From NCBI GenBank assembly GCA_944390915.1, contig CALXRS010000004.1, forward strand, positions 269 through 64,268: DNA of 64,000 nt. Reading direction: 5' to 3'. Source of the DNA: an uncultured Alphaproteobacteria bacterium (lineage in GTDB: Bacteria; Pseudomonadota; Alphaproteobacteria; RF32; CAG-239). The position numbers and the translations under genes are program-made. Shown here piece by piece: positions 1-64,000 of this stretch (positions are counted from its first letter, which is position 1; every line of letters starts with the position of its first letter). The notes beneath the pieces are model-generated. The model was not told where the DNA came from and searched no databases. It was given only the letters and a program-made list of their open reading frames with translations.

Positions 1-2
1 AT

Positions 3-332
3 AATGTCGGCAAGAGCGCAAGTTATGACGACGCGCGGCAGATTGAGCTGGAAGCGGGCGTAAAACTCGCCAAGACGTTTATGACGGACGAAGGCTTTGC
101 CAATGTTTATGTCAAACCGAGTGTGGTGCAGACGATTGTCGACGGCGAGGATGTGAACATCACCGGCTTGGGCGATGTGGAAGCTCTGGACGACGCGACT
201 TTGGGACGAATTGAGATCGGCGGGCGTTATGGCTTCACGACGAATCTCTCGGCCTATGGTTGGGCAAACTATACGTTTGGTTCGGACTACGACGCCACCA
301 CCTTCGGCCTCGGCCTCAACTACGCGTTCTGA
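3..332 (+). CDS. C-terminal part of an outer-membrane beta-barrel (autotransporter-like) protein, 5' end outside the window
   Basis: Frame open from position 3; alternating amphipathic strands; ends ...FGLGLNYAF with the terminal Phe typical of BAM substrates. Confidence 0.75.
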   Translation, partial: NVGKSASYDDARQIELEAGVKLAKTFMTDEGFANVYVKPSVVQTIVDGEDVNITGLGDVEALDDATLGRIEIGGRYGFTTNLSAYGWANYTFGSDYDATTFGLGLNYAF

Positions 333-429
333 TAAAAAGAGGAAGGCGGCAAAGGCCGGCCGAAAACCGGCCACGCCGCAGCTCCTACGGCCTGAACCAT
401 GCGTTCTAATGAACGCCGATGCTACACAC

Positions 430-459
430 AAAGAAAGCCCCCGCTCGGGGGCTTTCTTT
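430..459. terminator. Bidirectional intrinsic terminator
   Basis: aaagaaagccccc-gctc-gggggctttcttt perfect hairpin between convergent genes. Confidence 0.8.
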
Positions 460-461
460 CA

Positions 462-508
462 CCCTCACCCGACGCCTACGCGTCCCCCTCTCCCCTCAAG
501 GGAGAGGG
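462..508. repeat. REP-like palindromic element
   Basis: ccctcacccg...ccctctcccctcaagggagaggg resembles CCCTCACCC/CCTCTCCC..GGGAGAGG extragenic palindromes of proteobacteria; core ctcaagggagagg recurs at ~567-579. Confidence 0.5.
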
Positions 509-694
509 AAAAAAGGGGTTGCGCACAGGGGAAGGGAAGGAAAAAAGGAGTGCGGCCGGCTGGACACTCAAGGGAGAGGAGAGAAATAGGGCGACAGACG
601 GGTAAGACAGAGAGACATTTGCAGAGGCGGACGATTGCGGGATAAAACCCTGTACCGTCCCGACAAAACCAAAGCTATTCAAGCGGCAAAACAG

Positions 695-2026
695 TCAGTT
701 TTTGTAATAACCTTTGCTTTTTTGAATGACATATTCGGCCGACAGCGGTTGGTTTTGCTTTTGGGTTTCAACAGAAGTTGTTTCTTTTTGCAATCCTCTG
801 TTTTGCCGCATGGTTTCAATATGCCGGCCTATTTCTTCACGGCTGAACTTTGACGGTTGCTTTTTGAGCCTGATTTCATTCAGCATCTCGCATAATTCGG
901 TATTTTTTGCTTCATCAACAATATCAAAAATCGATTGTCGGTTATTGTTTTTTATGTTCGGATCAATGGTATTTTGTTCCAACAAATAGGCGACAACTTT
1001 TGCATGTCCGGCTTTTGCCGCCAGCATTAAGACCGTGTTGCCGTTGTTGTCCCGGGCATTGAGGTCAATTTTTTTGGCAACGGAATGTTTTTTTCTCTCG
1101 GAAATTTGCGTTTCCGTGTTTTCTTTTGTTTTTGCGGCGTCAGGGTTTTCTTTTTGCCCGGCGTTTTGGTTGCTGTTTTCTTCCACGCAGTCTTCCGTTA
1201 AAAAGCGGATAAAGTCCAGATTGCCTTTTTCCGCCGCGTGCATCAGGGCGTTTTTGCCGGTTTTGTCGGTCAGGGTGATGTCTGCCTTAAATTCCACCAG
1301 CAATTTTGCCGCGTCCGTGCGGTTTTTGTCGGCCGCGTAGATAAGTGCCGTGCGGCCTTCTTTGTCTTGCAGGTTCGGATTTGCCTTGTGTTCGAGCAAA
1401 AATTTTGTCGCCATGGTGCAGCCGGCGTCAACAGCCGTCATCAGGGCGGTTTGACCGGCGGGATTTTGCAGATTGACGTCTGCCCCTTTTTCCAACAGAT
1501 ATTGCATGCATTGAGGATCGTCTTTGACGGCGGCCATCATCAGGCAGGATTGCCCGCTGTCGTTGAAGTCGTTGATTTTGCCGCCGTTTGCCAGAAAATC
1601 GCGAGCCGATTCCGGCGAAAGCGTATCGGGGGTAAGCGTTAAGGTGGGATGCGGGGCAATGTCGCCTTTTATGCCGCCGTCTACCGCATATTTTATAAGT
1701 TCCGGATGCTGTTTCAAAAATTGCGGCGTGAGAACGGAAGAATTTATAATGACGGAAATGTCCGCGCCGTTGGCCAAAAGATAGATAACCATGTCGCTTT
1801 GGCCTTTTTCGCAGGCAATCATCAGCGGGGTGCGGCCGTTGTTGTCGCGCGCGTTGATATCCGCCCCTTTGGCGACAAGTTCTTTGGCTTTTTCAAAATT
1901 CCCCTGTTCGCAAGCCAGAAGCAAAGCCGTTTTTCCGTCTTTGTTTTTGGCTTCCAGGCCTTTTTTTAGCAGTTCTTCCACTTCGGCTGCTTTGTTTTGT
2001 CCGGGGTGCGGGGTGTTGCTGTCCAT
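695..2026 (-). CDS. Ankyrin repeat protein
   Basis: Many G-x-T-A/P-L-x-x-A...GADVN motifs (GKTALLLAC, GRTPLMIAC, GQTALMTAV, GRTALIYAA, GNTVLMLAA). Confidence 0.95.
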   Translation of the reverse strand: MDSNTPHPGQNKAAEVEELLKKGLEAKNKDGKTALLLACEQGNFEKAKELVAKGADINARDNNGRTPLMIACEKGQSDMVIYLLANGADISVIINSSVLTPQFLKQHPELIKYAVDGGIKGDIAPHPTLTLTPDTLSPESARDFLANGGKINDFNDSGQSCLMMAAVKDDPQCMQYLLEKGADVNLQNPAGQTALMTAVDAGCTMATKFLLEHKANPNLQDKEGRTALIYAADKNRTDAAKLLVEFKADITLTDKTGKNALMHAAEKGNLDFIRFLTEDCVEENSNQNAGQKENPDAAKTKENTETQISERKKHSVAKKIDLNARDNNGNTVLMLAAKAGHAKVVAYLLEQNTIDPNIKNNNRQSIFDIVDEAKNTELCEMLNEIRLKKQPSKFSREEIGRHIETMRQNRGLQKETTSVETQKQNQPLSAEYVIQKSKGYYKN

Positions 2027-2107
2027 GTTTTTTCCCTGAAGGTTTGCTCGTTTATTTGTCTTATTTGTCTATAATAGCACAAACGGCTTGTTTTTCAACC
2101 TGTTTTT

Positions 2108-3010
2108 TTAATCGGTTACGCCGAAATTTCCGGTTACGAGAACCAGCAGAGCGACAAGAAATCCAAGCATGGAAAAACCTTCCTTAACGGATATGTTGTC
2201 GGGAATTTTGCCCAGTTTGTTAAAAGCAAAAACAAAGAGCGGAGCAATAAGCATAAGGGCGGTCACATAACCCGGGTTCGGCGCGCTGCGCAGAGCCAGA
2301 TTTTTGGCAACGGCGGTTACGGCGCCAAGCCAGATGATATATCCCCCGTATCTGACCACTCGGGGAGCAAAGGCACGGGCAAAAAATTCTCTGATATCCG
2401 GTTTGGTGCTGCGAACGTACCAGAAGGCGTTTATGCCGCCACTTACGGCAAGGGCTATGGTCAGATAGCCGGTTACGCCGCCGTATACGCTGCCGCCGGC
2501 GATGGCGGTTTCTTTGGTGGCAACGTTCATGCCGGCCAGAGCCAGCACGGCGGGGACAAGATAGTCGGCAAGTTTGCGGGAAGCGGGAGATTTTATCAGC
2601 CGCCAGTAGCAGAAAGTGAATCCGCATAAAAGCAGAAAAACGGTTATGAGCAAAGAACCGTCGGCGAACAGACGCAAAAATTCCCTCGGGGTTAAAAACC
2701 ACCAGAAAACGGTGGTGACAAGAGCCGCAAGCGACATTATCCGCGAGGTGGCGCCGGCGCCGTATTCGGCCGCGGCAAAAAACAGGCGGGAATCGTAAAC
2801 GGCAATGAGCATTCCCTGCAAAACAAGCAACAACCAAACATAAAAAGATGTCGGCCAGCCGAAAATCCAGAGCATGGGTGAGCAGCAGAGCGCAATGCCC
2901 CAGCCGCGCCACATGCCCAGCAGATAGCCGTTTAAGCGGCAGCGCTGGTTAAAAATCGTATATACGGCGGTAAAAAAACCGTAAATCAGTCCGTCGATAA
3001 TCCAAAGCAT
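2108..3010 (-). CDS. DMT/EamA-like multi-pass membrane protein
   Basis: 300 aa, ~10 hydrophobic segments in two halves; APNPGYV motif in second half. Confidence 0.6.
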   Translation of the reverse strand: MLWIIDGLIYGFFTAVYTIFNQRCRLNGYLLGMWRGWGIALCCSPMLWIFGWPTSFYVWLLLVLQGMLIAVYDSRLFFAAAEYGAGATSRIMSLAALVTTVFWWFLTPREFLRLFADGSLLITVFLLLCGFTFCYWRLIKSPASRKLADYLVPAVLALAGMNVATKETAIAGGSVYGGVTGYLTIALAVSGGINAFWYVRSTKPDIREFFARAFAPRVVRYGGYIIWLGAVTAVAKNLALRSAPNPGYVTALMLIAPLFVFAFNKLGKIPDNISVKEGFSMLGFLVALLVLVTGNFGVTD

Positions 3011-3051
3011 GTTTTTTTGCCTTTTTGCCTGTATATATGAGCGGAAAAGAC

Positions 3052-3090
3052 AAAAAAAAGAGGATGGATTTGTTTGCCTCCTCTTTTTTT
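3052..3090 (-). terminator. Intrinsic terminator
   Basis: aaaaaaaagagga...tcctcttttttt hairpin just after the 3098 stop. Confidence 0.6.
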
Positions 3091-3097
3091 GAAAAAT

Positions 3098-4300
3098 TTA
3101 TTTTCTGAGTTGTCTTCGGATGACCATGTCCGCGCTCATATCCATAAACGAGCAGAAATGACGCATGTTCTGTTTGGTGTCGGAATCTTTTGTGCCAAAC
3201 ATTTCGCGGCTTAAATCGGTCATGTCTTTTTCGAGCCGCCTGCTTAAAATATGTTTGAAACGCGGTCCGGCAAGGTTCCAGGCGTCTTCCAGCGTCATGT
3301 TTTTTTCCTGCAGCGTGTGGGTGAGGTCGGCCAGCTCTTTTTGGTAAATCCGTTCAAATGCCTTTCGGTAATCTTTCATCTCATAACCGTAGTCGGCGCA
3401 GATTTTTTCGTATCCTTCGCCAAAGACATAGGTGTTGATGATGATGTTGCGGGTCGGCCAGTCAAAATTGCGGTAGAAACGGCGGATGGACATTCTGCCG
3501 GTGCGGTACCAGATCATGCCGGCCATGGTTATTGCCAGCAAAATAACCACAAATTCGCCGGCAAGCAGTTTTTTTTGCGGGCGGCTTTCCGGATATACGC
3601 TGCGGTTGTGAAGGTTTATCGCATGCTGCAAAGGTATCAGCATGACGGGTTTGATAATCTGCAGCAGCATAAACAGATTAAAAAGCCGGAAGTTCATCTG
3701 CGTAATCATCAGTTGATGAACAATGACGGCACCGATCATAACGGCAATGTAAAGAATTGCGAAAACATCAAACAGAAGCGTTTTTTTCAGGCTTTCGGCA
3801 AAGCTTTTGTGCATCCGCCAGAACAGCGGAAAAACATATATGGGAGAAAAAACAAGCCCGCGGAAAAAGGGCACGATATGTTTTTCGCCGTTGGCGTTGC
3901 GGACGGCCTGCCAGTTTTTATAAGACAGGTAAATCGGGTAGATGTTGAAGCTGAAAACGGAGAAAGCAACCATCCTTAAACAGGAAACGGAAAAATAACA
4001 AACCGGTTGGGGAGCGCTTTGGTCGGCGGCGGCTTCCCGTTCCCGCCGCTGTTGTTCCAGCAGTTTTTTTGCCGTTAAGGCGCATATCAGGCGCACGATG
4101 AGAACGGCGCAAGCCAGACTTGCGGCAGGGGAGCAGCCCAATTTTTGCAAAAAGTAATAAAGCAGCGGGGTCAAAAGGAAAAAAATGAAAAAGAAGTCGC
4201 TTCGTATTCCTTTGTAAAAAAGATAGAAGGAATTAAAGACAAAGGCGGGCAGACAAAAAGCGCCGCCGATCCGTTTCATATTTTGTTTAAGAGAATCCAT
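3098..4300 (-). CDS. Hypothetical multi-pass membrane protein with soluble C-terminal domain
   Basis: Likely start MDSLKQ at 4300; several TM segments (DUF2628/DUF4234-like appearance) then a helical domain. Confidence 0.7.
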   Translation of the reverse strand: MDSLKQNMKRIGGAFCLPAFVFNSFYLFYKGIRSDFFFIFFLLTPLLYYFLQKLGCSPAASLACAVLIVRLICALTAKKLLEQQRREREAAADQSAPQPVCYFSVSCLRMVAFSVFSFNIYPIYLSYKNWQAVRNANGEKHIVPFFRGLVFSPIYVFPLFWRMHKSFAESLKKTLLFDVFAILYIAVMIGAVIVHQLMITQMNFRLFNLFMLLQIIKPVMLIPLQHAINLHNRSVYPESRPQKKLLAGEFVVILLAITMAGMIWYRTGRMSIRRFYRNFDWPTRNIIINTYVFGEGYEKICADYGYEMKDYRKAFERIYQKELADLTHTLQEKNMTLEDAWNLAGPRFKHILSRRLEKDMTDLSREMFGTKDSDTKQNMRHFCSFMDMSADMVIRRQLRK

Positions 4301-4363
4301 TTTCCTTTGGCCGACAATGTTATACCTTGTTTTATTTTTAAGAAATTTATTTGATTTGGCAAT

Positions 4364-4393
4364 AAAAAAAAGAGCCCGCAACGGCTCTTTTTT
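4364..4393 (-). terminator. Intrinsic terminator of trxA
   Basis: aaaaaaaagagcc-cgcaac-ggctctttttt. Confidence 0.7.
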
Positions 4394-4410
4394 GTTTTTT
4401 TCAGCCGGTT

Positions 4411-4725
4411 TTATTTGTTGGCTTCAATCCACGAAATAATCGCCGACTGCGGGTTGAGTCCGATTTTGGTGTCTATCTGCTGTCCGTCTTTGAACAAAAA
4501 CATGGTCGGAATGCTGCGAATGCCATAATTTGCCGCGGTATCCGGAGCTTCGTCCACATTCATCTTCACGATTTTGACCTGGTCGCCCATTGTTTTGCCG
4601 ACTTCTTCAAGAATCGGCCCGAGCTGACGGCAGGGACCGCACCATTCCGCCCAAAAATCCACCAAAACCAAGCCTTTGCTGTTTAACACTTCGCTTTCAA
4701 ACTGCGCATCGTTTATTGACTGCAT
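4411..4725 (-). CDS. trxA: Thioredoxin
   Basis: DFWAEWCGPC active site, YGIRSIPT; follows addA as in alphaproteobacteria. Confidence 0.97.
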   Translation of the reverse strand: MQSINDAQFESEVLNSKGLVLVDFWAEWCGPCRQLGPILEEVGKTMGDQVKIVKMNVDEAPDTAANYGIRSIPTMFLFKDGQQIDTKIGLNPQSAIISWIEANK

Positions 4726-4764
4726 AATTATTTCCTTTCTTGTTTGACTGTTGTCGTTTTTGTT

Positions 4765-4794
4765 TATATAGGTCTGATAACAGCTATATTAAAG
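4765..4794 (-). promoter_or_regulatory. Possible RpoH-type promoter for trxA
   Basis: Minus strand CTTTAA-N16-CCTATATA resembles the alphaproteobacterial sigma32 consensus. Confidence 0.4.
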
Positions 4795-4823
4795 GTTTAT
4801 AATATAAAAACAACCCCAAATTT

Positions 4824-7800
4824 TTATGTTCGGTTGACGGGCATGAGGGTTGCCGTATTGGTCCACAATATCAGCGGGACGATTTCCTTGTCCGGATAGA
4901 TTTGACCGAGCAGTTCGACATAGGCTGCCAGCTGGCGGCGGTATACGTCGGGGATTTGCTCCGGCGCGGCGGCGGCGGGACGGTTGGTTTTGAAATCGAC
5001 GATGACAACCCTGTTGTCTTCGACAATCAGCCGGTCTATTTGTCCCGAAATTATTTTGTCGCCGACACGTCCCATAACCGGAACCTCGGCTTGAGAGCGC
5101 GGTCCGAAGACGCTGCCGAATCTTTTATCCTGCAGTAGAGCCATAACTTCGCGGACAATTTCATTGCGTTCGGCGGCGGGCATTTCCGCGGCATTGGCCG
5201 CCAGATAGCGGGCGGCAATTTCTTCGCGGCATTTTGCTTCGGTTTGCGGCAGAAATTGCAGCAGTCGGTGGATGAGGGTTCCGCGTTTATACAGCCGGTT
5301 GTTTTTTTGCAGGCACAGAGGAGAAATAACCGGCGGTTCTTCCTCATCGGGTTTGGAGGGGGTCAGCGGACGGGAAAACGGTGTTTCGTCCGGGGCTTTG
5401 GCAAACATCCATCCGGCAGCCGTGAACGGTGTTTCCGTTTTTTTCGTTTTTTCTTCTTTTTCAAACGGTAAGAGCTGCGGGCAAACATAACGGAGGAAGT
5501 TTTTTTCTTCCCCTTTGTCCGCTATTTCCGCAAAGTTCGGAGCAAACAGATTGTACCAGCAGTCTGCGGAAGGTTCTCTGGATTTTTTGTAACCGCAGAC
5601 AATCAGGCGGTCTTCTGCCCTGGTGAGCGCCACATAAAGAAGCCGGCGATATTCTTCCAGCGATTTTTCTTTTTTGCTTTCGTTTAAGCGGTTGCAGGTT
5701 GTTTCAAAATCGGCGGCCGCCGTCGGAAAGAAAAACAGATCGTCGTTGTCCCAGAGAATCTCCGCCTGCCTTTTGCATTGGGGAACGCGGGTCGTGTCCG
5801 GCAAAATGACAATCGGCGCCTGCAGGCCTTTGGAACCGTGAACGGTCATCAACCGAACCAGATCGGCGCCGCCGGCCTCGGCCTCGCGTTTTATTTCCAC
5901 ATCGTCCTGTTCAAACCATTCGATAAAGTTTTGCAAAGAGGCGGTATGGTTTTGTTCAAAAGAAAGGGCTAAAATTAAAAATTCGTTCAGCCCGTCTTCC
6001 GCTTCGCCGCCCATTCTTTCGGCAAACAGGCGTCTTCCGCCGAAAACGTTCAGAACTTCCGAATACAGTTCAAACGGTCGGACATAGTCGGCCATATTCA
6101 ACAGATGTTTTAATATTTTTGCCGTTTCGGCATAATCTGAACACTGTTCAAGAACATGCCACAGGCTTGTTTTTCTTTCCGGGCAAAGCTTTATCAGATC
6201 ATCGTCGTCACGCCCGAACAACGGTGATTTCAAAACCTCGGCCAGACTCAAATCGTCTTCGGGCAAAAGCAGAAATTTGCCGAGACTGAGCAAATCCTTG
6301 ACGGCTATCTGGTCAAGCAGATGGATGCGGTCGATGCCTGCCACCTGTACGCCCGCTTTTTTGCATTCGCGGATAAATTCTTCGCAAAAGGCGTCGCGGC
6401 TGCGCACCAGAACGAGAAAATCACTGTAGCGGAGCGGTCGGTTTTGGGAAACGAGCATCTCTTTTCCGGCAACCATGGATTTTATCTTCCGGGCAATCTG
6501 TCTGGCCATCCGCAGGCTGGTTGTCGGCGCCGTTTCATGCTCTACCGGCGGCTGCCATTCGTCGACGTTTTCGCCCTTTTCCGGTTCCAGCAGCGGCCAC
6601 AGTTCCACAATGCCGCATTCTCCCTGACGGGAAGGAATATGCACGACGTTTTCGCCTTCGGAGGTTACCCCGTCGGCAACCGCGGGCACGGCAAAAAGAT
6701 GGTTGACGGCATCCAGCACCGCCGCCGTCGACCGGAAGGAAACCTGCATGTCTACTTCGCGGAAATTTTTGGTGCGGGAAGAAAAATAACGGCGCATATC
6801 GTCAAATTTGTCCGGATCGGCTCCCTGAAAGCTGTAAATGGACTGTTTGCGGTCGCCGACGGCAAAAACCGTCCGCCGTTTTTCGGCGTCGTCGAAAAAA
6901 TCTTCGCTGAGCGCACGGATAATTTCCCATTGGTCGGGAGAAGTGTCCTGCGCTTCGTCAATCAAAATGCTGTCTATGCCGCCGTCCAGTTTGTAAAGAA
7001 CCCAGCGGGCGGCATCGGGATCGGCCAACAGCCGGCGGGTCAGAAAAATCATGTCGCCGTAGTCCATCAGGGCGTGGCTGCGTTTGTAAAAATCGTATTT
7101 TTTTATCAGTTCGTCGGTCAGGATGTCAACCGCCCGCGTGGCCTGAAACACCCGCAGCGCTTTTATTTGTTCCATCAAAGCGACGAGCCGTTGCTTTTCC
7201 TGCGTAAAAATATCTTCAAGTTCCGGATTGGCCGTCAGAATTTTTTTGGCGGCAACCGTCGTGTATTCATCTCCGTTGCCGTCAAAAAAAGCGCCGATAT
7301 AGAGCCCGATGTTTTCTTCTTCCGGTTTTTCCAAAACCTGCGCCAGTTTTTCCGCGCGCTTGTCAAAACGGCTGCCGCTGTTGTTCCAGGCAGCAAGCAA
7401 AATCTTTAAGTCGGCAACCGGCAGCCGGGCGAAAAAGTCGCAAATGCAGTTTTGTTCGCTGTCGTCCGGGGAGACTTTCAGTTTTTTTGCCTGTTCCGTC
7501 ATCAGAGCGTTCGGCGTTTTGCCTTCTTCAAACAATCGGGTGATTTTGCCGCGGTTGTTGATTATATCGTCCATAACGTCGGGAAATTTGTCTTTGTTGA
7601 TGCGGGAAGCCAAAAAATTCAGCGCTTTTGCCGCCGGTGTTTCCGGATTGTCGTGTGCTTCGTCAATCAGGCGGGCTTTTATTTCTTCCATGGCCTCGCG
7701 TTCGCTGCGGCTATCCATCACTTCAAAATGGGGAGAAATGCCGGCTTCCAGCGGAAAGCGGCGGAGAACCTCCTGGCAGAAGCTGTGAATGGTTTGTATT

Positions 7801-8204
7801 TTTATGCCGCCCGGTGTGTCGAGCATCAGGGCAAACAGTTTACGGGCTCTGGTTTTCAGTTTTTCGACTTCTTCAAAATCCGTCGGCAGGCTGCCGAAAA
7901 GCTTTTTGAGTTCCTTTTCCAGCTTGTCGTCGTCGGCCACCGCCCATTGACTCAGTTTTTCGGAAACGCGGGAGTTCATCTCCACTGCGGCGGCTTTGGT
8001 ATAGGTCAGGCACAAAAGTTTGCCGGCGGCAATGCCCGCCAGCAGCAGCCGGAGCACCCGATCGGTCAACACTTTGGTTTTGCCCGTGCCGGCGGAAGCG
8101 CTGACCCAGATGGAATAAGCCGGATCGGCGGCGCGGCGTTGGCGGGCGCTGGCATCTTCTTTCAACTCTTCGCGGCGGCGGCGGATGTCGTCTTCAGTCG
8201 TCAT
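4824..8204 (-). CDS. addA: Double-strand break repair helicase AddA
   Basis: ASAGTGKT Walker A, ILIDEAQD, VGDRKQSIYSFQGA, LLYVALTRA, C-terminal nuclease GQIDRL...VDFKT. Confidence 0.97.
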   Translation of the reverse strand: MTTEDDIRRRREELKEDASARQRRAADPAYSIWVSASAGTGKTKVLTDRVLRLLLAGIAAGKLLCLTYTKAAAVEMNSRVSEKLSQWAVADDDKLEKELKKLFGSLPTDFEEVEKLKTRARKLFALMLDTPGGIKIQTIHSFCQEVLRRFPLEAGISPHFEVMDSRSEREAMEEIKARLIDEAHDNPETPAAKALNFLASRINKDKFPDVMDDIINNRGKITRLFEEGKTPNALMTEQAKKLKVSPDDSEQNCICDFFARLPVADLKILLAAWNNSGSRFDKRAEKLAQVLEKPEEENIGLYIGAFFDGNGDEYTTVAAKKILTANPELEDIFTQEKQRLVALMEQIKALRVFQATRAVDILTDELIKKYDFYKRSHALMDYGDMIFLTRRLLADPDAARWVLYKLDGGIDSILIDEAQDTSPDQWEIIRALSEDFFDDAEKRRTVFAVGDRKQSIYSFQGADPDKFDDMRRYFSSRTKNFREVDMQVSFRSTAAVLDAVNHLFAVPAVADGVTSEGENVVHIPSRQGECGIVELWPLLEPEKGENVDEWQPPVEHETAPTTSLRMARQIARKIKSMVAGKEMLVSQNRPLRYSDFLVLVRSRDAFCEEFIRECKKAGVQVAGIDRIHLLDQIAVKDLLSLGKFLLLPEDDLSLAEVLKSPLFGRDDDDLIKLCPERKTSLWHVLEQCSDYAETAKILKHLLNMADYVRPFELYSEVLNVFGGRRLFAERMGGEAEDGLNEFLILALSFEQNHTASLQNFIEWFEQDDVEIKREAEAGGADLVRLMTVHGSKGLQAPIVILPDTTRVPQCKRQAEILWDNDDLFFFPTAAADFETTCNRLNESKKEKSLEEYRRLLYVALTRAEDRLIVCGYKKSREPSADCWYNLFAPNFAEIADKGEEKNFLRYVCPQLLPFEKEEKTKKTETPFTAAGWMFAKAPDETPFSRPLTPSKPDEEEPPVISPLCLQKNNRLYKRGTLIHRLLQFLPQTEAKCREEIAARYLAANAAEMPAAERNEIVREVMALLQDKRFGSVFGPRSQAEVPVMGRVGDKIISGQIDRLIVEDNRVVIVDFKTNRPAAAAPEQIPDVYRRQLAAYVELLGQIYPDKEIVPLILWTNTATLMPVNRT

Positions 8205-11067
8205 TGTTTTCAATTACTCCCCATTCTTTTATCCGCGACAAATGCTCATAATCGGAATAGGTCGGAGCATATTTCGGGTTTGGCTGTGTCAGGTAGGCTT
8301 TTTCTTCGTTATCAAAAACGTCAATCAGATTTTTGATGTTGTTCAGGTTGCGGCTTAAAATGTCCGCCACTTTGTCGTTGATGCAGATTTCTTCGTTGCC
8401 CAGCCGCCAGTAGCGCAAGGATTTGACTTTGGCGGCGGGAATGTTCTCAAAACCGCCGTTTTCGGCAATAATTCCTTCTATGGGCAGCTGCGGAGCATAG
8501 CCGACGTTTACTTCTTTTTTGCTGCGGGCGCGGCCGCTTTTATAGTCGATGATGTTGATTTGGCCGTCTTTGGTGATATCTATCCGGTCGGCGCGGGCAC
8601 TGAGGGTAAAGGTTCCGCCCGATGTCTCAAAACTGTAGTGACCGACGGTTTCGCAATATACGCGGGAAATGTTCGTGCGGTATGAGTTTTCTTTTTTCAG
8701 TACCCAGTTGACGATTTTATCCATTTGCGGCTGCCAGAAAGCCAGTGTCTGCCGATCCAGCCCGGCGGCGGCAAGTTCTTCTTTGCCGATTTGCGCCAAA
8801 ATGTCGGCGGCATTGTCGGGAAGCTGTTCGGGAAAGCGGCGGTTGAATTTTTCCAACACGGTATGGACGATAATGCCCAGATCGACAATTCCCGGGCGAT
8901 CGTCGATTTTTTTGAGCGGTTCCAGTTTTAAGATATATTTGGCAAAAACAATGTACGGATCGCGCATCAGGTTTTCGACGGCGCCCGCCCACAGTTCCCG
9001 CGGGCGCAGTTTGAGCGGCGGTTTCGGCGCCGGCGGCTGCAGCGGCTTGTATTTTTGCGGGCGGTCGAGGAAAGCGGCTGTTTGCCTGTAAAAATCATCC
9101 CGCATTTTTTCCGGGTTTATGCCGGCTGCCGTCAGCACGGTTTCCATCCGCAGCCACCAGCGCGATTTGTTCATCGGCGTGTCGTTAACCCGGTCGGCGC
9201 GGGTCAGGTAGACATTTTTTTGAGCCAGCAAACCGGCAAAATCACCGGCGTTGACGCCGATTTTTCTTTCCGGAAGAGGGTAACCGAAGTCTTTTTTCAT
9301 CGGGCGGGACATCCAGGCATCGGCCGCAGCGGCCGCCGGCCAGCAGCCTTCGTTGACTTCGCCGATGATAACCGTGTCAAAACCGCTTAAACGCGCCTCT
9401 ATGGGACCTAAAATCTTCAGTCGCGGGTGGGTGCCGTATTTTGGCCGAACGGGAATTCCGGTCATCAGCGACGAGACAAAATCGCCGTATCGGTTTGTTT
9501 CCATTTGCGGCAGGGCGTCGGCGTGTTCCATGAGCGAAGCAAAAAAGGACGCCGCCGCTTCGCCGTCGTCGCCGCGCCAGAGGTTGCTTGCTCCCGTTCC
9601 CGTTTCGTCGGCGGCAAAAGCTTCCGCCGCCTTTAAGTGAGCCGCCAACAGGTCGGCAAAAGAAGCGGTCTGCCGGTTGTACAGTTCAGTCAGGGGCGAC
9701 AGTTTGTCTTTGGCGGATTTTATGATTTCCTCGGCCGCGGGGTTGTTTTTCCGGCGCCGCAAAACGTCTTTTTCATAAGCGCGGACAGATGATCGGAAAG
9801 CCGCCTTTTTATATCCGCAGCCGGCCAGAGGATGTTTGCACAAAGCAAGCAGGGAAATGTTGTTTTCCGTATTTTGGCAATATTCCGTTATCAGCCGCAA
9901 AAAGATGCCGACGGGCGTTTGGGTAAGCGGACGCCCCGCCGAATCGTCAACATTGATGTCCCAGCGTCTGAGCTCGGCCGATACATGGCGGGCAAGATCA
10001 CGGTTTCCGGTAACCAGCGCCGCCGTTTTTTCGGGTGTTTCCAGAGTGTGGCGCATGAGCGCGGCAACAGCCAGGGCTTCTTCGCGAAAATCCCTGCAAT
10101 CCACCAGATGAACACCGTTCAAATCATCTTTTGAAAAAGTTTCACGGTTAATGTTGCGCCATTGGTCGGTTGTTGCCGCCGGACGCATGACTTCGGAAAC
10201 AAATTTTTCTCTGCCGGGGGAAGGAGAGGGGCGGACGTCGGGGATTTCTTCCCGCGAAAGTCCGAGAAAATCAAGCAACAGCCGCAGTTCATACTGGGGA
10301 TGCGTTTCGTCGATAAGCTGCCAGGAAAAATCGTCAAGACAACGGTCCAAGCCGTTGATAAACACTGTTCCCAAAGGCATGTTGAACACTGTTTTTATAA
10401 GTTCCCGCATGGCCGGAAAGGCGCCTGTCGTGCCGGCAACGACAACTCTTCCGCGCGGCGGAACGGCCTGCCAGGCGGCGGCCTGTTTTTTTAAGAGCAG
10501 ACATTGTCTTGCCGCCGGATTCATGGATTTTCTTTCAGCTAAAATCTGCGGAAAAAATTCGCCGACTATCTTTAGAAAATCGAGCGTTTTTTGCCAATGG
10601 GCGGCGTATTCCTCGGGCACAAGCGAAGAAAGCGCGGCAAAGGGCAGCTCTTCGCTTTCAATGGTATCGAGCAGCCGGCAGAGTTCGGTAGCCAAAGCCG
10701 CCGCCTGCGCCGGCGAACAGCCGCCGCCGGTCAATTCTTTCTGGCCGGAAGAAATGAGACGGGTAAACAGCAGGATTCTTTCCATGGGAGAAACGGCCGG
10801 CAGGATTTTTTCCGCCTCAGGCAAAGCGCCGGTAAAAAACAATTCGTCTTCGTCCGGGTCGCCGAGCGGCATAATCCGCGGCAAAAGCGTCGGCTGCATG
10901 CCGTTCAGGCGTACAAAAGCGTCGCGCAGCTCGCGGCAGGCGCGGCGGTTGGGCAGCAAAACCAGCGTTTCCGTCAATTCAGCGGCGGGGTTCGGAGCCG
11001 CAAGAACCTCCGCCAAAATATCCGTCGGGCTCAAACCGGAAGGAATGTTATAAATTTTTGCTGTCAT
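8194..11067 (-). CDS. addB: Double-strand break repair protein AddB
   Basis: LLPNRRA, ILGPIEARL, RADRID...IIDYKSG, APQLPIEG, YSDYEHLSRIKEW. Confidence 0.95.
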   Translation of the reverse strand: MTAKIYNIPSGLSPTDILAEVLAAPNPAAELTETLVLLPNRRACRELRDAFVRLNGMQPTLLPRIMPLGDPDEDELFFTGALPEAEKILPAVSPMERILLFTRLISSGQKELTGGGCSPAQAAALATELCRLLDTIESEELPFAALSSLVPEEYAAHWQKTLDFLKIVGEFFPQILAERKSMNPAARQCLLLKKQAAAWQAVPPRGRVVVAGTTGAFPAMRELIKTVFNMPLGTVFINGLDRCLDDFSWQLIDETHPQYELRLLLDFLGLSREEIPDVRPSPSPGREKFVSEVMRPAATTDQWRNINRETFSKDDLNGVHLVDCRDFREEALAVAALMRHTLETPEKTAALVTGNRDLARHVSAELRRWDINVDDSAGRPLTQTPVGIFLRLITEYCQNTENNISLLALCKHPLAGCGYKKAAFRSSVRAYEKDVLRRRKNNPAAEEIIKSAKDKLSPLTELYNRQTASFADLLAAHLKAAEAFAADETGTGASNLWRGDDGEAAASFFASLMEHADALPQMETNRYGDFVSSLMTGIPVRPKYGTHPRLKILGPIEARLSGFDTVIIGEVNEGCWPAAAAADAWMSRPMKKDFGYPLPERKIGVNAGDFAGLLAQKNVYLTRADRVNDTPMNKSRWWLRMETVLTAAGINPEKMRDDFYRQTAAFLDRPQKYKPLQPPAPKPPLKLRPRELWAGAVENLMRDPYIVFAKYILKLEPLKKIDDRPGIVDLGIIVHTVLEKFNRRFPEQLPDNAADILAQIGKEELAAAGLDRQTLAFWQPQMDKIVNWVLKKENSYRTNISRVYCETVGHYSFETSGGTFTLSARADRIDITKDGQINIIDYKSGRARSKKEVNVGYAPQLPIEGIIAENGGFENIPAAKVKSLRYWRLGNEEICINDKVADILSRNLNNIKNLIDVFDNEEKAYLTQPNPKYAPTYSDYEHLSRIKEWGVIENNDD

Positions 11068-11119
11068 GATGTTTCCTTTCCCGGTTAAAAAAACGGCCTT
11101 CGGTATTGTCGGGGTGTTT

Positions 11120-11707
11120 TCAGTCTTTTATTTCGCGGATGAATTTTTCCAAAGCGCGGCGGCGGTGGGAAATCTGATTTTTGACGTCTTCTCCCAACTC
11201 GGCAAAGGTTTGCTCATAGCCGTCGGGAATGAAAATCGGATCGTAACCGAAGCCTTTTTCTCCCCGCGGGGCGACGGCAATCTGCCCGTCTACGCGGCCT
11301 TCGTAAACTTTTATTTTTTCATTGGGGCAGGCCAAAGCCATGCAGCAGGAAAAATGCGCCTTGCGGCTTTTTTTGCCGGATTCGTCCATTTCTTTCAAGA
11401 GCATTTGCGCTCCTTCTTTGAAATCGCGGTTCGGCGCATAGCGGGCGGAATAAACGCCGGGACGGCCGTCAAGCGCGTCTATGCACAGGCCGGAATCGTC
11501 CGCCAGACAGGGCAGTCCGCACATCAGGCTCAGGGTTCCGGCTTTGATTTTGGCGTTTTCTTCAAAAGTTTTGCCGGTTTCCTCCACATCGCCCAAACGC
11601 AGCTCCTTGGCCGAATGCACTTCAATATGCAGCGGGGCAAGCAGGGTTTTGATTTCCGCAACTTTGTCGTCGTTGTGGCTGGCGACCACCAGTTTGGTCA
11701 ATTTCAT
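11120..11707 (-). CDS. rdgB: dITP/XTP pyrophosphatase (Ham1 family)
   Basis: LADDSGL, PGVYSAR, GFGYDPIF, ISHRRRA. Confidence 0.95.
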   Translation of the reverse strand: MKLTKLVVASHNDDKVAEIKTLLAPLHIEVHSAKELRLGDVEETGKTFEENAKIKAGTLSLMCGLPCLADDSGLCIDALDGRPGVYSARYAPNRDFKEGAQMLLKEMDESGKKSRKAHFSCCMALACPNEKIKVYEGRVDGQIAVAPRGEKGFGYDPIFIPDGYEQTFAELGEDVKNQISHRRRALEKFIREIKD

Positions 11708-12421
<714 letters not shown>

Positions 12422-12474
12422 AAAAGCCCCTTGTTCGTTTATCGGTCAATATATATTCTTACGCCAAAATGTCC

Positions 12475-12530
12475 GCCGGCGCAATAATTTTTGCACGGAT
12501 ATATGCAGCTGCCGGCGCAATAATTTTTGC
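12475..12530. repeat. 20-bp direct repeat x2 with near-palindromic core, upstream of rph
   Basis: gccggcgcaataatttttgc at 12475-12494 and 12511-12530. Confidence 0.85.
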
Positions 12531-12547
12531 CGTTCGGCCGGTCGGTT

Positions 12548-14368
12548 TTAAGCGACCTTGCCGGCCGAGCGTTTACGCAAAATCGGGTCGAGGATGCGTT
12601 TGCGCAGGCGGATGGTTTTCGGCGTTACCTCCAGCAGCTCGTCTTCCTGAATGTAGGACAGTCCCTCTTCCAGCGTTATTCTGCGGGGCGGAGTGAGCGA
12701 GATGGCCTCGTCTTTGCCGGCGGCGCGGATGTTGGTCAGCTGCTTGGCGCGGCAGGGGTTGACTTCCAGATCGTTCGGCTTGGTATGTTCGCCGATAATC
12801 ATGCCGACGTAAACGGGAACGTTGGGGTCGATGAACATCGGGCCGCGGTCTTCCAGCTTCCACAGCGAATAGGCAATGGCGGTGCCGTTTTCGCTGGAGA
12901 TGAGCACGCCGTTGCGGCGGCCTTCAATTTCTCCTTTATAGGGTTCGTAATCGTAAAAACTGCGGTTCATGACGCCGGTGCCGTGGGTGTCGGTTAAAAA
13001 CTCCGAATGATAGCCGATAAGTCCGCGGGTGGGAGCGTGGAATATCAGCCGCACTTTGCCGCCTGCCTGAGAAGGTATCATTTCCACCAGCTCGGCGCGG
13101 CGGGAGCCGAGTTTTTCAACCACGGTGCCGGAAAATTCCTCATCCACGTCAACCACGACTTCGTCCACCGGTTCCAGCGTTTCGCCGTTCTCACCCTTGT
13201 GGAAAACAACCCGCGGGCGGGAAATGGAAAGCTCGAACCCCTCGCGGCGCATGGTTTCTATCAGAACGCCCAACTGCAGTTCGCCGCGGCCGGCAACTTC
13301 AAAGGAATCGTTGTTGGCCGAGGTGGTTATTTTCAGGGCAATGTTGCCTTCCGCTTCTTTTTTCAGACGTTCGGCAATCATCCGCGAGGTTACTTTGTCG
13401 CCTTCGCGGCCGGCAAGAGGCGAATCGTTGACGGAAAAGGTCATGACCAGCGTCGGCGGATCTATGGGCTGCGCTTCGAGCGCTTCGGTAACGGCAAAGT
13501 CGCAAATGGTGTCGGCAACGGTTGCCTTGACCGCGCCGGCAATGGCGACGATGTCGCCGGCGTGGGCTTCTTCCAGACTTTGGCGGGCAAGTCCGCGGTA
13601 GGCCAGAATTTTGGTGATGCGGAATCGTTCGATTTCGTTGTTTTTGCCGTCGAGCGCTTTGACCGTGTCGCCCGGTTTCACGCTGCCGCAAAGGATTTTG
13701 CCGGTCAGCAGACGGCCGATGAATTTGTCGGCTTCCAAAGTGGTGGCCAGCATGGTGAACGGTTTTTCGGGGTAGCACAAAGGCGCCGGAACATGCGACA
13801 AAATAAGCTCAAAGAGAACTTTTAGGTCTTTCTTTTCGTCGTGTTCCAGGTCTTTAACGGCCCAGCCGTTGCGGCCGGAGGCATACAACACCGGAAAGTC
13901 GAGCTGTTCGTCGGTGGCGTTTAAGCTGACGAAAAGATCGAAAATCTCGTTTAAGACTTCGTCGACGCGGGCGTCCGGTTTGTCGGCCTTGTTGATGACG
14001 ACAATCGGTTTCAGGCCGACTTTTAAGGCCTTGCCGAGCACGAATTTTGTTTGCGGCATGGGGCCTTCCGAGCTGTCGACCAGCAGAATGACGCCGTCCA
14101 CCATCGACAGAATGCGCTCTACTTCGCCGCCAAAATCGGCGTGGCCGGGGGTGTCGACAATGTTGATGCGGGTGCCGTTCCATTCCACCGACGTGCATTT
14201 TGAGAGGATGGTAATTCCGCGTTCTCTTTCCAGTTCGTTGGAGTCCATGGCGCATTCCTGGACTTTCTGATTGTCGCGGAAAGTTCCGCTTTGTTTAAGC
14301 AGGGCGTCGACCAGCGTTGTTTTGCCATGGTCGACGTGAGCTATAATGGCTATGTTTCTCAGCTCCAT
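12548..14368 (-). CDS. typA: Translational GTPase TypA/BipA
   Basis: Start MELRNIAIIAHVDHGKTT; DTPGHADFGGEVER; GRGELQL. Confidence 0.97.
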   Translation of the reverse strand: MELRNIAIIAHVDHGKTTLVDALLKQSGTFRDNQKVQECAMDSNELERERGITILSKCTSVEWNGTRINIVDTPGHADFGGEVERILSMVDGVILLVDSSEGPMPQTKFVLGKALKVGLKPIVVINKADKPDARVDEVLNEIFDLFVSLNATDEQLDFPVLYASGRNGWAVKDLEHDEKKDLKVLFELILSHVPAPLCYPEKPFTMLATTLEADKFIGRLLTGKILCGSVKPGDTVKALDGKNNEIERFRITKILAYRGLARQSLEEAHAGDIVAIAGAVKATVADTICDFAVTEALEAQPIDPPTLVMTFSVNDSPLAGREGDKVTSRMIAERLKKEAEGNIALKITTSANNDSFEVAGRGELQLGVLIETMRREGFELSISRPRVVFHKGENGETLEPVDEVVVDVDEEFSGTVVEKLGSRRAELVEMIPSQAGGKVRLIFHAPTRGLIGYHSEFLTDTHGTGVMNRSFYDYEPYKGEIEGRRNGVLISSENGTAIAYSLWKLEDRGPMFIDPNVPVYVGMIIGEHTKPNDLEVNPCRAKQLTNIRAAGKDEAISLTPPRRITLEEGLSYIQEDELLEVTPKTIRLRKRILDPILRKRSAGKVA

Positions 14369-14471
14369 TGCGTTGTCTTTCAAAAAAAATCTAAAAAAAA
14401 GGATTGAGCGCACAATAGCACAAGCCGGCCGGATTTCAAGGGAAAATTTTGTCGTGCGGCAGGAGGCGGGC

Positions 14472-14499
14472 AAAAAAAACCTCCGCCGCGGCGGAGGTT
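14472..14499 (-). terminator. Intrinsic terminator of ferredoxin gene
   Basis: aaaaaaaacctccgcc-gc-ggcggaggtt. Confidence 0.75.
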
Positions 14500-14516
14500 C
14501 CGAAATTTTGCACGAA

Positions 14517-14756
14517 TTATTCGTTTGCGTTCGGCCAGAGTTTGGCTTTTTCGGCGTTGAATTCAACCCAGTGCGGATCGGCTTCTTCTTCGGTCTGGAT
14601 CGCTTCCTGCGGGCATTCGGAAATGCAGACGCCGCAGCTGATGCAGGTGTCCGGATCGACAACCAGCTGGCTGTCGCCTTCGTGGAAAGCGTCTACCGGG
14701 CAGACGTCGGCGCAGGATTTGCACTTGATACAATTGTCATTAACGACAGAAACCAT
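14517..14756 (-). CDS. fdxA: Dicluster ferredoxin, FdxA-type scaffold
   Basis: CIKCKSCADVCP and CISCGVCISECP motifs; C-terminal W..FNAE.A..WP tail typical of FdxA. Confidence 0.85.
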   Translation of the reverse strand: MVSVVNDNCIKCKSCADVCPVDAFHEGDSQLVVDPDTCISCGVCISECPQEAIQTEEEADPHWVEFNAEKAKLWPNANE

Positions 14757-14870
14757 GGTTTATCTCCTTAGATAAGAGTTTGTCTTTAAAATATTTCAGC
14801 CCTCAATCTAGCCATATTTGCGATAAAATCAAGCAAAAAGTGTGCGGCCGCCAAAAAAGCGGGACTGACG

Positions 14871-14900
14871 CTTGCGAAAACAAAAAGCTTTTCCCATATA
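14871..14900 (+). promoter_or_regulatory. RpoH (sigma32)-type promoter of htpG
   Basis: CTTG...CCCATATA ending ~35 bp before the htpG ATG. Confidence 0.6.
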
Positions 14901-14934
14901 TATGGTAAAGAAATTTTACGGAGATTTTTTGACC

Positions 14935-16773
14935 ATGAGCGAAAAAATAAATTTTCAGGCCGAAGTAAACAAAATGCTGGGAATTGTGATTAATTCCCTT
15001 TATTCGGAAAAATACATCTTTTTAAGAGAACTTGTTTCAAACGCAAGTGACGCCTGCGACAAGCTTAAATATTTGCAGCTGACCACGCCGGACATTGCCA
15101 AAGGCAACGGCGAGCTGAAAATCACCATTACCCCGAACGATAAGGAAAACACCCTAACCGTTGCCGACAACGGCATCGGCATGAACAAGGAAGACTTGAT
15201 CAGTCATCTGGGAACGATAGCCAAGTCCGGCACCGCCGATTTTGTCGCCAATATGAAGGAAAACGGTTCGCCCGCCGATTTAATCGGCCAGTTCGGCGTG
15301 GGTTTTTATTCGGCTTTCATGGTGGCGAAAAAAGTGGAGATATTGACCCGCAAGGCCGGTGAGGAACAGGCCTGGCGCTGGGTTTCGGACGGTGCGGACG
15401 GTTTTGAGATAAGCGAGGCGGAAAAGACGGGCATCGGTACGGAAATCAAACTGTTCTTAAAAGACGACGATAAAAACTTTACCGACACCATCTATCTGCG
15501 GCATCTTATCCGCACCTATTCCGACCACATCAATTATCCGATCGTGCTCAACCTCGGCGAGGCCGGGGAAGAAACGGTCAATTCGGCTTCTGCCCTGTGG
15601 ACGCGCAACAAGGCGGAAATCACCGTCGAGCAGTACAGAGATTTTTACCGGCATATTTCGCACAATTTTGACGACCCATGGATGACGCTCCACTTTAAGG
15701 CCGAAGGCAGCATAGAATATACGGCTCTGCTTTATATTCCCTCCACCCAGCCTTACGATTTGTTCCAGCCGGACAAAAAACAGGGGTTGAAACTTTATGT
15801 CAACCGGGTGTTTATTTCCGACAAGGTGGAAGAGCTGATGCCGAATTATCTGCGTTTTGTTAAGGGAATCGTGGATTCTTCCGATTTGCCGCTGAATATT
15901 TCGCGCGAGATGCTGCAGCAAAACGCGCTGGTGGCAAAAATCCGCCACGGCATTGTCGGCCGTCTGTTGAAAGAACTGAAAAAGAAAAGCGAAAATTATG
16001 AGGATTATCTGAAATTCTGGCAGAATTTCGGTACCGCTTTCAAAGAAGGCATTTATGAGGATTTCGGCAACCGGGAGGAAGTGGCGGCGCTTTCGCTGTT
16101 TGCTTCAACCGCCGATAAGGAAAAACTGACGACGCTTGACCAGTATGTCGCTCGGATGAAAGAAGATCAGAAGTCCATTTATTACATTACCGGCGACGAT
16201 GTCAAAGTGTTAGCCAACAATCCGCAGCTGGAAGCTTTTAAGCAAAAGGAGCTGGAAGTGCTGCTTTTGACCGATCCGATTGACGAGTTTTGGACGCAGG
16301 CGCTGGCCACCTATAAAGGCAAGGCGGTCAAGCATGTTTCGCAGGCCGATGCGGATTTGTCGTTTGAGCGCAAAGAACCGCGCGCCGAGGCCGGAAATCT
16401 GGAAAAGCTGACCAAAATGATGGCCGACATGTTCAAAGACGAAGTGGGCAAAGTGGAAGTTACCGAAAAACTGACCGCCAGCCCGGTGAGCCTGACGGTG
16501 GAAAGCGGACAGATGAGCATCCATCTGGAACGGCTGATGCGCAACCATCAGCAGCAGACGGCTTTTGCCTCGACGCGGATTTTGGAAATAAATCCCTACC
16601 ATCCGCTGATTATTAAGCTGAGCGAAACGATGGAAGACACGGCTTTGCGTCCGAAGACGGAAGAAGTGGCCAGAATTTTGCTTGACCAGGCCAAAATTGC
16701 CGAAGGCGAGCCGATTGCCGACCCGTCTTTTTACGCGGCCAAAGTCAGCGATTATATATTGAAAAGCTTTTGA
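14935..16773 (+). CDS. htpG: Chaperone HtpG (Hsp90)
   Basis: FQAEV, FLRELVSNASDA, DNGIGM, IGQFGVGFYSAF, LPLNISRE, LEINP. Confidence 0.97.
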   Translation: MSEKINFQAEVNKMLGIVINSLYSEKYIFLRELVSNASDACDKLKYLQLTTPDIAKGNGELKITITPNDKENTLTVADNGIGMNKEDLISHLGTIAKSGTADFVANMKENGSPADLIGQFGVGFYSAFMVAKKVEILTRKAGEEQAWRWVSDGADGFEISEAEKTGIGTEIKLFLKDDDKNFTDTIYLRHLIRTYSDHINYPIVLNLGEAGEETVNSASALWTRNKAEITVEQYRDFYRHISHNFDDPWMTLHFKAEGSIEYTALLYIPSTQPYDLFQPDKKQGLKLYVNRVFISDKVEELMPNYLRFVKGIVDSSDLPLNISREMLQQNALVAKIRHGIVGRLLKELKKKSENYEDYLKFWQNFGTAFKEGIYEDFGNREEVAALSLFASTADKEKLTTLDQYVARMKEDQKSIYYITGDDVKVLANNPQLEAFKQKELEVLLLTDPIDEFWTQALATYKGKAVKHVSQADADLSFERKEPRAEAGNLEKLTKMMADMFKDEVGKVEVTEKLTASPVSLTVESGQMSIHLERLMRNHQQQTAFASTRILEINPYHPLIIKLSETMEDTALRPKTEEVARILLDQAKIAEGEPIADPSFYAAKVSDYILKSF

Positions 16774-16865
16774 TTATCATGTTGTTATGGCTTGGTAAAA
16801 AACGGCTTTGAAAATTCGGGGGCAAAGAAGTTTTTCTTTTTTGCCCCTTGTTTTGCAGAAAAAAC

Positions 16866-16922
16866 TTGATTTTTGTCAAAAAATAAAGCATACTGAAATT
16901 CTAAAACAATTATTTAGAATTT
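16866..16922 (+). promoter_or_regulatory. Sigma70 promoter followed by palindromic operator
   Basis: TTGATT-N17-CATACT (16866-16894), then aaattctaaa-N7-tttagaattt (16896-16922). Confidence 0.6.
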
Positions 16923-16930
16923 ATTAATGA

Positions 16931-17137
16931 AGCAAAGCCAAAGTAGCTTTGAAAAGGAAACGCAGGAATGATTTTGTCGAAAGATGAAATTTGCCCACTT
17001 CGGATGTTCGGATGAAAGTGTCACACGCAATGACCGCCCGCTGCTTTGCAGTATGAGCTACGTGCTTGAGGGATCAATATATAAGTCTGAACGGAAAAAG
17101 TAAAATGCGCGGAATTTTTTCAGCCAAAGGTTTTGCT
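16931..17137 (+). ncRNA. Candidate structured RNA leader or ncRNA upstream of the SPFH gene
   Basis: Nested end-to-end pairings plus internal hairpins, one with a GAAA tetraloop; no family recognised. Confidence 0.4.
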
Positions 17138-17155
17138 GCTTTAAATTTATAGTAT

Positions 17156-18001
17156 ATGTACGATTATGAAAATGAGCGTAGAGAACGTTATGAACGTGAA
17201 AAAGCTGAAAAAAAGGTACGCGCCGCTAAGATCCGCCGCATCGTCGGTTGGAGCATAGGCGGGTTGTTTGTACTGATCTTGTTGTTCAGCTCCATGTATT
17301 ACATCAGCCCGGGATACCGCGGCGTGTTGGTGACCTTGGGAAAGGTAGACCAGCAGAGTCATATCAACGGTATAGGCTTTAAAGTACCGTTTGTGTCGAA
17401 GATGTACAAAATGGACGTGCGTACAAAAAAGATGACAGAAAAGACCGCAACCTACACATCCGATGTGCAGACTGCGGAAATAGAGTACACTTTTACCTAT
17501 GATCTCGTGCCCGACAATGTGCATGTATTGTACGAAACAGTCGGCAAGGATTATGAGGGAAAGAAACTCATCCCCGTGCTGAACGACGTCTTAAAAGACG
17601 TTATAGGCCAGTGGCAGGCACAGGACCTTGTTTCCAATAGGGATAAGGCTCGTGTCGATGTCGTCGCCGGGTTGCAGGAGCGTCTGGATCGTCGATTCTT
17701 CCAGAACATTACGTTTCAATTTATCAACATTGATTACTCCGACAAGTTTGAAGGAGCAATTGAAGATAAAGTGATCGCCGAGCAGAAAGCTCAGGAAGCG
17801 GTCAATAATACGAAACGTATTCAGGAAGAGGCAGATCAGAAGGTAATTACCGCCCAGGCTGAGGCTGAAGCTATGGAAATCAAGGCTCAGGCTTTGGCTA
17901 AAAACAAGGGGCTGGTAGAATATGAAGCCGTCCAGAAATGGAATGGCCAGCTTCCTCAGTATATGCTGGGGGAAAGTGTTCCGTTCATTAACCTCAAGTA
18001 A
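17156..18001 (+). CDS. SPFH/band 7/prohibitin family membrane protein
   Basis: N-terminal TM, PGYRGVLVTLGKV, GIGFKVPFV, AIEDKVIAEQKAQEA coiled coil, QKWNGQLP. Confidence 0.92.
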   Translation: MYDYENERRERYEREKAEKKVRAAKIRRIVGWSIGGLFVLILLFSSMYYISPGYRGVLVTLGKVDQQSHINGIGFKVPFVSKMYKMDVRTKKMTEKTATYTSDVQTAEIEYTFTYDLVPDNVHVLYETVGKDYEGKKLIPVLNDVLKDVIGQWQAQDLVSNRDKARVDVVAGLQERLDRRFFQNITFQFINIDYSDKFEGAIEDKVIAEQKAQEAVNNTKRIQEEADQKVITAQAEAEAMEIKAQALAKNKGLVEYEAVQKWNGQLPQYMLGESVPFINLK

Positions 18002-18046
18002 TTGAGGGAGTACATATTTAGAGGGAGTCGCGAGAGCGACCCCCTC

Positions 18047-18099
18047 TTTTTGTACACTGAAAACCCCGCGTCTAACGCGGGGTTTTCAGTGTACAAAAA
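18047..18099. terminator. Perfect 25-bp-arm inverted repeat (bidirectional terminator)
   Basis: tttttgtacactgaaaaccccgcgt-cta-acgcggggttttcagtgtacaaaaa. Confidence 0.8.
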
Positions 18100-18556
18100 A
18101 ACCTCCCTTTCGGGAGGTCTTTTCGTATTGGAGCGGGTGAAGGGATGGGGCGCGACAAATGCTTTTGCGCATTTGCTTGCCCCACTGCGCTCATTCGCAG
18201 GCTTCAGCCTGCTCACCGGCGTTCTTCCGTCCGCCTTTCGCTTGTAGTCGAACCCTCTTCCTCGAGGGTTCAAATCCGCATCTCCCACAATTCCAATACA
18301 AAAAAACCTCCCTTTCTGGAGGTCTTTTCGTATTGGAGCGGGTGAAGGGATGGGGCGCGACAAATGCTTTTGCGCATTTGCTTGCCCCACTGCGCTCATT
18401 CGCAGGCTTCAGCCTGCTCACCGGCGTTCTTCCGTCCGCCTTTCGCTTGTAGTCGAACCCTCTTCCTCGAGGGTTCAAATCCGCATCTCCCACAATTCCA
18501 ATACAAAAAAACCTCCCTTTCTGGAGGTCTTTTCGTATTGGAGCGGGTGAAGGGAT
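18092..18556 (-). repeat. tRNA-linked tandem repeat, 205-bp unit x ~2.3
   Basis: Units start at 18092, 18297, 18502; one substitution seen between copies; each holds the tRNA-Gly 3' 18 nt and its terminator. Confidence 0.95.
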
Positions 18557-18613
18557 TCGAACCCTCGACATCAACCTTGGCAAGGTTGCGCTCTACCCCT
18601 GAGCTACGCCCGC
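18539..18613 (-). tRNA. tRNA-Gly(GCC)
   Basis: GCGGGCGTAGCTCAGGGGTAGAGCGCAACCTTGCCAAGGTTGATGTCGAGGGTTCGAATCCCTTCACCCGCTCCA; cloverleaf, GCC anticodon, encoded CCA. Confidence 0.97.
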
Positions 18614-18759
18614 ATCGTGAATGCGAAGTATTTAATATCATATACAGAAAATATTGCAAGCTTTTTTTATAAAAAAATTTATAAAAATTTACAAACCGGT
18701 TTTCTTCTGCTATATTTGAACCGCGATAATGATTATTAACATCTTAAAATAATATAATT

Positions 18760-19083
18760 ATGTTCTTGACTTTACATCATTTCAGTCTGAGTCCGCCCGT
18801 TTTGTGTCTGTTTGTGGGCGCGTTTGTCGGGGCGGTTTATGTCGTGATTATTTCTCTTTTGCATCCGTTTTGGGTTCGCCGGCGCATACAGAAGGGAAAT
18901 TGGCCGCGCTATCGCAGAAGAATGTTTCTGGCTCGCGCCGGCATGGTTCTTATTTTCAGCGCAACGGCTCTGTCGGCCGTGTATCTGGAAAGTTACAGTT
19001 GGCGGCAGACGGCGTTGATTGCGTTGATGATCGTCCTCTGTCTGCTGGTATATTCCAAGCCTTTTCGCCGTAAGGACAGATGA
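18760..19083 (+). CDS. Small hypothetical membrane protein (3 TM)
   Basis: 107 aa, three hydrophobic segments with basic loops, followed by a hairpin at 19086-19122. Confidence 0.65.
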   Translation: MFLTLHHFSLSPPVLCLFVGAFVGAVYVVIISLLHPFWVRRRIQKGNWPRYRRRMFLARAGMVLIFSATALSAVYLESYSWRQTALIALMIVLCLLVYSKPFRRKDR

Positions 19084-19260
19084 CAAAAATCCGTTTTGCA
19101 TTTTAGATGCAGGACGGATTTTCTTTTTTATAAAAAATTTTTGAACTTTTTGTTTTCTTCGTTCGTTTTTGCCTGTGTACATTAATTGAATGTTAAAGGA
19201 AAACAAATACATTCATACAAAAGACAAGATACGCAAAAACAAACAAATAAGAGAGAAAAA

Positions 19261-20444
19261 ATGAAGTTGGTCAAGAGCAGAAAAAAAGTCGTATTCCTTT
19301 TGTTGGCGGCAGCCGCCGCCATCGGTGTCTATTATCGGTATTTTCAGGTCGAAGAAGAAATTTCCTATATTACCCAGCCGGTTAAGCGGCAAAGCGTGCA
19401 AAAGGTGGTGAACGCCACCGGCGAAGTGCATGCCGTGGATTTGGTGACCGTCGGCGCGCAGACGACCGGACAGATAGAAAAGCTTTATGTGGATGTGGGG
19501 CAAAAAGTAAAAAAAGGCGATATGATTGCCGAGATAGATTCCACCACCCAGCAAAACGAAGTGGATATCAACAAAGTGCGCCTGAAAAGTTATGAGGCGC
19601 AGCTTCGGGCGGCCAAAACTTCGCTTGCAATTGCCGAAAAACAGTATGAACGTATGCAGACCCTGAAAAAGCAAAACGCCGCGTCGGAAGAAGATCTGGA
19701 AAACGCCAAAGATGTGTACGAAACCGCTTTGTCGAAAGTGGCGGAAGTGGAAGCTTCGTTGAAAGAAACGGAAATTTCTCTCAGCACGGCGGAGACCAAC
19801 CTCGGTTATACCAAAATTACCGCACCGCTCGACGGAACGGTCGTTTCCGTGCCGGTCAAAGAGGGGCAGACCGTGAACTCGGCCATGGATACGCCGACGA
19901 TTGTGCAAATTGCCGATTTGAGCCGGATGGAGATTCTGATGGAAATTTCCGAAGGCGACGTCAGCCATGTGCGGGCCGGCAACAAAGTGCGCTATTATAC
20001 GCTGGCGGATATGGACAATGTGAAGGAAACCACGCTGAAATCGATAGATCCCGGGTTGACGCAGCTCACCGACGGACAATATACCGATACCGAAGTGGTC
20101 GAATCGAGCGAGGCGATTTATTATTACGGCCGGTTGGAAGTGCCTAATGAAGACGGCCATCTGCGAATCGGCATGACCACGCAAAACGTGATTTATGTGG
20201 AAAGTGCCGAAAACGTTCTGACCGTGCCGAGCGTTGCCATCAGAAGCGACGCCGACGGCAAATACGTGGAAGTGCTGACTCCCGCGGGCGCCGAGCGTCG
20301 CGCGGTGGAAACCGGTGTTTCCGACGATTTGAACGTGGAAATCAAAAGCGGTGTTCGCAACGGCGAAGAAGTAATTCTGGCGCGGATGTCGTCGTCCGAA
20401 ATTTCCGATAAGGCCGCCAATGCCCGCGGCGCAAGGAGATTTCG

Positions 20445-20448
<4 letters not shown>
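19261..20448 (+). CDS. macA: MacA-type periplasmic adaptor subunit
   Basis: VGAQTTGQIEKLYV, LGYTKITAPLDGTVV, LRIGMTTQ. Confidence 0.9.
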
Positions 20449-22385
<1,937 letters not shown>

Positions 22386-22386
22386 C

Positions 22387-23757
22387 ATGAAAAAATATCG
22401 GACTTTCAAACTTCTTGTCGGATTTTCCCTCTTTTTTGCCGCCGGCTGCGCAACAACCGTGCCGGAACCGTTGAGTTTGGCGGAAGAGCTGAAATATGAG
22501 GAATCCGCGGCCGCGGCCTTTACGGCGGACGAAAACTGGTGGCGGCAATATAATGACGCCGAACTCAATAATTTGGTTGAAACGGCTCTGGCCAACAATC
22601 CGGACTATCTGCGGGCGGCGCTCAACCTGAATAAGGAGCTTTATAACCTGAATCTGGCGGCCTCCGATTTGTTTCCGACGGTTTACGGATCGTTGGACGC
22701 TTCGTCACAACGCAAAATTTACACCGGTGACGATTTCGGCGACAATTTTTCCGGCGATTTGGGGTTGAGCTATGAAGTGGATTTATACGGCAAAATCCGC
22801 AATCTCTATACCGCGCAGGAATTTTCTTATCAGGCGACCGCTCTCGACAAGGAAACGGCACGCCTGACTTTGGTCAACAGCGTGGTCGATCTTTATTTTA
22901 ATCTGGAATATCTGGAAAACGCCATTGACGTTACCAAAGATAATATCCGCGCTTACGAGGATATTAAAAAAATTGCCGAAGAAAAATATAAGAGCGGCAA
23001 AACCGACAATGTAGAGTTTTTGCAGGCTAAACAGAGCCTGCTTTCGGAACAAAACCGCCTGCTTAATCTGGAAACGACGTTTAAGGAAATGGTTGCCAGC
23101 ATGCAAAATATCCTGAACGTTAAAAGCGGGGTGGAAGATATTGCCTTTGGTGATATCCTGAAACAGAAAACCACCGCGCCCGATCTCGACGTGCCGGTGG
23201 CGGTGTTGGCGCGTCGTCCGGATCTGCTGGCGGCACAATATCGTCTGCAAAGCGCTTTTGAAGAACTGAAGGCGGAAAACAAAAGCTGGTATCCGGACAT
23301 TTCCGTCAACGGAGCTCTCGGTTCTTCTTCTTCCAAAGCGCGGACAACTTTTGATTTTTCCTACATTCTCGGCAGTGTTTCCGTTGATTTGCCGTTTTTG
23401 GACTGGAACCGGGTGAAAAACAACATCAAGATATCGGAGGCGGATTATCAGCTGAGCCTGCTTGATTTTCAGGAAACGCTGACGCAGGCCTTGAACGAAA
23501 TTGCCTATTATTACTATGCCTATCTGAAATCGAAGGAAATATTCGACAATATCAGCGAAAACTATCTCAACGCGGTGGAAATTACCGCCTATTACCGCAA
23601 CCGCTACAATTCCGGCAAAGCGGAATTCAAGGATTTTCTGGAGGCCATTTATACCGAAAATTCCCTTAAAACAAGCCTGATTGAGCAAAAATATCAGATT
23701 ATCAAATACGAAAATTACATCTACAAAGCCCTTGGCGCCCGTTATGAAAAGAAGTAA
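22387..23757 (+). CDS. TolC/OEP-family outer-membrane efflux lipoprotein
   Basis: Lipobox FAAGC, NWWRQYND, ALANNPD, LARRPDL, YKALG; third gene of the macAB operon. Confidence 0.92.
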   Translation: MKKYRTFKLLVGFSLFFAAGCATTVPEPLSLAEELKYEESAAAAFTADENWWRQYNDAELNNLVETALANNPDYLRAALNLNKELYNLNLAASDLFPTVYGSLDASSQRKIYTGDDFGDNFSGDLGLSYEVDLYGKIRNLYTAQEFSYQATALDKETARLTLVNSVVDLYFNLEYLENAIDVTKDNIRAYEDIKKIAEEKYKSGKTDNVEFLQAKQSLLSEQNRLLNLETTFKEMVASMQNILNVKSGVEDIAFGDILKQKTTAPDLDVPVAVLARRPDLLAAQYRLQSAFEELKAENKSWYPDISVNGALGSSSSKARTTFDFSYILGSVSVDLPFLDWNRVKNNIKISEADYQLSLLDFQETLTQALNEIAYYYYAYLKSKEIFDNISENYLNAVEITAYYRNRYNSGKAEFKDFLEAIYTENSLKTSLIEQKYQIIKYENYIYKALGARYEKK

Positions 23758-23770
23758 CGGCGGGGAAAGT

Positions 23771-25132
23771 TCAGTTTTTTATTGTTTCCAGCAGTTGCCT
23801 TGTTTTGGCGATTCCGTTACGGGCGTGAACGGCGGCGTTTTCGTGCTTGCCGGTTTCATAAAAATAAAGCGCGTCGTGGTAGCATTCCAGCGCTTCCTCC
23901 AAAGCTTCCGGATTGGCTGAAATTTTTCCTTCCAGATAATAGATTTCGGCAATTTTTTCCTGTATTTGCGCCCAGAAAAAAGGCTGTCGGCTTTCGCTGA
24001 CGATTTTTTGCCGGTTGCGGTAAGCGGCCGCGGCAAGTCGGCAGATCTCCGTATTGCCGGTCAGGCGCGCCAGATTGTGCAGCAGGTAGCCCAGGCTGCC
24101 TTCTATTTTGCTCCAAAATTGCGGAAACTGCGCTTCCGTAAAAATACGTTCGCATTCTCTCAGTTGAGCGACGGAATCGCGCAAAGCCTGTAGATCTTCG
24201 GTACGTTTCCAGTAGTTGTAATACAATCCTGAAAGCTTATAACAAATATGTCCGTAATCGTAGGGATAAGTGTATTTTCCGAAAAATTTCTGAGCCTGTT
24301 GATAAAAACGGATGGCCTCGCGAAAATAAAACCCCGAACGCCGCCCCATGTAAACCGAAGCGTAGTCGTTCAGTTGTCCCAAATGCAGATAAATGCAGCC
24401 GAGTTCGGTCGGTTCGAGTATCCGGTCTCGATATTTCAGGGCGGCCGTGAAAAGGTTGCCGATAATTTCAAAATCGTTTTCGTTGCATTTGTCGGCGGCG
24501 ACAGTCATGTAAATTAAGCCGATCTGGCTCAAAATATAAGGCATGTGGTTCAGATCGAGATCTTTGGCTGAATCGGTTCGGGATATGCGGTCGATGATTT
24601 TGCGCAAAAGATATTTTTTGTATATTTGTTCTTCCCTGCTTGTTCTGCCGACGGCGCTGATGATCGTTCCCGCCAGCAGATCCGGTAACGGCGGCGGCAG
24701 ATTGTGGCCGTTTTCGACGGCGGCGGCCGGCAGGTACATGCTGTCCAGAAGTCTGATAAATGTTTTTTCGCCGTTTTCGTATTGCTGCGGAATTTGAAAG
24801 TTCAGGCGCATCCGGCCGTTGTTGCAATATCCCCAGACGAGGACGTCGGCACCGCTTTTTTCCAGCAAACTCCGCCCCCGGTCAAGAAGATCGAAAAAAT
24901 TGCGGCTTTCAAAATTGAGAAAGGACAAGTCAAAATCAGGCTTGAGGCAAAAAACTTCCAGTCCTTCGTAGTGTTGCAAAAGATCCGTCAATTTTTGTCC
25001 GTTGAAATTGCCGGTGTGATCGTAAAACCCGACAACGGCTGCCCTAAAACGTATTTCCGGTACGGGTTTGCCGTTGTCGGCGGCATCCGGCGCAGAAGAA
25101 AAAATACGATGAAACAGCTTTTTTACGGACAT
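23771..25132 (-). CDS. Hypothetical protein with C-terminal TPR-like repeats
   Basis: N-terminal alpha/beta domain (GADVLVWG) then helical repeats such as EAIRFYQQA, EEALECYHDAL. Confidence 0.75.
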   Translation of the reverse strand: MSVKKLFHRIFSSAPDAADNGKPVPEIRFRAAVVGFYDHTGNFNGQKLTDLLQHYEGLEVFCLKPDFDLSFLNFESRNFFDLLDRGRSLLEKSGADVLVWGYCNNGRMRLNFQIPQQYENGEKTFIRLLDSMYLPAAAVENGHNLPPPLPDLLAGTIISAVGRTSREEQIYKKYLLRKIIDRISRTDSAKDLDLNHMPYILSQIGLIYMTVAADKCNENDFEIIGNLFTAALKYRDRILEPTELGCIYLHLGQLNDYASVYMGRRSGFYFREAIRFYQQAQKFFGKYTYPYDYGHICYKLSGLYYNYWKRTEDLQALRDSVAQLRECERIFTEAQFPQFWSKIEGSLGYLLHNLARLTGNTEICRLAAAAYRNRQKIVSESRQPFFWAQIQEKIAEIYYLEGKISANPEALEEALECYHDALYFYETGKHENAAVHARNGIAKTRQLLETIKN

Positions 25133-26208
25133 TAACGTTCTTTTTCCTTCAGATAGCTTTTGAATTCGTTAACCCGATCCTGCAATTCTTCAAGAACTTG
25201 CGCATTAATGTCTCTGATTGTCTGTTGCGGTGCGCTTACAAAGCGCAGGCGGTAATTCAACCACACGGAAAGCAGCAGCGCGATCAGCAGCAACGACCCC
25301 GGCGCGGGCGAATAGGCCTGAAAACATCCGAGCAGCAAAGTCAACATCTGTGAGCGGATGATTAATGAGGCCGCCTGGTTGGGAGATATGCCGTTGTTAA
25401 CGGCTTGTCTGAAGCCGCTGTTGTCGATTAAATCGGCGTAGCACGACAGAAAGGTTAATCTTAAAATAAGAGCCCAGCAAAAATCGACCAGAGGAAACAT
25501 GATAAAAATAAGGCTGCAGGAAACGGCGCCTTCGGCAGAAGCCGACAAAAGCAATGAAAAGAGCAGGAATCCGAAAGCCGCGGCGTCAACCGATGAAATT
25601 TTAACTCGGGACGGATACCACGAAAAGGTCGTCAACACAAGAAAAACAGCGGTAAAAAACCAGCCCGCCGCCCCGATGAAAACAGGCAGGGCATTGACCG
25701 TGCCGAGAATGCCGACGCCTAAAGAAGCCGCTGCGGAAAAAACCGCCAGAGAACCGTCTCCGTTGTTAACAAAGCGCCAAAACAACGTAAACAGAATCCA
25801 ACAGGCGGCGATCGACAGGCGAGCAGCCCATGCCGGCATAAAGGAAATAAAAAACAAACTTTCTTCCGGCAGAACGACGACCGACAGCATTGCGGCCGCA
25901 AAGACAGCGGCACAGACAGCCTTTTCGTCGGTCGTTTTGTTGCCGACAAAAAGGATAAGCAACGCGCCGGCAAAAGGCATCAGCAATTGCGGCAAGGTAA
26001 AAGACGTTATAAAATCGCGCTCATCAAAGAACAGAAACCAGGCCGCCAGCATAACAGGCAGTAAGACGCCGGCCGCCGGCAAAAAAACCGAACAGCGCCA
26101 ACCCCGTTGTTCAAAAACACCTTTGCGGGCAATGAAAACATAGCGAATCGCGGGAATGATAAAACATAAAAAAGCCAGGCCCAAAACAATAAAAAATGTC
26201 AGGTTCAT
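25132..26208 (-). CDS. MraY/WecA-like membrane protein with degenerate catalytic motifs
   Basis: ~11 TM; RFVNNGDGS and FSWYPSRVKISSVDAAAFGFLL align by eye to NFMDGIDGL and FNWPPAKIFMGDVGSLFLGF. Confidence 0.6.
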   Translation of the reverse strand: MNLTFFIVLGLAFLCFIIPAIRYVFIARKGVFEQRGWRCSVFLPAAGVLLPVMLAAWFLFFDERDFITSFTLPQLLMPFAGALLILFVGNKTTDEKAVCAAVFAAAMLSVVVLPEESLFFISFMPAWAARLSIAACWILFTLFWRFVNNGDGSLAVFSAAASLGVGILGTVNALPVFIGAAGWFFTAVFLVLTTFSWYPSRVKISSVDAAAFGFLLFSLLLSASAEGAVSCSLIFIMFPLVDFCWALILRLTFLSCYADLIDNSGFRQAVNNGISPNQAASLIIRSQMLTLLLGCFQAYSPAPGSLLLIALLLSVWLNYRLRFVSAPQQTIRDINAQVLEELQDRVNEFKSYLKEKER

Positions 26209-26236
26209 GAACAGTGCTCCTTAACCGTTGTTTTAT

Positions 26237-27550
26237 TCAGTTATAATATGTATCGGTTTTTTCTTCAACAGTTATATCTGCGCCGCGTGTCAGGCGAGCG
26301 GCAAAAAAACCGTCCATGCCGGCGCCGATGTCCGGCCGGCAGCGGATGAAGCCGTCTTTTGTCAGCAGCGGTTCGGCCTCTCCGGGGGCAAAAGGACAGA
26401 TGTCGGTTGCGCTAACCGGAGCAACGGCAAAATCTTTTCTGTTTTTTAGAAAACGCCTTATCTGCTCTTCGCCTTCCGCCCGACACATGGAACAGACGGC
26501 GTAAAGCAGGGTGCCGCCAGGTTTGACCGCTTCGGCGGCGGCGGTCAGGAGTTTTTGTTGCAACGGGACGGCGCCGGCGACGTCGGCTGCGGTGCGGGTG
26601 TGGACAATTTCCGGATGTCGGCGCAAAGTGCCGTCGGCGGAGCAGGGGGCGTCAAGCAAAACAATGTCGAATTTTGGCGCCGTCGGCAAGAATTTGAGCG
26701 CGTCGGCGGCAACGACGTTTTCGGCCGTCAGGCGCAAACGGGCCAGATTTTCGGCAAGAGTTTGCAGACGGGCGGCGGAAATGTCGAGCGCGGTCACCCG
26801 GGCGCCTTTGGCCAGCAGTTGCGCCGTTTTGCCGCCCGGCGCGGCGCATACGTCAAGCGCCGTTTTGCCTTTGACGTCGCCGAGCGAGATAACCGGCAGC
26901 GAGGCGGAAAAATCCTGCACCCACCAGGCGCCTTTTTCATAACCGGGCAAAGCGCGCACGCTGCCGGCGTTTGTCAGGCGGATGCTGCCGTTGGCAAGCA
27001 GCGTGCCGCCGAGCGCGGCGCACAGATCTTCGGGGTTTTCGCGGGCGGTGATGTCAAGCGGCGGTTCGGTCAGGGAGGCGCGCTCCACGGCGTCGATTTC
27101 CGTTTTTGTGAGGCTGCCGGTCAGCATTTTGCGAAAAGCCGGCGGAAAAAACGGCAGCGGCGTCAGAGCGGAAAGTTCTTTCGCGTCGCTGCAAATTTTG
27201 CGCAAAACGGCGTTGACGAAACCGCCGGCAAACCGGCCGCTTTTCTTTTTTGCCAGCGCCACGTAGCTGTTGACGGCGGCGTAATCCGGCGTGTCGAAAT
27301 AAAGAATTTCCGCCATGCCGAGCAAAAGCGCCGTTTGCGCGGCGTCCGGCCGGGCGGATATTTTGCGCGCCCCGTAACGGGCGGCGATTTTTTTGAAAAA
27401 CTCCTGTCGGCGGAGCGTGGTTTGCACCAGCCGCAGCACAAAAGCGCGGTCGTGCGCGGAAAGTTCTTCCGGCAGCTCTTTCCGGCGGCCGTCGGCGGCC
27501 GAATCGAGGCTTTGACGGTAGAGCTCAAAGGCAAAATTGCGAATATCCAC
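26237..27550 (-). CDS. rsmB: RsmB/NOP family RNA m5C methyltransferase with NusB-like N-terminus
   Basis: GFVNAVLR, WWVQD, DVCAAPGGKT, LLDAPCS, LYAVCS, DGFF. Confidence 0.88.
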   Translation of the reverse strand: MDIRNFAFELYRQSLDSAADGRRKELPEELSAHDRAFVLRLVQTTLRRQEFFKKIAARYGARKISARPDAAQTALLLGMAEILYFDTPDYAAVNSYVALAKKKSGRFAGGFVNAVLRKICSDAKELSALTPLPFFPPAFRKMLTGSLTKTEIDAVERASLTEPPLDITARENPEDLCAALGGTLLANGSIRLTNAGSVRALPGYEKGAWWVQDFSASLPVISLGDVKGKTALDVCAAPGGKTAQLLAKGARVTALDISAARLQTLAENLARLRLTAENVVAADALKFLPTAPKFDIVLLDAPCSADGTLRRHPEIVHTRTAADVAGAVPLQQKLLTAAAEAVKPGGTLLYAVCSMCRAEGEEQIRRFLKNRKDFAVAPVSATDICPFAPGEAEPLLTKDGFIRCRPDIGAGMDGFFAARLTRGADITVEEKTDTYYN

Positions 27551-27783
27551 TTTGTTCGGGTCCTTTTTTTGGCTTTCTTTGTTGCCAGTTTAAGGAAAAG
27601 CCCCGGCAAATACAAGTGCGAAAATGATTTAACCCTATTGTATTTTTATGAAATATATTATAGCTTATGACACTAAAAGTAACATAAAGCAAAACAGCAA
27701 AAATACGGAGAAAAAAGTTGACGGACGACCATAGCGCAAGACACAACGGCAAATCTTTTGCCGAATGGCAGAAAGACTGGGAA

Positions 27784-30201
27784 ATGGAAGAAAGATACAA
27801 TTTCCGCACCATTGAACATAAGTGGCAAAAAATTTGGGAAGACGAGAAAACCTACAAGGTTGAAATAGATAAAAACAAGGAAAAATTTTATGTGCTGGTC
27901 GAGTTTCCCTATCCGTCCGGCGCCGGTTTGCATGTCGGGCATCCGCGTTCCTACACCGCGCTTGACGTGGTGGCGCGCAAAAAACGGATGCAGGGCTACA
28001 ACGTGCTTTATCCGATGGGCTTTGACGCGTTCGGCCTGCCGGCGGAAAACTATGCCATCAAAACCGGTGTGCATCCGGCTGTGTCGACCAGAGCCAACAT
28101 CGAAAACTTTACCCGTCAGCTGAAATCCATCGGTTTCAGTTTTGACTGGGATCGCGCCATTTCCACCTGCGATCCGGAATATTACAAATGGACGCAGTGG
28201 ATGTTTATCAAGTTTTTTGAAAAAGGCCTGGCCTATAAGGACAAAATAGCCATCAACTGGTGTCCTTCGTGCAAAGTGGGGCTGGCCAATGAAGAAGTCG
28301 TCAACGGCTGTTGTGAACGCTGCGGCGCGGAAGTGGTGCGCAAAAACAAAGAACAGTGGATGATTGCCATCACCAAATATGCCGATCGGCTGATTAACGA
28401 TCTGGACGGGCTTGATTTTATCGATCGGGTAAAAACCCAGCAGATTAACTGGATAGGACGTTCGGAGGGAGCGGAGCTCGACTTCGGGCTGACAGATGCC
28501 GCCGGCGCCCCGCTTGCCGATAAAAAACTGACGGTTTATACCACGCGGCCGGATACGGCTTTCGGCGTAACCTACATGGTGCTGGCGCCGGAACATAAAT
28601 ATGTTTCCGAACTGGAAAACCTGTTTGAAAACAAAGAGGAAATTCGTGCCTATGTTGAAGCCGCGGCCAAAAAGTCGGAACTGCAGAGAACCATGGACGA
28701 CAGCAAAACCGGGGTTGAACTGAAAGGCATTAAGGCCAAAAATCCTTACAACGGCGAGCTGATTCCGGTGTTTATTTCCGACTATGTGCTGACGGGATAC
28801 GGTACCGGCGCGATTATGGCCGTGCCGGCGCACGATCAGCGCGACTACGATTTCGCCAAAGCTTTCAATCTGCCGATTGTGCAGGTGCTGGAGGGCGGCG
28901 ATATTTCCGAACAGGCATGGGAAGAGGACGGCGCGCATGTCAATTCCGGCTTTTTGAACGGTCTGAACAAGGAAGACGGCATGAAAGCGGCCATTGATTA
29001 TGCTGTTGAAAACAATTTCGGTCGGGCAAAAGTGAACTTCAAGCTCCGCGACTGGGTGTTTTCACGCCAACGCTATTGGGGCGAGCCCATTCCGATGGTT
29101 TACTGTGAGCATTGTGGTTGGCAGCCGGTCCCCGAATCGGAGCTGCCTTTGAAATTGCCCGAAGTGCCGGACTATCTCCCAAATGATGAGGGCGAATCGC
29201 CACTGGCCAAGGCCGCCGATTGGGTGAACACGACCTGTCCGAAATGCGGCGGTAAAGCAAGACGCGAAACTGACGTCATGCCGAATTGGGCGGGGTCTTC
29301 CTGGTATTTTCTGCGCTATTGCGATCCGCACAACGATAAGGAATTTGCCTCGAAAGAAGCGCTTGATTACTGGATGAACGTCGACTGGTACAACGGCGGT
29401 ATGGAGCATACCACGCTGCACCTTTTGTATTCCCGTTTTTGGCATAAGTTTCTTTATGATTTGGGCTTGGTGCCGACCAAAGAACCTTATAATAAGCGGA
29501 CTTCTCACGGTATGATTTTGGCTTCCAACGGCGAAAAAATGTCCAAGTCGCGCGGCAACGTGATTAATCCGGATGATATTGTCAGCTCTTACGGGGCGGA
29601 TACTTTCCGGATGTATGAAATGTTCATCGGTCCGTTCGATCAGGTGGCTATGTGGTCGGATGAAAGTCTGATGGGTGTGTATCGCTTTGTCAACAAAATC
29701 TACGGGTTGATGAAAAAGACGGCGCCGGTTGCCCCGTCGGCGGCCGATCTCAGAGCCATGCACAAATGCATTTTGGAAGTGAGCGAGCGAATCGACCAGA
29801 TGCGTTTTAACACCGCCGTTTCGTCGCTGATGACCTATGTCAACTATCTCTCCGCGTTGGCGGAAATTCCGGAGGAATTGTACCTGACGCTGCTTAAACT
29901 TGTTTCGCCCTTTGCGCCGCATCTGGCCGAAGAAATGTGGGCCAGGATGGGCAAAGACAGTCTGATCGTTACCGAAAGCTGGCCGGTGGGCGACCCGAAG
30001 CTGGCGGAAGAAAACACGGTAACCATCGCCGTGCAGATCTGCGGCAAAATGCGCGGCACCATCGAGATGCCGAAAGACGCTCCGCAGGCGGAGGCGGAAG
30101 CCAAGGCGCTGGCTTTGGAAAACGTGGTGCGGCAGCTTTCCGGTCGGCCGGTGAAAAAAATCATCGTCGTTCCCAACCGGATTATCAACATCGTGGCCTG
30201 A
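27784..30201 (+). CDS. leuS: Leucine--tRNA ligase
   Basis: FPYPSGAGLHVGH, GYGTGAIMAVPAHDQRD, KMSKS. Confidence 0.97.
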   Translation: MEERYNFRTIEHKWQKIWEDEKTYKVEIDKNKEKFYVLVEFPYPSGAGLHVGHPRSYTALDVVARKKRMQGYNVLYPMGFDAFGLPAENYAIKTGVHPAVSTRANIENFTRQLKSIGFSFDWDRAISTCDPEYYKWTQWMFIKFFEKGLAYKDKIAINWCPSCKVGLANEEVVNGCCERCGAEVVRKNKEQWMIAITKYADRLINDLDGLDFIDRVKTQQINWIGRSEGAELDFGLTDAAGAPLADKKLTVYTTRPDTAFGVTYMVLAPEHKYVSELENLFENKEEIRAYVEAAAKKSELQRTMDDSKTGVELKGIKAKNPYNGELIPVFISDYVLTGYGTGAIMAVPAHDQRDYDFAKAFNLPIVQVLEGGDISEQAWEEDGAHVNSGFLNGLNKEDGMKAAIDYAVENNFGRAKVNFKLRDWVFSRQRYWGEPIPMVYCEHCGWQPVPESELPLKLPEVPDYLPNDEGESPLAKAADWVNTTCPKCGGKARRETDVMPNWAGSSWYFLRYCDPHNDKEFASKEALDYWMNVDWYNGGMEHTTLHLLYSRFWHKFLYDLGLVPTKEPYNKRTSHGMILASNGEKMSKSRGNVINPDDIVSSYGADTFRMYEMFIGPFDQVAMWSDESLMGVYRFVNKIYGLMKKTAPVAPSAADLRAMHKCILEVSERIDQMRFNTAVSSLMTYVNYLSALAEIPEELYLTLLKLVSPFAPHLAEEMWARMGKDSLIVTESWPVGDPKLAEENTVTIAVQICGKMRGTIEMPKDAPQAEAEAKALALENVVRQLSGRPVKKIIVVPNRIINIVA

Positions 30202-30254
30202 CAACGGGGCGGAACCGTTATCCGCCCTTTGCTTATACGAAAGGACAGAGAGTT

Positions 30255-30830
30255 TTGCGTTTTCTAACAAAATATATTCTGGTTTTGCTGCCGGCGCTGT
30301 TTTTGTGCGGGTGCGGTTTTCAGCCGTTGTATGTGGAAAAAAAGCATGACAACATGTGGTATTACGGCGGGGACTTTGATACTTCCATCAGCGACGAAAT
30401 GGCAAAAATCAGCATTGAGCCGATAGCCGACCGGTTTGGTCAGGTTTTGCGCAACAATCTGCTCGATTTGTTGACTCCCAAAGGTTCGCCGAAAGAACCG
30501 AAATATCGTCTGTTTGCCTCTCTTGCCAGCAAGCGCGAAACGGATCAGGCGCTGCGTTCGGATATTACCGCAACCCGCAAAATGGTGGTTTACAAAGTGT
30601 CCTATTATATGACCGAAGACGGTCGGCAGGTCATGAAAGGCGACAGCGTGGCCTATACCAGCTACGACATTTTGGCCAATCCGTATTCCACCACCATTGC
30701 CCGCAAAAAAGGCGACGAATATGCGGCGGATATTATTGCCAACGACATTGCTCTGCGGCTCGGGGCGTATTTTCACAACGCGCTGCCGGAAGAGATAACG
30801 GAGGAAACGGCGACGGAAGATGATTTATAA
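30255..30830 (+). CDS. lptE: LPS assembly lipoprotein LptE
   Basis: TTG start after aaggac; LCGCGFQPLY lipobox; lies between leuS and holA. Confidence 0.85.
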   Translation: MRFLTKYILVLLPALFLCGCGFQPLYVEKKHDNMWYYGGDFDTSISDEMAKISIEPIADRFGQVLRNNLLDLLTPKGSPKEPKYRLFASLASKRETDQALRSDITATRKMVVYKVSYYMTEDGRQVMKGDSVAYTSYDILANPYSTTIARKKGDEYAADIIANDIALRLGAYFHNALPEEITEETATEDDL

Positions 30831-31839
30831 ATCGGCGCAGATAGAGAGTTATATCAAAAAAACCGACGATAAAATCCGGGCTTTTCTGATTTACGGCAGC
30901 AACGAGGGTTTGCAGCGTGATACGGTCAAAAGGCTGGCGCGCTCCGTATGTCCGGATTTGAACGACGCGTTCCGTGTGGCGGAGCTGGCGGGGGATACGC
31001 TGACGGGCGACATCGGCGTTCTGTACGGCGAGTTTAACGGCCAGTCGCTGCTCGGCGGCCGGCGGGTGATTATCGTCAACAATGCCGGCAACGATCTGAC
31101 CAAAGGCATCCGCAAAATGCTCGATGAAAGCCCCACGGGCGGCAATTTGCTGATTTTGTCGGGTGACGGCGGTCTGAGCCGGAAGTCGTCGCTGGTCAAA
31201 ATGGCCGAGGAAAGCGCCGACACGGCGGTTTTTGCCTGTTATGAGGATAAAGGTGAGGATATTCGCACGGCGCTAAAAGAAATGGGGCTGACGTTTGAAC
31301 CGGCGGCGGTTCAGCTGTTGTGTGCCCGACTTTCGGGCGACCGTCTGATTAATGCCGGCGAGCTGGATAAGCTCGCGACCTATATGGGCAGCGCCAAAAA
31401 CGTAACAGTGGATATCGTCAACAAAATCATCGGCGATTCGTCGGCTTCCGGTTTGGAAGATATTTATTATGCGGTGCTGGCCGGCGACAAGGCCGGCGGA
31501 CTGGCTTTTTACAACCGCTATCTGAGCGAGGGCAACGAGCCGGTTGCCGTTGTTCGCGGGCTGAACTATCATTTGCAGAAACTGCTTTCCTGTCGGGCGG
31601 ATATGGAAGCGGGCGACTCGGCGGAAAAAGCCATGCAGCGTCTGGTGCCGAAGATTATTTTTTATCGGGCGGACGCCTTCCGGCAGCAGCTGAGCAACTG
31701 GAGTCGAAACAAGCTGCAGCGCGCTCTTGCCATGGTCTATGAGGCCGAAAAAGACTGCAAAACGACGGGGCTGCCGGCGGAAGAAATCGTCAGCCTGACG
31801 CTGTTGCGGCTGGCAGCGGCGGCTAAACGGCCGGGTTGA
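30820..31839 (+). CDS. holA: DNA polymerase III delta subunit
   Basis: LIYGSNEGL, SLLGGRRVI, ELDKLATY; conserved synteny. Confidence 0.92.
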   Translation: MIYKSAQIESYIKKTDDKIRAFLIYGSNEGLQRDTVKRLARSVCPDLNDAFRVAELAGDTLTGDIGVLYGEFNGQSLLGGRRVIIVNNAGNDLTKGIRKMLDESPTGGNLLILSGDGGLSRKSSLVKMAEESADTAVFACYEDKGEDIRTALKEMGLTFEPAAVQLLCARLSGDRLINAGELDKLATYMGSAKNVTVDIVNKIIGDSSASGLEDIYYAVLAGDKAGGLAFYNRYLSEGNEPVAVVRGLNYHLQKLLSCRADMEAGDSAEKAMQRLVPKIIFYRADAFRQQLSNWSRNKLQRALAMVYEAEKDCKTTGLPAEEIVSLTLLRLAAAAKRPG

Positions 31840-31994
31840 TTTTCGAGCATTTGTTTTTATGGTATTTTCGGGAGAACAAACCGTTTGTCGCGGTATTTTT
31901 TTCCAAAATAACGGCAGCAGACGATTTGTTTGACGATTTTTTCTTGATTTTTAGACAAAAAAACGTAATATAAAAACAGATATTCTTTATTATT

Positions 31995-32144
31995 ATGAAA
32001 ACAGGTAAAAAATTTAACATCGGGAACGTTGTTGCCGGTTGCGTGTGGGGAACCATATTGCTTCTCTACATGGTTGTTGCTCTTCCTTTTCTGCTTGTCT
32101 CTTTGTTTGCGGATCGGAGGATATGGGCAAGAAAAAACAAGTAA
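31995..32144 (+). CDS. 49-aa single-pass membrane microprotein (not in ORF track)
   Basis: MKTGKKFNIGNVVAGCVWGTILLLYMVVALPFLLVSLFADRRIWARKNK; AT-rich upstream region, strong hairpin downstream. Confidence 0.55.
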   Translation: MKTGKKFNIGNVVAGCVWGTILLLYMVVALPFLLVSLFADRRIWARKNK

Positions 32145-32204
32145 AACATAGTTTCAAAACGCCGGCCTTTTTCAAAAACGCGGGCGATTATTGATGATAT
32201 GTCC

Positions 32205-32248
32205 CAAACAATAAATGCTCCGTCGACCGACGGAGCATTTGTTGTTTG
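32205..32248. terminator. Bidirectional terminator
   Basis: caaacaataaatgctccgtc-gacc-gacggagcatttgttgtttg. Confidence 0.8.
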
Positions 32249-32264
32249 CCGAATCGAAAAAATA

Positions 32265-34034
32265 TCAGCGTTTATAAGTCGACCGCGGCACATAATGCGT
32301 GTGCAGCAGATGATGCGCTTTTTCGCCGTTCGGCTCGCCGATATATTCGTCGTAGAGCATCTTGATGGATTGATTGTGATGCGAGAGCCTGTTTTGGGAG
32401 CGCAGATCCTCGTCAAACAAGCCTTTGGCGCGTTTGCGGCGGATGTCGTCGGTAATGCCGCGCGGTTTCGGCTGTCCCGGCAACATCACCCGCGGCTGTC
32501 CGCCGCCGGCAATGCAACCGCCCCGGCAGGCCATGACTTCCACAAAGTGATAAGGCAGCTCTTCGCCGGCCTCCTGCGCCGCGCGAAGCCGCGCCAGAAC
32601 TTTTTCGACATTGCCGGTGCCGTGCGCAACGGCAATGCGAATCGTTTTGCCGGCAATGACGACTTCCGCTTCCTTAATGCCGTCTAAGCCTTCGATGTCG
32701 CGGAAATTAAGCTCGCCGAGTTCGTTGCCGGTGATGTAAAAGTATGCCGTTCTCAACGCCGCCGTCATCACCCCGCCGGTGGTGCCGAAAATGGTGCCGG
32801 CGCCGGAATATTCGCCGAGCGGATTGTCGGCTTCTTCGTCCGGCAGGCTGCGAAAATCGATGCCCGCCTGTTTAATCATCCGCGCCAGTTCGCGCGTGGT
32901 CAGCGACACATCTACGTCCTGAAAACCCGATGAATGCATGTCCTCGCTGCGGACAATCTCCCATTTTTTGGCTGTGCAGGGCATGATGGAAATGACGCGG
33001 ATTTTGGCCGGATCTATCCCCGCCTTGTCGGCGTAATAGGTTTTGGCCAGGGCGCCGACCATTGATTGCGGCGATTTGCAGGTGGAGAAATGTTTTATCA
33101 TATCCTGATGATATTTTTCGAGCAAATCGACCCATGCCGGGCAGCAGCTGGTAAACATCGGCAGACTTTCCGGCTCTTTGGTGAAGCGGCGGACAAATTC
33201 GGTGGCTTCTTCAATAATCGTGAGGTCGGCGCCGAAATTGGTGTCGAATACCCGCTTAAAGCCCATCCGCCGCAAAGCCGCGTAGGTTTTGCCGGTCAGG
33301 TTTTCGCCAAAGTCAAAACCGAACTCTTCGCCGATGGCAACCCGAACGGCCGGTGCAATCTGCACAATGGTATAAATATCTTTGTCGTTCAGCATGTCCC
33401 AGACTTTTTGCGTTTCGTCATATTCGACAATCGCGCCGGTCGGGCAGTGGGCGGAACATTGTCCGCATTTGATGCAGGGGCTGTCGGCCAGATTGATGCC
33501 GTTGGCAGCGGTTATTCTGGTGGCCAGGCCGCGGTTTAAGTAACCCAAAGCCCACACGTTCTGTTGGTTTTGGCAAACTTCCACACAGCGCCCGCAAAGA
33601 ATGCATTTGCTGGCGTCGAGCACCAGCGCCTTGGTCGAATCGTCAATCGGCCAGCGTTTAGTGAGGTTTGGCAGCGGCGCGTCTTTGATGCCGAAAGTGT
33701 TGGCCAGATCCTGAAGCTCACAGTGTCCGGAGCGGATGCAGGTGAGACAGGCGTTCGGGTGGTTGCTTAAAATCAGTTTTAAGACTGTGCGCCGCACGTC
33801 GACCAGTTCGGCGTCCGAGGTAATGACTTCCATGCCTTCGGCTACCGGCGTGCAACAGGAACGCATTATTCGCCCGTTGACTTTGACAATGCAGATGCCG
33901 CAGCCGGCGGTGGCGTCAACATCAGGGTGTTTGCACAAGGTGGGAATTTCGATATGGACGCTGCGGGCGGCCTCCAGAATGGTGGTGCCGGCGGTGACTT
34001 CCACGTCGTAATTGTCTATTTTCAGCTTAACCAT
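32265..34034 (-). CDS. hydA: [FeFe]-hydrogenase catalytic subunit, group A3-type (HydA/HndD)
   Basis: H-cluster motifs TSCCPAW, MPCTAKKWE, EVMACRGGCIAGGGQP; N-terminal 2Fe-2S, His-ligated 4Fe-4S (HPNACLTC) and two 4Fe-4S motifs. Confidence 0.95.
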   Translation of the reverse strand: MVKLKIDNYDVEVTAGTTILEAARSVHIEIPTLCKHPDVDATAGCGICIVKVNGRIMRSCCTPVAEGMEVITSDAELVDVRRTVLKLILSNHPNACLTCIRSGHCELQDLANTFGIKDAPLPNLTKRWPIDDSTKALVLDASKCILCGRCVEVCQNQQNVWALGYLNRGLATRITAANGINLADSPCIKCGQCSAHCPTGAIVEYDETQKVWDMLNDKDIYTIVQIAPAVRVAIGEEFGFDFGENLTGKTYAALRRMGFKRVFDTNFGADLTIIEEATEFVRRFTKEPESLPMFTSCCPAWVDLLEKYHQDMIKHFSTCKSPQSMVGALAKTYYADKAGIDPAKIRVISIMPCTAKKWEIVRSEDMHSSGFQDVDVSLTTRELARMIKQAGIDFRSLPDEEADNPLGEYSGAGTIFGTTGGVMTAALRTAYFYITGNELGELNFRDIEGLDGIKEAEVVIAGKTIRIAVAHGTGNVEKVLARLRAAQEAGEELPYHFVEVMACRGGCIAGGGQPRVMLPGQPKPRGITDDIRRKRAKGLFDEDLRSQNRLSHHNQSIKMLYDEYIGEPNGEKAHHLLHTHYVPRSTYKR

Positions 34035-35731
34035 TAGTTTGCCTCCCTGTTGTTTGCTTCGTTTGCGGCAACTTTTGCCTCATATTCTTCGCCAAAATAG
34101 CGCAAGGTGGAAAGAACCGGGTTCGGCGCCGTTTGTCCCAGCCCGCAAAGCGAGGCCTTTTGCATGGCAACGGCCACTTTTTTCAGCAGTTCCAGATCTT
34201 TTTTCGTACCTTTGCCTTTGGCTATTTTTTCCAGGAGCAGCAGCATCTGCTTGCCGCCGATACGGCAGGGGGCGCATTTGCCGCAGGATTCGTCAACCGT
34301 AAAGTCGAGGTAGAATTTGGCAATGTCGACCATGTCGGCGGTTTCGTCCATGACAATCATGCCGCCGGAGCCCATAATCGAGCCGACTTTTTTCAGTTCT
34401 TCGTAGCATACCGGCAAATCGATGTCCACGGCCGGAATAACGCCGCCCGAGGGGCCGCCGGTCTGGACGGCTTTCAGTTTTTTGCCGTTCGGCACGCCGC
34501 CGCCGATTTCGTTGACGATGGTGTCGATGGTGGTGCCCATCGGCACTTCTATCAGTCCGGAGTGTTCAACCTGTCCGGTTAAGGCAAAAACTTTGGTGCC
34601 TTTCGACGTCGCCGTTCCGAAAGAAGAAAACCAGTCGGCGCCTTTTAAGATAATCGAGGGCACGTTGGCCAAAGTTTCCACATTGTTGATGCAGCTCGGC
34701 TTGTCCCACAGTCCCACTTCCGTCGGGTAGGGCGGCCGCGGCCGCGGAGTGCCGCGCTTGCCTTCGATCGAGTGGATAAGCGCCGTTTCTTCGCCGCAGA
34801 CGAAAGCGCCCGCGCCGAGGCGGATGTCGATGTTGAAATTGAAGCCGCTGTTCATGATGTTGTTGCCGAGCAGGCGCGTTTTTTTGCAGGCTTTGATGGC
34901 TTTTTCGATGCGTTCGACGGCCAGCGGATATTCCGCCCGGATATAAAACCAGCCTTCCGTCGCGCCGATGGCGTAGGCGGCAATCATCATGCCTTCGATA
35001 ACGTCATGCGGGTTGGATTCCAAAATGCTTCGATCCATATAGGCGCCGGGGTCGCCTTCGTCGCCGTTGCAGATGATGAATTTGTCGTCCACCACCGGCA
35101 CTTTGGCGGCCAGTTCCCATTTCAGTCCGGTCGGGAAACCGGCGCCGCCGCGACCGCGCAGACCGGATTTTTTGATTTCGGCGGCCACTTCGGCGGGGGT
35201 CATGGTTTTTAAGGCTTTTTCCAAAGCCAGATAGCCGCCGCGGGCGATATATTCCTGAATGTCCTCGGGGTCGAGGTGTCCGGCCTGCTTTAACACCACT
35301 TTTTCCTGTTTGGTGAAGAACGGCAGGTCAAGCGACAGAACATATTTGTTTAAGAATTCCGGCAGTTCGAAAGTTTCTCCTTCTTCCAGCTTGAGGGCGG
35401 GAATGACGTGTTCGCTGATGATAATGCGCGCCACCAAAGGTTCCAGCCGTTTGTAGAGCACGTCTTTCTGTCCTTTTATTTCCACTCTGACCAGAGGTCC
35501 CTGAGCGCACAGTCCCATGCAGCCGGTGGCGACGATGCGCACCTTGCCTTCCAGTCCGTGTTCGGCCACCGCCGATTTCATCAGCTCGAGGATGTCGTCG
35601 CTGCCCGAAGATTTGCAGCCGGTGGAGTGGCAGCAGTAGATGGTGCAGGCATAGCGGTCGATGTCGGCCATTTTGTTTTTGGCAATTTCGTGAATGTCAA
35701 ATCTTTTATCAATTTCGTTCATATCAGCCAT
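34034..35731 (-). CDS. hydB: NADH/FMN-binding NuoF-like hydrogenase subunit (HydB/HndC), lacking the C-terminal ferredoxin domain
   Basis: LRGRGGAGFPTG, CNGDEGDPGAYMDR, GAGAFVCGEETAL, QTGGPSGG, ESCGKCAPCR. Confidence 0.9.
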   Translation of the reverse strand: MADMNEIDKRFDIHEIAKNKMADIDRYACTIYCCHSTGCKSSGSDDILELMKSAVAEHGLEGKVRIVATGCMGLCAQGPLVRVEIKGQKDVLYKRLEPLVARIIISEHVIPALKLEEGETFELPEFLNKYVLSLDLPFFTKQEKVVLKQAGHLDPEDIQEYIARGGYLALEKALKTMTPAEVAAEIKKSGLRGRGGAGFPTGLKWELAAKVPVVDDKFIICNGDEGDPGAYMDRSILESNPHDVIEGMMIAAYAIGATEGWFYIRAEYPLAVERIEKAIKACKKTRLLGNNIMNSGFNFNIDIRLGAGAFVCGEETALIHSIEGKRGTPRPRPPYPTEVGLWDKPSCINNVETLANVPSIILKGADWFSSFGTATSKGTKVFALTGQVEHSGLIEVPMGTTIDTIVNEIGGGVPNGKKLKAVQTGGPSGGVIPAVDIDLPVCYEELKKVGSIMGSGGMIVMDETADMVDIAKFYLDFTVDESCGKCAPCRIGGKQMLLLLEKIAKGKGTKKDLELLKKVAVAMQKASLCGLGQTAPNPVLSTLRYFGEEYEAKVAANEANNREAN

Positions 35732-36218
35732 GGGAGAGCTCCTTGTCTTCGTCGTCAAATTTTTTGCGCCATTCGTCGATAATGTTGCGGACGTCGCCGA
35801 CGCTTACCCGGCCATAGGTCTTGCCGTTGACCACACAGACCGGCGCCAGCCCGCAGCAGCCGACACAGCGGACGCATTGCAGGTGGAACATGCGGTCGGG
35901 CGTGCTTTCGCCTTCACCGATGCCCAATTCTTTTTTGAACTCTTCCAGCACCTTGTCATTGCCTTTCAGGTAGCAGGCCGTGCCGGTGCACACGGAAATG
36001 ACCGCCTTGCCGGGCGCGTCCAGTTTGAAAAAGTTGTAAAAGGTAAGAACTTCGTAGATACGCGCCAGCGGGATGTTCATAACCTGCGCGACCTCCAGCG
36101 CGTCTTCCCACGGTACGTAGCCCTTAACATCCTGAATTTCGTGGAGGGCCATAATCAGCGCTCCTCTCTTTTTGCGCCATTTGGCGGCTACCTGTGTTGC
36201 AACCGAAGTGTCGCCCAT
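35724..36218 (-). CDS. hydC: NuoE-like 2Fe-2S hydrogenase subunit (HydC/HndA)
   Basis: VCTGTACYLKG and CVGCCGLAPV motifs. Confidence 0.92.
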   Translation of the reverse strand: MGDTSVATQVAAKWRKKRGALIMALHEIQDVKGYVPWEDALEVAQVMNIPLARIYEVLTFYNFFKLDAPGKAVISVCTGTACYLKGNDKVLEEFKKELGIGEGESTPDRMFHLQCVRCVGCCGLAPVCVVNGKTYGRVSVGDVRNIIDEWRKKFDDEDKELSHG

Positions 36219-36330
36219 CTGTGTTTACTCCTGTTATGTTGTAACTATACCAATGCTAATACCATATTCGTTAAAACATGATTATACAAGCCAAAAATAT
36301 ATTTTGAGCAGATGGATTTTTCGGTGCGTT

Positions 36331-38376
36331 TTACAGATGGCCAGTCTTAAACAGTTGCCGATATTTGTATATGCTGCCGTTTTCGACATCCCAGCTGAAA
36401 TCTTTTTGCATGGCGGCAACCGTCATTCGGTGTATTTTGTCACTGTGGCAATAAAAAGTTTCCAGCGCCTTGCAGAGGGTTTCGGCATAGGCGTTGGCGT
36501 TGGTTTTCAAGCGCTGCGCCGTCAGGTTGCTGCCGTAGACCCGCCGTTTGTTGGAAGAAAAGAAAACCTCCGTGCGGAAACCGTCCACGCCGTGTTCGAT
36601 GGTGTCGACCAGTCCGCCGGTGGACATGGCAACCGGCAGCGCGCCTTTGGCCATGGCTTCCATCTGGGTCAGGCCGCAGGGTTCAAAGCGGCTGGGCATC
36701 ATGTAAAAATCGGAGGCCATCTGAACGGCATAGGCAAAATCGTCCTGATAGCCGCGGAAAACAAAGAGGCGTTCCCCGCAGTTGGGATTTTCGCGCATGA
36801 CGCGGTCTTTCAGGTTTGTCAGGTGTTCGAAATATCCGCTGTCGCCGGCGCCGCCCAAAACGAATACGGGCATTTCTATGTTTTTCAACGCGCCGAAACG
36901 GACAAACAGGTTGGTAATAGCCTGAGCGGCAATGTCGTAGCCTTTTTGTTCGACCAGCCGGCTGGTGGCGCAGACAATCGGCGTGCGCTCGATGTTTTTG
37001 ATTTTTTTGCTGATATCGTTAAAGCGGTAGGTGTCGACCAGCGGAATCACTTTTTGCTTAAAGTCGGCATCGGCGGCAATCCGCGAGATAAGGCGGATAA
37101 ATTCTTTTTTGTTGGCGAGCTTTTCTTCCAGACTGTTTTCGTCATAATAGCGGAAGCAGAACGGCGCAAAATAACGGTTGACAGCTTCAATTCGCTTCGG
37201 GTTCGGGGTGATGAGCTTTTTGTCGTAGCCGTTGACGATGCCGAAAAAGTTGCGGTGGTCTTTGCGTATCTTCAAAATATCGCGAAAGTCATAACCGAAG
37301 TCGAGTTCTTTGGACACTTCTTCCATGTAGTTTTTGGAAACGGTAATCACCCGGTCGGCCAGATGAAAATTGCACGACGCCTGATTGTAGCAATCGTAAA
37401 CGACTAACGTGTCGCCGGTTCGCGGATTGGCGTTTTTGACGGCTTTGGCGTTTTTGACGACGGCGGCGGCGGTGTTTTCGTATAAAGAATTGAGCAGTTT
37501 GACCGTATTGGGGTAATCCCAGCCCTGATAGCCCAAATGGTGCGCCAGATGGACGACCGGCAGATTTTTTAATTTTTCGCAAAGCGACGATGTTATCAGT
37601 CCTTTTTCGCGGCGGGCAATCGAAAAATATTTGGTCAGTCCGGCCAGAGCGCCGCTGTGCCAGTCGTTGGCAATCAGCAGGTTGGGTGCCTCCGCTTCGG
37701 TTTGTTTTTTTTCAAGCAGGGAGCAAACCAGCATGTAGACCGCTTTGGAAAAAAAGGCAAAGCGCTCCACTTCGTTGATGTTGAATTCGTTTAAGACATA
37801 GCAGCCGTCCTGCGCCGGATTGTTTTCCGGATGGGGGTTGACGGAAAAGAAACGTTCGTTTTCCAAAAACAGATATTGCACCCCGTTGCACCGTCCGCAA
37901 TAGACGGTAACGGGATGTTTGGTCAAGCTGTTGCGGCTGTTGCAAAAGGGTACTTTTAAGACAAGAAGTTTTTTTAATTCGATATCTTTTTTTTCGGCGC
38001 CGTGATAAACCTCTTTTTCCAAAAAGGCCTTTTTTTTGCCCGTGTCGCCGGTATAAAGCGGGGTAACGACGGTTATTTTGTCGCCGTGTTTTGCAAAGCA
38101 GCGGTTGAAGGCTTCCGGCAGTTCGGAAGCCACCATGCCGAGCCCGCCCCATTTCATAAAGGTGGCAGTTTCCGCCGTAATCATCCAGGCGTTGATTTTA
38201 TCCATCTGCGGCCAGTCTTTTTTGCCGAGACATTGTATGCGCCCGAGGTTTTGAATTTCGGCCAGAGCGGGGTTGTTGACCACGCCGAAGGTCAGCGGAA
38301 ATTTTTTTATGTTAAAACTTTTCGGCAGCGGTCTGAACGCGCCGTCAACAGCTTTGGATGAGGAAACGGGACTCAT
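36331..38376 (-). CDS. glgA: Glycogen/starch synthase-like glycosyltransferase (GT5)
   Basis: KWGGLG (KxGGL), ANDWH, RLVEQKG, PSRFEPCGLTQ, STGGLVDT, DFSW. Confidence 0.8.
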   Translation of the reverse strand: MSPVSSSKAVDGAFRPLPKSFNIKKFPLTFGVVNNPALAEIQNLGRIQCLGKKDWPQMDKINAWMITAETATFMKWGGLGMVASELPEAFNRCFAKHGDKITVVTPLYTGDTGKKKAFLEKEVYHGAEKKDIELKKLLVLKVPFCNSRNSLTKHPVTVYCGRCNGVQYLFLENERFFSVNPHPENNPAQDGCYVLNEFNINEVERFAFFSKAVYMLVCSLLEKKQTEAEAPNLLIANDWHSGALAGLTKYFSIARREKGLITSSLCEKLKNLPVVHLAHHLGYQGWDYPNTVKLLNSLYENTAAAVVKNAKAVKNANPRTGDTLVVYDCYNQASCNFHLADRVITVSKNYMEEVSKELDFGYDFRDILKIRKDHRNFFGIVNGYDKKLITPNPKRIEAVNRYFAPFCFRYYDENSLEEKLANKKEFIRLISRIAADADFKQKVIPLVDTYRFNDISKKIKNIERTPIVCATSRLVEQKGYDIAAQAITNLFVRFGALKNIEMPVFVLGGAGDSGYFEHLTNLKDRVMRENPNCGERLFVFRGYQDDFAYAVQMASDFYMMPSRFEPCGLTQMEAMAKGALPVAMSTGGLVDTIEHGVDGFRTEVFFSSNKRRVYGSNLTAQRLKTNANAYAETLCKALETFYCHSDKIHRMTVAAMQKDFSWDVENGSIYKYRQLFKTGHL

Positions 38377-38548
38377 GCTCAATCTCTCTTTTAGTCAGAA
38401 TAATCCAGCCACGGAAAAAATACTCTGCCTGTTTTAATAATTGATTAAAAAAGGCAAAAATTTATCCACTTGACTTGTTTCTTCTAAATTATTAAATCTT
38501 TTATATAAAGAATATACGCGCTTTGCAAAAAAAATTAAAGAGGTAAAA

Positions 38549-39109
38549 ATGAAAAAGGATGAAATTGAGCATAACTTGTCCGACGAAAACGATATTGTGA
38601 CGGAAGATGCGGAATGCCTTGCCGAAGAAATCGAAAAAACTTCCGAAAAAATCGACGAAGAGGCCGAGCTGCTGAAAGAGGAAAATGCCAAACTGAAGGA
38701 CGACTGTCTGCGCGCGTATGCCGAACTGGAAAACACCAAAAAAAGATGCGCCGCGGAAATGGAAAAAACTTCCAAATATGCCGTCAGTTCTTTTGCTAAG
38801 GAAGTTTTGTCGGTGGCCGACAATCTGCATCGGGCGCTTGCCGCCGCGGAAGAATTGCCCGGCAGCGATTGCGAACAGCTCAAAAAAGGGGTGGAACTTA
38901 CCGAATCGGAGCTGGCAAAGGTTTTGGCCAAATTCGGCGTGGTTAAAATGGAACCTATGGGAAAAGTTTTTGATCCGGCCTTCCACCGCGTAGTGCAGGA
39001 AGTGGAAGACAAATCCAAGCCGGCCGGAACCGTCGTTGCCGAGTTGCAGACCGGATATATGATTAATGACAGGATACTGCGCGAGGCAATGGTTATTGTC
39101 AGCCGTTAA
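38549..39109 (+). CDS. grpE: Nucleotide exchange factor GrpE
   Basis: RAYAELEN, VADNLHRAL, FDPAFH, GYMINDRILREAMV. Confidence 0.95.
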   Translation: MKKDEIEHNLSDENDIVTEDAECLAEEIEKTSEKIDEEAELLKEENAKLKDDCLRAYAELENTKKRCAAEMEKTSKYAVSSFAKEVLSVADNLHRALAAAEELPGSDCEQLKKGVELTESELAKVLAKFGVVKMEPMGKVFDPAFHRVVQEVEDKSKPAGTVVAELQTGYMINDRILREAMVIVSR

Positions 39110-39170
39110 AAAACAGAATTTCAGAAAGCGTAACGAATGTCGGCAACGGTTCGGAAACGGGTTTTTTAAC

Positions 39171-39198
39171 TTGACAGAAATATATTTTTGTCTACAAT
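39171..39198 (+). promoter_or_regulatory. Sigma70 promoter with palindromic spacer
   Basis: TTGACA-N16-TACAAT; gacagaaatatatttttgtc near-palindrome spans -35 and spacer. Confidence 0.6.
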
Positions 39199-39243
39199 GA
39201 AATTGTTTCAAGCCTGAATTAGGTCGATGATAAAGGATATAAG

Positions 39244-40290
39244 ATGGAAAAATGTTTTGTTTTGCTGCGGGCATATAATGTTGAACAATATATAAAAAAA
39301 GCAATAGATTCGGTTTTGAAGCAAGATTATCCGAATGTAGAACTGCTTGTTCTCGATGACGGCTCGACGGACAGAACGGCGGAGATCGTTTGCGGTTACG
39401 ATAATCCGAAAATACGTTATACCCGCTGCGAAAACAAAGGACCGGCCGGTGCTTTCCGCGTTATTGCGGCGGAAACTCTCCGGCGCGCCGATAAAAACGA
39501 CTACATTTTTTCTTTGGACGGCGACGATTTTTATACCAGAGAAGACGCTCTTTCCGGTACCGTTAAAAGAATGAAGGCGCTTGATGCCAACTTGTGCATT
39601 ATCGGCATGGAATTCAGCGGCGATAAGAACTTTGTGTTGCAACCGAATGCCGGTAAGAAGCATAATGATACGGTGAAAAAGCTGGCCGCCAGAAATCGGG
39701 CGGAAAACATTATGACGGCACCGTTCATAATTGACGCCGACACCGCCTTGTGCAGCAAAGTATATCGCCGGGATATGTTTGCAAAATATATCAATCTGCT
39801 GCCGGAGTTTGCGCCGGATTTGAAAGTTTGCGAAGATTTTCCGACAACGGTTGCGCTGTTGATGAAAGATGCTCGGGTAACCGCCAATCCGGATATTTTT
39901 TACGGCTATTACAAACACGGCGGCAGCGTTACCTCCAAGCCGAAAGTGGCCGATTTCGAGCGGGACAGAATCCAGTTTTTGAAAATAACGCAACAGCTTG
40001 TTGCGCAGAATCCGCAAGAGTTTTTTGCGGTTGCTCCCTGCTTTGTCAACAAGTTCATCAGAGCAAAGTATGAGATTATCTCGGGTATTGTCGACAATAA
40101 GGTCAAAAACGGCGCTTTGCCGGCCGACTACAGCAAAAAACAGTTTCAGGAGACATTCCGTCGCGAGATAAATCTTGATTTTCTGAAATCGACCGAGACG
40201 GAAAAGACGGCAGACGACCAGCCGGTCAATCGGGCGGATCAAAAGACTTTGCCGTCGAAAATGGCAACCTCCGGCAGGGAGCCGTATTAA
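39244..40290 (+). CDS. Family 2 glycosyltransferase
   Basis: AYNVEQYI, DDGSTD, LDGDD, ED motif. Confidence 0.9.
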   Translation: MEKCFVLLRAYNVEQYIKKAIDSVLKQDYPNVELLVLDDGSTDRTAEIVCGYDNPKIRYTRCENKGPAGAFRVIAAETLRRADKNDYIFSLDGDDFYTREDALSGTVKRMKALDANLCIIGMEFSGDKNFVLQPNAGKKHNDTVKKLAARNRAENIMTAPFIIDADTALCSKVYRRDMFAKYINLLPEFAPDLKVCEDFPTTVALLMKDARVTANPDIFYGYYKHGGSVTSKPKVADFERDRIQFLKITQQLVAQNPQEFFAVAPCFVNKFIRAKYEIISGIVDNKVKNGALPADYSKKQFQETFRREINLDFLKSTETEKTADDQPVNRADQKTLPSKMATSGREPY

Positions 40291-40294
40291 AAAC

Positions 40295-40939
40295 TTAGAA
40301 CAACGATTTGTCGGCCAGCGAGTAATAGCGCTTGCGGATGCATTCCAGACAGGTTTTGTGCACGCCTTTGGTCAGTTCGTAAATGATAAAACGGCCGTCG
40401 CGGCGGGCGGTGACAAAGCCGTCGTCGCGCAGACGTTTCAGGTATTGCGAAACCTTGACCTGTTCGCCGTCGATGCCGGCAATGATGTCGCCGACGTTTT
40501 GCGGGCCGTTTATAAGCAGATATTCCAAGATACGCATTTTGTCGTAGTTGGCAAAGAGCTTGATACGGTTGGCCGTCATCATCGTGTAGTCGGCGGGCAG
40601 CAGCGCTTTGCAGCCTTCGCGCAGATATTTGAAGTCGTCGGTCATATAGCCGTAAAGCTTGCGCAGGCACACAAAAATACTTGCCGGATATTCTTCGCAG
40701 ATTTCGTAATAGATAAAGATTCCCCGGCGGACGGTTTTGACCAGATTGGCATCGCGCATTTTGCGCAGGCTTTGCGACACCATAACCTGTTCCGCGCCGA
40801 GGGCTTTGGTAATGGCGGAAACGGAAGCGCTGCCGTTGACATCCAGATATTCCAGAATATGCAGTCGGAGCGGATGGGCAATGTATGAAATGCCGCGGAC
40901 GGCTTTTTTCATGACTTCGACGGGGAGTTGCTGTTCCAT
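40295..40939 (-). CDS. Tandem two-domain ArsR/SmtB family regulator
   Basis: Two wHTH copies: HPLRLHILEYL..VSQSLRKMRDANLVKTVRRGIFIYY and DKMRILEYL..VSQYLKRLRDDGFVTARRDGRFIIY. Confidence 0.9.
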   Translation of the reverse strand: MEQQLPVEVMKKAVRGISYIAHPLRLHILEYLDVNGSASVSAITKALGAEQVMVSQSLRKMRDANLVKTVRRGIFIYYEICEEYPASIFVCLRKLYGYMTDDFKYLREGCKALLPADYTMMTANRIKLFANYDKMRILEYLLINGPQNVGDIIAGIDGEQVKVSQYLKRLRDDGFVTARRDGRFIIYELTKGVHKTCLECIRKRYYSLADKSLF

Positions 40940-41001
40940 GGCTTTGTTCCCGATAAAAAATACAAATTTCCGGCCGGAAAATTTTTATCCCGGCCGGGAG
41001 G

Positions 41002-41382
41002 TTATTTCAAATACGGCTGCACATATTCGTCAAACAGACGCGGGCTTTCTTTTTCCGACCAGCCCATCAGATATTTGTCGCCCATGCAGAAAAGCGGCGT
41101 GCCGACACTGCGGCCGAGCTCAAATTTTTCTGCGCACTTGACCAGCAGTTCATAGCCGCCGGGGTTGTGGATGTTAATTATCGCCATTTCCAGCGACGGG
41201 TATTTGGCGTTGATGTAGTCCATTGCCTGATGGCAGAAACGGCATTCGTTGTAGTAGAAAAAGTAGATTTTATTATCTGCCAGTTCTTCAGACGTCGGTT
41301 CGGCGGCGTCTGCCGCGGAACGGTTGTCGCAACCGGCGGTGAAAAAAGCGGCCAACAGCAGCAGGGCTAAAAATTTGCGCAT
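41002..41382 (-). CDS. Thioredoxin/glutaredoxin-like lipoprotein
   Basis: Lipobox FTAGC; FFYYNECRFCH (CxxC); GTP cis-Pro loop. Confidence 0.8.
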   Translation of the reverse strand: MRKFLALLLLAAFFTAGCDNRSAADAAEPTSEELADNKIYFFYYNECRFCHQAMDYINAKYPSLEMAIINIHNPGGYELLVKCAEKFELGRSVGTPLFCMGDKYLMGWSEKESPRLFDEYVQPYLK

Positions 41383-41395
41383 GTTCTTTTCTCCT

Positions 41396-42043
41396 TTATT
41401 CTATGCAGCAGTCTACGGCCTTGCGGACAAAAGCCTTCAGTTTGGCAAGGGTTGTTTTCGGCGCTTCCGCGTTATCTTCGTTTTCCGGAGTTTCCGCCGC
41501 CGCGTCCGCGCTTTTTTCCGCTTTGGCGTCGGTTGTTTTAACGTTGTCGGCCGCGCTCAGGCTCTCGGTCAGTTTTTTGACGTCGTCGTAGCTTTCTTCT
41601 ATCCATTTGACGTCTTCCAGATTGAGCAGTTTCATGTTTAAGCCCCAGAACAGGCAATAAAGTTCATAAGACTGGTCAAACAAATCGTAGGCTTCCTGCC
41701 GGTGGCCGAGGCTTTGTTGTTTGGTGCCCACTTCCATCAGCCGCATGGAGGCCGACAGCAGATGTTTGGAAATGCACCATACCTCGCCCTCGTATTCGGG
41801 AATAACTTTCTGCATCAGGCGTTTTCTGGTTTCGCGCACCTGTTCGATGAGGTCATAATAAGACGTTTTGCCGGTTTTGGCGCCGGAAAACATCAAATGT
41901 TCCTCTATCGAAATCAGGTTCATGATGCCGATGGTCAAATCCTGATCCGAAGACAGATCTTTGGGATTTACCTTTTTGGCGGAATCGATTTTTTCCACAT
42001 AATCTTTGACGTTTTTTATTTTTTTCATGGTCAAATTCTCCAT
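41396..42043 (-). CDS. Hypothetical helical protein with C-terminal CC motif
   Basis: NLISIEEH, GEVWCISKHLL, ends VDCCIE; co-oriented in operon. Confidence 0.8.
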   Translation of the reverse strand: MENLTMKKIKNVKDYVEKIDSAKKVNPKDLSSDQDLTIGIMNLISIEEHLMFSGAKTGKTSYYDLIEQVRETRKRLMQKVIPEYEGEVWCISKHLLSASMRLMEVGTKQQSLGHRQEAYDLFDQSYELYCLFWGLNMKLLNLEDVKWIEESYDDVKKLTESLSAADNVKTTDAKAEKSADAAAETPENEDNAEAPKTTLAKLKAFVRKAVDCCIE

Positions 42044-42051
42044 TTTGACGG

Positions 42052-42555
42052 TTACAGGGGGTAGTAGTTGACATAGGCGCTGGCAACGCCGAGCAAAACC
42101 AGCGGCAGCACGACTTTTTCAAACGGAAAATGGGCGTGCCCGCCGTTTTTTCTTTTCATCCATTGATAAAATTTTTGGGAGCAGACGAAAATGACGGCGC
42201 CGGCCAGGGCTGACAGCAAAAACGGATCGATGTATAAAAAGCCGATGATTTTCGGCATGTAAGGCAGCATGCCGAGATATACAAAACCTATCATGGCAAC
42301 GCTTGTTGCCACCAGCAGGAAATCGCGCCCCGGAAATTGCCAGTTCCTTTTTTCGAACCATGCTACCGCCCAATAGCCGAGGATGGCAAGCATGGCGCCG
42401 GCCCACAGGGCGACGACGTTGTCGCTGATGCCGAGCCGCCGGGATATTTCCAGCGAGGCGCCGATGGCCACCGTGCATACCACGCAGGCGGGGTTGGCCA
42501 AAGCGGCGAAAGGCAGGAACAGCAGCCCGAAAAATGAGAGTATTGCTTTTTTCAT
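42052..42555 (-). CDS. Hypothetical membrane protein with N-terminal CxxC
   Basis: Signal-like N-terminus ending AALA, then NPACVVC, then 4-5 TM segments. Confidence 0.8.
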   Translation of the reverse strand: MKKAILSFFGLLFLPFAALANPACVVCTVAIGASLEISRRLGISDNVVALWAGAMLAILGYWAVAWFEKRNWQFPGRDFLLVATSVAMIGFVYLGMLPYMPKIIGFLYIDPFLLSALAGAVIFVCSQKFYQWMKRKNGGHAHFPFEKVVLPLVLLGVASAYVNYYPL

Positions 42556-42570
42556 TATATGTACCTTTCA

Positions 42571-42622
42571 ATATATAACAATATTTATATATATGTATAT
42601 TGCTATATATTATTATTGTCAA
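42571..42622 (-). promoter_or_regulatory. Promoter overlapped by a double ArsR-like operator
   Basis: Minus-strand TTGACA at 42617-42622; quasi-palindrome 42571-42610 (atatataacaatat...atattgctatatat). Confidence 0.6.
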
Positions 42623-42720
42623 GTATGAAAATAAAGTTTCGGTGTGCTTGTTTTAATAAATGGTAAGAATTAGATGCTATAATAAACTATCTGTCTTTAG
42701 TTTTTGAGGAGAATTTGACA

Positions 42721-43350
42721 ATGAAAATTGTTATTTATATTGTGTTGGCGGCAGCGGTTGCCGCAGCGGCTGCCGGCTGGGGGCATCTGGCCAGAGTGGC
42801 CGCAAAAAACAAAAAAGAGATGGCGCAATATGCCGGCGAGGAGGAAAAAGTGACCGCCAACTTCGGCAAAACGCTGGTGATTTATTATTCGCTGACCGGA
42901 CACACCCGTGCAATTGCCGAAAAAATTGCCGTCAAAACAGGAGCGGATGTCTATGAAATAAAAACAAAAGAAAAGTTAAATGGCAAACCGTGGTTTTATC
43001 TTACTCTGAAAAAACAGTTGAAAGATAAAAAATATCCGGAGCTGGCCGGTTATATGCCCGATTTGTCCGTGTATGACACTGTTTTCGTCGGTGCCCCCGT
43101 ATGGTGGTATACAATGGCTACGCCGCTTTATGCCTTTTTACAGCAGGCCGATTTTGCCGGCAAAAAGGTTGTGCCGTTTTCCACTCAGGGCAGCAATGTC
43201 GGAACCTATTTTGACGATTTTGCCGGAGAAGCACACAATGCCGAGATTTTGCAAGGCGCGTCTTTCAACAATCTGCCGGCGGAATACGCGCGGGCGGAAG
43301 ACAATAAAGTCAGCCGCTGGCTTAATTCAATCGGCGGTGTTGCCGAATAA
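42721..43350 (+). CDS. Flavodoxin (flavodoxin_4 type) with N-terminal signal/anchor
   Basis: YYSLTGHTRAIA, VFVGAPVWW, PFSTQGS. Confidence 0.85.
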   Translation: MKIVIYIVLAAAVAAAAAGWGHLARVAAKNKKEMAQYAGEEEKVTANFGKTLVIYYSLTGHTRAIAEKIAVKTGADVYEIKTKEKLNGKPWFYLTLKKQLKDKKYPELAGYMPDLSVYDTVFVGAPVWWYTMATPLYAFLQQADFAGKKVVPFSTQGSNVGTYFDDFAGEAHNAEILQGASFNNLPAEYARAEDNKVSRWLNSIGGVAE

Positions 43351-43543
43351 TATCGGAGAACAACGCTTATTTGCGGATATTTTCGTATACTATCGAATAA
43401 ATATTGCTTTTTAAGTAAAGCAAAAAGTTTTTTTGAAAGCCGGCGGAATATTATTTGTCGAAACTTGACAAAATTTGTTTTGACAGCTCAGCCGACCCGT
43501 GCTATATCTGAAAAAGGTTATCTATCATTAAATTTACTATTAT

Positions 43544-44236
43544 ATGAAACTGTTTATTTTAGGATGGGACAATGCGCTTGTCTCCGATGTTGTCAAAACA
43601 AAAATTCACCCGGCATACACGGCCGCGCTTTCGGCAACCGCACCGGTTTTTGCCAAACGTTGGACATTCAAAGACAGCGTTCGTATGCAGGGTCAACAAA
43701 CCGCGTTGATATGGGAAAGTTTCGATTTGCTGCTGGGAAAGGAAAACGGCCGGCGGGCAAAAGAAATTTTTTATGAAACTTATCGAAGTTTTCCTGCTCC
43801 CGAACCGGTTAAAAATGCCGTTGAACTGTTGCGGCATTTTAAGAAAATCGGCGGCCATACGGTTGTCGTTTCCAACAAAAGTCGGGATCTTTTGGAGCAG
43901 GAAGCAAAGGCTTGCGGCATGAGCGATTTTGTTGATGAATTCATCGGTTCGTCGGCAGAGTTTTGCGGCAAAATGGAAAAAAGCATTGCCGACAATCGGT
44001 TTTACAGCCGGATTGCGCTGTTGCGCGAAGCCATGAAAAGTTTTCCGAACGCCGAAGCCGCGTTGGTTGTTGCCTCTTCGGGCTATGCCCGCGCCGCCTA
44101 TGCTTTGGGATTGCCGTATGAGGAAGCATCGCCGGCAATTTTTGACTGGCTTTTGACCAGAGAAAAAGCGCCCGAACCTTCCGTTTCCCATGCTAAAGAC
44201 GGAGATTTTTACGATTTGTGGGACGACACCCTGTAG
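43544..44236 (+). CDS. HAD-like hydrolase fold protein, catalytic Asp absent
   Basis: ILGWDNALV in place of FDWDxTL; VVSNK motif II intact; motif IV degenerate. Confidence 0.7.
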   Translation: MKLFILGWDNALVSDVVKTKIHPAYTAALSATAPVFAKRWTFKDSVRMQGQQTALIWESFDLLLGKENGRRAKEIFYETYRSFPAPEPVKNAVELLRHFKKIGGHTVVVSNKSRDLLEQEAKACGMSDFVDEFIGSSAEFCGKMEKSIADNRFYSRIALLREAMKSFPNAEAALVVASSGYARAAYALGLPYEEASPAIFDWLLTREKAPEPSVSHAKDGDFYDLWDDTL

Positions 44237-44292
44237 TTTTCATCTCTGTCTGCCGAAAAAAACAGATCGATAAAAGATTGTTTTTGTAACCG

Positions 44293-44323
44293 GAAAACCA
44301 CGCGCTCCGAGCGCGTGGTTTTC
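44293..44323. terminator. Bidirectional terminator
   Basis: gaaaaccacgcgct-ccg-agcgcgtggttttc. Confidence 0.8.
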
Positions 44324-44344
44324 GTTTGTTTGAGTTGCTTAAAA

Positions 44345-44800
44345 TTATTTGGCGGGAGCACCCCATTGGTTGTTTTTTTCTTCTCCCGGCATGGCAAACC
44401 AGATAAGCAAAGCCAACGCGCCGACAACCGGCACAACGCCGATGAGAATCCAAAACCACGGTTGACCGAGATCATGGATGCGCCGCACGGAAAGCTCTAT
44501 CATCGGCAACAGCATGGCAAGAGAAAAAACGATACCGAGAAATCCGGCAAAGATGAGGTGGTCTAAAATGGTTATGACCAAACCGACCAGAAAAACAAAC
44601 AAAGAAAAATACCAATATTGAGCGCGACTGCAACGGTTGCCGAAATTGATGTCCGTGTACAGGTTTTTGATGAGGTTAACAAAATAGCGTTCAAAACCCT
44701 GTTTGTTTAAGACGGGTTTGATATGTTTTTCAAAACCTTTTTTGGAAAACAGGGGAACAATTTGTGTGAGTATGACGTTTTTGATATAATCGATGTTCAT
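44345..44800 (-). CDS. DUF805 family membrane protein
   Basis: RCSRAQYWYF, SVRRIHDLG, PG...NQWG. Confidence 0.9.
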   Translation of the reverse strand: MNIDYIKNVILTQIVPLFSKKGFEKHIKPVLNKQGFERYFVNLIKNLYTDINFGNRCSRAQYWYFSLFVFLVGLVITILDHLIFAGFLGIVFSLAMLLPMIELSVRRIHDLGQPWFWILIGVVPVVGALALLIWFAMPGEEKNNQWGAPAK

Positions 44801-44892
44801 CGGAAAATCCTTTTATTTTGAAAGTTTGCACCAATAATAAAATGAACCGTAATCCTTAAATAATCCTTAAAAACCGGCGGTCGCCGCGAATT

Positions 44893-45342
44893 TTACTCTA
44901 CCAGCCACTCTTCCGATCTGGCAAACAGATTTTTGCAGGCTTCAAGGGTGAAAGAGCAGTCAAACAAATAGTTGCCGAAGCTGTCGTGGTAGGTGGTAAC
45001 GACGACAAGGCCGGCGTCAAACATGGGTTTTGAACCTTCGCACATGGCGGGCATCAGCTGTCGGCAGCCGAAATCCTGCAGGCCGGCAACGGTTGTTTGC
45101 CGTTCTTCTTCGTCCCAGTCGGCAGAGTTGGCTTCGACAATATAGGTATAATTGATGGTATTCTTGTTGCGTTTGATGTCTGCCCAGGTAATGCCGGAGG
45201 CAAAATCGGCCGGCAGGGAAGAGCGCATATCTTCCAGTTTGCTGTCGATTTCATCCATGCTCAGACGGGCGGGTTCTTTTTCCTGCGCATGACACGGAAA
45301 AACAAAAAAAACAGCCGCCAACATCATCACTATATTTTTCAT
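44893..45342 (-). CDS. Hypothetical exported protein
   Basis: Signal peptide (PCHA|Q), four Cys in mature part; loose resemblance to AspS/PA3611-like small periplasmic proteins. Confidence 0.65.
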   Translation of the reverse strand: MKNIVMMLAAVFFVFPCHAQEKEPARLSMDEIDSKLEDMRSSLPADFASGITWADIKRNKNTINYTYIVEANSADWDEEERQTTVAGLQDFGCRQLMPAMCEGSKPMFDAGLVVVTTYHDSFGNYLFDCSFTLEACKNLFARSEEWLVE

Positions 45343-45502
45343 ACGCGTGCCTCTTAATTATTTATAAATACAGATAGAGAATAACGCAAAAAAAATGCAA
45401 GTGCAATATTATCATGAATAAAAAAACAAACAATAAAAAATCCCCCGGGCGCGGTTTGCGTGCGCAGGGGGGATATTTTCAAGAAAAATTTAACCGAAAA
45501 AA

Positions 45503-45964
45503 CTAACCGGGATAAAGCCCTTTGCGTTCGGGTTCGCCGCAGACGCAGATGGTGTGCGCCGTGCTGCAGTCGTCCAAGAGGGTGCTTTGCGAAACCAGAG
45601 TGTGAACGCTGGCGTCGGTGAAGTCTACCGCGTAGTTGAATACGGTCAGCCCTCTGCCGAGCAGAGAATCGGAAGACCATGGACAGAGGTTTCTGCTGAT
45701 GGGTTCCTGACCGATGGCTTTGCGGATTTCGTTGATTTCGTCCAGATGGAACAGGATGAAAAACAACGTTTTGACCGAAGGCATGTTGCCGCCGTGTTCG
45801 CCTGCCCAGTTGTAGGCTTTGCGGTATATCTTCCTTTTCGGCGATACGTCCAGCAGAACTATGTCGTCATAAAGACAGATACCTCTTACGTCCTGGATGT
45901 TTTTCGGTACGGAGGAAACGATCGTTCCGTCGTTCAGCTTAAATTTTCCCAATGTGTTTTGCAT
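45503..45964 (-). CDS. Hypothetical protein, DUF1566/C-type-lectin-fold-like
   Basis: AYNWA..HGGNMPSVKTL, EINE, PWSS, YAVDFTD, TICV pattern. Confidence 0.5.
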   Translation of the reverse strand: MQNTLGKFKLNDGTIVSSVPKNIQDVRGICLYDDIVLLDVSPKRKIYRKAYNWAGEHGGNMPSVKTLFFILFHLDEINEIRKAIGQEPISRNLCPWSSDSLLGRGLTVFNYAVDFTDASVHTLVSQSTLLDDCSTAHTICVCGEPERKGLYPG

Positions 45965-46035
45965 AAATAAAAAGATTTTAATTTGTGAATAATATTTTTG
46001 TCTAAAATTAAATATAACTCATTAAAAAGGAATAG

Positions 46036-46680
46036 TCAAGTATTGTTCGGCACGGCGGCAAAAAGCCCCGGCGCCGCCGTGAGTTCGCCGAGAAAGGGCA
46101 GGGTGCGTTCCGTCACATTGGCCGGATAATGGACAAAGTCGCGCATGTCAAAGCGCCATTCCAACTGCAAAATCCGCGGGACGGGGAAAAGCCTGCCGAG
46201 ATCGCCGGTCAGGCCGCGGCGGCCGGTGTAATCCGGATGGTTGACAACCCATCGCAGGCGGTATTTTTCCGCCAGACTGCCGATGAGTTCAAGCTCAAAG
46301 GCAAAATCTTCTTTCGGCAAAACGCCGGTGCCGACGGCCAGTTCAAATTCGCGGCCGGCGTTCATGCCGTGGATGTCAAGAAAGGCATGATGCTCCAGCC
46401 CGCGGGCGATGATAAAATCGGTTATCGGGTTTTCTTTTTTGGTGAACCGACGGCGGGTGATGACGCTTAATCCGTTGGCGTCGGCGGCAAATTCGGTCAG
46501 CGCGCCGGTGTATATGTCCTGCAGTTTTTCCCGCCCGTCGCGGAATATGCGCACCGCGTGCGGGGCTGTCAAAATCAGCCGGCTGCCGCGGTCTTGGCGG
46601 AAAAACACGGCGCCGCTGCCTGCGCCGCGGTAGTTGTTTAAGGCGTATGGCTGTTCGTATTGCCGCAGTCGTTCAAGCAT
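46036..46680 (-). CDS. Hypothetical zinc-dependent hydrolase-like protein (N-formylglutamate amidohydrolase-like)
   Basis: ILTAPHA, DIYTG, FLDIHGM, LQLE motifs; RBS ggag before MLERLR. Confidence 0.55.
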   Translation of the reverse strand: MLERLRQYEQPYALNNYRGAGSGAVFFRQDRGSRLILTAPHAVRIFRDGREKLQDIYTGALTEFAADANGLSVITRRRFTKKENPITDFIIARGLEHHAFLDIHGMNAGREFELAVGTGVLPKEDFAFELELIGSLAEKYRLRWVVNHPDYTGRRGLTGDLGRLFPVPRILQLEWRFDMRDFVHYPANVTERTLPFLGELTAAPGLFAAVPNNT

Positions 46681-46726
46681 TTTATTCTCCTTGCCGAAGG
46701 CTATTGTAAACCGTCGGCAGAAAAAA

Positions 46727-46756
46727 TTATCCCCGTTATTCACAGCCTGTGGATAA
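46727..46756. promoter_or_regulatory. Cluster of DnaA boxes upstream of dnaB
   Basis: TTATCCCCG (46727), TTATTCACA (46736), TGTGGATAA (46748, perfect reverse box). Confidence 0.75.
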
Positions 46757-46861
46757 CTTTACGGGCGGCAAAAAGCGGGGGGCAAACGGAAGAATGTGAT
46801 TGTCTTGAAGATAATTTCTGTTACAACAGAGCAACAGGAAAAACGACTATGGAGAAAATTG

Positions 46862-48328
46862 ATGCCGATGGAAAAAATCGATGCCGCTTCCCTGCCGCAA
46901 AACATTGAGGCGGAACAGGCTTTGCTCGGGGCGCTGCTGGCCAACAACAAAGCTTACGAACAGGTTTCCGACTTTTTGAAACCGGCTCATTTTGCCGACG
47001 CCGTCAACGCCAAAATTTATGAAGTGATTTCCCGCCTTGTTTCCCGCGGGCATGTGGCCGACACCATCACCTTAAAAAACTATTTTGAACAAGAAGGCGC
47101 CCTAAGCGACGTCGGCGGCTACAAGTATCTGGTTAAACTGGCGGAAAATTCTTCGCCGCTGACCAATCCCGAATATTATGCCCGCTACATCTATGACCAG
47201 TATCTGCGGCGCGAGCTGATAGCAACCGGTTTTGAAATTGTCAACAATGCCATGAAAGAAGATATCGACTCGTCGGCGACAAACCAGATCGAAGAGGCGG
47301 AAAAAAGACTTTACGATCTGGCGGACAAAGGCGACGGACAGCGCGGCTTTGTCGATTTTGCCGAAGCTTTGACGCAGTCGCTGACAACCATTGAAAAAGC
47401 CTATCAGCGCGAAGGCAAAATTTCCGGCATCTCCACCGGTCTCAACAATCTCGACAGGCGCACCGGCGGGTTGAACAATTCCGACCTGATTATTATTGCC
47501 GGACGTCCGGCCATGGGCAAAACGGCGCTGGCCACCAATATCGCCTATAACGTTGCCGACTGGATGTTCCGCGAGCGGGTGCTTGACGAAAAGTCGCGCG
47601 GCGTGGCGTTTTTTTCGCTGGAAATGTCCGCCGACCAGCTGGCCACCCGCGTATTGTCGAGCGCGGCCGGCATTTCGTCGCAGAAAATGCGCAACGGCGA
47701 TATCGACAACGGCGAATTTGAACGCATCGCCGAGGTGGTGCGCTCGCTTGAAAAAATGCCGCTTTACATTGACGATACGCCGGGGCTGACCATCAGCGCA
47801 ATCCGCAACCGTGCCCGCCGGCTGAAGCGCAGCAAAGGTTTGGGGCTGATTGTGATAGACTATATCCAGCTGATTACCGGTTCGGCCAACCGCGGCGAGG
47901 TTAACCGCGTGCAGGAACTTTCGGAAATTTCCCGCGGGCTGAAAATCATGGCCAAAGAACTGAACGTGCCGGTGATTGCGCTTTCCCAGCTCAACCGCGG
48001 GGTGGAAATGCGCGACGACAAGCGGCCGGTGATGTCCGACTTGCGCGAATCCGGCTCCATCGAGCAGGATGCGGACATCGTGCTGTTTGTTTATCGCGAA
48101 AACTATTATATCCAAAACGAGGAGCCCAAGGAAACCGACAAAAACTATACGCCGGAAAAACACGACAAATGGGAACAGCGGATGCAGGCCACCCGTCACC
48201 GCGCGGATGTGATTATCGGCAAGCACCGTCACGGACCGACGGGCACGGTCAAACTCGGCTGGCAGGGGGAATATGCCCTCTTTACCGATCCGATAGAAGA
48301 CAACCAGCTGCCCGAACAGATAGGATAA
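46862..48328 (+). CDS. dnaB: Replicative DNA helicase DnaB
   Basis: LPQNIEAEQALLG, GRPAMGKT, IDYIQLI, LSQLNR, DLRESGSIEQDAD, KHRHGPTG. Confidence 0.97.
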   Translation: MPMEKIDAASLPQNIEAEQALLGALLANNKAYEQVSDFLKPAHFADAVNAKIYEVISRLVSRGHVADTITLKNYFEQEGALSDVGGYKYLVKLAENSSPLTNPEYYARYIYDQYLRRELIATGFEIVNNAMKEDIDSSATNQIEEAEKRLYDLADKGDGQRGFVDFAEALTQSLTTIEKAYQREGKISGISTGLNNLDRRTGGLNNSDLIIIAGRPAMGKTALATNIAYNVADWMFRERVLDEKSRGVAFFSLEMSADQLATRVLSSAAGISSQKMRNGDIDNGEFERIAEVVRSLEKMPLYIDDTPGLTISAIRNRARRLKRSKGLGLIVIDYIQLITGSANRGEVNRVQELSEISRGLKIMAKELNVPVIALSQLNRGVEMRDDKRPVMSDLRESGSIEQDADIVLFVYRENYYIQNEEPKETDKNYTPEKHDKWEQRMQATRHRADVIIGKHRHGPTGTVKLGWQGEYALFTDPIEDNQLPEQIG

Positions 48329-48332
48329 GCCG

Positions 48333-48842
48333 ATGACGACGGCAAAAAAACATTATGTTGTTACCATTGCCCGCCGCGATCCGGCGGCGGAAGCAAAAGA
48401 AACGGCGGAACCTTTTTTCTGGAAAAAGAAAAAACTGGAAGAAATGAACCCCACCGAATGGGAGCTTTTGTGCGACGGCTGCGGCAAATGCTGTCTGAAC
48501 AAGCTGGATATTGACGGCAAAATCTGTTTTACCTGCGTGCGCTGCCGCTTTCTTGACGCCAAAAGCTGCCTTTGCCGAATCTATGAAAACCGTTTTGCCA
48601 AAGTGCCCGACTGTCGGTTGGTGGACTTGCGCGCCGTGCGTGAAAAGCCCCGCTTTTTGCCGAAAACCTGCGCCTATTGGCTGTTGGACAACGGTTACGA
48701 TCTGCCCTCCTGGCATCCGCTGGTCAGCGGCGACAGAGAAAGCGTGCACCGAGCCGGGCAATCTCTCCGCGGCCGACTGATTATCTCCGAATCGGAGGTG
48801 AAACACTATGAAGATTACATTGTTGACTGGCAAGACGTTTGA
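48333..48842 (+). CDS. YcgN/UPF0260 cysteine-cluster protein
   Basis: EWELLCDGCGKCCL, CRIYENR, LPKTCAY, WHPLVSG. Confidence 0.9.
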   Translation: MTTAKKHYVVTIARRDPAAEAKETAEPFFWKKKKLEEMNPTEWELLCDGCGKCCLNKLDIDGKICFTCVRCRFLDAKSCLCRIYENRFAKVPDCRLVDLRAVREKPRFLPKTCAYWLLDNGYDLPSWHPLVSGDRESVHRAGQSLRGRLIISESEVKHYEDYIVDWQDV

Positions 48843-49518
48843 GGTGGAAAACGGTACGGATTTACCGATAAAAGCCGTCTGCACGTCCCGTTGCCGCCGG
48901 CTCAGCCTGCGTATTGATCAAAAGGAACGGCGGGCGGTGCTCAATATGCCGCCGCGCTGTTCGGTTGCCCGCGCGCTGCAGTTTGTTGCCAAAAACCGCG
49001 CCTGGGTGGAGGCGCATTTGCTGGTGTTGCCCGAACGGCGTCGCTTTGCCGCCGGCGACGAGATTCTTTTGTTCGGCGAAAAATTTGTCATCCGCCATTG
49101 TCCGGCGTTGAAAAGCGGCGTTGTTGCCGCAGACGGAGAGCTCAAAGTTTCCGGCGAAGAGGCGTTTTTGTCTCGGCGGGTGCGCGATTTTATCCGCCGA
49201 CTGGCCGCAAAAAAACTGGCCGAGATGACCCGGGCGAAAGCGGAAATGCTGGGGCGCAAAGCGGGGCGGATAACCATCAAAGACACCAAATCGCGCTGGG
49301 GCAGCTGCTCAACCCTGAACAACATAAATTATAACTGGCGGATTGCTTTGGCGCCGGCCATGGCCATCGATTATCTGGTTGCCCACGAAACGGCGCATCT
49401 TGTACATCGCGATCATTCGCCGGCTTTCTGGAATTGCGTCGGCAAACTCAGTCCCTTTGCCGAAGAAGGGCGCGCCTGGCTGAAAAAAAACGGCGCCCTG
49501 CTCTATGCCTATGAGTAA
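48808..49518 (+). CDS. YgjP/DUF45-like zinc metallopeptidase-family protein
   Basis: KSRWGSCS, DYLVAHETAHL (HExxH), HSPAFW. Confidence 0.9.
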   Translation: MKITLLTGKTFEVENGTDLPIKAVCTSRCRRLSLRIDQKERRAVLNMPPRCSVARALQFVAKNRAWVEAHLLVLPERRRFAAGDEILLFGEKFVIRHCPALKSGVVAADGELKVSGEEAFLSRRVRDFIRRLAAKKLAEMTRAKAEMLGRKAGRITIKDTKSRWGSCSTLNNINYNWRIALAPAMAIDYLVAHETAHLVHRDHSPAFWNCVGKLSPFAEEGRAWLKKNGALLYAYE

Positions 49519-49593
49519 TCTGCTTGATTTATCAAAAATAAAAAACTATATTGTTAAACAGATGTCATCTGATTTTATTGTAAGGAGAAATTT

Positions 49594-50331
49594 ATGTTTG
49601 AAAACAAGCCTGAACTGGCAAAAAACTATACCGACGTCGGCATTGAGAGAACCAATGTGGACGATGGTCTGCGCGCTTATCTGGTCAGCGTGTACAACCA
49701 TATGGCCGGCGCGCTGGCAGTGACTGCGGCGGCCGCGTTTCTGGTGGCCAACACCTCGCTCATTACCCTGATGTTCAACCCTCAGACAGGCGGTATGTCG
49801 GTTTTGGGATGGTTGTTTTTGTTGTCGCCGCTGATTGTTATTTTCGGTTTCAACTGGGTGCTTGCCCGCGGCAGCCTGGCGCAGGTACGCGGCGTGTTTT
49901 GGCTCTATTCGGCGTTGATGGGGTTTTCGCTGGCGCCGATTTTCCTGGTTTATACGCAGGCCAGCATGGTGCGCGTGTTCCTGATTACGGCGGCCATGTT
50001 CGGCGCTATGAGCATCTACGGCACGGTCACCAAGCGTGATCTGACGTCGATGGGTTCGTTCCTGATTATGGGATTGTGGGGCGTGATTATCGCCAGTCTG
50101 GTTAACCTGTTTATGCAGAGCCCGGCTCTTTATTATGCGCTGTCGTTTGTGTCGGTGATTATCTTTACCGGTCTGACGGCTTACGATACCCAGAAAATCC
50201 GCCGGATTTACATGTCCGCCGACACCGAGGATTCGATGACCCGCAAGGTGTTGATGGGGGCGCTCGAGCTTTATCTGGACTTTATCAACCTGTTTTTGGC
50301 ACTGCTGCGCCTGATGGGCGATCGCAAATAA
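49594..50331 (+). CDS. Bax inhibitor-1/YccA family membrane protein
   Basis: GLRAYLVSVYNHM, GLTAYDTQKI, ALELYLDFINLF. Confidence 0.93.
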   Translation: MFENKPELAKNYTDVGIERTNVDDGLRAYLVSVYNHMAGALAVTAAAAFLVANTSLITLMFNPQTGGMSVLGWLFLLSPLIVIFGFNWVLARGSLAQVRGVFWLYSALMGFSLAPIFLVYTQASMVRVFLITAAMFGAMSIYGTVTKRDLTSMGSFLIMGLWGVIIASLVNLFMQSPALYYALSFVSVIIFTGLTAYDTQKIRRIYMSADTEDSMTRKVLMGALELYLDFINLFLALLRLMGDRK

Positions 50332-50499
50332 GAGCTTCGTTCTCTTTTATAAAGACGCATTTCGTTTTCCTGCCCGCTTGAAAAAAACGCGGGCGGGAAA
50401 ATTTTTGTTTCTTCCTTGCAAAAGGCTTGCGTTTTGGCTATAAACGCCTTAAATATCCAAGCAAAAGAAACGGCTAATCAAAAAGAAAGCATAACGGTT

Positions 50500-51630
50500 A
50501 TGAGCAAACAGGACTTTTATGAAACACTGGAAGTGTCCAAAGGGGCGACGGTTGAAGAAATCAAAAAATCGTACCGCAGGCTGGCGATGAAGTATCATCC
50601 CGACCATAACCAGGGCAATGCGGAAGCCGAGGCCAAATTCAAAGCCATTAACGAGGCCTACGAAGTTTTGAAAGACGAACAGAAACGCGCGGCCTATGAC
50701 CGTTACGGCCATGCGGCGTTTGAACAGGGCGCCGGCGGCGGCAACCCGTTTGATTTTGGTTTCGGCGGCGGTTTCGGCGATATTTTTTCCGAGGTTTTTT
50801 CCGATATTATGGGCGGCGGTCGCAGGAGCAGCGCGGCTTCGGCCGGACGCCACGGCGAAGATTTGCGCTACGATCTGTCCGTTTCGCTTGAAGAGGCCTA
50901 TCACGGACTGGAAAAAGAAATCTCTTTTCCGACGGAAAAAGTTTGCGACAAATGCAACGGGTTCGGTACCAAAGACGGCAAAGAGCCGCCGGTTTGCCCG
51001 ACCTGCCGCGGCAGCGGGCGGGTTCATCGCCAGCATGGTTTTATGATTATGGAAACGGTTTGTCCGGACTGCGGCGGACGCGGGCGAAAAGTTAAAGACG
51101 CCTGTCCGGAGTGCGGCGGCAAAGGCACCGTTCCTTTTACCAAAGAACTGAAAATAAAAATTCCCGCCGGCATAGAGGACGGCACACGGATAAGGCTTGC
51201 CGGCGAAGGCATGCCCGGCGTGGGCGGCGGCGCAAACGGTGATTTGTACATTTTTGTGAATGTTGGCGAGCATAAGCTCTACAGCCGCGAAGGCGCCGAT
51301 TTGTTCGTGCAGATACCGGTGTCGATGGCCTGTGCGGCGTTGGGCGGCAAAGTTGAGATTCCCGCCATTGACGGCCACAAGATAGAGGTTAAGGTAGCGG
51401 CCGGAACGCAAAGCGGCGCCCGGTTGAAAATCAAAGGCGAGGGTATGCCGAAGATTCGTTCGGTGGATAAGGGCGACCTGTGGATTGAGTTCAAAGTGGA
51501 AACGCCCGTCAACCTGAACGCCAGACAAAAAGAGCTGCTGGAAGAGTTTCGCGCTCTGAGCGGCGACGACAGCTGCCAGCCGGCGGAAAAAAGTTTTTTT
51601 GAAAAAATAAAAGATTTGTTTGCCGCTTAA
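50500..51630 (+). CDS. dnaJ: Chaperone DnaJ
   Basis: HPD J-domain, G/F region, four CxxCxGxG repeats. Confidence 0.97.
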   Translation: MSKQDFYETLEVSKGATVEEIKKSYRRLAMKYHPDHNQGNAEAEAKFKAINEAYEVLKDEQKRAAYDRYGHAAFEQGAGGGNPFDFGFGGGFGDIFSEVFSDIMGGGRRSSAASAGRHGEDLRYDLSVSLEEAYHGLEKEISFPTEKVCDKCNGFGTKDGKEPPVCPTCRGSGRVHRQHGFMIMETVCPDCGGRGRKVKDACPECGGKGTVPFTKELKIKIPAGIEDGTRIRLAGEGMPGVGGGANGDLYIFVNVGEHKLYSREGADLFVQIPVSMACAALGGKVEIPAIDGHKIEVKVAAGTQSGARLKIKGEGMPKIRSVDKGDLWIEFKVETPVNLNARQKELLEEFRALSGDDSCQPAEKSFFEKIKDLFAA

Positions 51631-51711
51631 ACAAAAAATATTTGCTTTTTGTCCAAAATAGGTTATAATTTCTTTCGTGAAAACTGATTATTAATTTAAT
51701 ACATTGTGTTT

Positions 51712-52164
51712 ATGAAAGAAGTAAAAATCATTCTTCCCGAATTGTTGGAAAAATTGGAACATATGGATTTTTCCGTATGCCCGAGCGAAGATTTGCTGAA
51801 GTTTGCGGCCAAAACCAAAGCCATCTGCCGAATCTTGTCTTCGGAAGTTGTGCCGACCTCGCCTCTGTCTGCCGTTTTGAACGGTCTGCGCCACAGTTTG
51901 CAACGCATGGAGGCGGAACTTCAGCGCCGCAACATTTGTCTTGTGGAGATAGATGACTTTATCGATCTGATAAGGGAAAACAAAGAAGCCATGGCGGAGA
52001 TGCTGAAAAGCTATCCTTTTGCCGAACTGTTGCATCTTTCTTCCGAATTGGAACGCAAAACCGCGGCAGAGAACGGCGAAAACTCTTCCTGGGCGGTGTT
52101 GCTGGACTTGGTTGACAGTGAAATCTGCCGCCGCAGCAGGCCTAAGTCGGGTGTTATGTCCTAA
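51712..52164 (+). CDS. Hypothetical helical protein
   Basis: 150 aa; AT-rich upstream promoter region; resembles the next gene. Confidence 0.7.
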   Translation: MKEVKIILPELLEKLEHMDFSVCPSEDLLKFAAKTKAICRILSSEVVPTSPLSAVLNGLRHSLQRMEAELQRRNICLVEIDDFIDLIRENKEAMAEMLKSYPFAELLHLSSELERKTAAENGENSSWAVLLDLVDSEICRRSRPKSGVMS

Positions 52165-52196
52165 CTTAATTTATTAACCAATTAATTATTTAATTT

Positions 52197-52628
52197 ATGA
52201 ACTTAAACATTGATGTCGACAGAATGCTCAAATCGCTGGAAAAAGAAAACTTCCATCTGCTTGATGACGAGCGTTTGTGTCAGCTGGCCATTGAAGTGCG
52301 CACCGCGCTGATTGTTTTGCGCGACGAGCAGGCCGCTTTGCCGGGAGCCGCGGAAGCCGTGGAGCTTTTTGAAAGCTATGACAAAGTGCTCGGAGCGGAA
52401 CTGGAAACCCGCGGTTATCGCGTAGCCGACAGCGCGACATTGTTGTCCGCCGATGCAGAGGAAATTGCCGAGGCTTTGATTGACCTTGATTTTCAGACGC
52501 TTCTGGATTGGTCCGATTCCTTAAAGAATACGGCCGAAAATAACGAAGAAGATGCCTATATGCTGTCTTTCGTCAACGAAGAAATACACCGTCGAACGCT
52601 TGAGCTTAACGGTGGTATGTGCAGCTAG
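52197..52628 (+). CDS. Hypothetical acidic helical protein, probable paralog of upstream gene
   Basis: 143 aa; shared pattern with 51712-52164; followed by terminator. Confidence 0.7.
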   Translation: MNLNIDVDRMLKSLEKENFHLLDDERLCQLAIEVRTALIVLRDEQAALPGAAEAVELFESYDKVLGAELETRGYRVADSATLLSADAEEIAEALIDLDFQTLLDWSDSLKNTAENNEEDAYMLSFVNEEIHRRTLELNGGMCS

Positions 52629-52646
52629 AAAGCGTCTTACGAACTT

Positions 52647-52683
52647 AAAAAACAGCCAACCTTTGCGGTCGGCTGTTTTTTTT
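52647..52683. terminator. Bidirectional terminator
   Basis: aaaaaacagccaacc-tttgc-ggtcggctgtttttttt. Confidence 0.8.
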
Positions 52684-52698
52684 GTAAGATTTTGGCGC

Positions 52699-54219
52699 TT
52701 ATTCCACCATCGGAAACAGCGGATCGCCGACTTTTACGGTCGTGCCGGCGGCGAGTTTGAACGGCGTAAAATCCGCTTTGAAAGAAACCTGAGCCAACCC
52801 CAGCGAATCTTCTATTTTGCGGGCGCTGGCGGGAGTCAGCGGATACATGGCCAGCCCGATCAGCCGCAAACATTCCAGCGTGGTATAGACCACGGCTTCG
52901 AAACGTTCGCGTTGTTCCGGTTTTTTGGCCAGAACCCAGGGTTCGTTGGCGGCAAAATAGGCATTGACGGCGTCGCCGGCTTTGACAACGCTGTCGGCCA
53001 GTTCGCTGATGACCTCAAGCGACAGCTCCTGACTGAACAGGCGTGTAAATCTGTCGGCAATGCCGCTCACGAGTTTTTTGTCGTCGTCGTTCAGGCTGTC
53101 GGCGGAAGGAACCTTTCCGTCGAGGCTTTTCTGAGTCATTTTCAAAACCCGCATTTGCAGGTTGCCGATATTGTTGGCAAGAATTTTATACCCCTGTTTG
53201 AGCATCGGTATGCTGATTTGCGAATCGCCGCCCAGGGTCATATTGTGGATGAGGTAAAAACGCAGGGCGTCTACCCCGAGCAGGCGGATAACCTCTACCG
53301 GATCAACCACGTTGCCGAGAGATTTGGACATTTTAACCCCGCCTTCGCCGATCCAGTAGCCGTGGATAAAATAGTGCCGAACCGGCGCCACGCCGAGCGC
53401 GTGCAGCATAATCGGCCAATAGATGCAGTGCGGTTTTAAGATGTCTTTGGCAATCAGGTGGTGCGAGTTGGCCCAGATTTCTTCAAAATCCGGATTGTGT
53501 CCGTAATTGAGGGTGGAAATATAATTAACCAGCGCGTCAAACCAAATATAGGTGACGTAATCGTGGTCAAAAGGCAGCTCCACGCCCAGCCATACCCGCG
53601 ACTTCGGGCGGGAAATGCACAGGTCGTCCAGAGGTTCTTTAAGCATGCCGAGAACTTCGTTGGCGTATTTGGCCGGCTGAATCCAGTCCGGATGGGTGTT
53701 GATATAGTCTATCAGCCATTGGCGATAAGGTTCCAGCCGGAAAAAATAGTTTTCTTCGCTGATGGCTTTCGGAGCTTTTTTGTGGTCGGGGCAGCAGCCG
53801 TTTTCGTCCAAATCGGATTTTTTCTTGAACTGCTCGCAGCCTTCGCAATAAAGTCCTTCGTACGATTTTTTGACAATCAGTCCACGGTCGTAAATGGTTT
53901 GCAAAATTTCCTGCACGATTTTTTTGTGCTCCGGTCGGGAAGTGCGTACGAAATAGTCGAAATCGATGCCGAGATCGACAAACAGATTGCGGAAGTTTTC
54001 GCTCTGACGGGTGAGAAATTCGTCGGCAGAAAGACCGCTTTCTTCAATGCTGTGCTGGTTTTTCTGTCCGTGCTCGTCGGTGCCGGTGGTATAATATACT
54101 TCGTTGCCCCGCATGGTTTCAAACTTTTTCATCACGTCGCCGAGGATGGAGGTGTAGGCGTGCCCGATGTGGGGCAGCCCGTTCAAATAGTAAATCGGGG
54201 TGGTAATATATTTTTTCAT
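52699..54219 (-). CDS. metG: Methionine--tRNA ligase
   Basis: YITTPIYY, PHIGH, TGTDEHG, YIWFDAL, KMSKS. Confidence 0.97.
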   Translation of the reverse strand: MKKYITTPIYYLNGLPHIGHAYTSILGDVMKKFETMRGNEVYYTTGTDEHGQKNQHSIEESGLSADEFLTRQSENFRNLFVDLGIDFDYFVRTSRPEHKKIVQEILQTIYDRGLIVKKSYEGLYCEGCEQFKKKSDLDENGCCPDHKKAPKAISEENYFFRLEPYRQWLIDYINTHPDWIQPAKYANEVLGMLKEPLDDLCISRPKSRVWLGVELPFDHDYVTYIWFDALVNYISTLNYGHNPDFEEIWANSHHLIAKDILKPHCIYWPIMLHALGVAPVRHYFIHGYWIGEGGVKMSKSLGNVVDPVEVIRLLGVDALRFYLIHNMTLGGDSQISIPMLKQGYKILANNIGNLQMRVLKMTQKSLDGKVPSADSLNDDDKKLVSGIADRFTRLFSQELSLEVISELADSVVKAGDAVNAYFAANEPWVLAKKPEQRERFEAVVYTTLECLRLIGLAMYPLTPASARKIEDSLGLAQVSFKADFTPFKLAAGTTVKVGDPLFPMVE

Positions 54220-54409
54220 CGGCAGTTCTCCTTGTTTGGCAAAAATCGAATCTGCCGCGCAGAGTATAACAAGTTGCCCTCAAAATCAACGCCTTTTTTG
54301 CTTTCGGCAACCTGCGGCGGAACAAAAAAATGCACCGCGGCGCAAAAAAAGCTTTTATTTTTTGAAATATGTGCTATAGATAACGTATCCTTTCATAATA
54401 GTATGGTTG

Positions 54410-54437
54410 AAAGTGGGGCCGAAAGCCCCGCTTTTTT
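54410..54437 (+). promoter_or_regulatory. rimP-nusA leader hairpin/attenuator
   Basis: aaagtggggc-cgaaa-gccccgctttttt immediately upstream of rimP. Confidence 0.65.
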
Positions 54438-54458
54438 GTTAGTAACAAAGGAGATTTT

Positions 54459-54992
54459 ATGCAAATACAACATCCGCTGCAGGCACTGGTGGAACCGTTG
54501 ACCGAAGAACTGGGTTATGAGCTGGTGCGCATTATCACCATCGGCAACGTCAACCCGACGGTGCAGATTATGATTGACCGCAAAGACGGCGAAAACATTA
54601 CCGTCGACGATTGCGCCGCCGTCAGCCGCGCCGTTTCCGCCCTGCTTGACGAAAAAGACCCGATCGACGGCCGTTATAATCTGGAGGTGAGTTCGCCCGG
54701 GCTTGACCGGCCGCTGACCAAGCTTGAGCATTTTGCCCGCTTTGCCGGTTTTGACGCCAAAATAGAAACCGACGAGGCCATCGACGGCCGCAAACGTTTT
54801 AAGGGTAAAATAGTCCGCACGGAAGACAACGGCGATATTGTCATGGCAACGGATACGGAAGAATTTGCCGTGCCCTTTGCCGCCGTTGCCAAAGCCAAGC
54901 TGCTTTTGACCGACGAACTTCTGGCCGCGGTCGCCGCCGATGACGGGGAGGAGCCGGCGGAGCTCGAAGCCGATGAAGAAACGGTGGAATAA
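54459..54992 (+). CDS. rimP: Ribosome maturation factor RimP
   Basis: ITVDDCA, YNLEVSSPGLDRPL. Confidence 0.95.
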   Translation: MQIQHPLQALVEPLTEELGYELVRIITIGNVNPTVQIMIDRKDGENITVDDCAAVSRAVSALLDEKDPIDGRYNLEVSSPGLDRPLTKLEHFARFAGFDAKIETDEAIDGRKRFKGKIVRTEDNGDIVMATDTEEFAVPFAAVAKAKLLLTDELLAAVAADDGEEPAELEADEETVE

Positions 54993-55037
54993 AGACCTTG
55001 TAACCCGTATTAATCAAAATTAGTGACAGAGGAAAAA

Positions 55038-56573
55038 ATGCCAAATATCGAAAATATGCCAAGACCGGAAATTGTTTCGGTAGCCGACACCGTAGCCCGC
55101 GAAAAAAATATCGACAGGGAAGACGTTTTTGTGGCCATGGAAGTGGCTATCCAGAAAGCCGCCCGTTCGCGTTACGGTTTTGAGCACGACATCCGTGCCA
55201 AAATTGACCGCAAAACCGGCGCCATTACTTTGGAACGTTATCGCGAAGTGGTGGACGAGGTCGAAAACGAAGTGACCCAGCTGACGGCTGACGAAGCGCA
55301 AAAATACAAACCGGGCGCCAAAGTCGGCGATTTTATCATCGATCCGCTGCCGCCGCTTGATTTCGGCCGCGTGGCCGCACAGACGGGCAAACAGGTCATC
55401 GTGCAGAAAATCCGCGACGCCGAACGCAACCGCCAGTATGAGGAATATAAGGAAAAACTGGGCACCATCGTCAACGGCACGGTCAAACGCATCGAGTTCG
55501 GCAACGTTATTCTTGATATCGGCAAAACCGAAGCCGTGCTTCGCCGCGACGAAATTATCCCGCGGGAAAAATTCAAAAACGGCGACCGCGTGCGCGCCTA
55601 TGTGCTGGACGTCCGCCGCGAGACCAAAGGGCCGCAGATTTTCCTGTCGCGCACCTGTCCGGAGTTTTTGGCCGCTTTGTTCACGCAGGAAGTTCCGGAA
55701 ATTTATGACGGCATTGTCAAAATCATGGGGGTTGCCCGCGATCCGGGTTCCAAAGCCAAACTGGCGGTGAAGGCCGAAGACGTTACCATCGATCCGGTCG
55801 GCGCCTGCGTGGGGCTGCGCGGCATCCGCGTGCAGGCGGTGGTGACCGAACTGCAGGGCGAAAAAATCGACATTATTCCCTATTCCGAAGATCGGGCGCA
55901 ATATATCGTCAGCGCGCTGGCGCCGGCCGAGGTGACCAAAGTGGTTCTGGATGAGGAAAACAACCGCATTGAAGCCGTGGTTGCCAAAGAGCAGTTTTCG
56001 ATAGCCATCGGCCGCCGCGGGCAAAACGTCAAATTGGCTTCGCAGCTTTTGAACTGCGATATCGACGTGCTGACGGAAGAGCAGGAAGCCGAACGCCGCT
56101 CCAATGAAAACAAAGTGCGGTCGCAGCGGTTTATGGAAGCTTTGGATGTTGACGAGATGATTGCTCATCTGCTGATTGCCGAAGGTTTTTCGACCGTTGA
56201 CGAAGTGGCGCTGGTGCCGCTTTCCGAACTGGCCGAAATTGAAGGCTTTGACGAAGACATAGCCACCGAGCTGCAAAGCCGCGCCAAAGAGTTTGTGGCC
56301 AACCGTGATGCCGCCTTTGCCGAAAAAAGTAAGGATCTGGGTATTGACGATACCCTGAAAGCGGCGGCCGGTCTGGATCAGGATATGATTTTGACGCTGG
56401 CCGAAAAAGGCGTGAAAACGCTGGATGACCTGGCCGATCTGGCGGCCGACGAGCTTATCGAAATGCTTGGCGAGAACACGCTGACGCAAACGGAAGCCAA
56501 CAAGATTATCATGGCCGCCCGCGAGCACTGGTTTGAAAACGAAGGGCAAGAAGAAAGCGATGAAGGAAAATAA
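55038..56573 (+). CDS. nusA: Transcription factor NusA
   Basis: FGRVAAQ, QIFLSRT, EVPEIYDG, IDPVGACVG, AIGRRGQNV. Confidence 0.97.
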   Translation: MPNIENMPRPEIVSVADTVAREKNIDREDVFVAMEVAIQKAARSRYGFEHDIRAKIDRKTGAITLERYREVVDEVENEVTQLTADEAQKYKPGAKVGDFIIDPLPPLDFGRVAAQTGKQVIVQKIRDAERNRQYEEYKEKLGTIVNGTVKRIEFGNVILDIGKTEAVLRRDEIIPREKFKNGDRVRAYVLDVRRETKGPQIFLSRTCPEFLAALFTQEVPEIYDGIVKIMGVARDPGSKAKLAVKAEDVTIDPVGACVGLRGIRVQAVVTELQGEKIDIIPYSEDRAQYIVSALAPAEVTKVVLDEENNRIEAVVAKEQFSIAIGRRGQNVKLASQLLNCDIDVLTEEQEAERRSNENKVRSQRFMEALDVDEMIAHLLIAEGFSTVDEVALVPLSELAEIEGFDEDIATELQSRAKEFVANRDAAFAEKSKDLGIDDTLKAAAGLDQDMILTLAEKGVKTLDDLADLAADELIEMLGENTLTQTEANKIIMAAREHWFENEGQEESDEGK

Positions 56574-57159
56574 GCCCGAACGCACCTGCCTGTTGACGGG
56601 AGAAGCCAAAAGCGCCGACGAGCTGCTGCGCTTTACGCTTACTCCCGACCGGCAGGTTGTTCCCGATTTTAAGAAAAAGCTGCCGGGAAAAGGTTTTTAC
56701 ATTACCAATTCCCGCAGCGTTCTGGAACAGGCGGTCGCCAAAAATGTTTTCCGCAAGTTCGGCAAACATACGAAAGTTGCGCCGAATCTGGGGGAAATCG
56801 TTGAAAATGTCTTGAAAAACAGAGCTCTTGAGGCTATAAATCTGGCAAGAAAAGCCGGCGCGCTGATTGCCGGATTTGAAAAAGTCCGGGAAAACCTGCA
56901 AAAGGGCAAAGTTGCGTTTGTTCTGGAAGCAACGGACGCCGGCAGCGACGGAGCCGCCAAAATCGGCGCCGCCGCCCGCGATACGGAAATTCTGCGCCTG
57001 TTTTCAACGGACGAACTGGACAGGGCTCTCGGTCGGGTTAATACGGTGCATGCCGCCCTCCTGAAAGGGCAGATGGCGGAATCGGTATATCGGCAATTGA
57101 AAAAGTGGCAGAATTTCAATTCCCGGGAATTTGATGAGATGGAGAAAATTTTAGAATGA
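56560..57159 (+). CDS. YlxR/DUF448-L7Ae RNA-binding protein
   Basis: ERTCLLT, KLPGKG, LARKAG..GFEKV, HAAL; between nusA and infB. Confidence 0.88.
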
Positions 57160-59669
57160 CAGAAGATAATGCAAAAGCAAAATTAACATTATCGGGAAAA
57201 AAGACCCTCACGCTGAAAAACGTGGGCGACACCAGACTGGCTGCCGACGGCAAAAAGATGGTGCAGGTCGAAGTGCGCAAAAAAAGAGTGATTGCTCCGA
57301 CCGCCGCCGCCAAAGAGGCTAAAATAGACGAGGCTACCGCCGCCAAGCTGAAGCTGATTGCCGATGCCAAAGAGCATGACGCCCGCCGCCGGCAGGAAGA
57401 AGAGGAAAAAGCGGCTCTCAGACAAAAACAGAAGGAAGAAGAGGAGCTGCGCCAAAAAGAACTGGCCGAGCAGAAGCAAAAAGAGGAAGAAGAGCAAAAG
57501 CGTCTGGCCAAAGAAAAAGAAGAGGAAGAAAAGAAAAAGGCGGCCGAAAAGGAAAAGAAACAGACGGAGAACCGTCCGGCGGCCGACGATCGCGTTTTTA
57601 AGGGACGGGACAAGGATCGTCGCGCCAAGGATTTTGACGACGAAGACGAAGAAGAGGACGACGGTTATTCGCGCAAAAGCCACGGCGTTGCCGAAAAGGT
57701 AAAGACCAAGGCGGAAGTTTTTGAACAGGAACGCAAAAAGATAACCAAGCGCAGCTTCGAGCCGCAGCGCCGCAATCCGAAAGTGAGCATCCATACTTTC
57801 GGCGGCGAAGATGATGACGATGATTATTTCGGTTACGGGGCGCCGCGCCGCAGATATAAAAAGAAACAGCCCAAACCGGTGCAGGTCGCGCCGCAGCCTC
57901 AGGAAAAAATCATTAAGGAAGTGATTATTCCGGAAGTGATTACCGTGCAGGAGCTGGCCAACCGTATGGCTGAAAAGAGCGCGGAAGTTATTAAAAAACT
58001 GATGTCGCTCGGGGTGATGGCCACCATCAACCAGCCGATCGATGCCGACACCGCGCAAATTATCGTCGAAGAGATGGGGCATAAATGGAAGCGGGTGGCC
58101 GACAGCGATGTCGAGATGGTCTTAAACGAAGAGGAAAGCAAGCCCGAAAATCTGCGTCCGCGCGCGCCGGTGGTTACCGTCATGGGACACGTCGACCACG
58201 GCAAAACCTCGCTTTTGGACGCCCTGCGCGAAACCAACGTGGCGGCAAAGGAAGCCGGCGGTATTACTCAACATATCGGCGCTTATCAGATTACCTTAAA
58301 AGACGGGCAGAAGATTACCTTTATCGATACGCCGGGACACGAGGCTTTTTCGGAAATGCGCGCCCGTGGCGCCAAAGTGACCGATATTGTGGTGCTGGTG
58401 GTGGCGGCCAATGACGGCATTATGCCGCAAACGGTGGAAGCCATTCGCCATGCGCAGGCGGCGGAAGTGCCGATTGTGGTGGCCATTAACAAAATCGACC
58501 TGCCCGGCGCCGATCCGATGAAAGTCAAAACCGCGCTTTTGCAACACGGAATCGCCGTGGAGGAAATGGGCGGCGAATGTCTGTGCGCCGAAGTTTCCGC
58601 CAAAAAGCGGATTAATATCGACAAGCTGGTCGAGGCCATTTTGCTGCAGGCGGAAATTCTGGATCTGAAAGCCGATCCGACCTGCAAGGCCGGCGGTACG
58701 GTCATTGAAGCCAAAATGGAAAAAGGCCGCGGCTCGGTGGCAACGCTTTTGGTGCAGAAAGGTTCTTTGAAAGTCGGTGAAATCATTATTGCCGGCAAAG
58801 AATGGGGGCATGTCCGCGCCATGTTCAACGAAAACGGACACAAGATTTTTGAAGCCGGACCGGCCACGCCGGTTGAGGTTATCGGGCTGCAGGGAACGCC
58901 GGCGGCCGGGGACAACTTCAACGTGGTGGAAAGCGAATCGCAGGCCAAGGAAATCACCAACTACCGTATCCAAAAAGAACGCGACGCCAAACTGGTCAAG
59001 AGCGCAAAGTCGGCGATGGAACAGATGCTCGACAAGATTAAGTCCGGCGAATCGAAACATCTGCCGGTGATTATCAAAGCCGACGTTCAGGGCTCGGTGG
59101 AAGCTATCGAAGGCACGTTGAACAAACTTTCCAACAACGAAGTCAGCGTGCAGATTTTGCATTCGGCCGTCGGTCCGATATCGGAATCCGATATTACTTT
59201 GGCCAAGGCTTCCAACGCGCTGATTATCGGCTTTAACGTCCGCGCCATTCCGCAGGCGCGCGATATGGCCCGCCGCGACGGTGTGGATATTCGTTATTAT
59301 TCGATTATATATGACGTGGCCGACGATGTGAAAAAAGGTCTGGAAGGTCTGCTGTCGCCGGAAATCAGGGAAAAACTGCTCGGCTACGCGGAAATTCGCA
59401 ACGTCTTTAACATTACCGGCGTTGGCAAGGTGGCCGGCTGCATGATTACCGAAGGAATGGTTCGCCGCGGCGCCAAAGTGCGCCTGTTGCGCGACAACGT
59501 GGTTATTCATGACGGCAGCCTGGGTCAGCTCAAGCGTTTCAAAGACGACGTAAAAGAGGTTAAAGAAGGCTACGAATGCGGCATGAGTTTTGAAAATTAC
59601 AACGACATTCAGGTCGGCGATTTTATCGAATGTTACGAAATCGAGACGATTGCCGCCAAGCTGGCGTAG
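57156..59669 (+). CDS. infB: Translation initiation factor IF-2
   Basis: [38 protein letters not shown]. Confidence 0.98.
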
Positions 59670-59752
59670 ACTTTTAGTGTTTTTAACCGGCCGAAAGTCC
59701 GTTTTTTTGAGGCGGATTTTCGGCTGTTTTTTGCAAAAGGGAAAAGAAAAAA

Positions 59753-60130
59753 ATGGCAATAAAAGAACAATCTCAGCGGCAGCTCCGCGTCGGTCAGGAA
59801 ATAAAGAAAATCATTGCCGGCGAAATCAATCAGGGCAAAGTGCGCAATCTGGAGGGCATCGATACGCTGGTAACCATCGTTGAGGCTCAGGTTTCGCCCG
59901 ATTTGAAATATGCCGACGTCTATTTTATCACCTCCAACGCCACCACCGACAAAGAGGTGCTGGAAGGTTTGAACCTTGCCGCCAACCATTTTCGCAAAGT
60001 GGTGGCCGCCAATACGGCTCTGCGCTTTGTGCCGGAAATCCGTTTTCGGATAGACGACAGTTTTGCCGCCGCCGACAAAATTGAAAAACTGCTGCACGAC
60101 CCGAAAGTGAGCCGGGACGTCAACAGCTGA
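59753..60130 (+). CDS. rbfA: Ribosome-binding factor A
   Basis: RQLRVGQEI, VSPDLKYA, LRFVPEIRF. Confidence 0.95.
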   Translation: MAIKEQSQRQLRVGQEIKKIIAGEINQGKVRNLEGIDTLVTIVEAQVSPDLKYADVYFITSNATTDKEVLEGLNLAANHFRKVVAANTALRFVPEIRFRIDDSFAAADKIEKLLHDPKVSRDVNS

Positions 60131-60144
60131 GCCGGGGTTTGCCG

Positions 60145-61056
60145 ATGAAACATCGCAGAGGAGACGACGTCAACGGCTGGCTTGTCATCGACAAGCCGGA
60201 GGGAATGGGCTCAACCGAGGTTGTCGGCCTGACCCGCCGGCTGCTCAACGCTAAAAAAAACGGTCATACGGGGACGCTGGATCCGTTTGCGTCGGGTATT
60301 TTGCCGATAGCTTTCGGCGAGGCGACGAAACTGATAGGCTTTTTGGGCGACGAGCGCAAGGAATATGAATTTACCGTTCGTTGGGGAACGGCAACCGACA
60401 GCGGCGACAGCGACGGGCAAATTGTCCAAAGCGGCGGACGGATTCCCGATGATGAGGAAATCCGCGCGGTTTTGCCGGATTTTTGCGGGCGTATCAAGCA
60501 GGTTCCGCCGGTTTTTTCGGCGCTTAAAATCAACGGCCGGCGCGCGTATGATTTGGCGCGCAAGGGCGAAACGCCGGTCATGCCGGAACGGACGGTCGAA
60601 ATCTTTTCGCTGGCGTTTACGGGCAGCAGTCCCGCGGCCGGCGAAAGCCGCTTTAAGGTTTGCTGCTCCAAAGGCACCTATGTGCGCAGTCTCGGCCGCG
60701 ACATTGCGGCAAAACTCGGCACCTGCGGGCATCTCTGCCGCCTTAGGCGGACGCGTTCGGGTGTTTTTGACGAGTCTGCAAAAATTTTGCTGGAAACTTT
60801 GCAAAATATGGTGTATGTTGCAGAACGCAGAAAACTTTTGCTTCCGTCAGAAACCTCTCTGCGCGACATCGCGGTTATGGCTGTTTCGGAAGCGGAAGCC
60901 GCCAAGCTTATCCACGGACAGGCACTGTCACCGAAAGGACGGGAATCGATGTTTCCGGCCGGTGCTCTTGTCGCCGCCGTGTGCAACGGCAAAATGACGG
61001 CTCTGTTGCGAATCGAAGAAACAAGGTTTTCGCCGGTTCGCGTGTTTAATTTGTAA
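60145..61056 (+). CDS. truB: tRNA pseudouridine(55) synthase
   Basis: [32 protein letters not shown]. Confidence 0.96.
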
Positions 61057-61072
61057 TTTTGAGGAATATAAG

Positions 61073-61342
61073 ATGTCGATTACCAAAGAAGTAAAAAATG
61101 AACTGGCCAAAACATACGGCCTGAGCGAGGGCGATACCGGTTCGCCGGAAGTTCAGATTGCCATCTGGACCACCCGCATCAACAACCTGATTGAACATTT
61201 CAACGTTCACCGCAAAGATCTGCATTCCCGTCTGGGACTGATGAAAATGGTGAGCAAGCGTCGTCACCTTCTCGACTACCTGAAGAAAAAAGACGAAGGC
61301 AGATATCAGGAAATCATTAAAAAACTTAACATTCGCCGCTAA
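61073..61342 (+). CDS. rpsO: 30S ribosomal protein S15
   Basis: [21 protein letters not shown]. Confidence 0.98.
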
Positions 61343-61350
61343 GTTTTTCC

Positions 61351-61393
61351 GGTATTGCGGAACCGCCATCAAAACGGGTTCCGCAATACTTTT
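61351..61393 (+). terminator. rpsO terminator
   Basis: gtattgcggaacc...ggttccgcaatac followed by T run. Confidence 0.75.
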
Positions 61394-61464
61394 ATAAAAA
61401 ATCCTGTCCCCGAGGCGGGCAGGTGATGTTTAAAGATGTAAGATGAAAAGAAAGGTAAGATAAT

Positions 61465-63588
61465 ATGAATAACTTAAAAGTATCCACCCGCGAAATGGAG
61501 TGGGGCGGACGCAAGCTGGTGCTTGAGACCGGCAAAGTTGCCAAACAGGCTACCGGCGCGGTGGTTGCCACTTACGGCGGCACCAAAGTGCTGGCTACCG
61601 TCTGCGCGGCCAAGGAAGCAAAGGCAGATCAGGACTTTTTCCCGTTAACCGTCAACTATCAGGAAAAATATTATGCCACCGGCAAGGTGCCCGGCGGTTT
61701 TATGAAACGCGAGGGCAAGCCTTCGGAACACGAAGTGCTGATTTCCCGCCTGATTGACCGGCCGATACGTCCGTTGTTTCCGGATGCTTTTAAGAACGAA
61801 GTACAGATTATCTGCACCACTCTCTGCCATGATCAGAAAACGACTTCCGACGTGGTGGCAATGATTGCCGCCTCCGCCGCGCTGGCCGTTTCCGGCATTC
61901 CGTTCATGGGGCCGATCGGCGCCGCCAAAGTGGGCTACAGGGACGGACAGTATATTTTGAACCCGACAATGGAAGAGCAAAAGGAATCCGAACTGGAACT
62001 GACTGTTGCCGGCACCAAGGAAGGCGTGTTGATGGTGGAATCGGAAGCAAACGAACTTTCCGAAGAAACAATGTTAAACGCCGTTATGTTTGGTTTTGAA
62101 AGCTTTCAGCCGGTTATCGACATGATTGTCGATCTGGCCGAAGAGGCCGGCAAAGAGCCCTGGGAAACGCCGACGTTTCCGAAAGAGTTTGACGATATGT
62201 ACGAGCGTATTGCCAAAGCTTTCCGCAGCCGTTACGAAGAAGCTTTTTGCGAAACCGACAAGCTCAAACGCGGCACGCTGGTCGGTCAGCTGGATGAAGA
62301 AGTCAAAGCCGGCATTGACCCCGAAAACGAAATTGAAAACCAGTATCTGCTCGATGTTTTGGAAAAGTTAAAACACGTTGTTGTCCGCGAAAAAGTGCTT
62401 TCGACCGGCAAACGGATTGACGGCCGCGACACCAAAACGGTGCGTCCGATTTGGTGCGAGGTCGACGTTTTGCCGACGGCGCACGGTTCGGCCATCTTTA
62501 CCCGCGGCGAAACGCAGGCGCTGGTGGTCACAACACTCGGTACCGGCGAAGATGCGCAGATCGTTGACGGTCTGATGGCCGAATACAAGGAAGACTTTAT
62601 GCTCAATTACAACTTCCCGCCGTTTTCGGTCGGCGAATGCGGTCGCTTGGGCAGCCCAGGGCGTCGTGAAATCGGTCACGGCAAACTGGCCTGGCGCGCC
62701 ATCCATCCGATGATGCCCAAAGACAAAGACGCTTTTCCGTATACCGTCCGCGTTGTTTCCGAAATTCTCGAATCGAACGGTTCGTCGTCGATGGCGACCG
62801 TTTGCGGAACCACCATGTCGCTGATGGCGGCCGGCGTTCCCCTGCAAAAACCGGTGGCGGGTATTGCCATGGGGCTGATTAAGGAAGATGACGGCCGGGT
62901 TGCCGTGCTGACGGATATTCTGGGTGACGAAGATCATCTGGGCGATATGGACTTCAAAGTGGCCGGCACCAAAGACGGCGTAACCGCTTTGCAGATGGAT
63001 ATTAAGATTACTTCCATCACCAAAGAGATTATGCAGACCGCATTGGCGCAGGCGCATGAAGGTCGCATCCACATTCTGGGCGAAATGGCCAAAACCATTG
63101 CCGAGCCGCGCCCGCACGTGGCTGAACACGCGCCGCGGATTATTGCCCTGAAGATACCGGTGGATAAAATCCGCGAGGTTATCGGTTCGGGCGGCAAGGT
63201 TATCCGCGAGATTACCGAAAAGACGAATTCCAAGATTGACATCAGCGATGACGGCGTTATCCGTATTGCCACCGTTAACAGTGCCGACGGTCAGGCTGCT
63301 CTCGACTGGATTATGAGCATTGTCGCCGAGCCCGAAGAAGGCAAAATTTATCACGGCGTGATTACCAAAATCATGGATTTCGGCGCGTTTGTGAAGTTTG
63401 TCGGCTCCACTGAAGGGCTGGTGCATATTTCCGAAGTCAAAAACGAGCGCATTGCTTCCGTTTCCGACTTTTACAAGGAAGGCGACAGCATCTGGGTCAA
63501 ATGCTTAGGCATGGACAACCGCGGCAAATACAAGCTTTCCGCCAAACGGGTCAATCAGGAAACCGGCGAAGACCTGGAAAACAAATAG
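61465..63588 (+). CDS. pnp: Polyribonucleotide nucleotidyltransferase
   Basis: [46 protein letters not shown]; KH and S1 domains. Confidence 0.98.
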
Positions 63589-63610
63589 TTTTTCGCCGGA
63601 AACTGCTTAC

Positions 63611-63643
63611 GCAAAAGCCGCCTTGCAAAGGGCGGCTTTTTGC
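63611..63643. terminator. Bidirectional terminator
   Basis: gcaaaagccgcctt-gcaa-agggcggctttttgc. Confidence 0.8.
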
Positions 63644-63646
63644 TGT

Positions 63647-63940
63647 TCAGAAATCAAATCCCAAATACGGCTGCAGGAATTTTCCGCTTTCTTCCGGATA
63701 AAGCTGCATAAACAAGAGAGCTGCTGACGAAAAAACGATAACGGCATAACAAAACGGCTTCCAAAACCGGCTGTTTTTATAACCGACCAAATAAATGTCG
63801 AGCAGGAATAGGACAATATAAAAGAAAATATCCCAAAACCAAAAATTGAAATCCGGTATGATAAAAACAATGCGGACAAAAGCGGCGGTCAACAACAGGG
63901 CGGCAAGGGCACCCAAAAGAGGCAGTTTTTCCCAGCTCAT
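63647..63940 (-). CDS. Small hypothetical membrane protein (3 TM)
   Basis: 97 aa, RBS aaggag upstream, three hydrophobic segments. Confidence 0.7.
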   Translation of the reverse strand: MSWEKLPLLGALAALLLTAAFVRIVFIIPDFNFWFWDIFFYIVLFLLDIYLVGYKNSRFWKPFCYAVIVFSSAALLFMQLYPEESGKFLQPYLGFDF

Positions 63941-64000
63941 GTTTTTCTCCTTTCTTAAACGGGATATAGAAAAATCAGAGATTTAATTTCGGAAGAGAAA

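Follow-up and report, generated by a model that had tools for sequence, protein, structure and literature searches.

To our knowledge, the bacterial generators of protein disulfides known so far depend on quinones, VKOR being one such quinone-dependent enzyme. Quinone serves DsbB and, as docking predicts, also MauE, according to the accessible part of a 2026 preprint in which 4,169 species (20.1% of the set) have none of DsbB, VKOR and MauE, and in which these gaps are called open (10.64898/2026.03.05.709764). With the module described here, two candidate genes come forward that could fill some of these gaps, both in gut bacteria living by fermentation and in non-respiring, ultra-small bacteria and archaea. 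It is found in an uncultured Alphaproteobacteria bacterium (RF32; CAG-239; assembly GCA_944390915.1, contig CALXRS010000004.1), within a stretch of 64,000 nt that was analysed whole and is referred to as the window. Its features are as follows.

40295..40939, minus strand: gene (iv), tandem two-domain ArsR/SmtB-family repressor, 214 aa (NF033788)
40970..40997, minus strand: GC-rich hairpin of 10 pairs with a T-rich tail, between (iii) and (iv), from a consensus scan
41002..41382, minus strand: gene (iii), predicted lipoprotein, 126 aa, lipobox LAAFFTAG-C18, frequent companion
41396..42043, minus strand: gene (ii), soluble helical protein, 215 aa, unnamed family, no signal peptide, core of the module
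42052..42555, minus strand: gene (i), membrane protein, 167 aa, unnamed family, core of the module
42571-42594 and 42587-42610, no strand assigned: predicted operator, two overlapping ATAYAT-N12-ATRTAT inverted repeats just downstream of the -35 element
42622-42617, minus strand: -35 element TTGACA, directly upstream of the predicted operators
42721..43350, plus strand: divergently oriented flavodoxin carrying a hydrophobic segment at its N-terminus (PF12682, E 1.7e-24), sharing its intergenic region with the operon

The open reading frames confirm the arrangement proposed in the initial annotation, four co-oriented genes on the minus strand with gaps of 8, 13 and 62 bp in the order (i) to (iv), and the motifs listed there (NPACVVC, HAHFPF, IEEH, WCISKH, DCCIE and CRFC) are all present in the translations. 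Its reading of the locus as a thiol module not yet described and controlled by an ArsR protein is supported, though the four genes do not form a fixed unit, all four being together in 10 of 80 gut loci; the core of the module is (i) and (ii), with (iii) and (iv) as frequent companions. The flavodoxin, noted there as sharing the promoter region, is a local neighbour present in 4 of 80 gut loci, and is ruled out as a conserved part of the module. RNA contigs from four libraries of three studies match parts of each of the four genes and of the flavodoxin, with no coverage of the adjacent glycosyltransferase; the runs were picked using this stretch, the contigs show neither level, strand nor a single transcript, and they are given no weight.

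The two core genes

The families of (i) and (ii) are large, with at least 594 places in species genomes, and gene neighbourhoods show that the two genes co-occur across genomes. Similar pairs had been suspected in CPR/Patescibacteria; they do occur there and also in DPANN archaea, with Microgenomates, WWE3, Aenigmarchaeota and Nanoarchaeota among the source names. There was no match among plasmids, nor for (ii) among viral contigs. As anticipated, neither protein could be assigned to a nameable family: no Pfam or NCBIfam match was obtained below E 0.04, no family is common to the aligned homologs of (i) or to those of (ii), 68 members of the (ii) family gave no Pfam match, PDB sequences gave no match for either, and only unnamed clusters were matched in the ESM Atlas. 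Literature searches on quinone-independent or Patescibacteria thiol systems returned nothing describing (i) or (ii), such unnamed families being unfindable by words, and the accessible parts of PMC11707229 and PMC13386864 do not mention the host lineage under the names tried.

Gene (i) encodes a predicted cleaved signal peptide, with Ala at -1 in 115 of 117 sequences and a small residue at -3, followed by the CxxC of C24 and C27, which opens a short helix H1, and then by four full membrane helices. An AF2 model of the mature protein (pLDDT 88) has five helices with the CxxC on the first. Mean K+R content is 4.1 in the H2-H3 loop and 4.0 in H4-H5, against 1.2-1.3 in the other two loops, and the inferred topology has four helices in the membrane and an H1, either re-entrant or peripheral, that bears the CxxC. 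None of 119 aligned homologs departs from this motif, and the cysteines are conserved more than chance would allow, which answers the proposed check of cysteine conservation; C24 and C27 are the only invariant cysteines, with additional loop cysteines in a minority of homologs. The histidines of HAHFPF, a motif listed in the initial annotation, are not conserved, environmental homologs mostly having K, A or Y there, and HAH is thereby ruled out as a metal site. Profile searches bear out the exclusion of (i) from DsbB, DsbD/CcdA and VKOR, and extend it to MauE: the profiles of DsbB (PF02600), VKOR (PF07884), MauE (PF07291) and CcdA/DsbD (PF02683, PF13386) match neither (i) nor any of the 119 homologs, in which the second conserved Cys pair of DsbB type, the last-helix CxxC of VKOR and the two separated Cys-Pro motifs of CcdA/DsbD are absent, and the pair is CxxC rather than the CXC of MauE. 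DUF2162 matches 5 of the 119 weakly (best E 3e-4). Fold searches with Foldseek and VIA gave a best Z of 6.8 and none of 8 or above; DsbB, VKOR and CcdA were unlisted, which does not exclude them.

Relatives of gene (ii) start at MKK, so that its real start is probably 42028. Its conserved core comprises D29, D35, E47, E48, H49, R70, R73, E87, W89, C90, K93, H94, R101, E104 and K108, with EEH on helix 1, RxxR on helix 2 and CxxKH plus RxxE on helix 3, and is modelled by AF2 at pLDDT of at least 90 over about residues 31-140. A variable linker follows, and then a C-terminal amphipathic helix ending in CC-x-E. All 80 environmental loci have W-C-x-x-K-H, and the CC tail occurs in each of the 80 environmental and the 80 gut loci; the tail is missing in 29 of 91 representatives, some of them chimeric or truncated. 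Inteins of 389 and 397 aa lie directly before C90 in two homologs (P0327 and P0377), and inteins tend to cluster at active sites, according to the accessible part of PMC7360933. In four of four tandem duplicates the conserved residues are split between the copies in complementary fashion, which together with the inteins indicates a shared active site. A composite site at a dimer interface would bring H49, E104, K56 and K108 of one chain to C90, H94, E87 and K93 of the other, possibly binding metal, and the CC tail would act as a swinging arm. Because of the many invariant charged and His residues, the inteins at C90 and the complementary split, (ii) looks like an enzyme more than a plain shuttle.

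The nearest folds for (ii) are hairpins of rubrerythrin, sulerythrin and encapsulated ferritin, within helical-bundle noise (Foldseek E 0.79; VIA Z 9.0, rmsd 4.8 over 62 aligned residues, and Z 7.6, rmsd 6.7 over 112). A canonical di-iron site is ruled out by the absence of the ferritin E...ExxH pattern, and a single core Cys and the lack of a Pfam match in 68 members place (ii) outside the AhpD/CMD peroxidases. These weak top rows speak for peroxide or oxygen defence, in which (ii) would be a cytoplasmic thiol-dependent peroxidase or oxidase recycled by thioredoxin, with (i) and (iii) extending it to the envelope and no general role in folding. The restriction of the module to non-respiring lineages, the forms of (ii) without a CC tail, and gut loci flanked by rubrerythrin, PerR or FprA (17 of 80, with SulP, TerC and CorA in fewer) are consistent with such a defence, which is nevertheless judged very unlikely: the fold rows lie within noise, (ii) lacks the ferritin ExxH, and the DsbA retained in these genomes would be left without an oxidant. 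It would also overlap an oxidative relay if peroxide were the terminal acceptor.

The companion genes and their control

Gene (iii) had been described as a thioredoxin-fold lipoprotein with CRFC. A predicted thioredoxin/glutaredoxin-like fold agrees with the CxxC and with the cis-Pro loop G-[VT]-P found in homologs, and there is an extra Cys pair; CRFC itself, however, is atypical, the family motif being CPHC or CPYC. CPHC, the oxidising DsbA motif, is found in 29 of 31 environmental and 20 of 38 gut copies. The copy in the window has no Pfam match and matches the profile of its environmental homologs at E 1.2e-6. The gene is present in 38 of 80 gut loci, and directly upstream of (i) in 30 of the 69 environmental loci having an adjacent (i).

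Gene (iv) belongs to the ArsR/SmtB family (HTH_5), matching NF033788 in two stretches with 112 bits (cut-off 55), and is present in 26 of 80 gut loci, sometimes placed divergently. Each domain carries one Cys in its last helix (C91 and C200), and both are conserved in 25 of 25 homologs. The operator motif is matched at 11-12 of 12 positions in 23 of 26 loci with (iv), against 13 of 53 without, and at all 12 in 14 of 26 against 1 of 53; the two best scores in the genome (23.2 and 21.7) are the sites of this promoter, the next being 14.5. From these patterns (iv) likely autoregulates the operon, repressing it through the two predicted operators and sensing an oxidant or metal by C91 and C200. 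The hairpin before (iv), one of 9 such sites where shuffles give 5.8, may lower read-through into the repressor gene. A persulfide sensor of BigR/SqrR type is ruled out by the missing alpha-2 Cys and a score of 66.8 bits to NF040642 (cut-off 155).

The initial annotation had offered a thiol relay or a system for soft metals or persulfide. The relay is the best-supported reading, the persulfide part falls with BigR/SqrR-type sensing, and metal handling is a live rival. In the latter the CC tail would chaperone Cu(I), Zn or As(III), the N-terminal amine and the CxxC of (i) would bind or export it, and the ArsR protein would sense it. An ArsR-family regulator, vicinal Cys pairs of the kind that occur in ArsD and MerA, potential metal ligands in H49, E104, C90 and H94 of (ii), and ars or other metal genes (ArsP, ArsR, DsbD_2, heavy-metal ATPase, ZIP, CDF or DUF411) in the flanks of 18 of 80 environmental loci all point in this direction. 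Metal handling is still held to be distinctly unlikely, given that (ii) is near-universal in the host's order (143 of 151), as fits housekeeping rather than resistance, that plasmid matches are lacking, that oxygen-defence genes are the commoner neighbours in gut loci, that the HAHFPF histidines vary, and that the DsbB pattern is left unexplained.

A distribution complementary to functional DsbB

The host genome (100% complete) has no match for the DsbB, VKOR, MauE or UbiA families, and has two DsbD/ScsB proteins with both Cys motifs as well as DsbA-like CxxC proteins; the reductive branch is thus present and the oxidant missing. Among 52 alphaproteobacterial genomes, 32 with (ii) and 20 without, (i) accompanies (ii) in 32 of 32, DsbB is found in 0 of 32 positives and 19 of 20 negatives, and Thioredoxin_4/DsbA-type genes are retained in 32 of 32 positives, with CxHC intact in the six of six read. 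In a proteobacterial family of another class (f206), (ii) is present in 8 of 12 genomes. Seven of seven DsbB homologs from its positives have lost two cysteines, the second of the CxxC and the first of the other pair, and the eighth positive has no DsbB match, whereas all four cysteines are kept in 4 of 4 negatives; DsbA CxxC is intact in three of three positives read, and the terminal oxidases bd and COX1 are found in 0 of 3 positives and 2 of 2 negatives. A strict exclusion of dsbB genes is ruled out by these crippled homologs. Functional DsbB is absent from every module-positive proteobacterial genome tested except G635, where a (ii)-like gene stands without (i) and DsbB is intact. The correlation amounts to about two independent events, since the (ii) sequences of Alphaproteobacteria group in a single clade (15 rows, SH-aLRT 95) and the crippled DsbBs in another (100/99), and it is confounded because loss of respiration alone would disable DsbB, so that any gene of non-respirers would show the same pattern.

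These genome comparisons favour an oxidative, DsbB-replacing direction of the relay. Electrons from the thiols of exported proteins would pass to DsbA or (iii), then to the CxxC of (i), and from there to cytoplasmic (ii), whose own active site would discharge them; O2 or H2O2 during transient exposure is a guess at the terminal acceptor, prompted by the rubrerythrin, PerR and FprA neighbours. The prevalence of CPHC in (iii) and the intact DsbB of G635 count for this reading, as does an excess of even Cys numbers in predicted exported proteins of the host (40 of 65 against 317 of 716 cytoplasmic, Fisher p 0.009), a test of this one genome based on in-house gene calls and signal rules that were made stricter once a first pass had given a weaker contrast (77 of 141 against 298 of 658). 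Counted against it are the many CPR genomes with VKOR (750 with VKOR and an MdbA-like protein, in the accessible part of PMC6744442), the near-intact UbiA of one genome (G491, E 1.3e-47), the CcdA-like genes and fusions described next, and the need for a single CxxC to reach both sides of the membrane.

The fusions and CcdA-like genes bear on a reductive, CcdA/DsbD-like relay, running from cytoplasmic thioredoxin through the CC arm of (ii) to (i) and (iii) for repair or protection of envelope thiols under ArsR-sensed stress. One homolog of (ii) (P0264) is fused to a classical thioredoxin and another (P0279) carries within it a (iii)-type domain (E 1.9e-20) that matches PF00462, without a signal peptide, so that these partners share one compartment there; and in two of three environmental loci without (i) despite room for it (L136 and L170), a CcdA-like DsbD_2 gene directly precedes (ii). 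A Cys-bearing ArsR fits stress-type regulation, and 6 of 32 positive Alphaproteobacteria have no DsbD_TM match. Yet DsbD is over its cut-off in 25 of the 32, with two copies in the host itself, functional DsbB is missing as described, CPHC dominates in (iii), and the many invariant E/H/C/R/K residues of (ii) are more than a pure shuttle would require. The reductive relay is accordingly considered unlikely.

On balance, an oxidative relay that replaces DsbB, works without quinone and leads into a cytoplasmic enzyme is given about an even chance. The fuller proposal, that electrons flow inward, opposite to the usual DsbD, to a new cytoplasmic Cys/His/Glu enzyme that passes them to O2 or peroxide, in a system spread over Patescibacteria, DPANN and gut Proteobacteria and taken up at least twice by Proteobacteria abandoning respiration, is tentative and put somewhat below even. 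If the oxidative relay is true, it would be a further route to protein disulfides, wholly independent of quinones, and could serve as a tool for oxidative folding without respiration; should the flow be reductive, it would still be a new trans-membrane thiol relay from two unstudied families.

Comparison with described thiol systems

The pairs DsbA-DsbB, DsbA-VKOR and MauD-MauE resemble the module in that a small membrane protein, with about four helices and a Cys pair where one of them starts, is partnered by an exported CPHC thioredoxin-fold protein; in two proteobacterial lineages the module also stands in the genomic gap that DsbB has left. Gene (i) has no profile match to DsbB or VKOR and brought up neither fold in the structure searches, and unlike these and MauE, it has a single conserved Cys pair, placed at the N-terminus of the mature protein after the predicted cleaved signal peptide, in hosts mostly without quinone prenyltransferases, and a cytoplasmic partner, (ii), with no counterpart in those pathways. 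CcdA, DsbD and ScsB (PF02683, PF13386) likewise combine a dithiol in the cytoplasm with a Cys pair in the membrane and an exported thioredoxin-like protein, but their membrane pair lies in two separated Cys-Pro motifs rather than a CxxC and their profiles do not match, most module hosts keep ScsB besides, and here the cytoplasmic partner is not thioredoxin but a helical protein that has a conserved site of its own.

C-terminal swinging dithiol arms occur in MerA (CC tail), Erv2p (CxC tail) and MsrA, and the flexible linker of (ii), ending in vicinal cysteines, could likewise serve the active site of a neighbouring subunit; (ii) differs from these in having one conserved core Cys and no sequence or fold match or recognised flavin-binding signature. 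With rubrerythrin, sulerythrin and encapsulated ferritin it shares two helical hairpins, a likely oligomeric state and conserved Glu and His, although the best superposition covers one hairpin and is tied with coiled coils, ExxH is absent from helices 2 and 4, and (ii) has conserved Cys, Arg and Lys. Gene (iv), finally, is like other ArsR/SmtB proteins (NF033788) in its winged-helix domains, its last-helix cysteines and a palindromic predicted operator over the promoter, and unlike them in carrying two domains in one chain, without the alpha-2 Cys of BigR/SqrR.

The locus and its gene families

The module, formed at its core by the membrane CxxC protein (i) and the CC-tailed helical protein (ii), with a predicted thioredoxin-like lipoprotein (iii) and a tandem ArsR protein (iv) as frequent companions, is real and widespread, and is founded on two unstudied families. 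The four minus-strand reading frames, their motifs and the gaps of 8, 13 and 62 bp were all found as the initial annotation had described them; an NF033788 match confirmed the two fused ArsR domains of (iv), and the divergent gene proposed to be a flavodoxin was borne out by profile match. Pfam and NCBIfam profile searches of (i), (ii) and (iii) gave no significant match. The host genome (G000) is 1.54 Mb and 100% complete, and two further features of the window are:

39244-40290, + strand: family-2 glycosyltransferase, convergent with gene (iv), the two being 4 bp apart
32265-36218, - strand: presumably a three-subunit NAD-linked [FeFe]-hydrogenase-like operon, with NuoE-, NuoF- and H-cluster-type subunits by motif

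The glycosyltransferase also adjoins the operon in one related locus (L004), and the hydrogenase-like operon is consistent with a fermentative anaerobe. At G000:C19:4039-4153 lie 115 bp that duplicate the 3' terminus of (iv) with 94% identity. The adjoining gene encodes an alpha/beta-hydrolase and is found next to the operon in relatives L002 and L018; the duplicate appears to be the trace of a recent rearrangement.

Relatives of (i) numbered 1239 out of 2736 candidates, and all 7999 sequences scored for (ii) were relatives, falling into 486 clusters at 50% identity. At least 594 places in species genomes encode (ii), among 600 pattern matches listed, and named distant members belong to Microgenomates, WWE3, Aenigmarchaeota and Nanoarchaeota. 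Counts that each include the host genome put (ii) in 143 of the 151 genomes from the host order and in 13 of 301 from the class, these 13 spanning six families and sizes of 0.9-2.3 Mb; for the phylum the figure is 4 of 401. Most of the 80 closest (ii) loci carry labels naming uncultured Alphaproteobacteria, Rhodospirillales or proteobacteria, and many are of animal-gut origin; two odd labels were taken as misbinned.

In 80 gut loci, (ii) had (i) nearby in 47 cases, (iii) in 38 cases and (iv) in 26; the full set of four occurred together in 10. In 80 environmental loci (i) lay directly upstream of (ii) in 69 (a (iii) homolog preceding it in 30 of these), was farther away or partial in 2 more and absent from 3, with 6 contigs too short to judge. 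All 32 alphaproteobacterial genomes with (ii) contain (i), even where unlinked. Lack of co-occurrence, unconserved cysteines and matches to characterised families, which the initial annotation had set against its own proposal, were looked for and none was found. Rubrerythrin, PerR or FprA neighbours occur in 17 of 80 gut loci, and ars or metal genes adjoin 18 of 80 environmental loci. Metal handling is rated an unlikely function of the module, and peroxide defence a somewhat less likely one.

Several genus relatives (G001, G005, G010, G020, G022) carry two near-identical copies of (ii) cut at contig ends and therefore hidden from profile searches. A second (i) paralog, 61% identical and without (ii), lies at G000:C10:18704-19138 (-); in relatives, (i) and (ii) are followed at this locus by the gene for a coiled-coil membrane protein of 1300 aa. 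The product of G000:C10:49112-49576 (+) is also predicted to be exported and has a CPSC motif of thioredoxin type; the (iii) profile does not match it.

All 25 (iv) homologs compared keep Cys91 and Cys200. Of 26 loci with (iv), 23 have the palindrome ATAYAT-N12-ATRTAT upstream at a score of 11-12 of 12, versus 13 of 53 loci without (iv), and the two highest-scoring sites in the host genome fall at 42571-42610. The palindrome remains a predicted operator of (iv), since its matrix was derived from loci of relatives and the sequence here is rich in A and T.

Anatomy of the two core proteins

Both CxxC cysteines of (i) are invariant in 119 homologs; the HAH sequence, also put forward as a feature of (i), is not conserved among them. 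A signal-peptidase-like site precedes the motif, with Ala at -1 in 115 of 117; cleavage there would give mature (i) the N-terminus N-P-x-C-x-x-C in gut forms and x-C-P-x-C in the others. In the predicted structure (pLDDT 88), the CxxC opens a short helix, H1, and four more helices follow; loop charge would place the H2-H3 and H4-H5 loops inside, so that H1 may be re-entrant or peripheral. Fold searches with this model gave no outstanding match (best Z 6.8).

Protein (ii) consists of four helices (27-136) and, beyond a variable linker, a further helix that ends CC-x-E; its fold-search matches were generic hairpins, including rubrerythrin and encapsulated ferritin. Its cysteine-bearing tail can be compared with those of MerA and Erv, and its vicinal cysteines with the ones in ArsD. 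In four of four tandem duplicates examined, the first copy kept His49, Lys56, Glu104 and Lys108 and lost Glu87, Trp89, Cys90, Lys93 and His94; the second showed the reverse and kept the CC tail. From this complementary split, the active site of (ii) is read as a putative single site common to two chains. Core and CC tail are on separate adjoining paralogs in G843 and G844, thus the arm likely can act in trans. Two representatives (P0327, P0377) have an intein directly before Cys90, and active sites are where inteins tend to cluster (PMC7360933). These inteins contain LAGLIDADG, a non-replication protein being an unusual host.

The (ii) homologs P0345, P0359, P0360, P0365, P0256 and P0258 carry a hydrophobic segment at the N-terminus; some of them also have a Gly-Leu-Gly stretch and short tails rich in cysteine. 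Degenerate (ii) paralogs without catalytic-looking residues (P0350, P0368, P0384, P0385; L209:1905-2393) are possibly structural subunits.

A (iii)-type domain is inserted between core and tail in P0279 (E 1.9e-20), and P0264 has an N-terminal thioredoxin. Such thioredoxin fusions would suit reduction or a peroxidase function, and a CcdA-like gene before (ii) in 2 of 3 loci without (i) would suit reduction; both count against the oxidative reading. A reductive relay is rated rather unlikely.

DsbB loss and the direction of electron flow

CPHC is the motif of the oxidising DsbA, and DsbB has four catalytic cysteines. Profile searches of the host genome gave no DsbB, VKOR, MauE or UbiA-family match, the MauE search covering this genome alone; two ScsB/DsbD proteins and DsbA-like proteins are present. 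A set of 52 alphaproteobacterial genomes was then selected. Of these, 32 carry (ii): 22 represent different genera of the host's family, and 10 are all the positives that the class survey gave outside that family. The other 20 were listed as having no (ii). DsbB occurred in 0 of 32 versus 19 of 20, and UbiA-family matches in 4 of 32, all weak, versus 19 of 20. The 32 positives all have DsbA-type genes, with DsbD above cut-off in 25; VKOR was not found in five of five further positive genomes. Even Cys counts were favoured in predicted exported proteins of the host genome (77/141 versus 298/658), and under a stricter rule, set after this first pass, in 40/65 versus 317/716 of the cytoplasmic proteins (p 0.009).

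A second proteobacterial family, f206, which belongs to another class and is probably gammaproteobacterial from its genes, has (ii) in 8 of 12 genomes, in the order TRX-(i)-(ii) in the seven loci examined, and a DsbB match in 11 of 12. In all seven DsbB matches from module-positives two cysteines are missing, the second of the CxxC and the first of the other pair, versus intact DsbB in four of four negatives. Strong UbiA-family matches occur in 4 of 4 negatives versus 1 of 8 positives, and, in five genomes, bd and heme-copper oxidases in none of three positives versus both in two of two negatives. In all seven divergent homologs (L203, L223-L228) the first and last Cys and the full-length frame are kept, which suggests that they may retain a non-canonical role. 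A UbiA-like gene syntenic with waaA at L236:1417-2244 (G846) has lost its Asp-rich motifs with the frame still open. Genome G635 has a (ii)-like gene, no (i) and intact DsbB.

The crippled DsbBs form one clade, as do alphaproteobacterial (ii) sequences in a quick unrooted tree of 46 sampled rows, so that about two independent events lie behind the DsbB pattern. Respiration loss by itself accounts for DsbB decay and counts against the oxidative reading, as does VKOR in many CPR genomes (PMC6744442). That many species have none of DsbB, VKOR and MauE is documented in the MauE preprint (10.64898/2026.03.05.709764), which counts 4,169 of them, 20.1% of its set. On balance, there is an even chance that the module is a quinone-free oxidative relay.

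Word searches of the literature for the module found no paper. By the features tested it is not a member of the DsbB, VKOR, MauE or CcdA/DsbD families, but its mode of action most probably resembles that of a Dsb relay.
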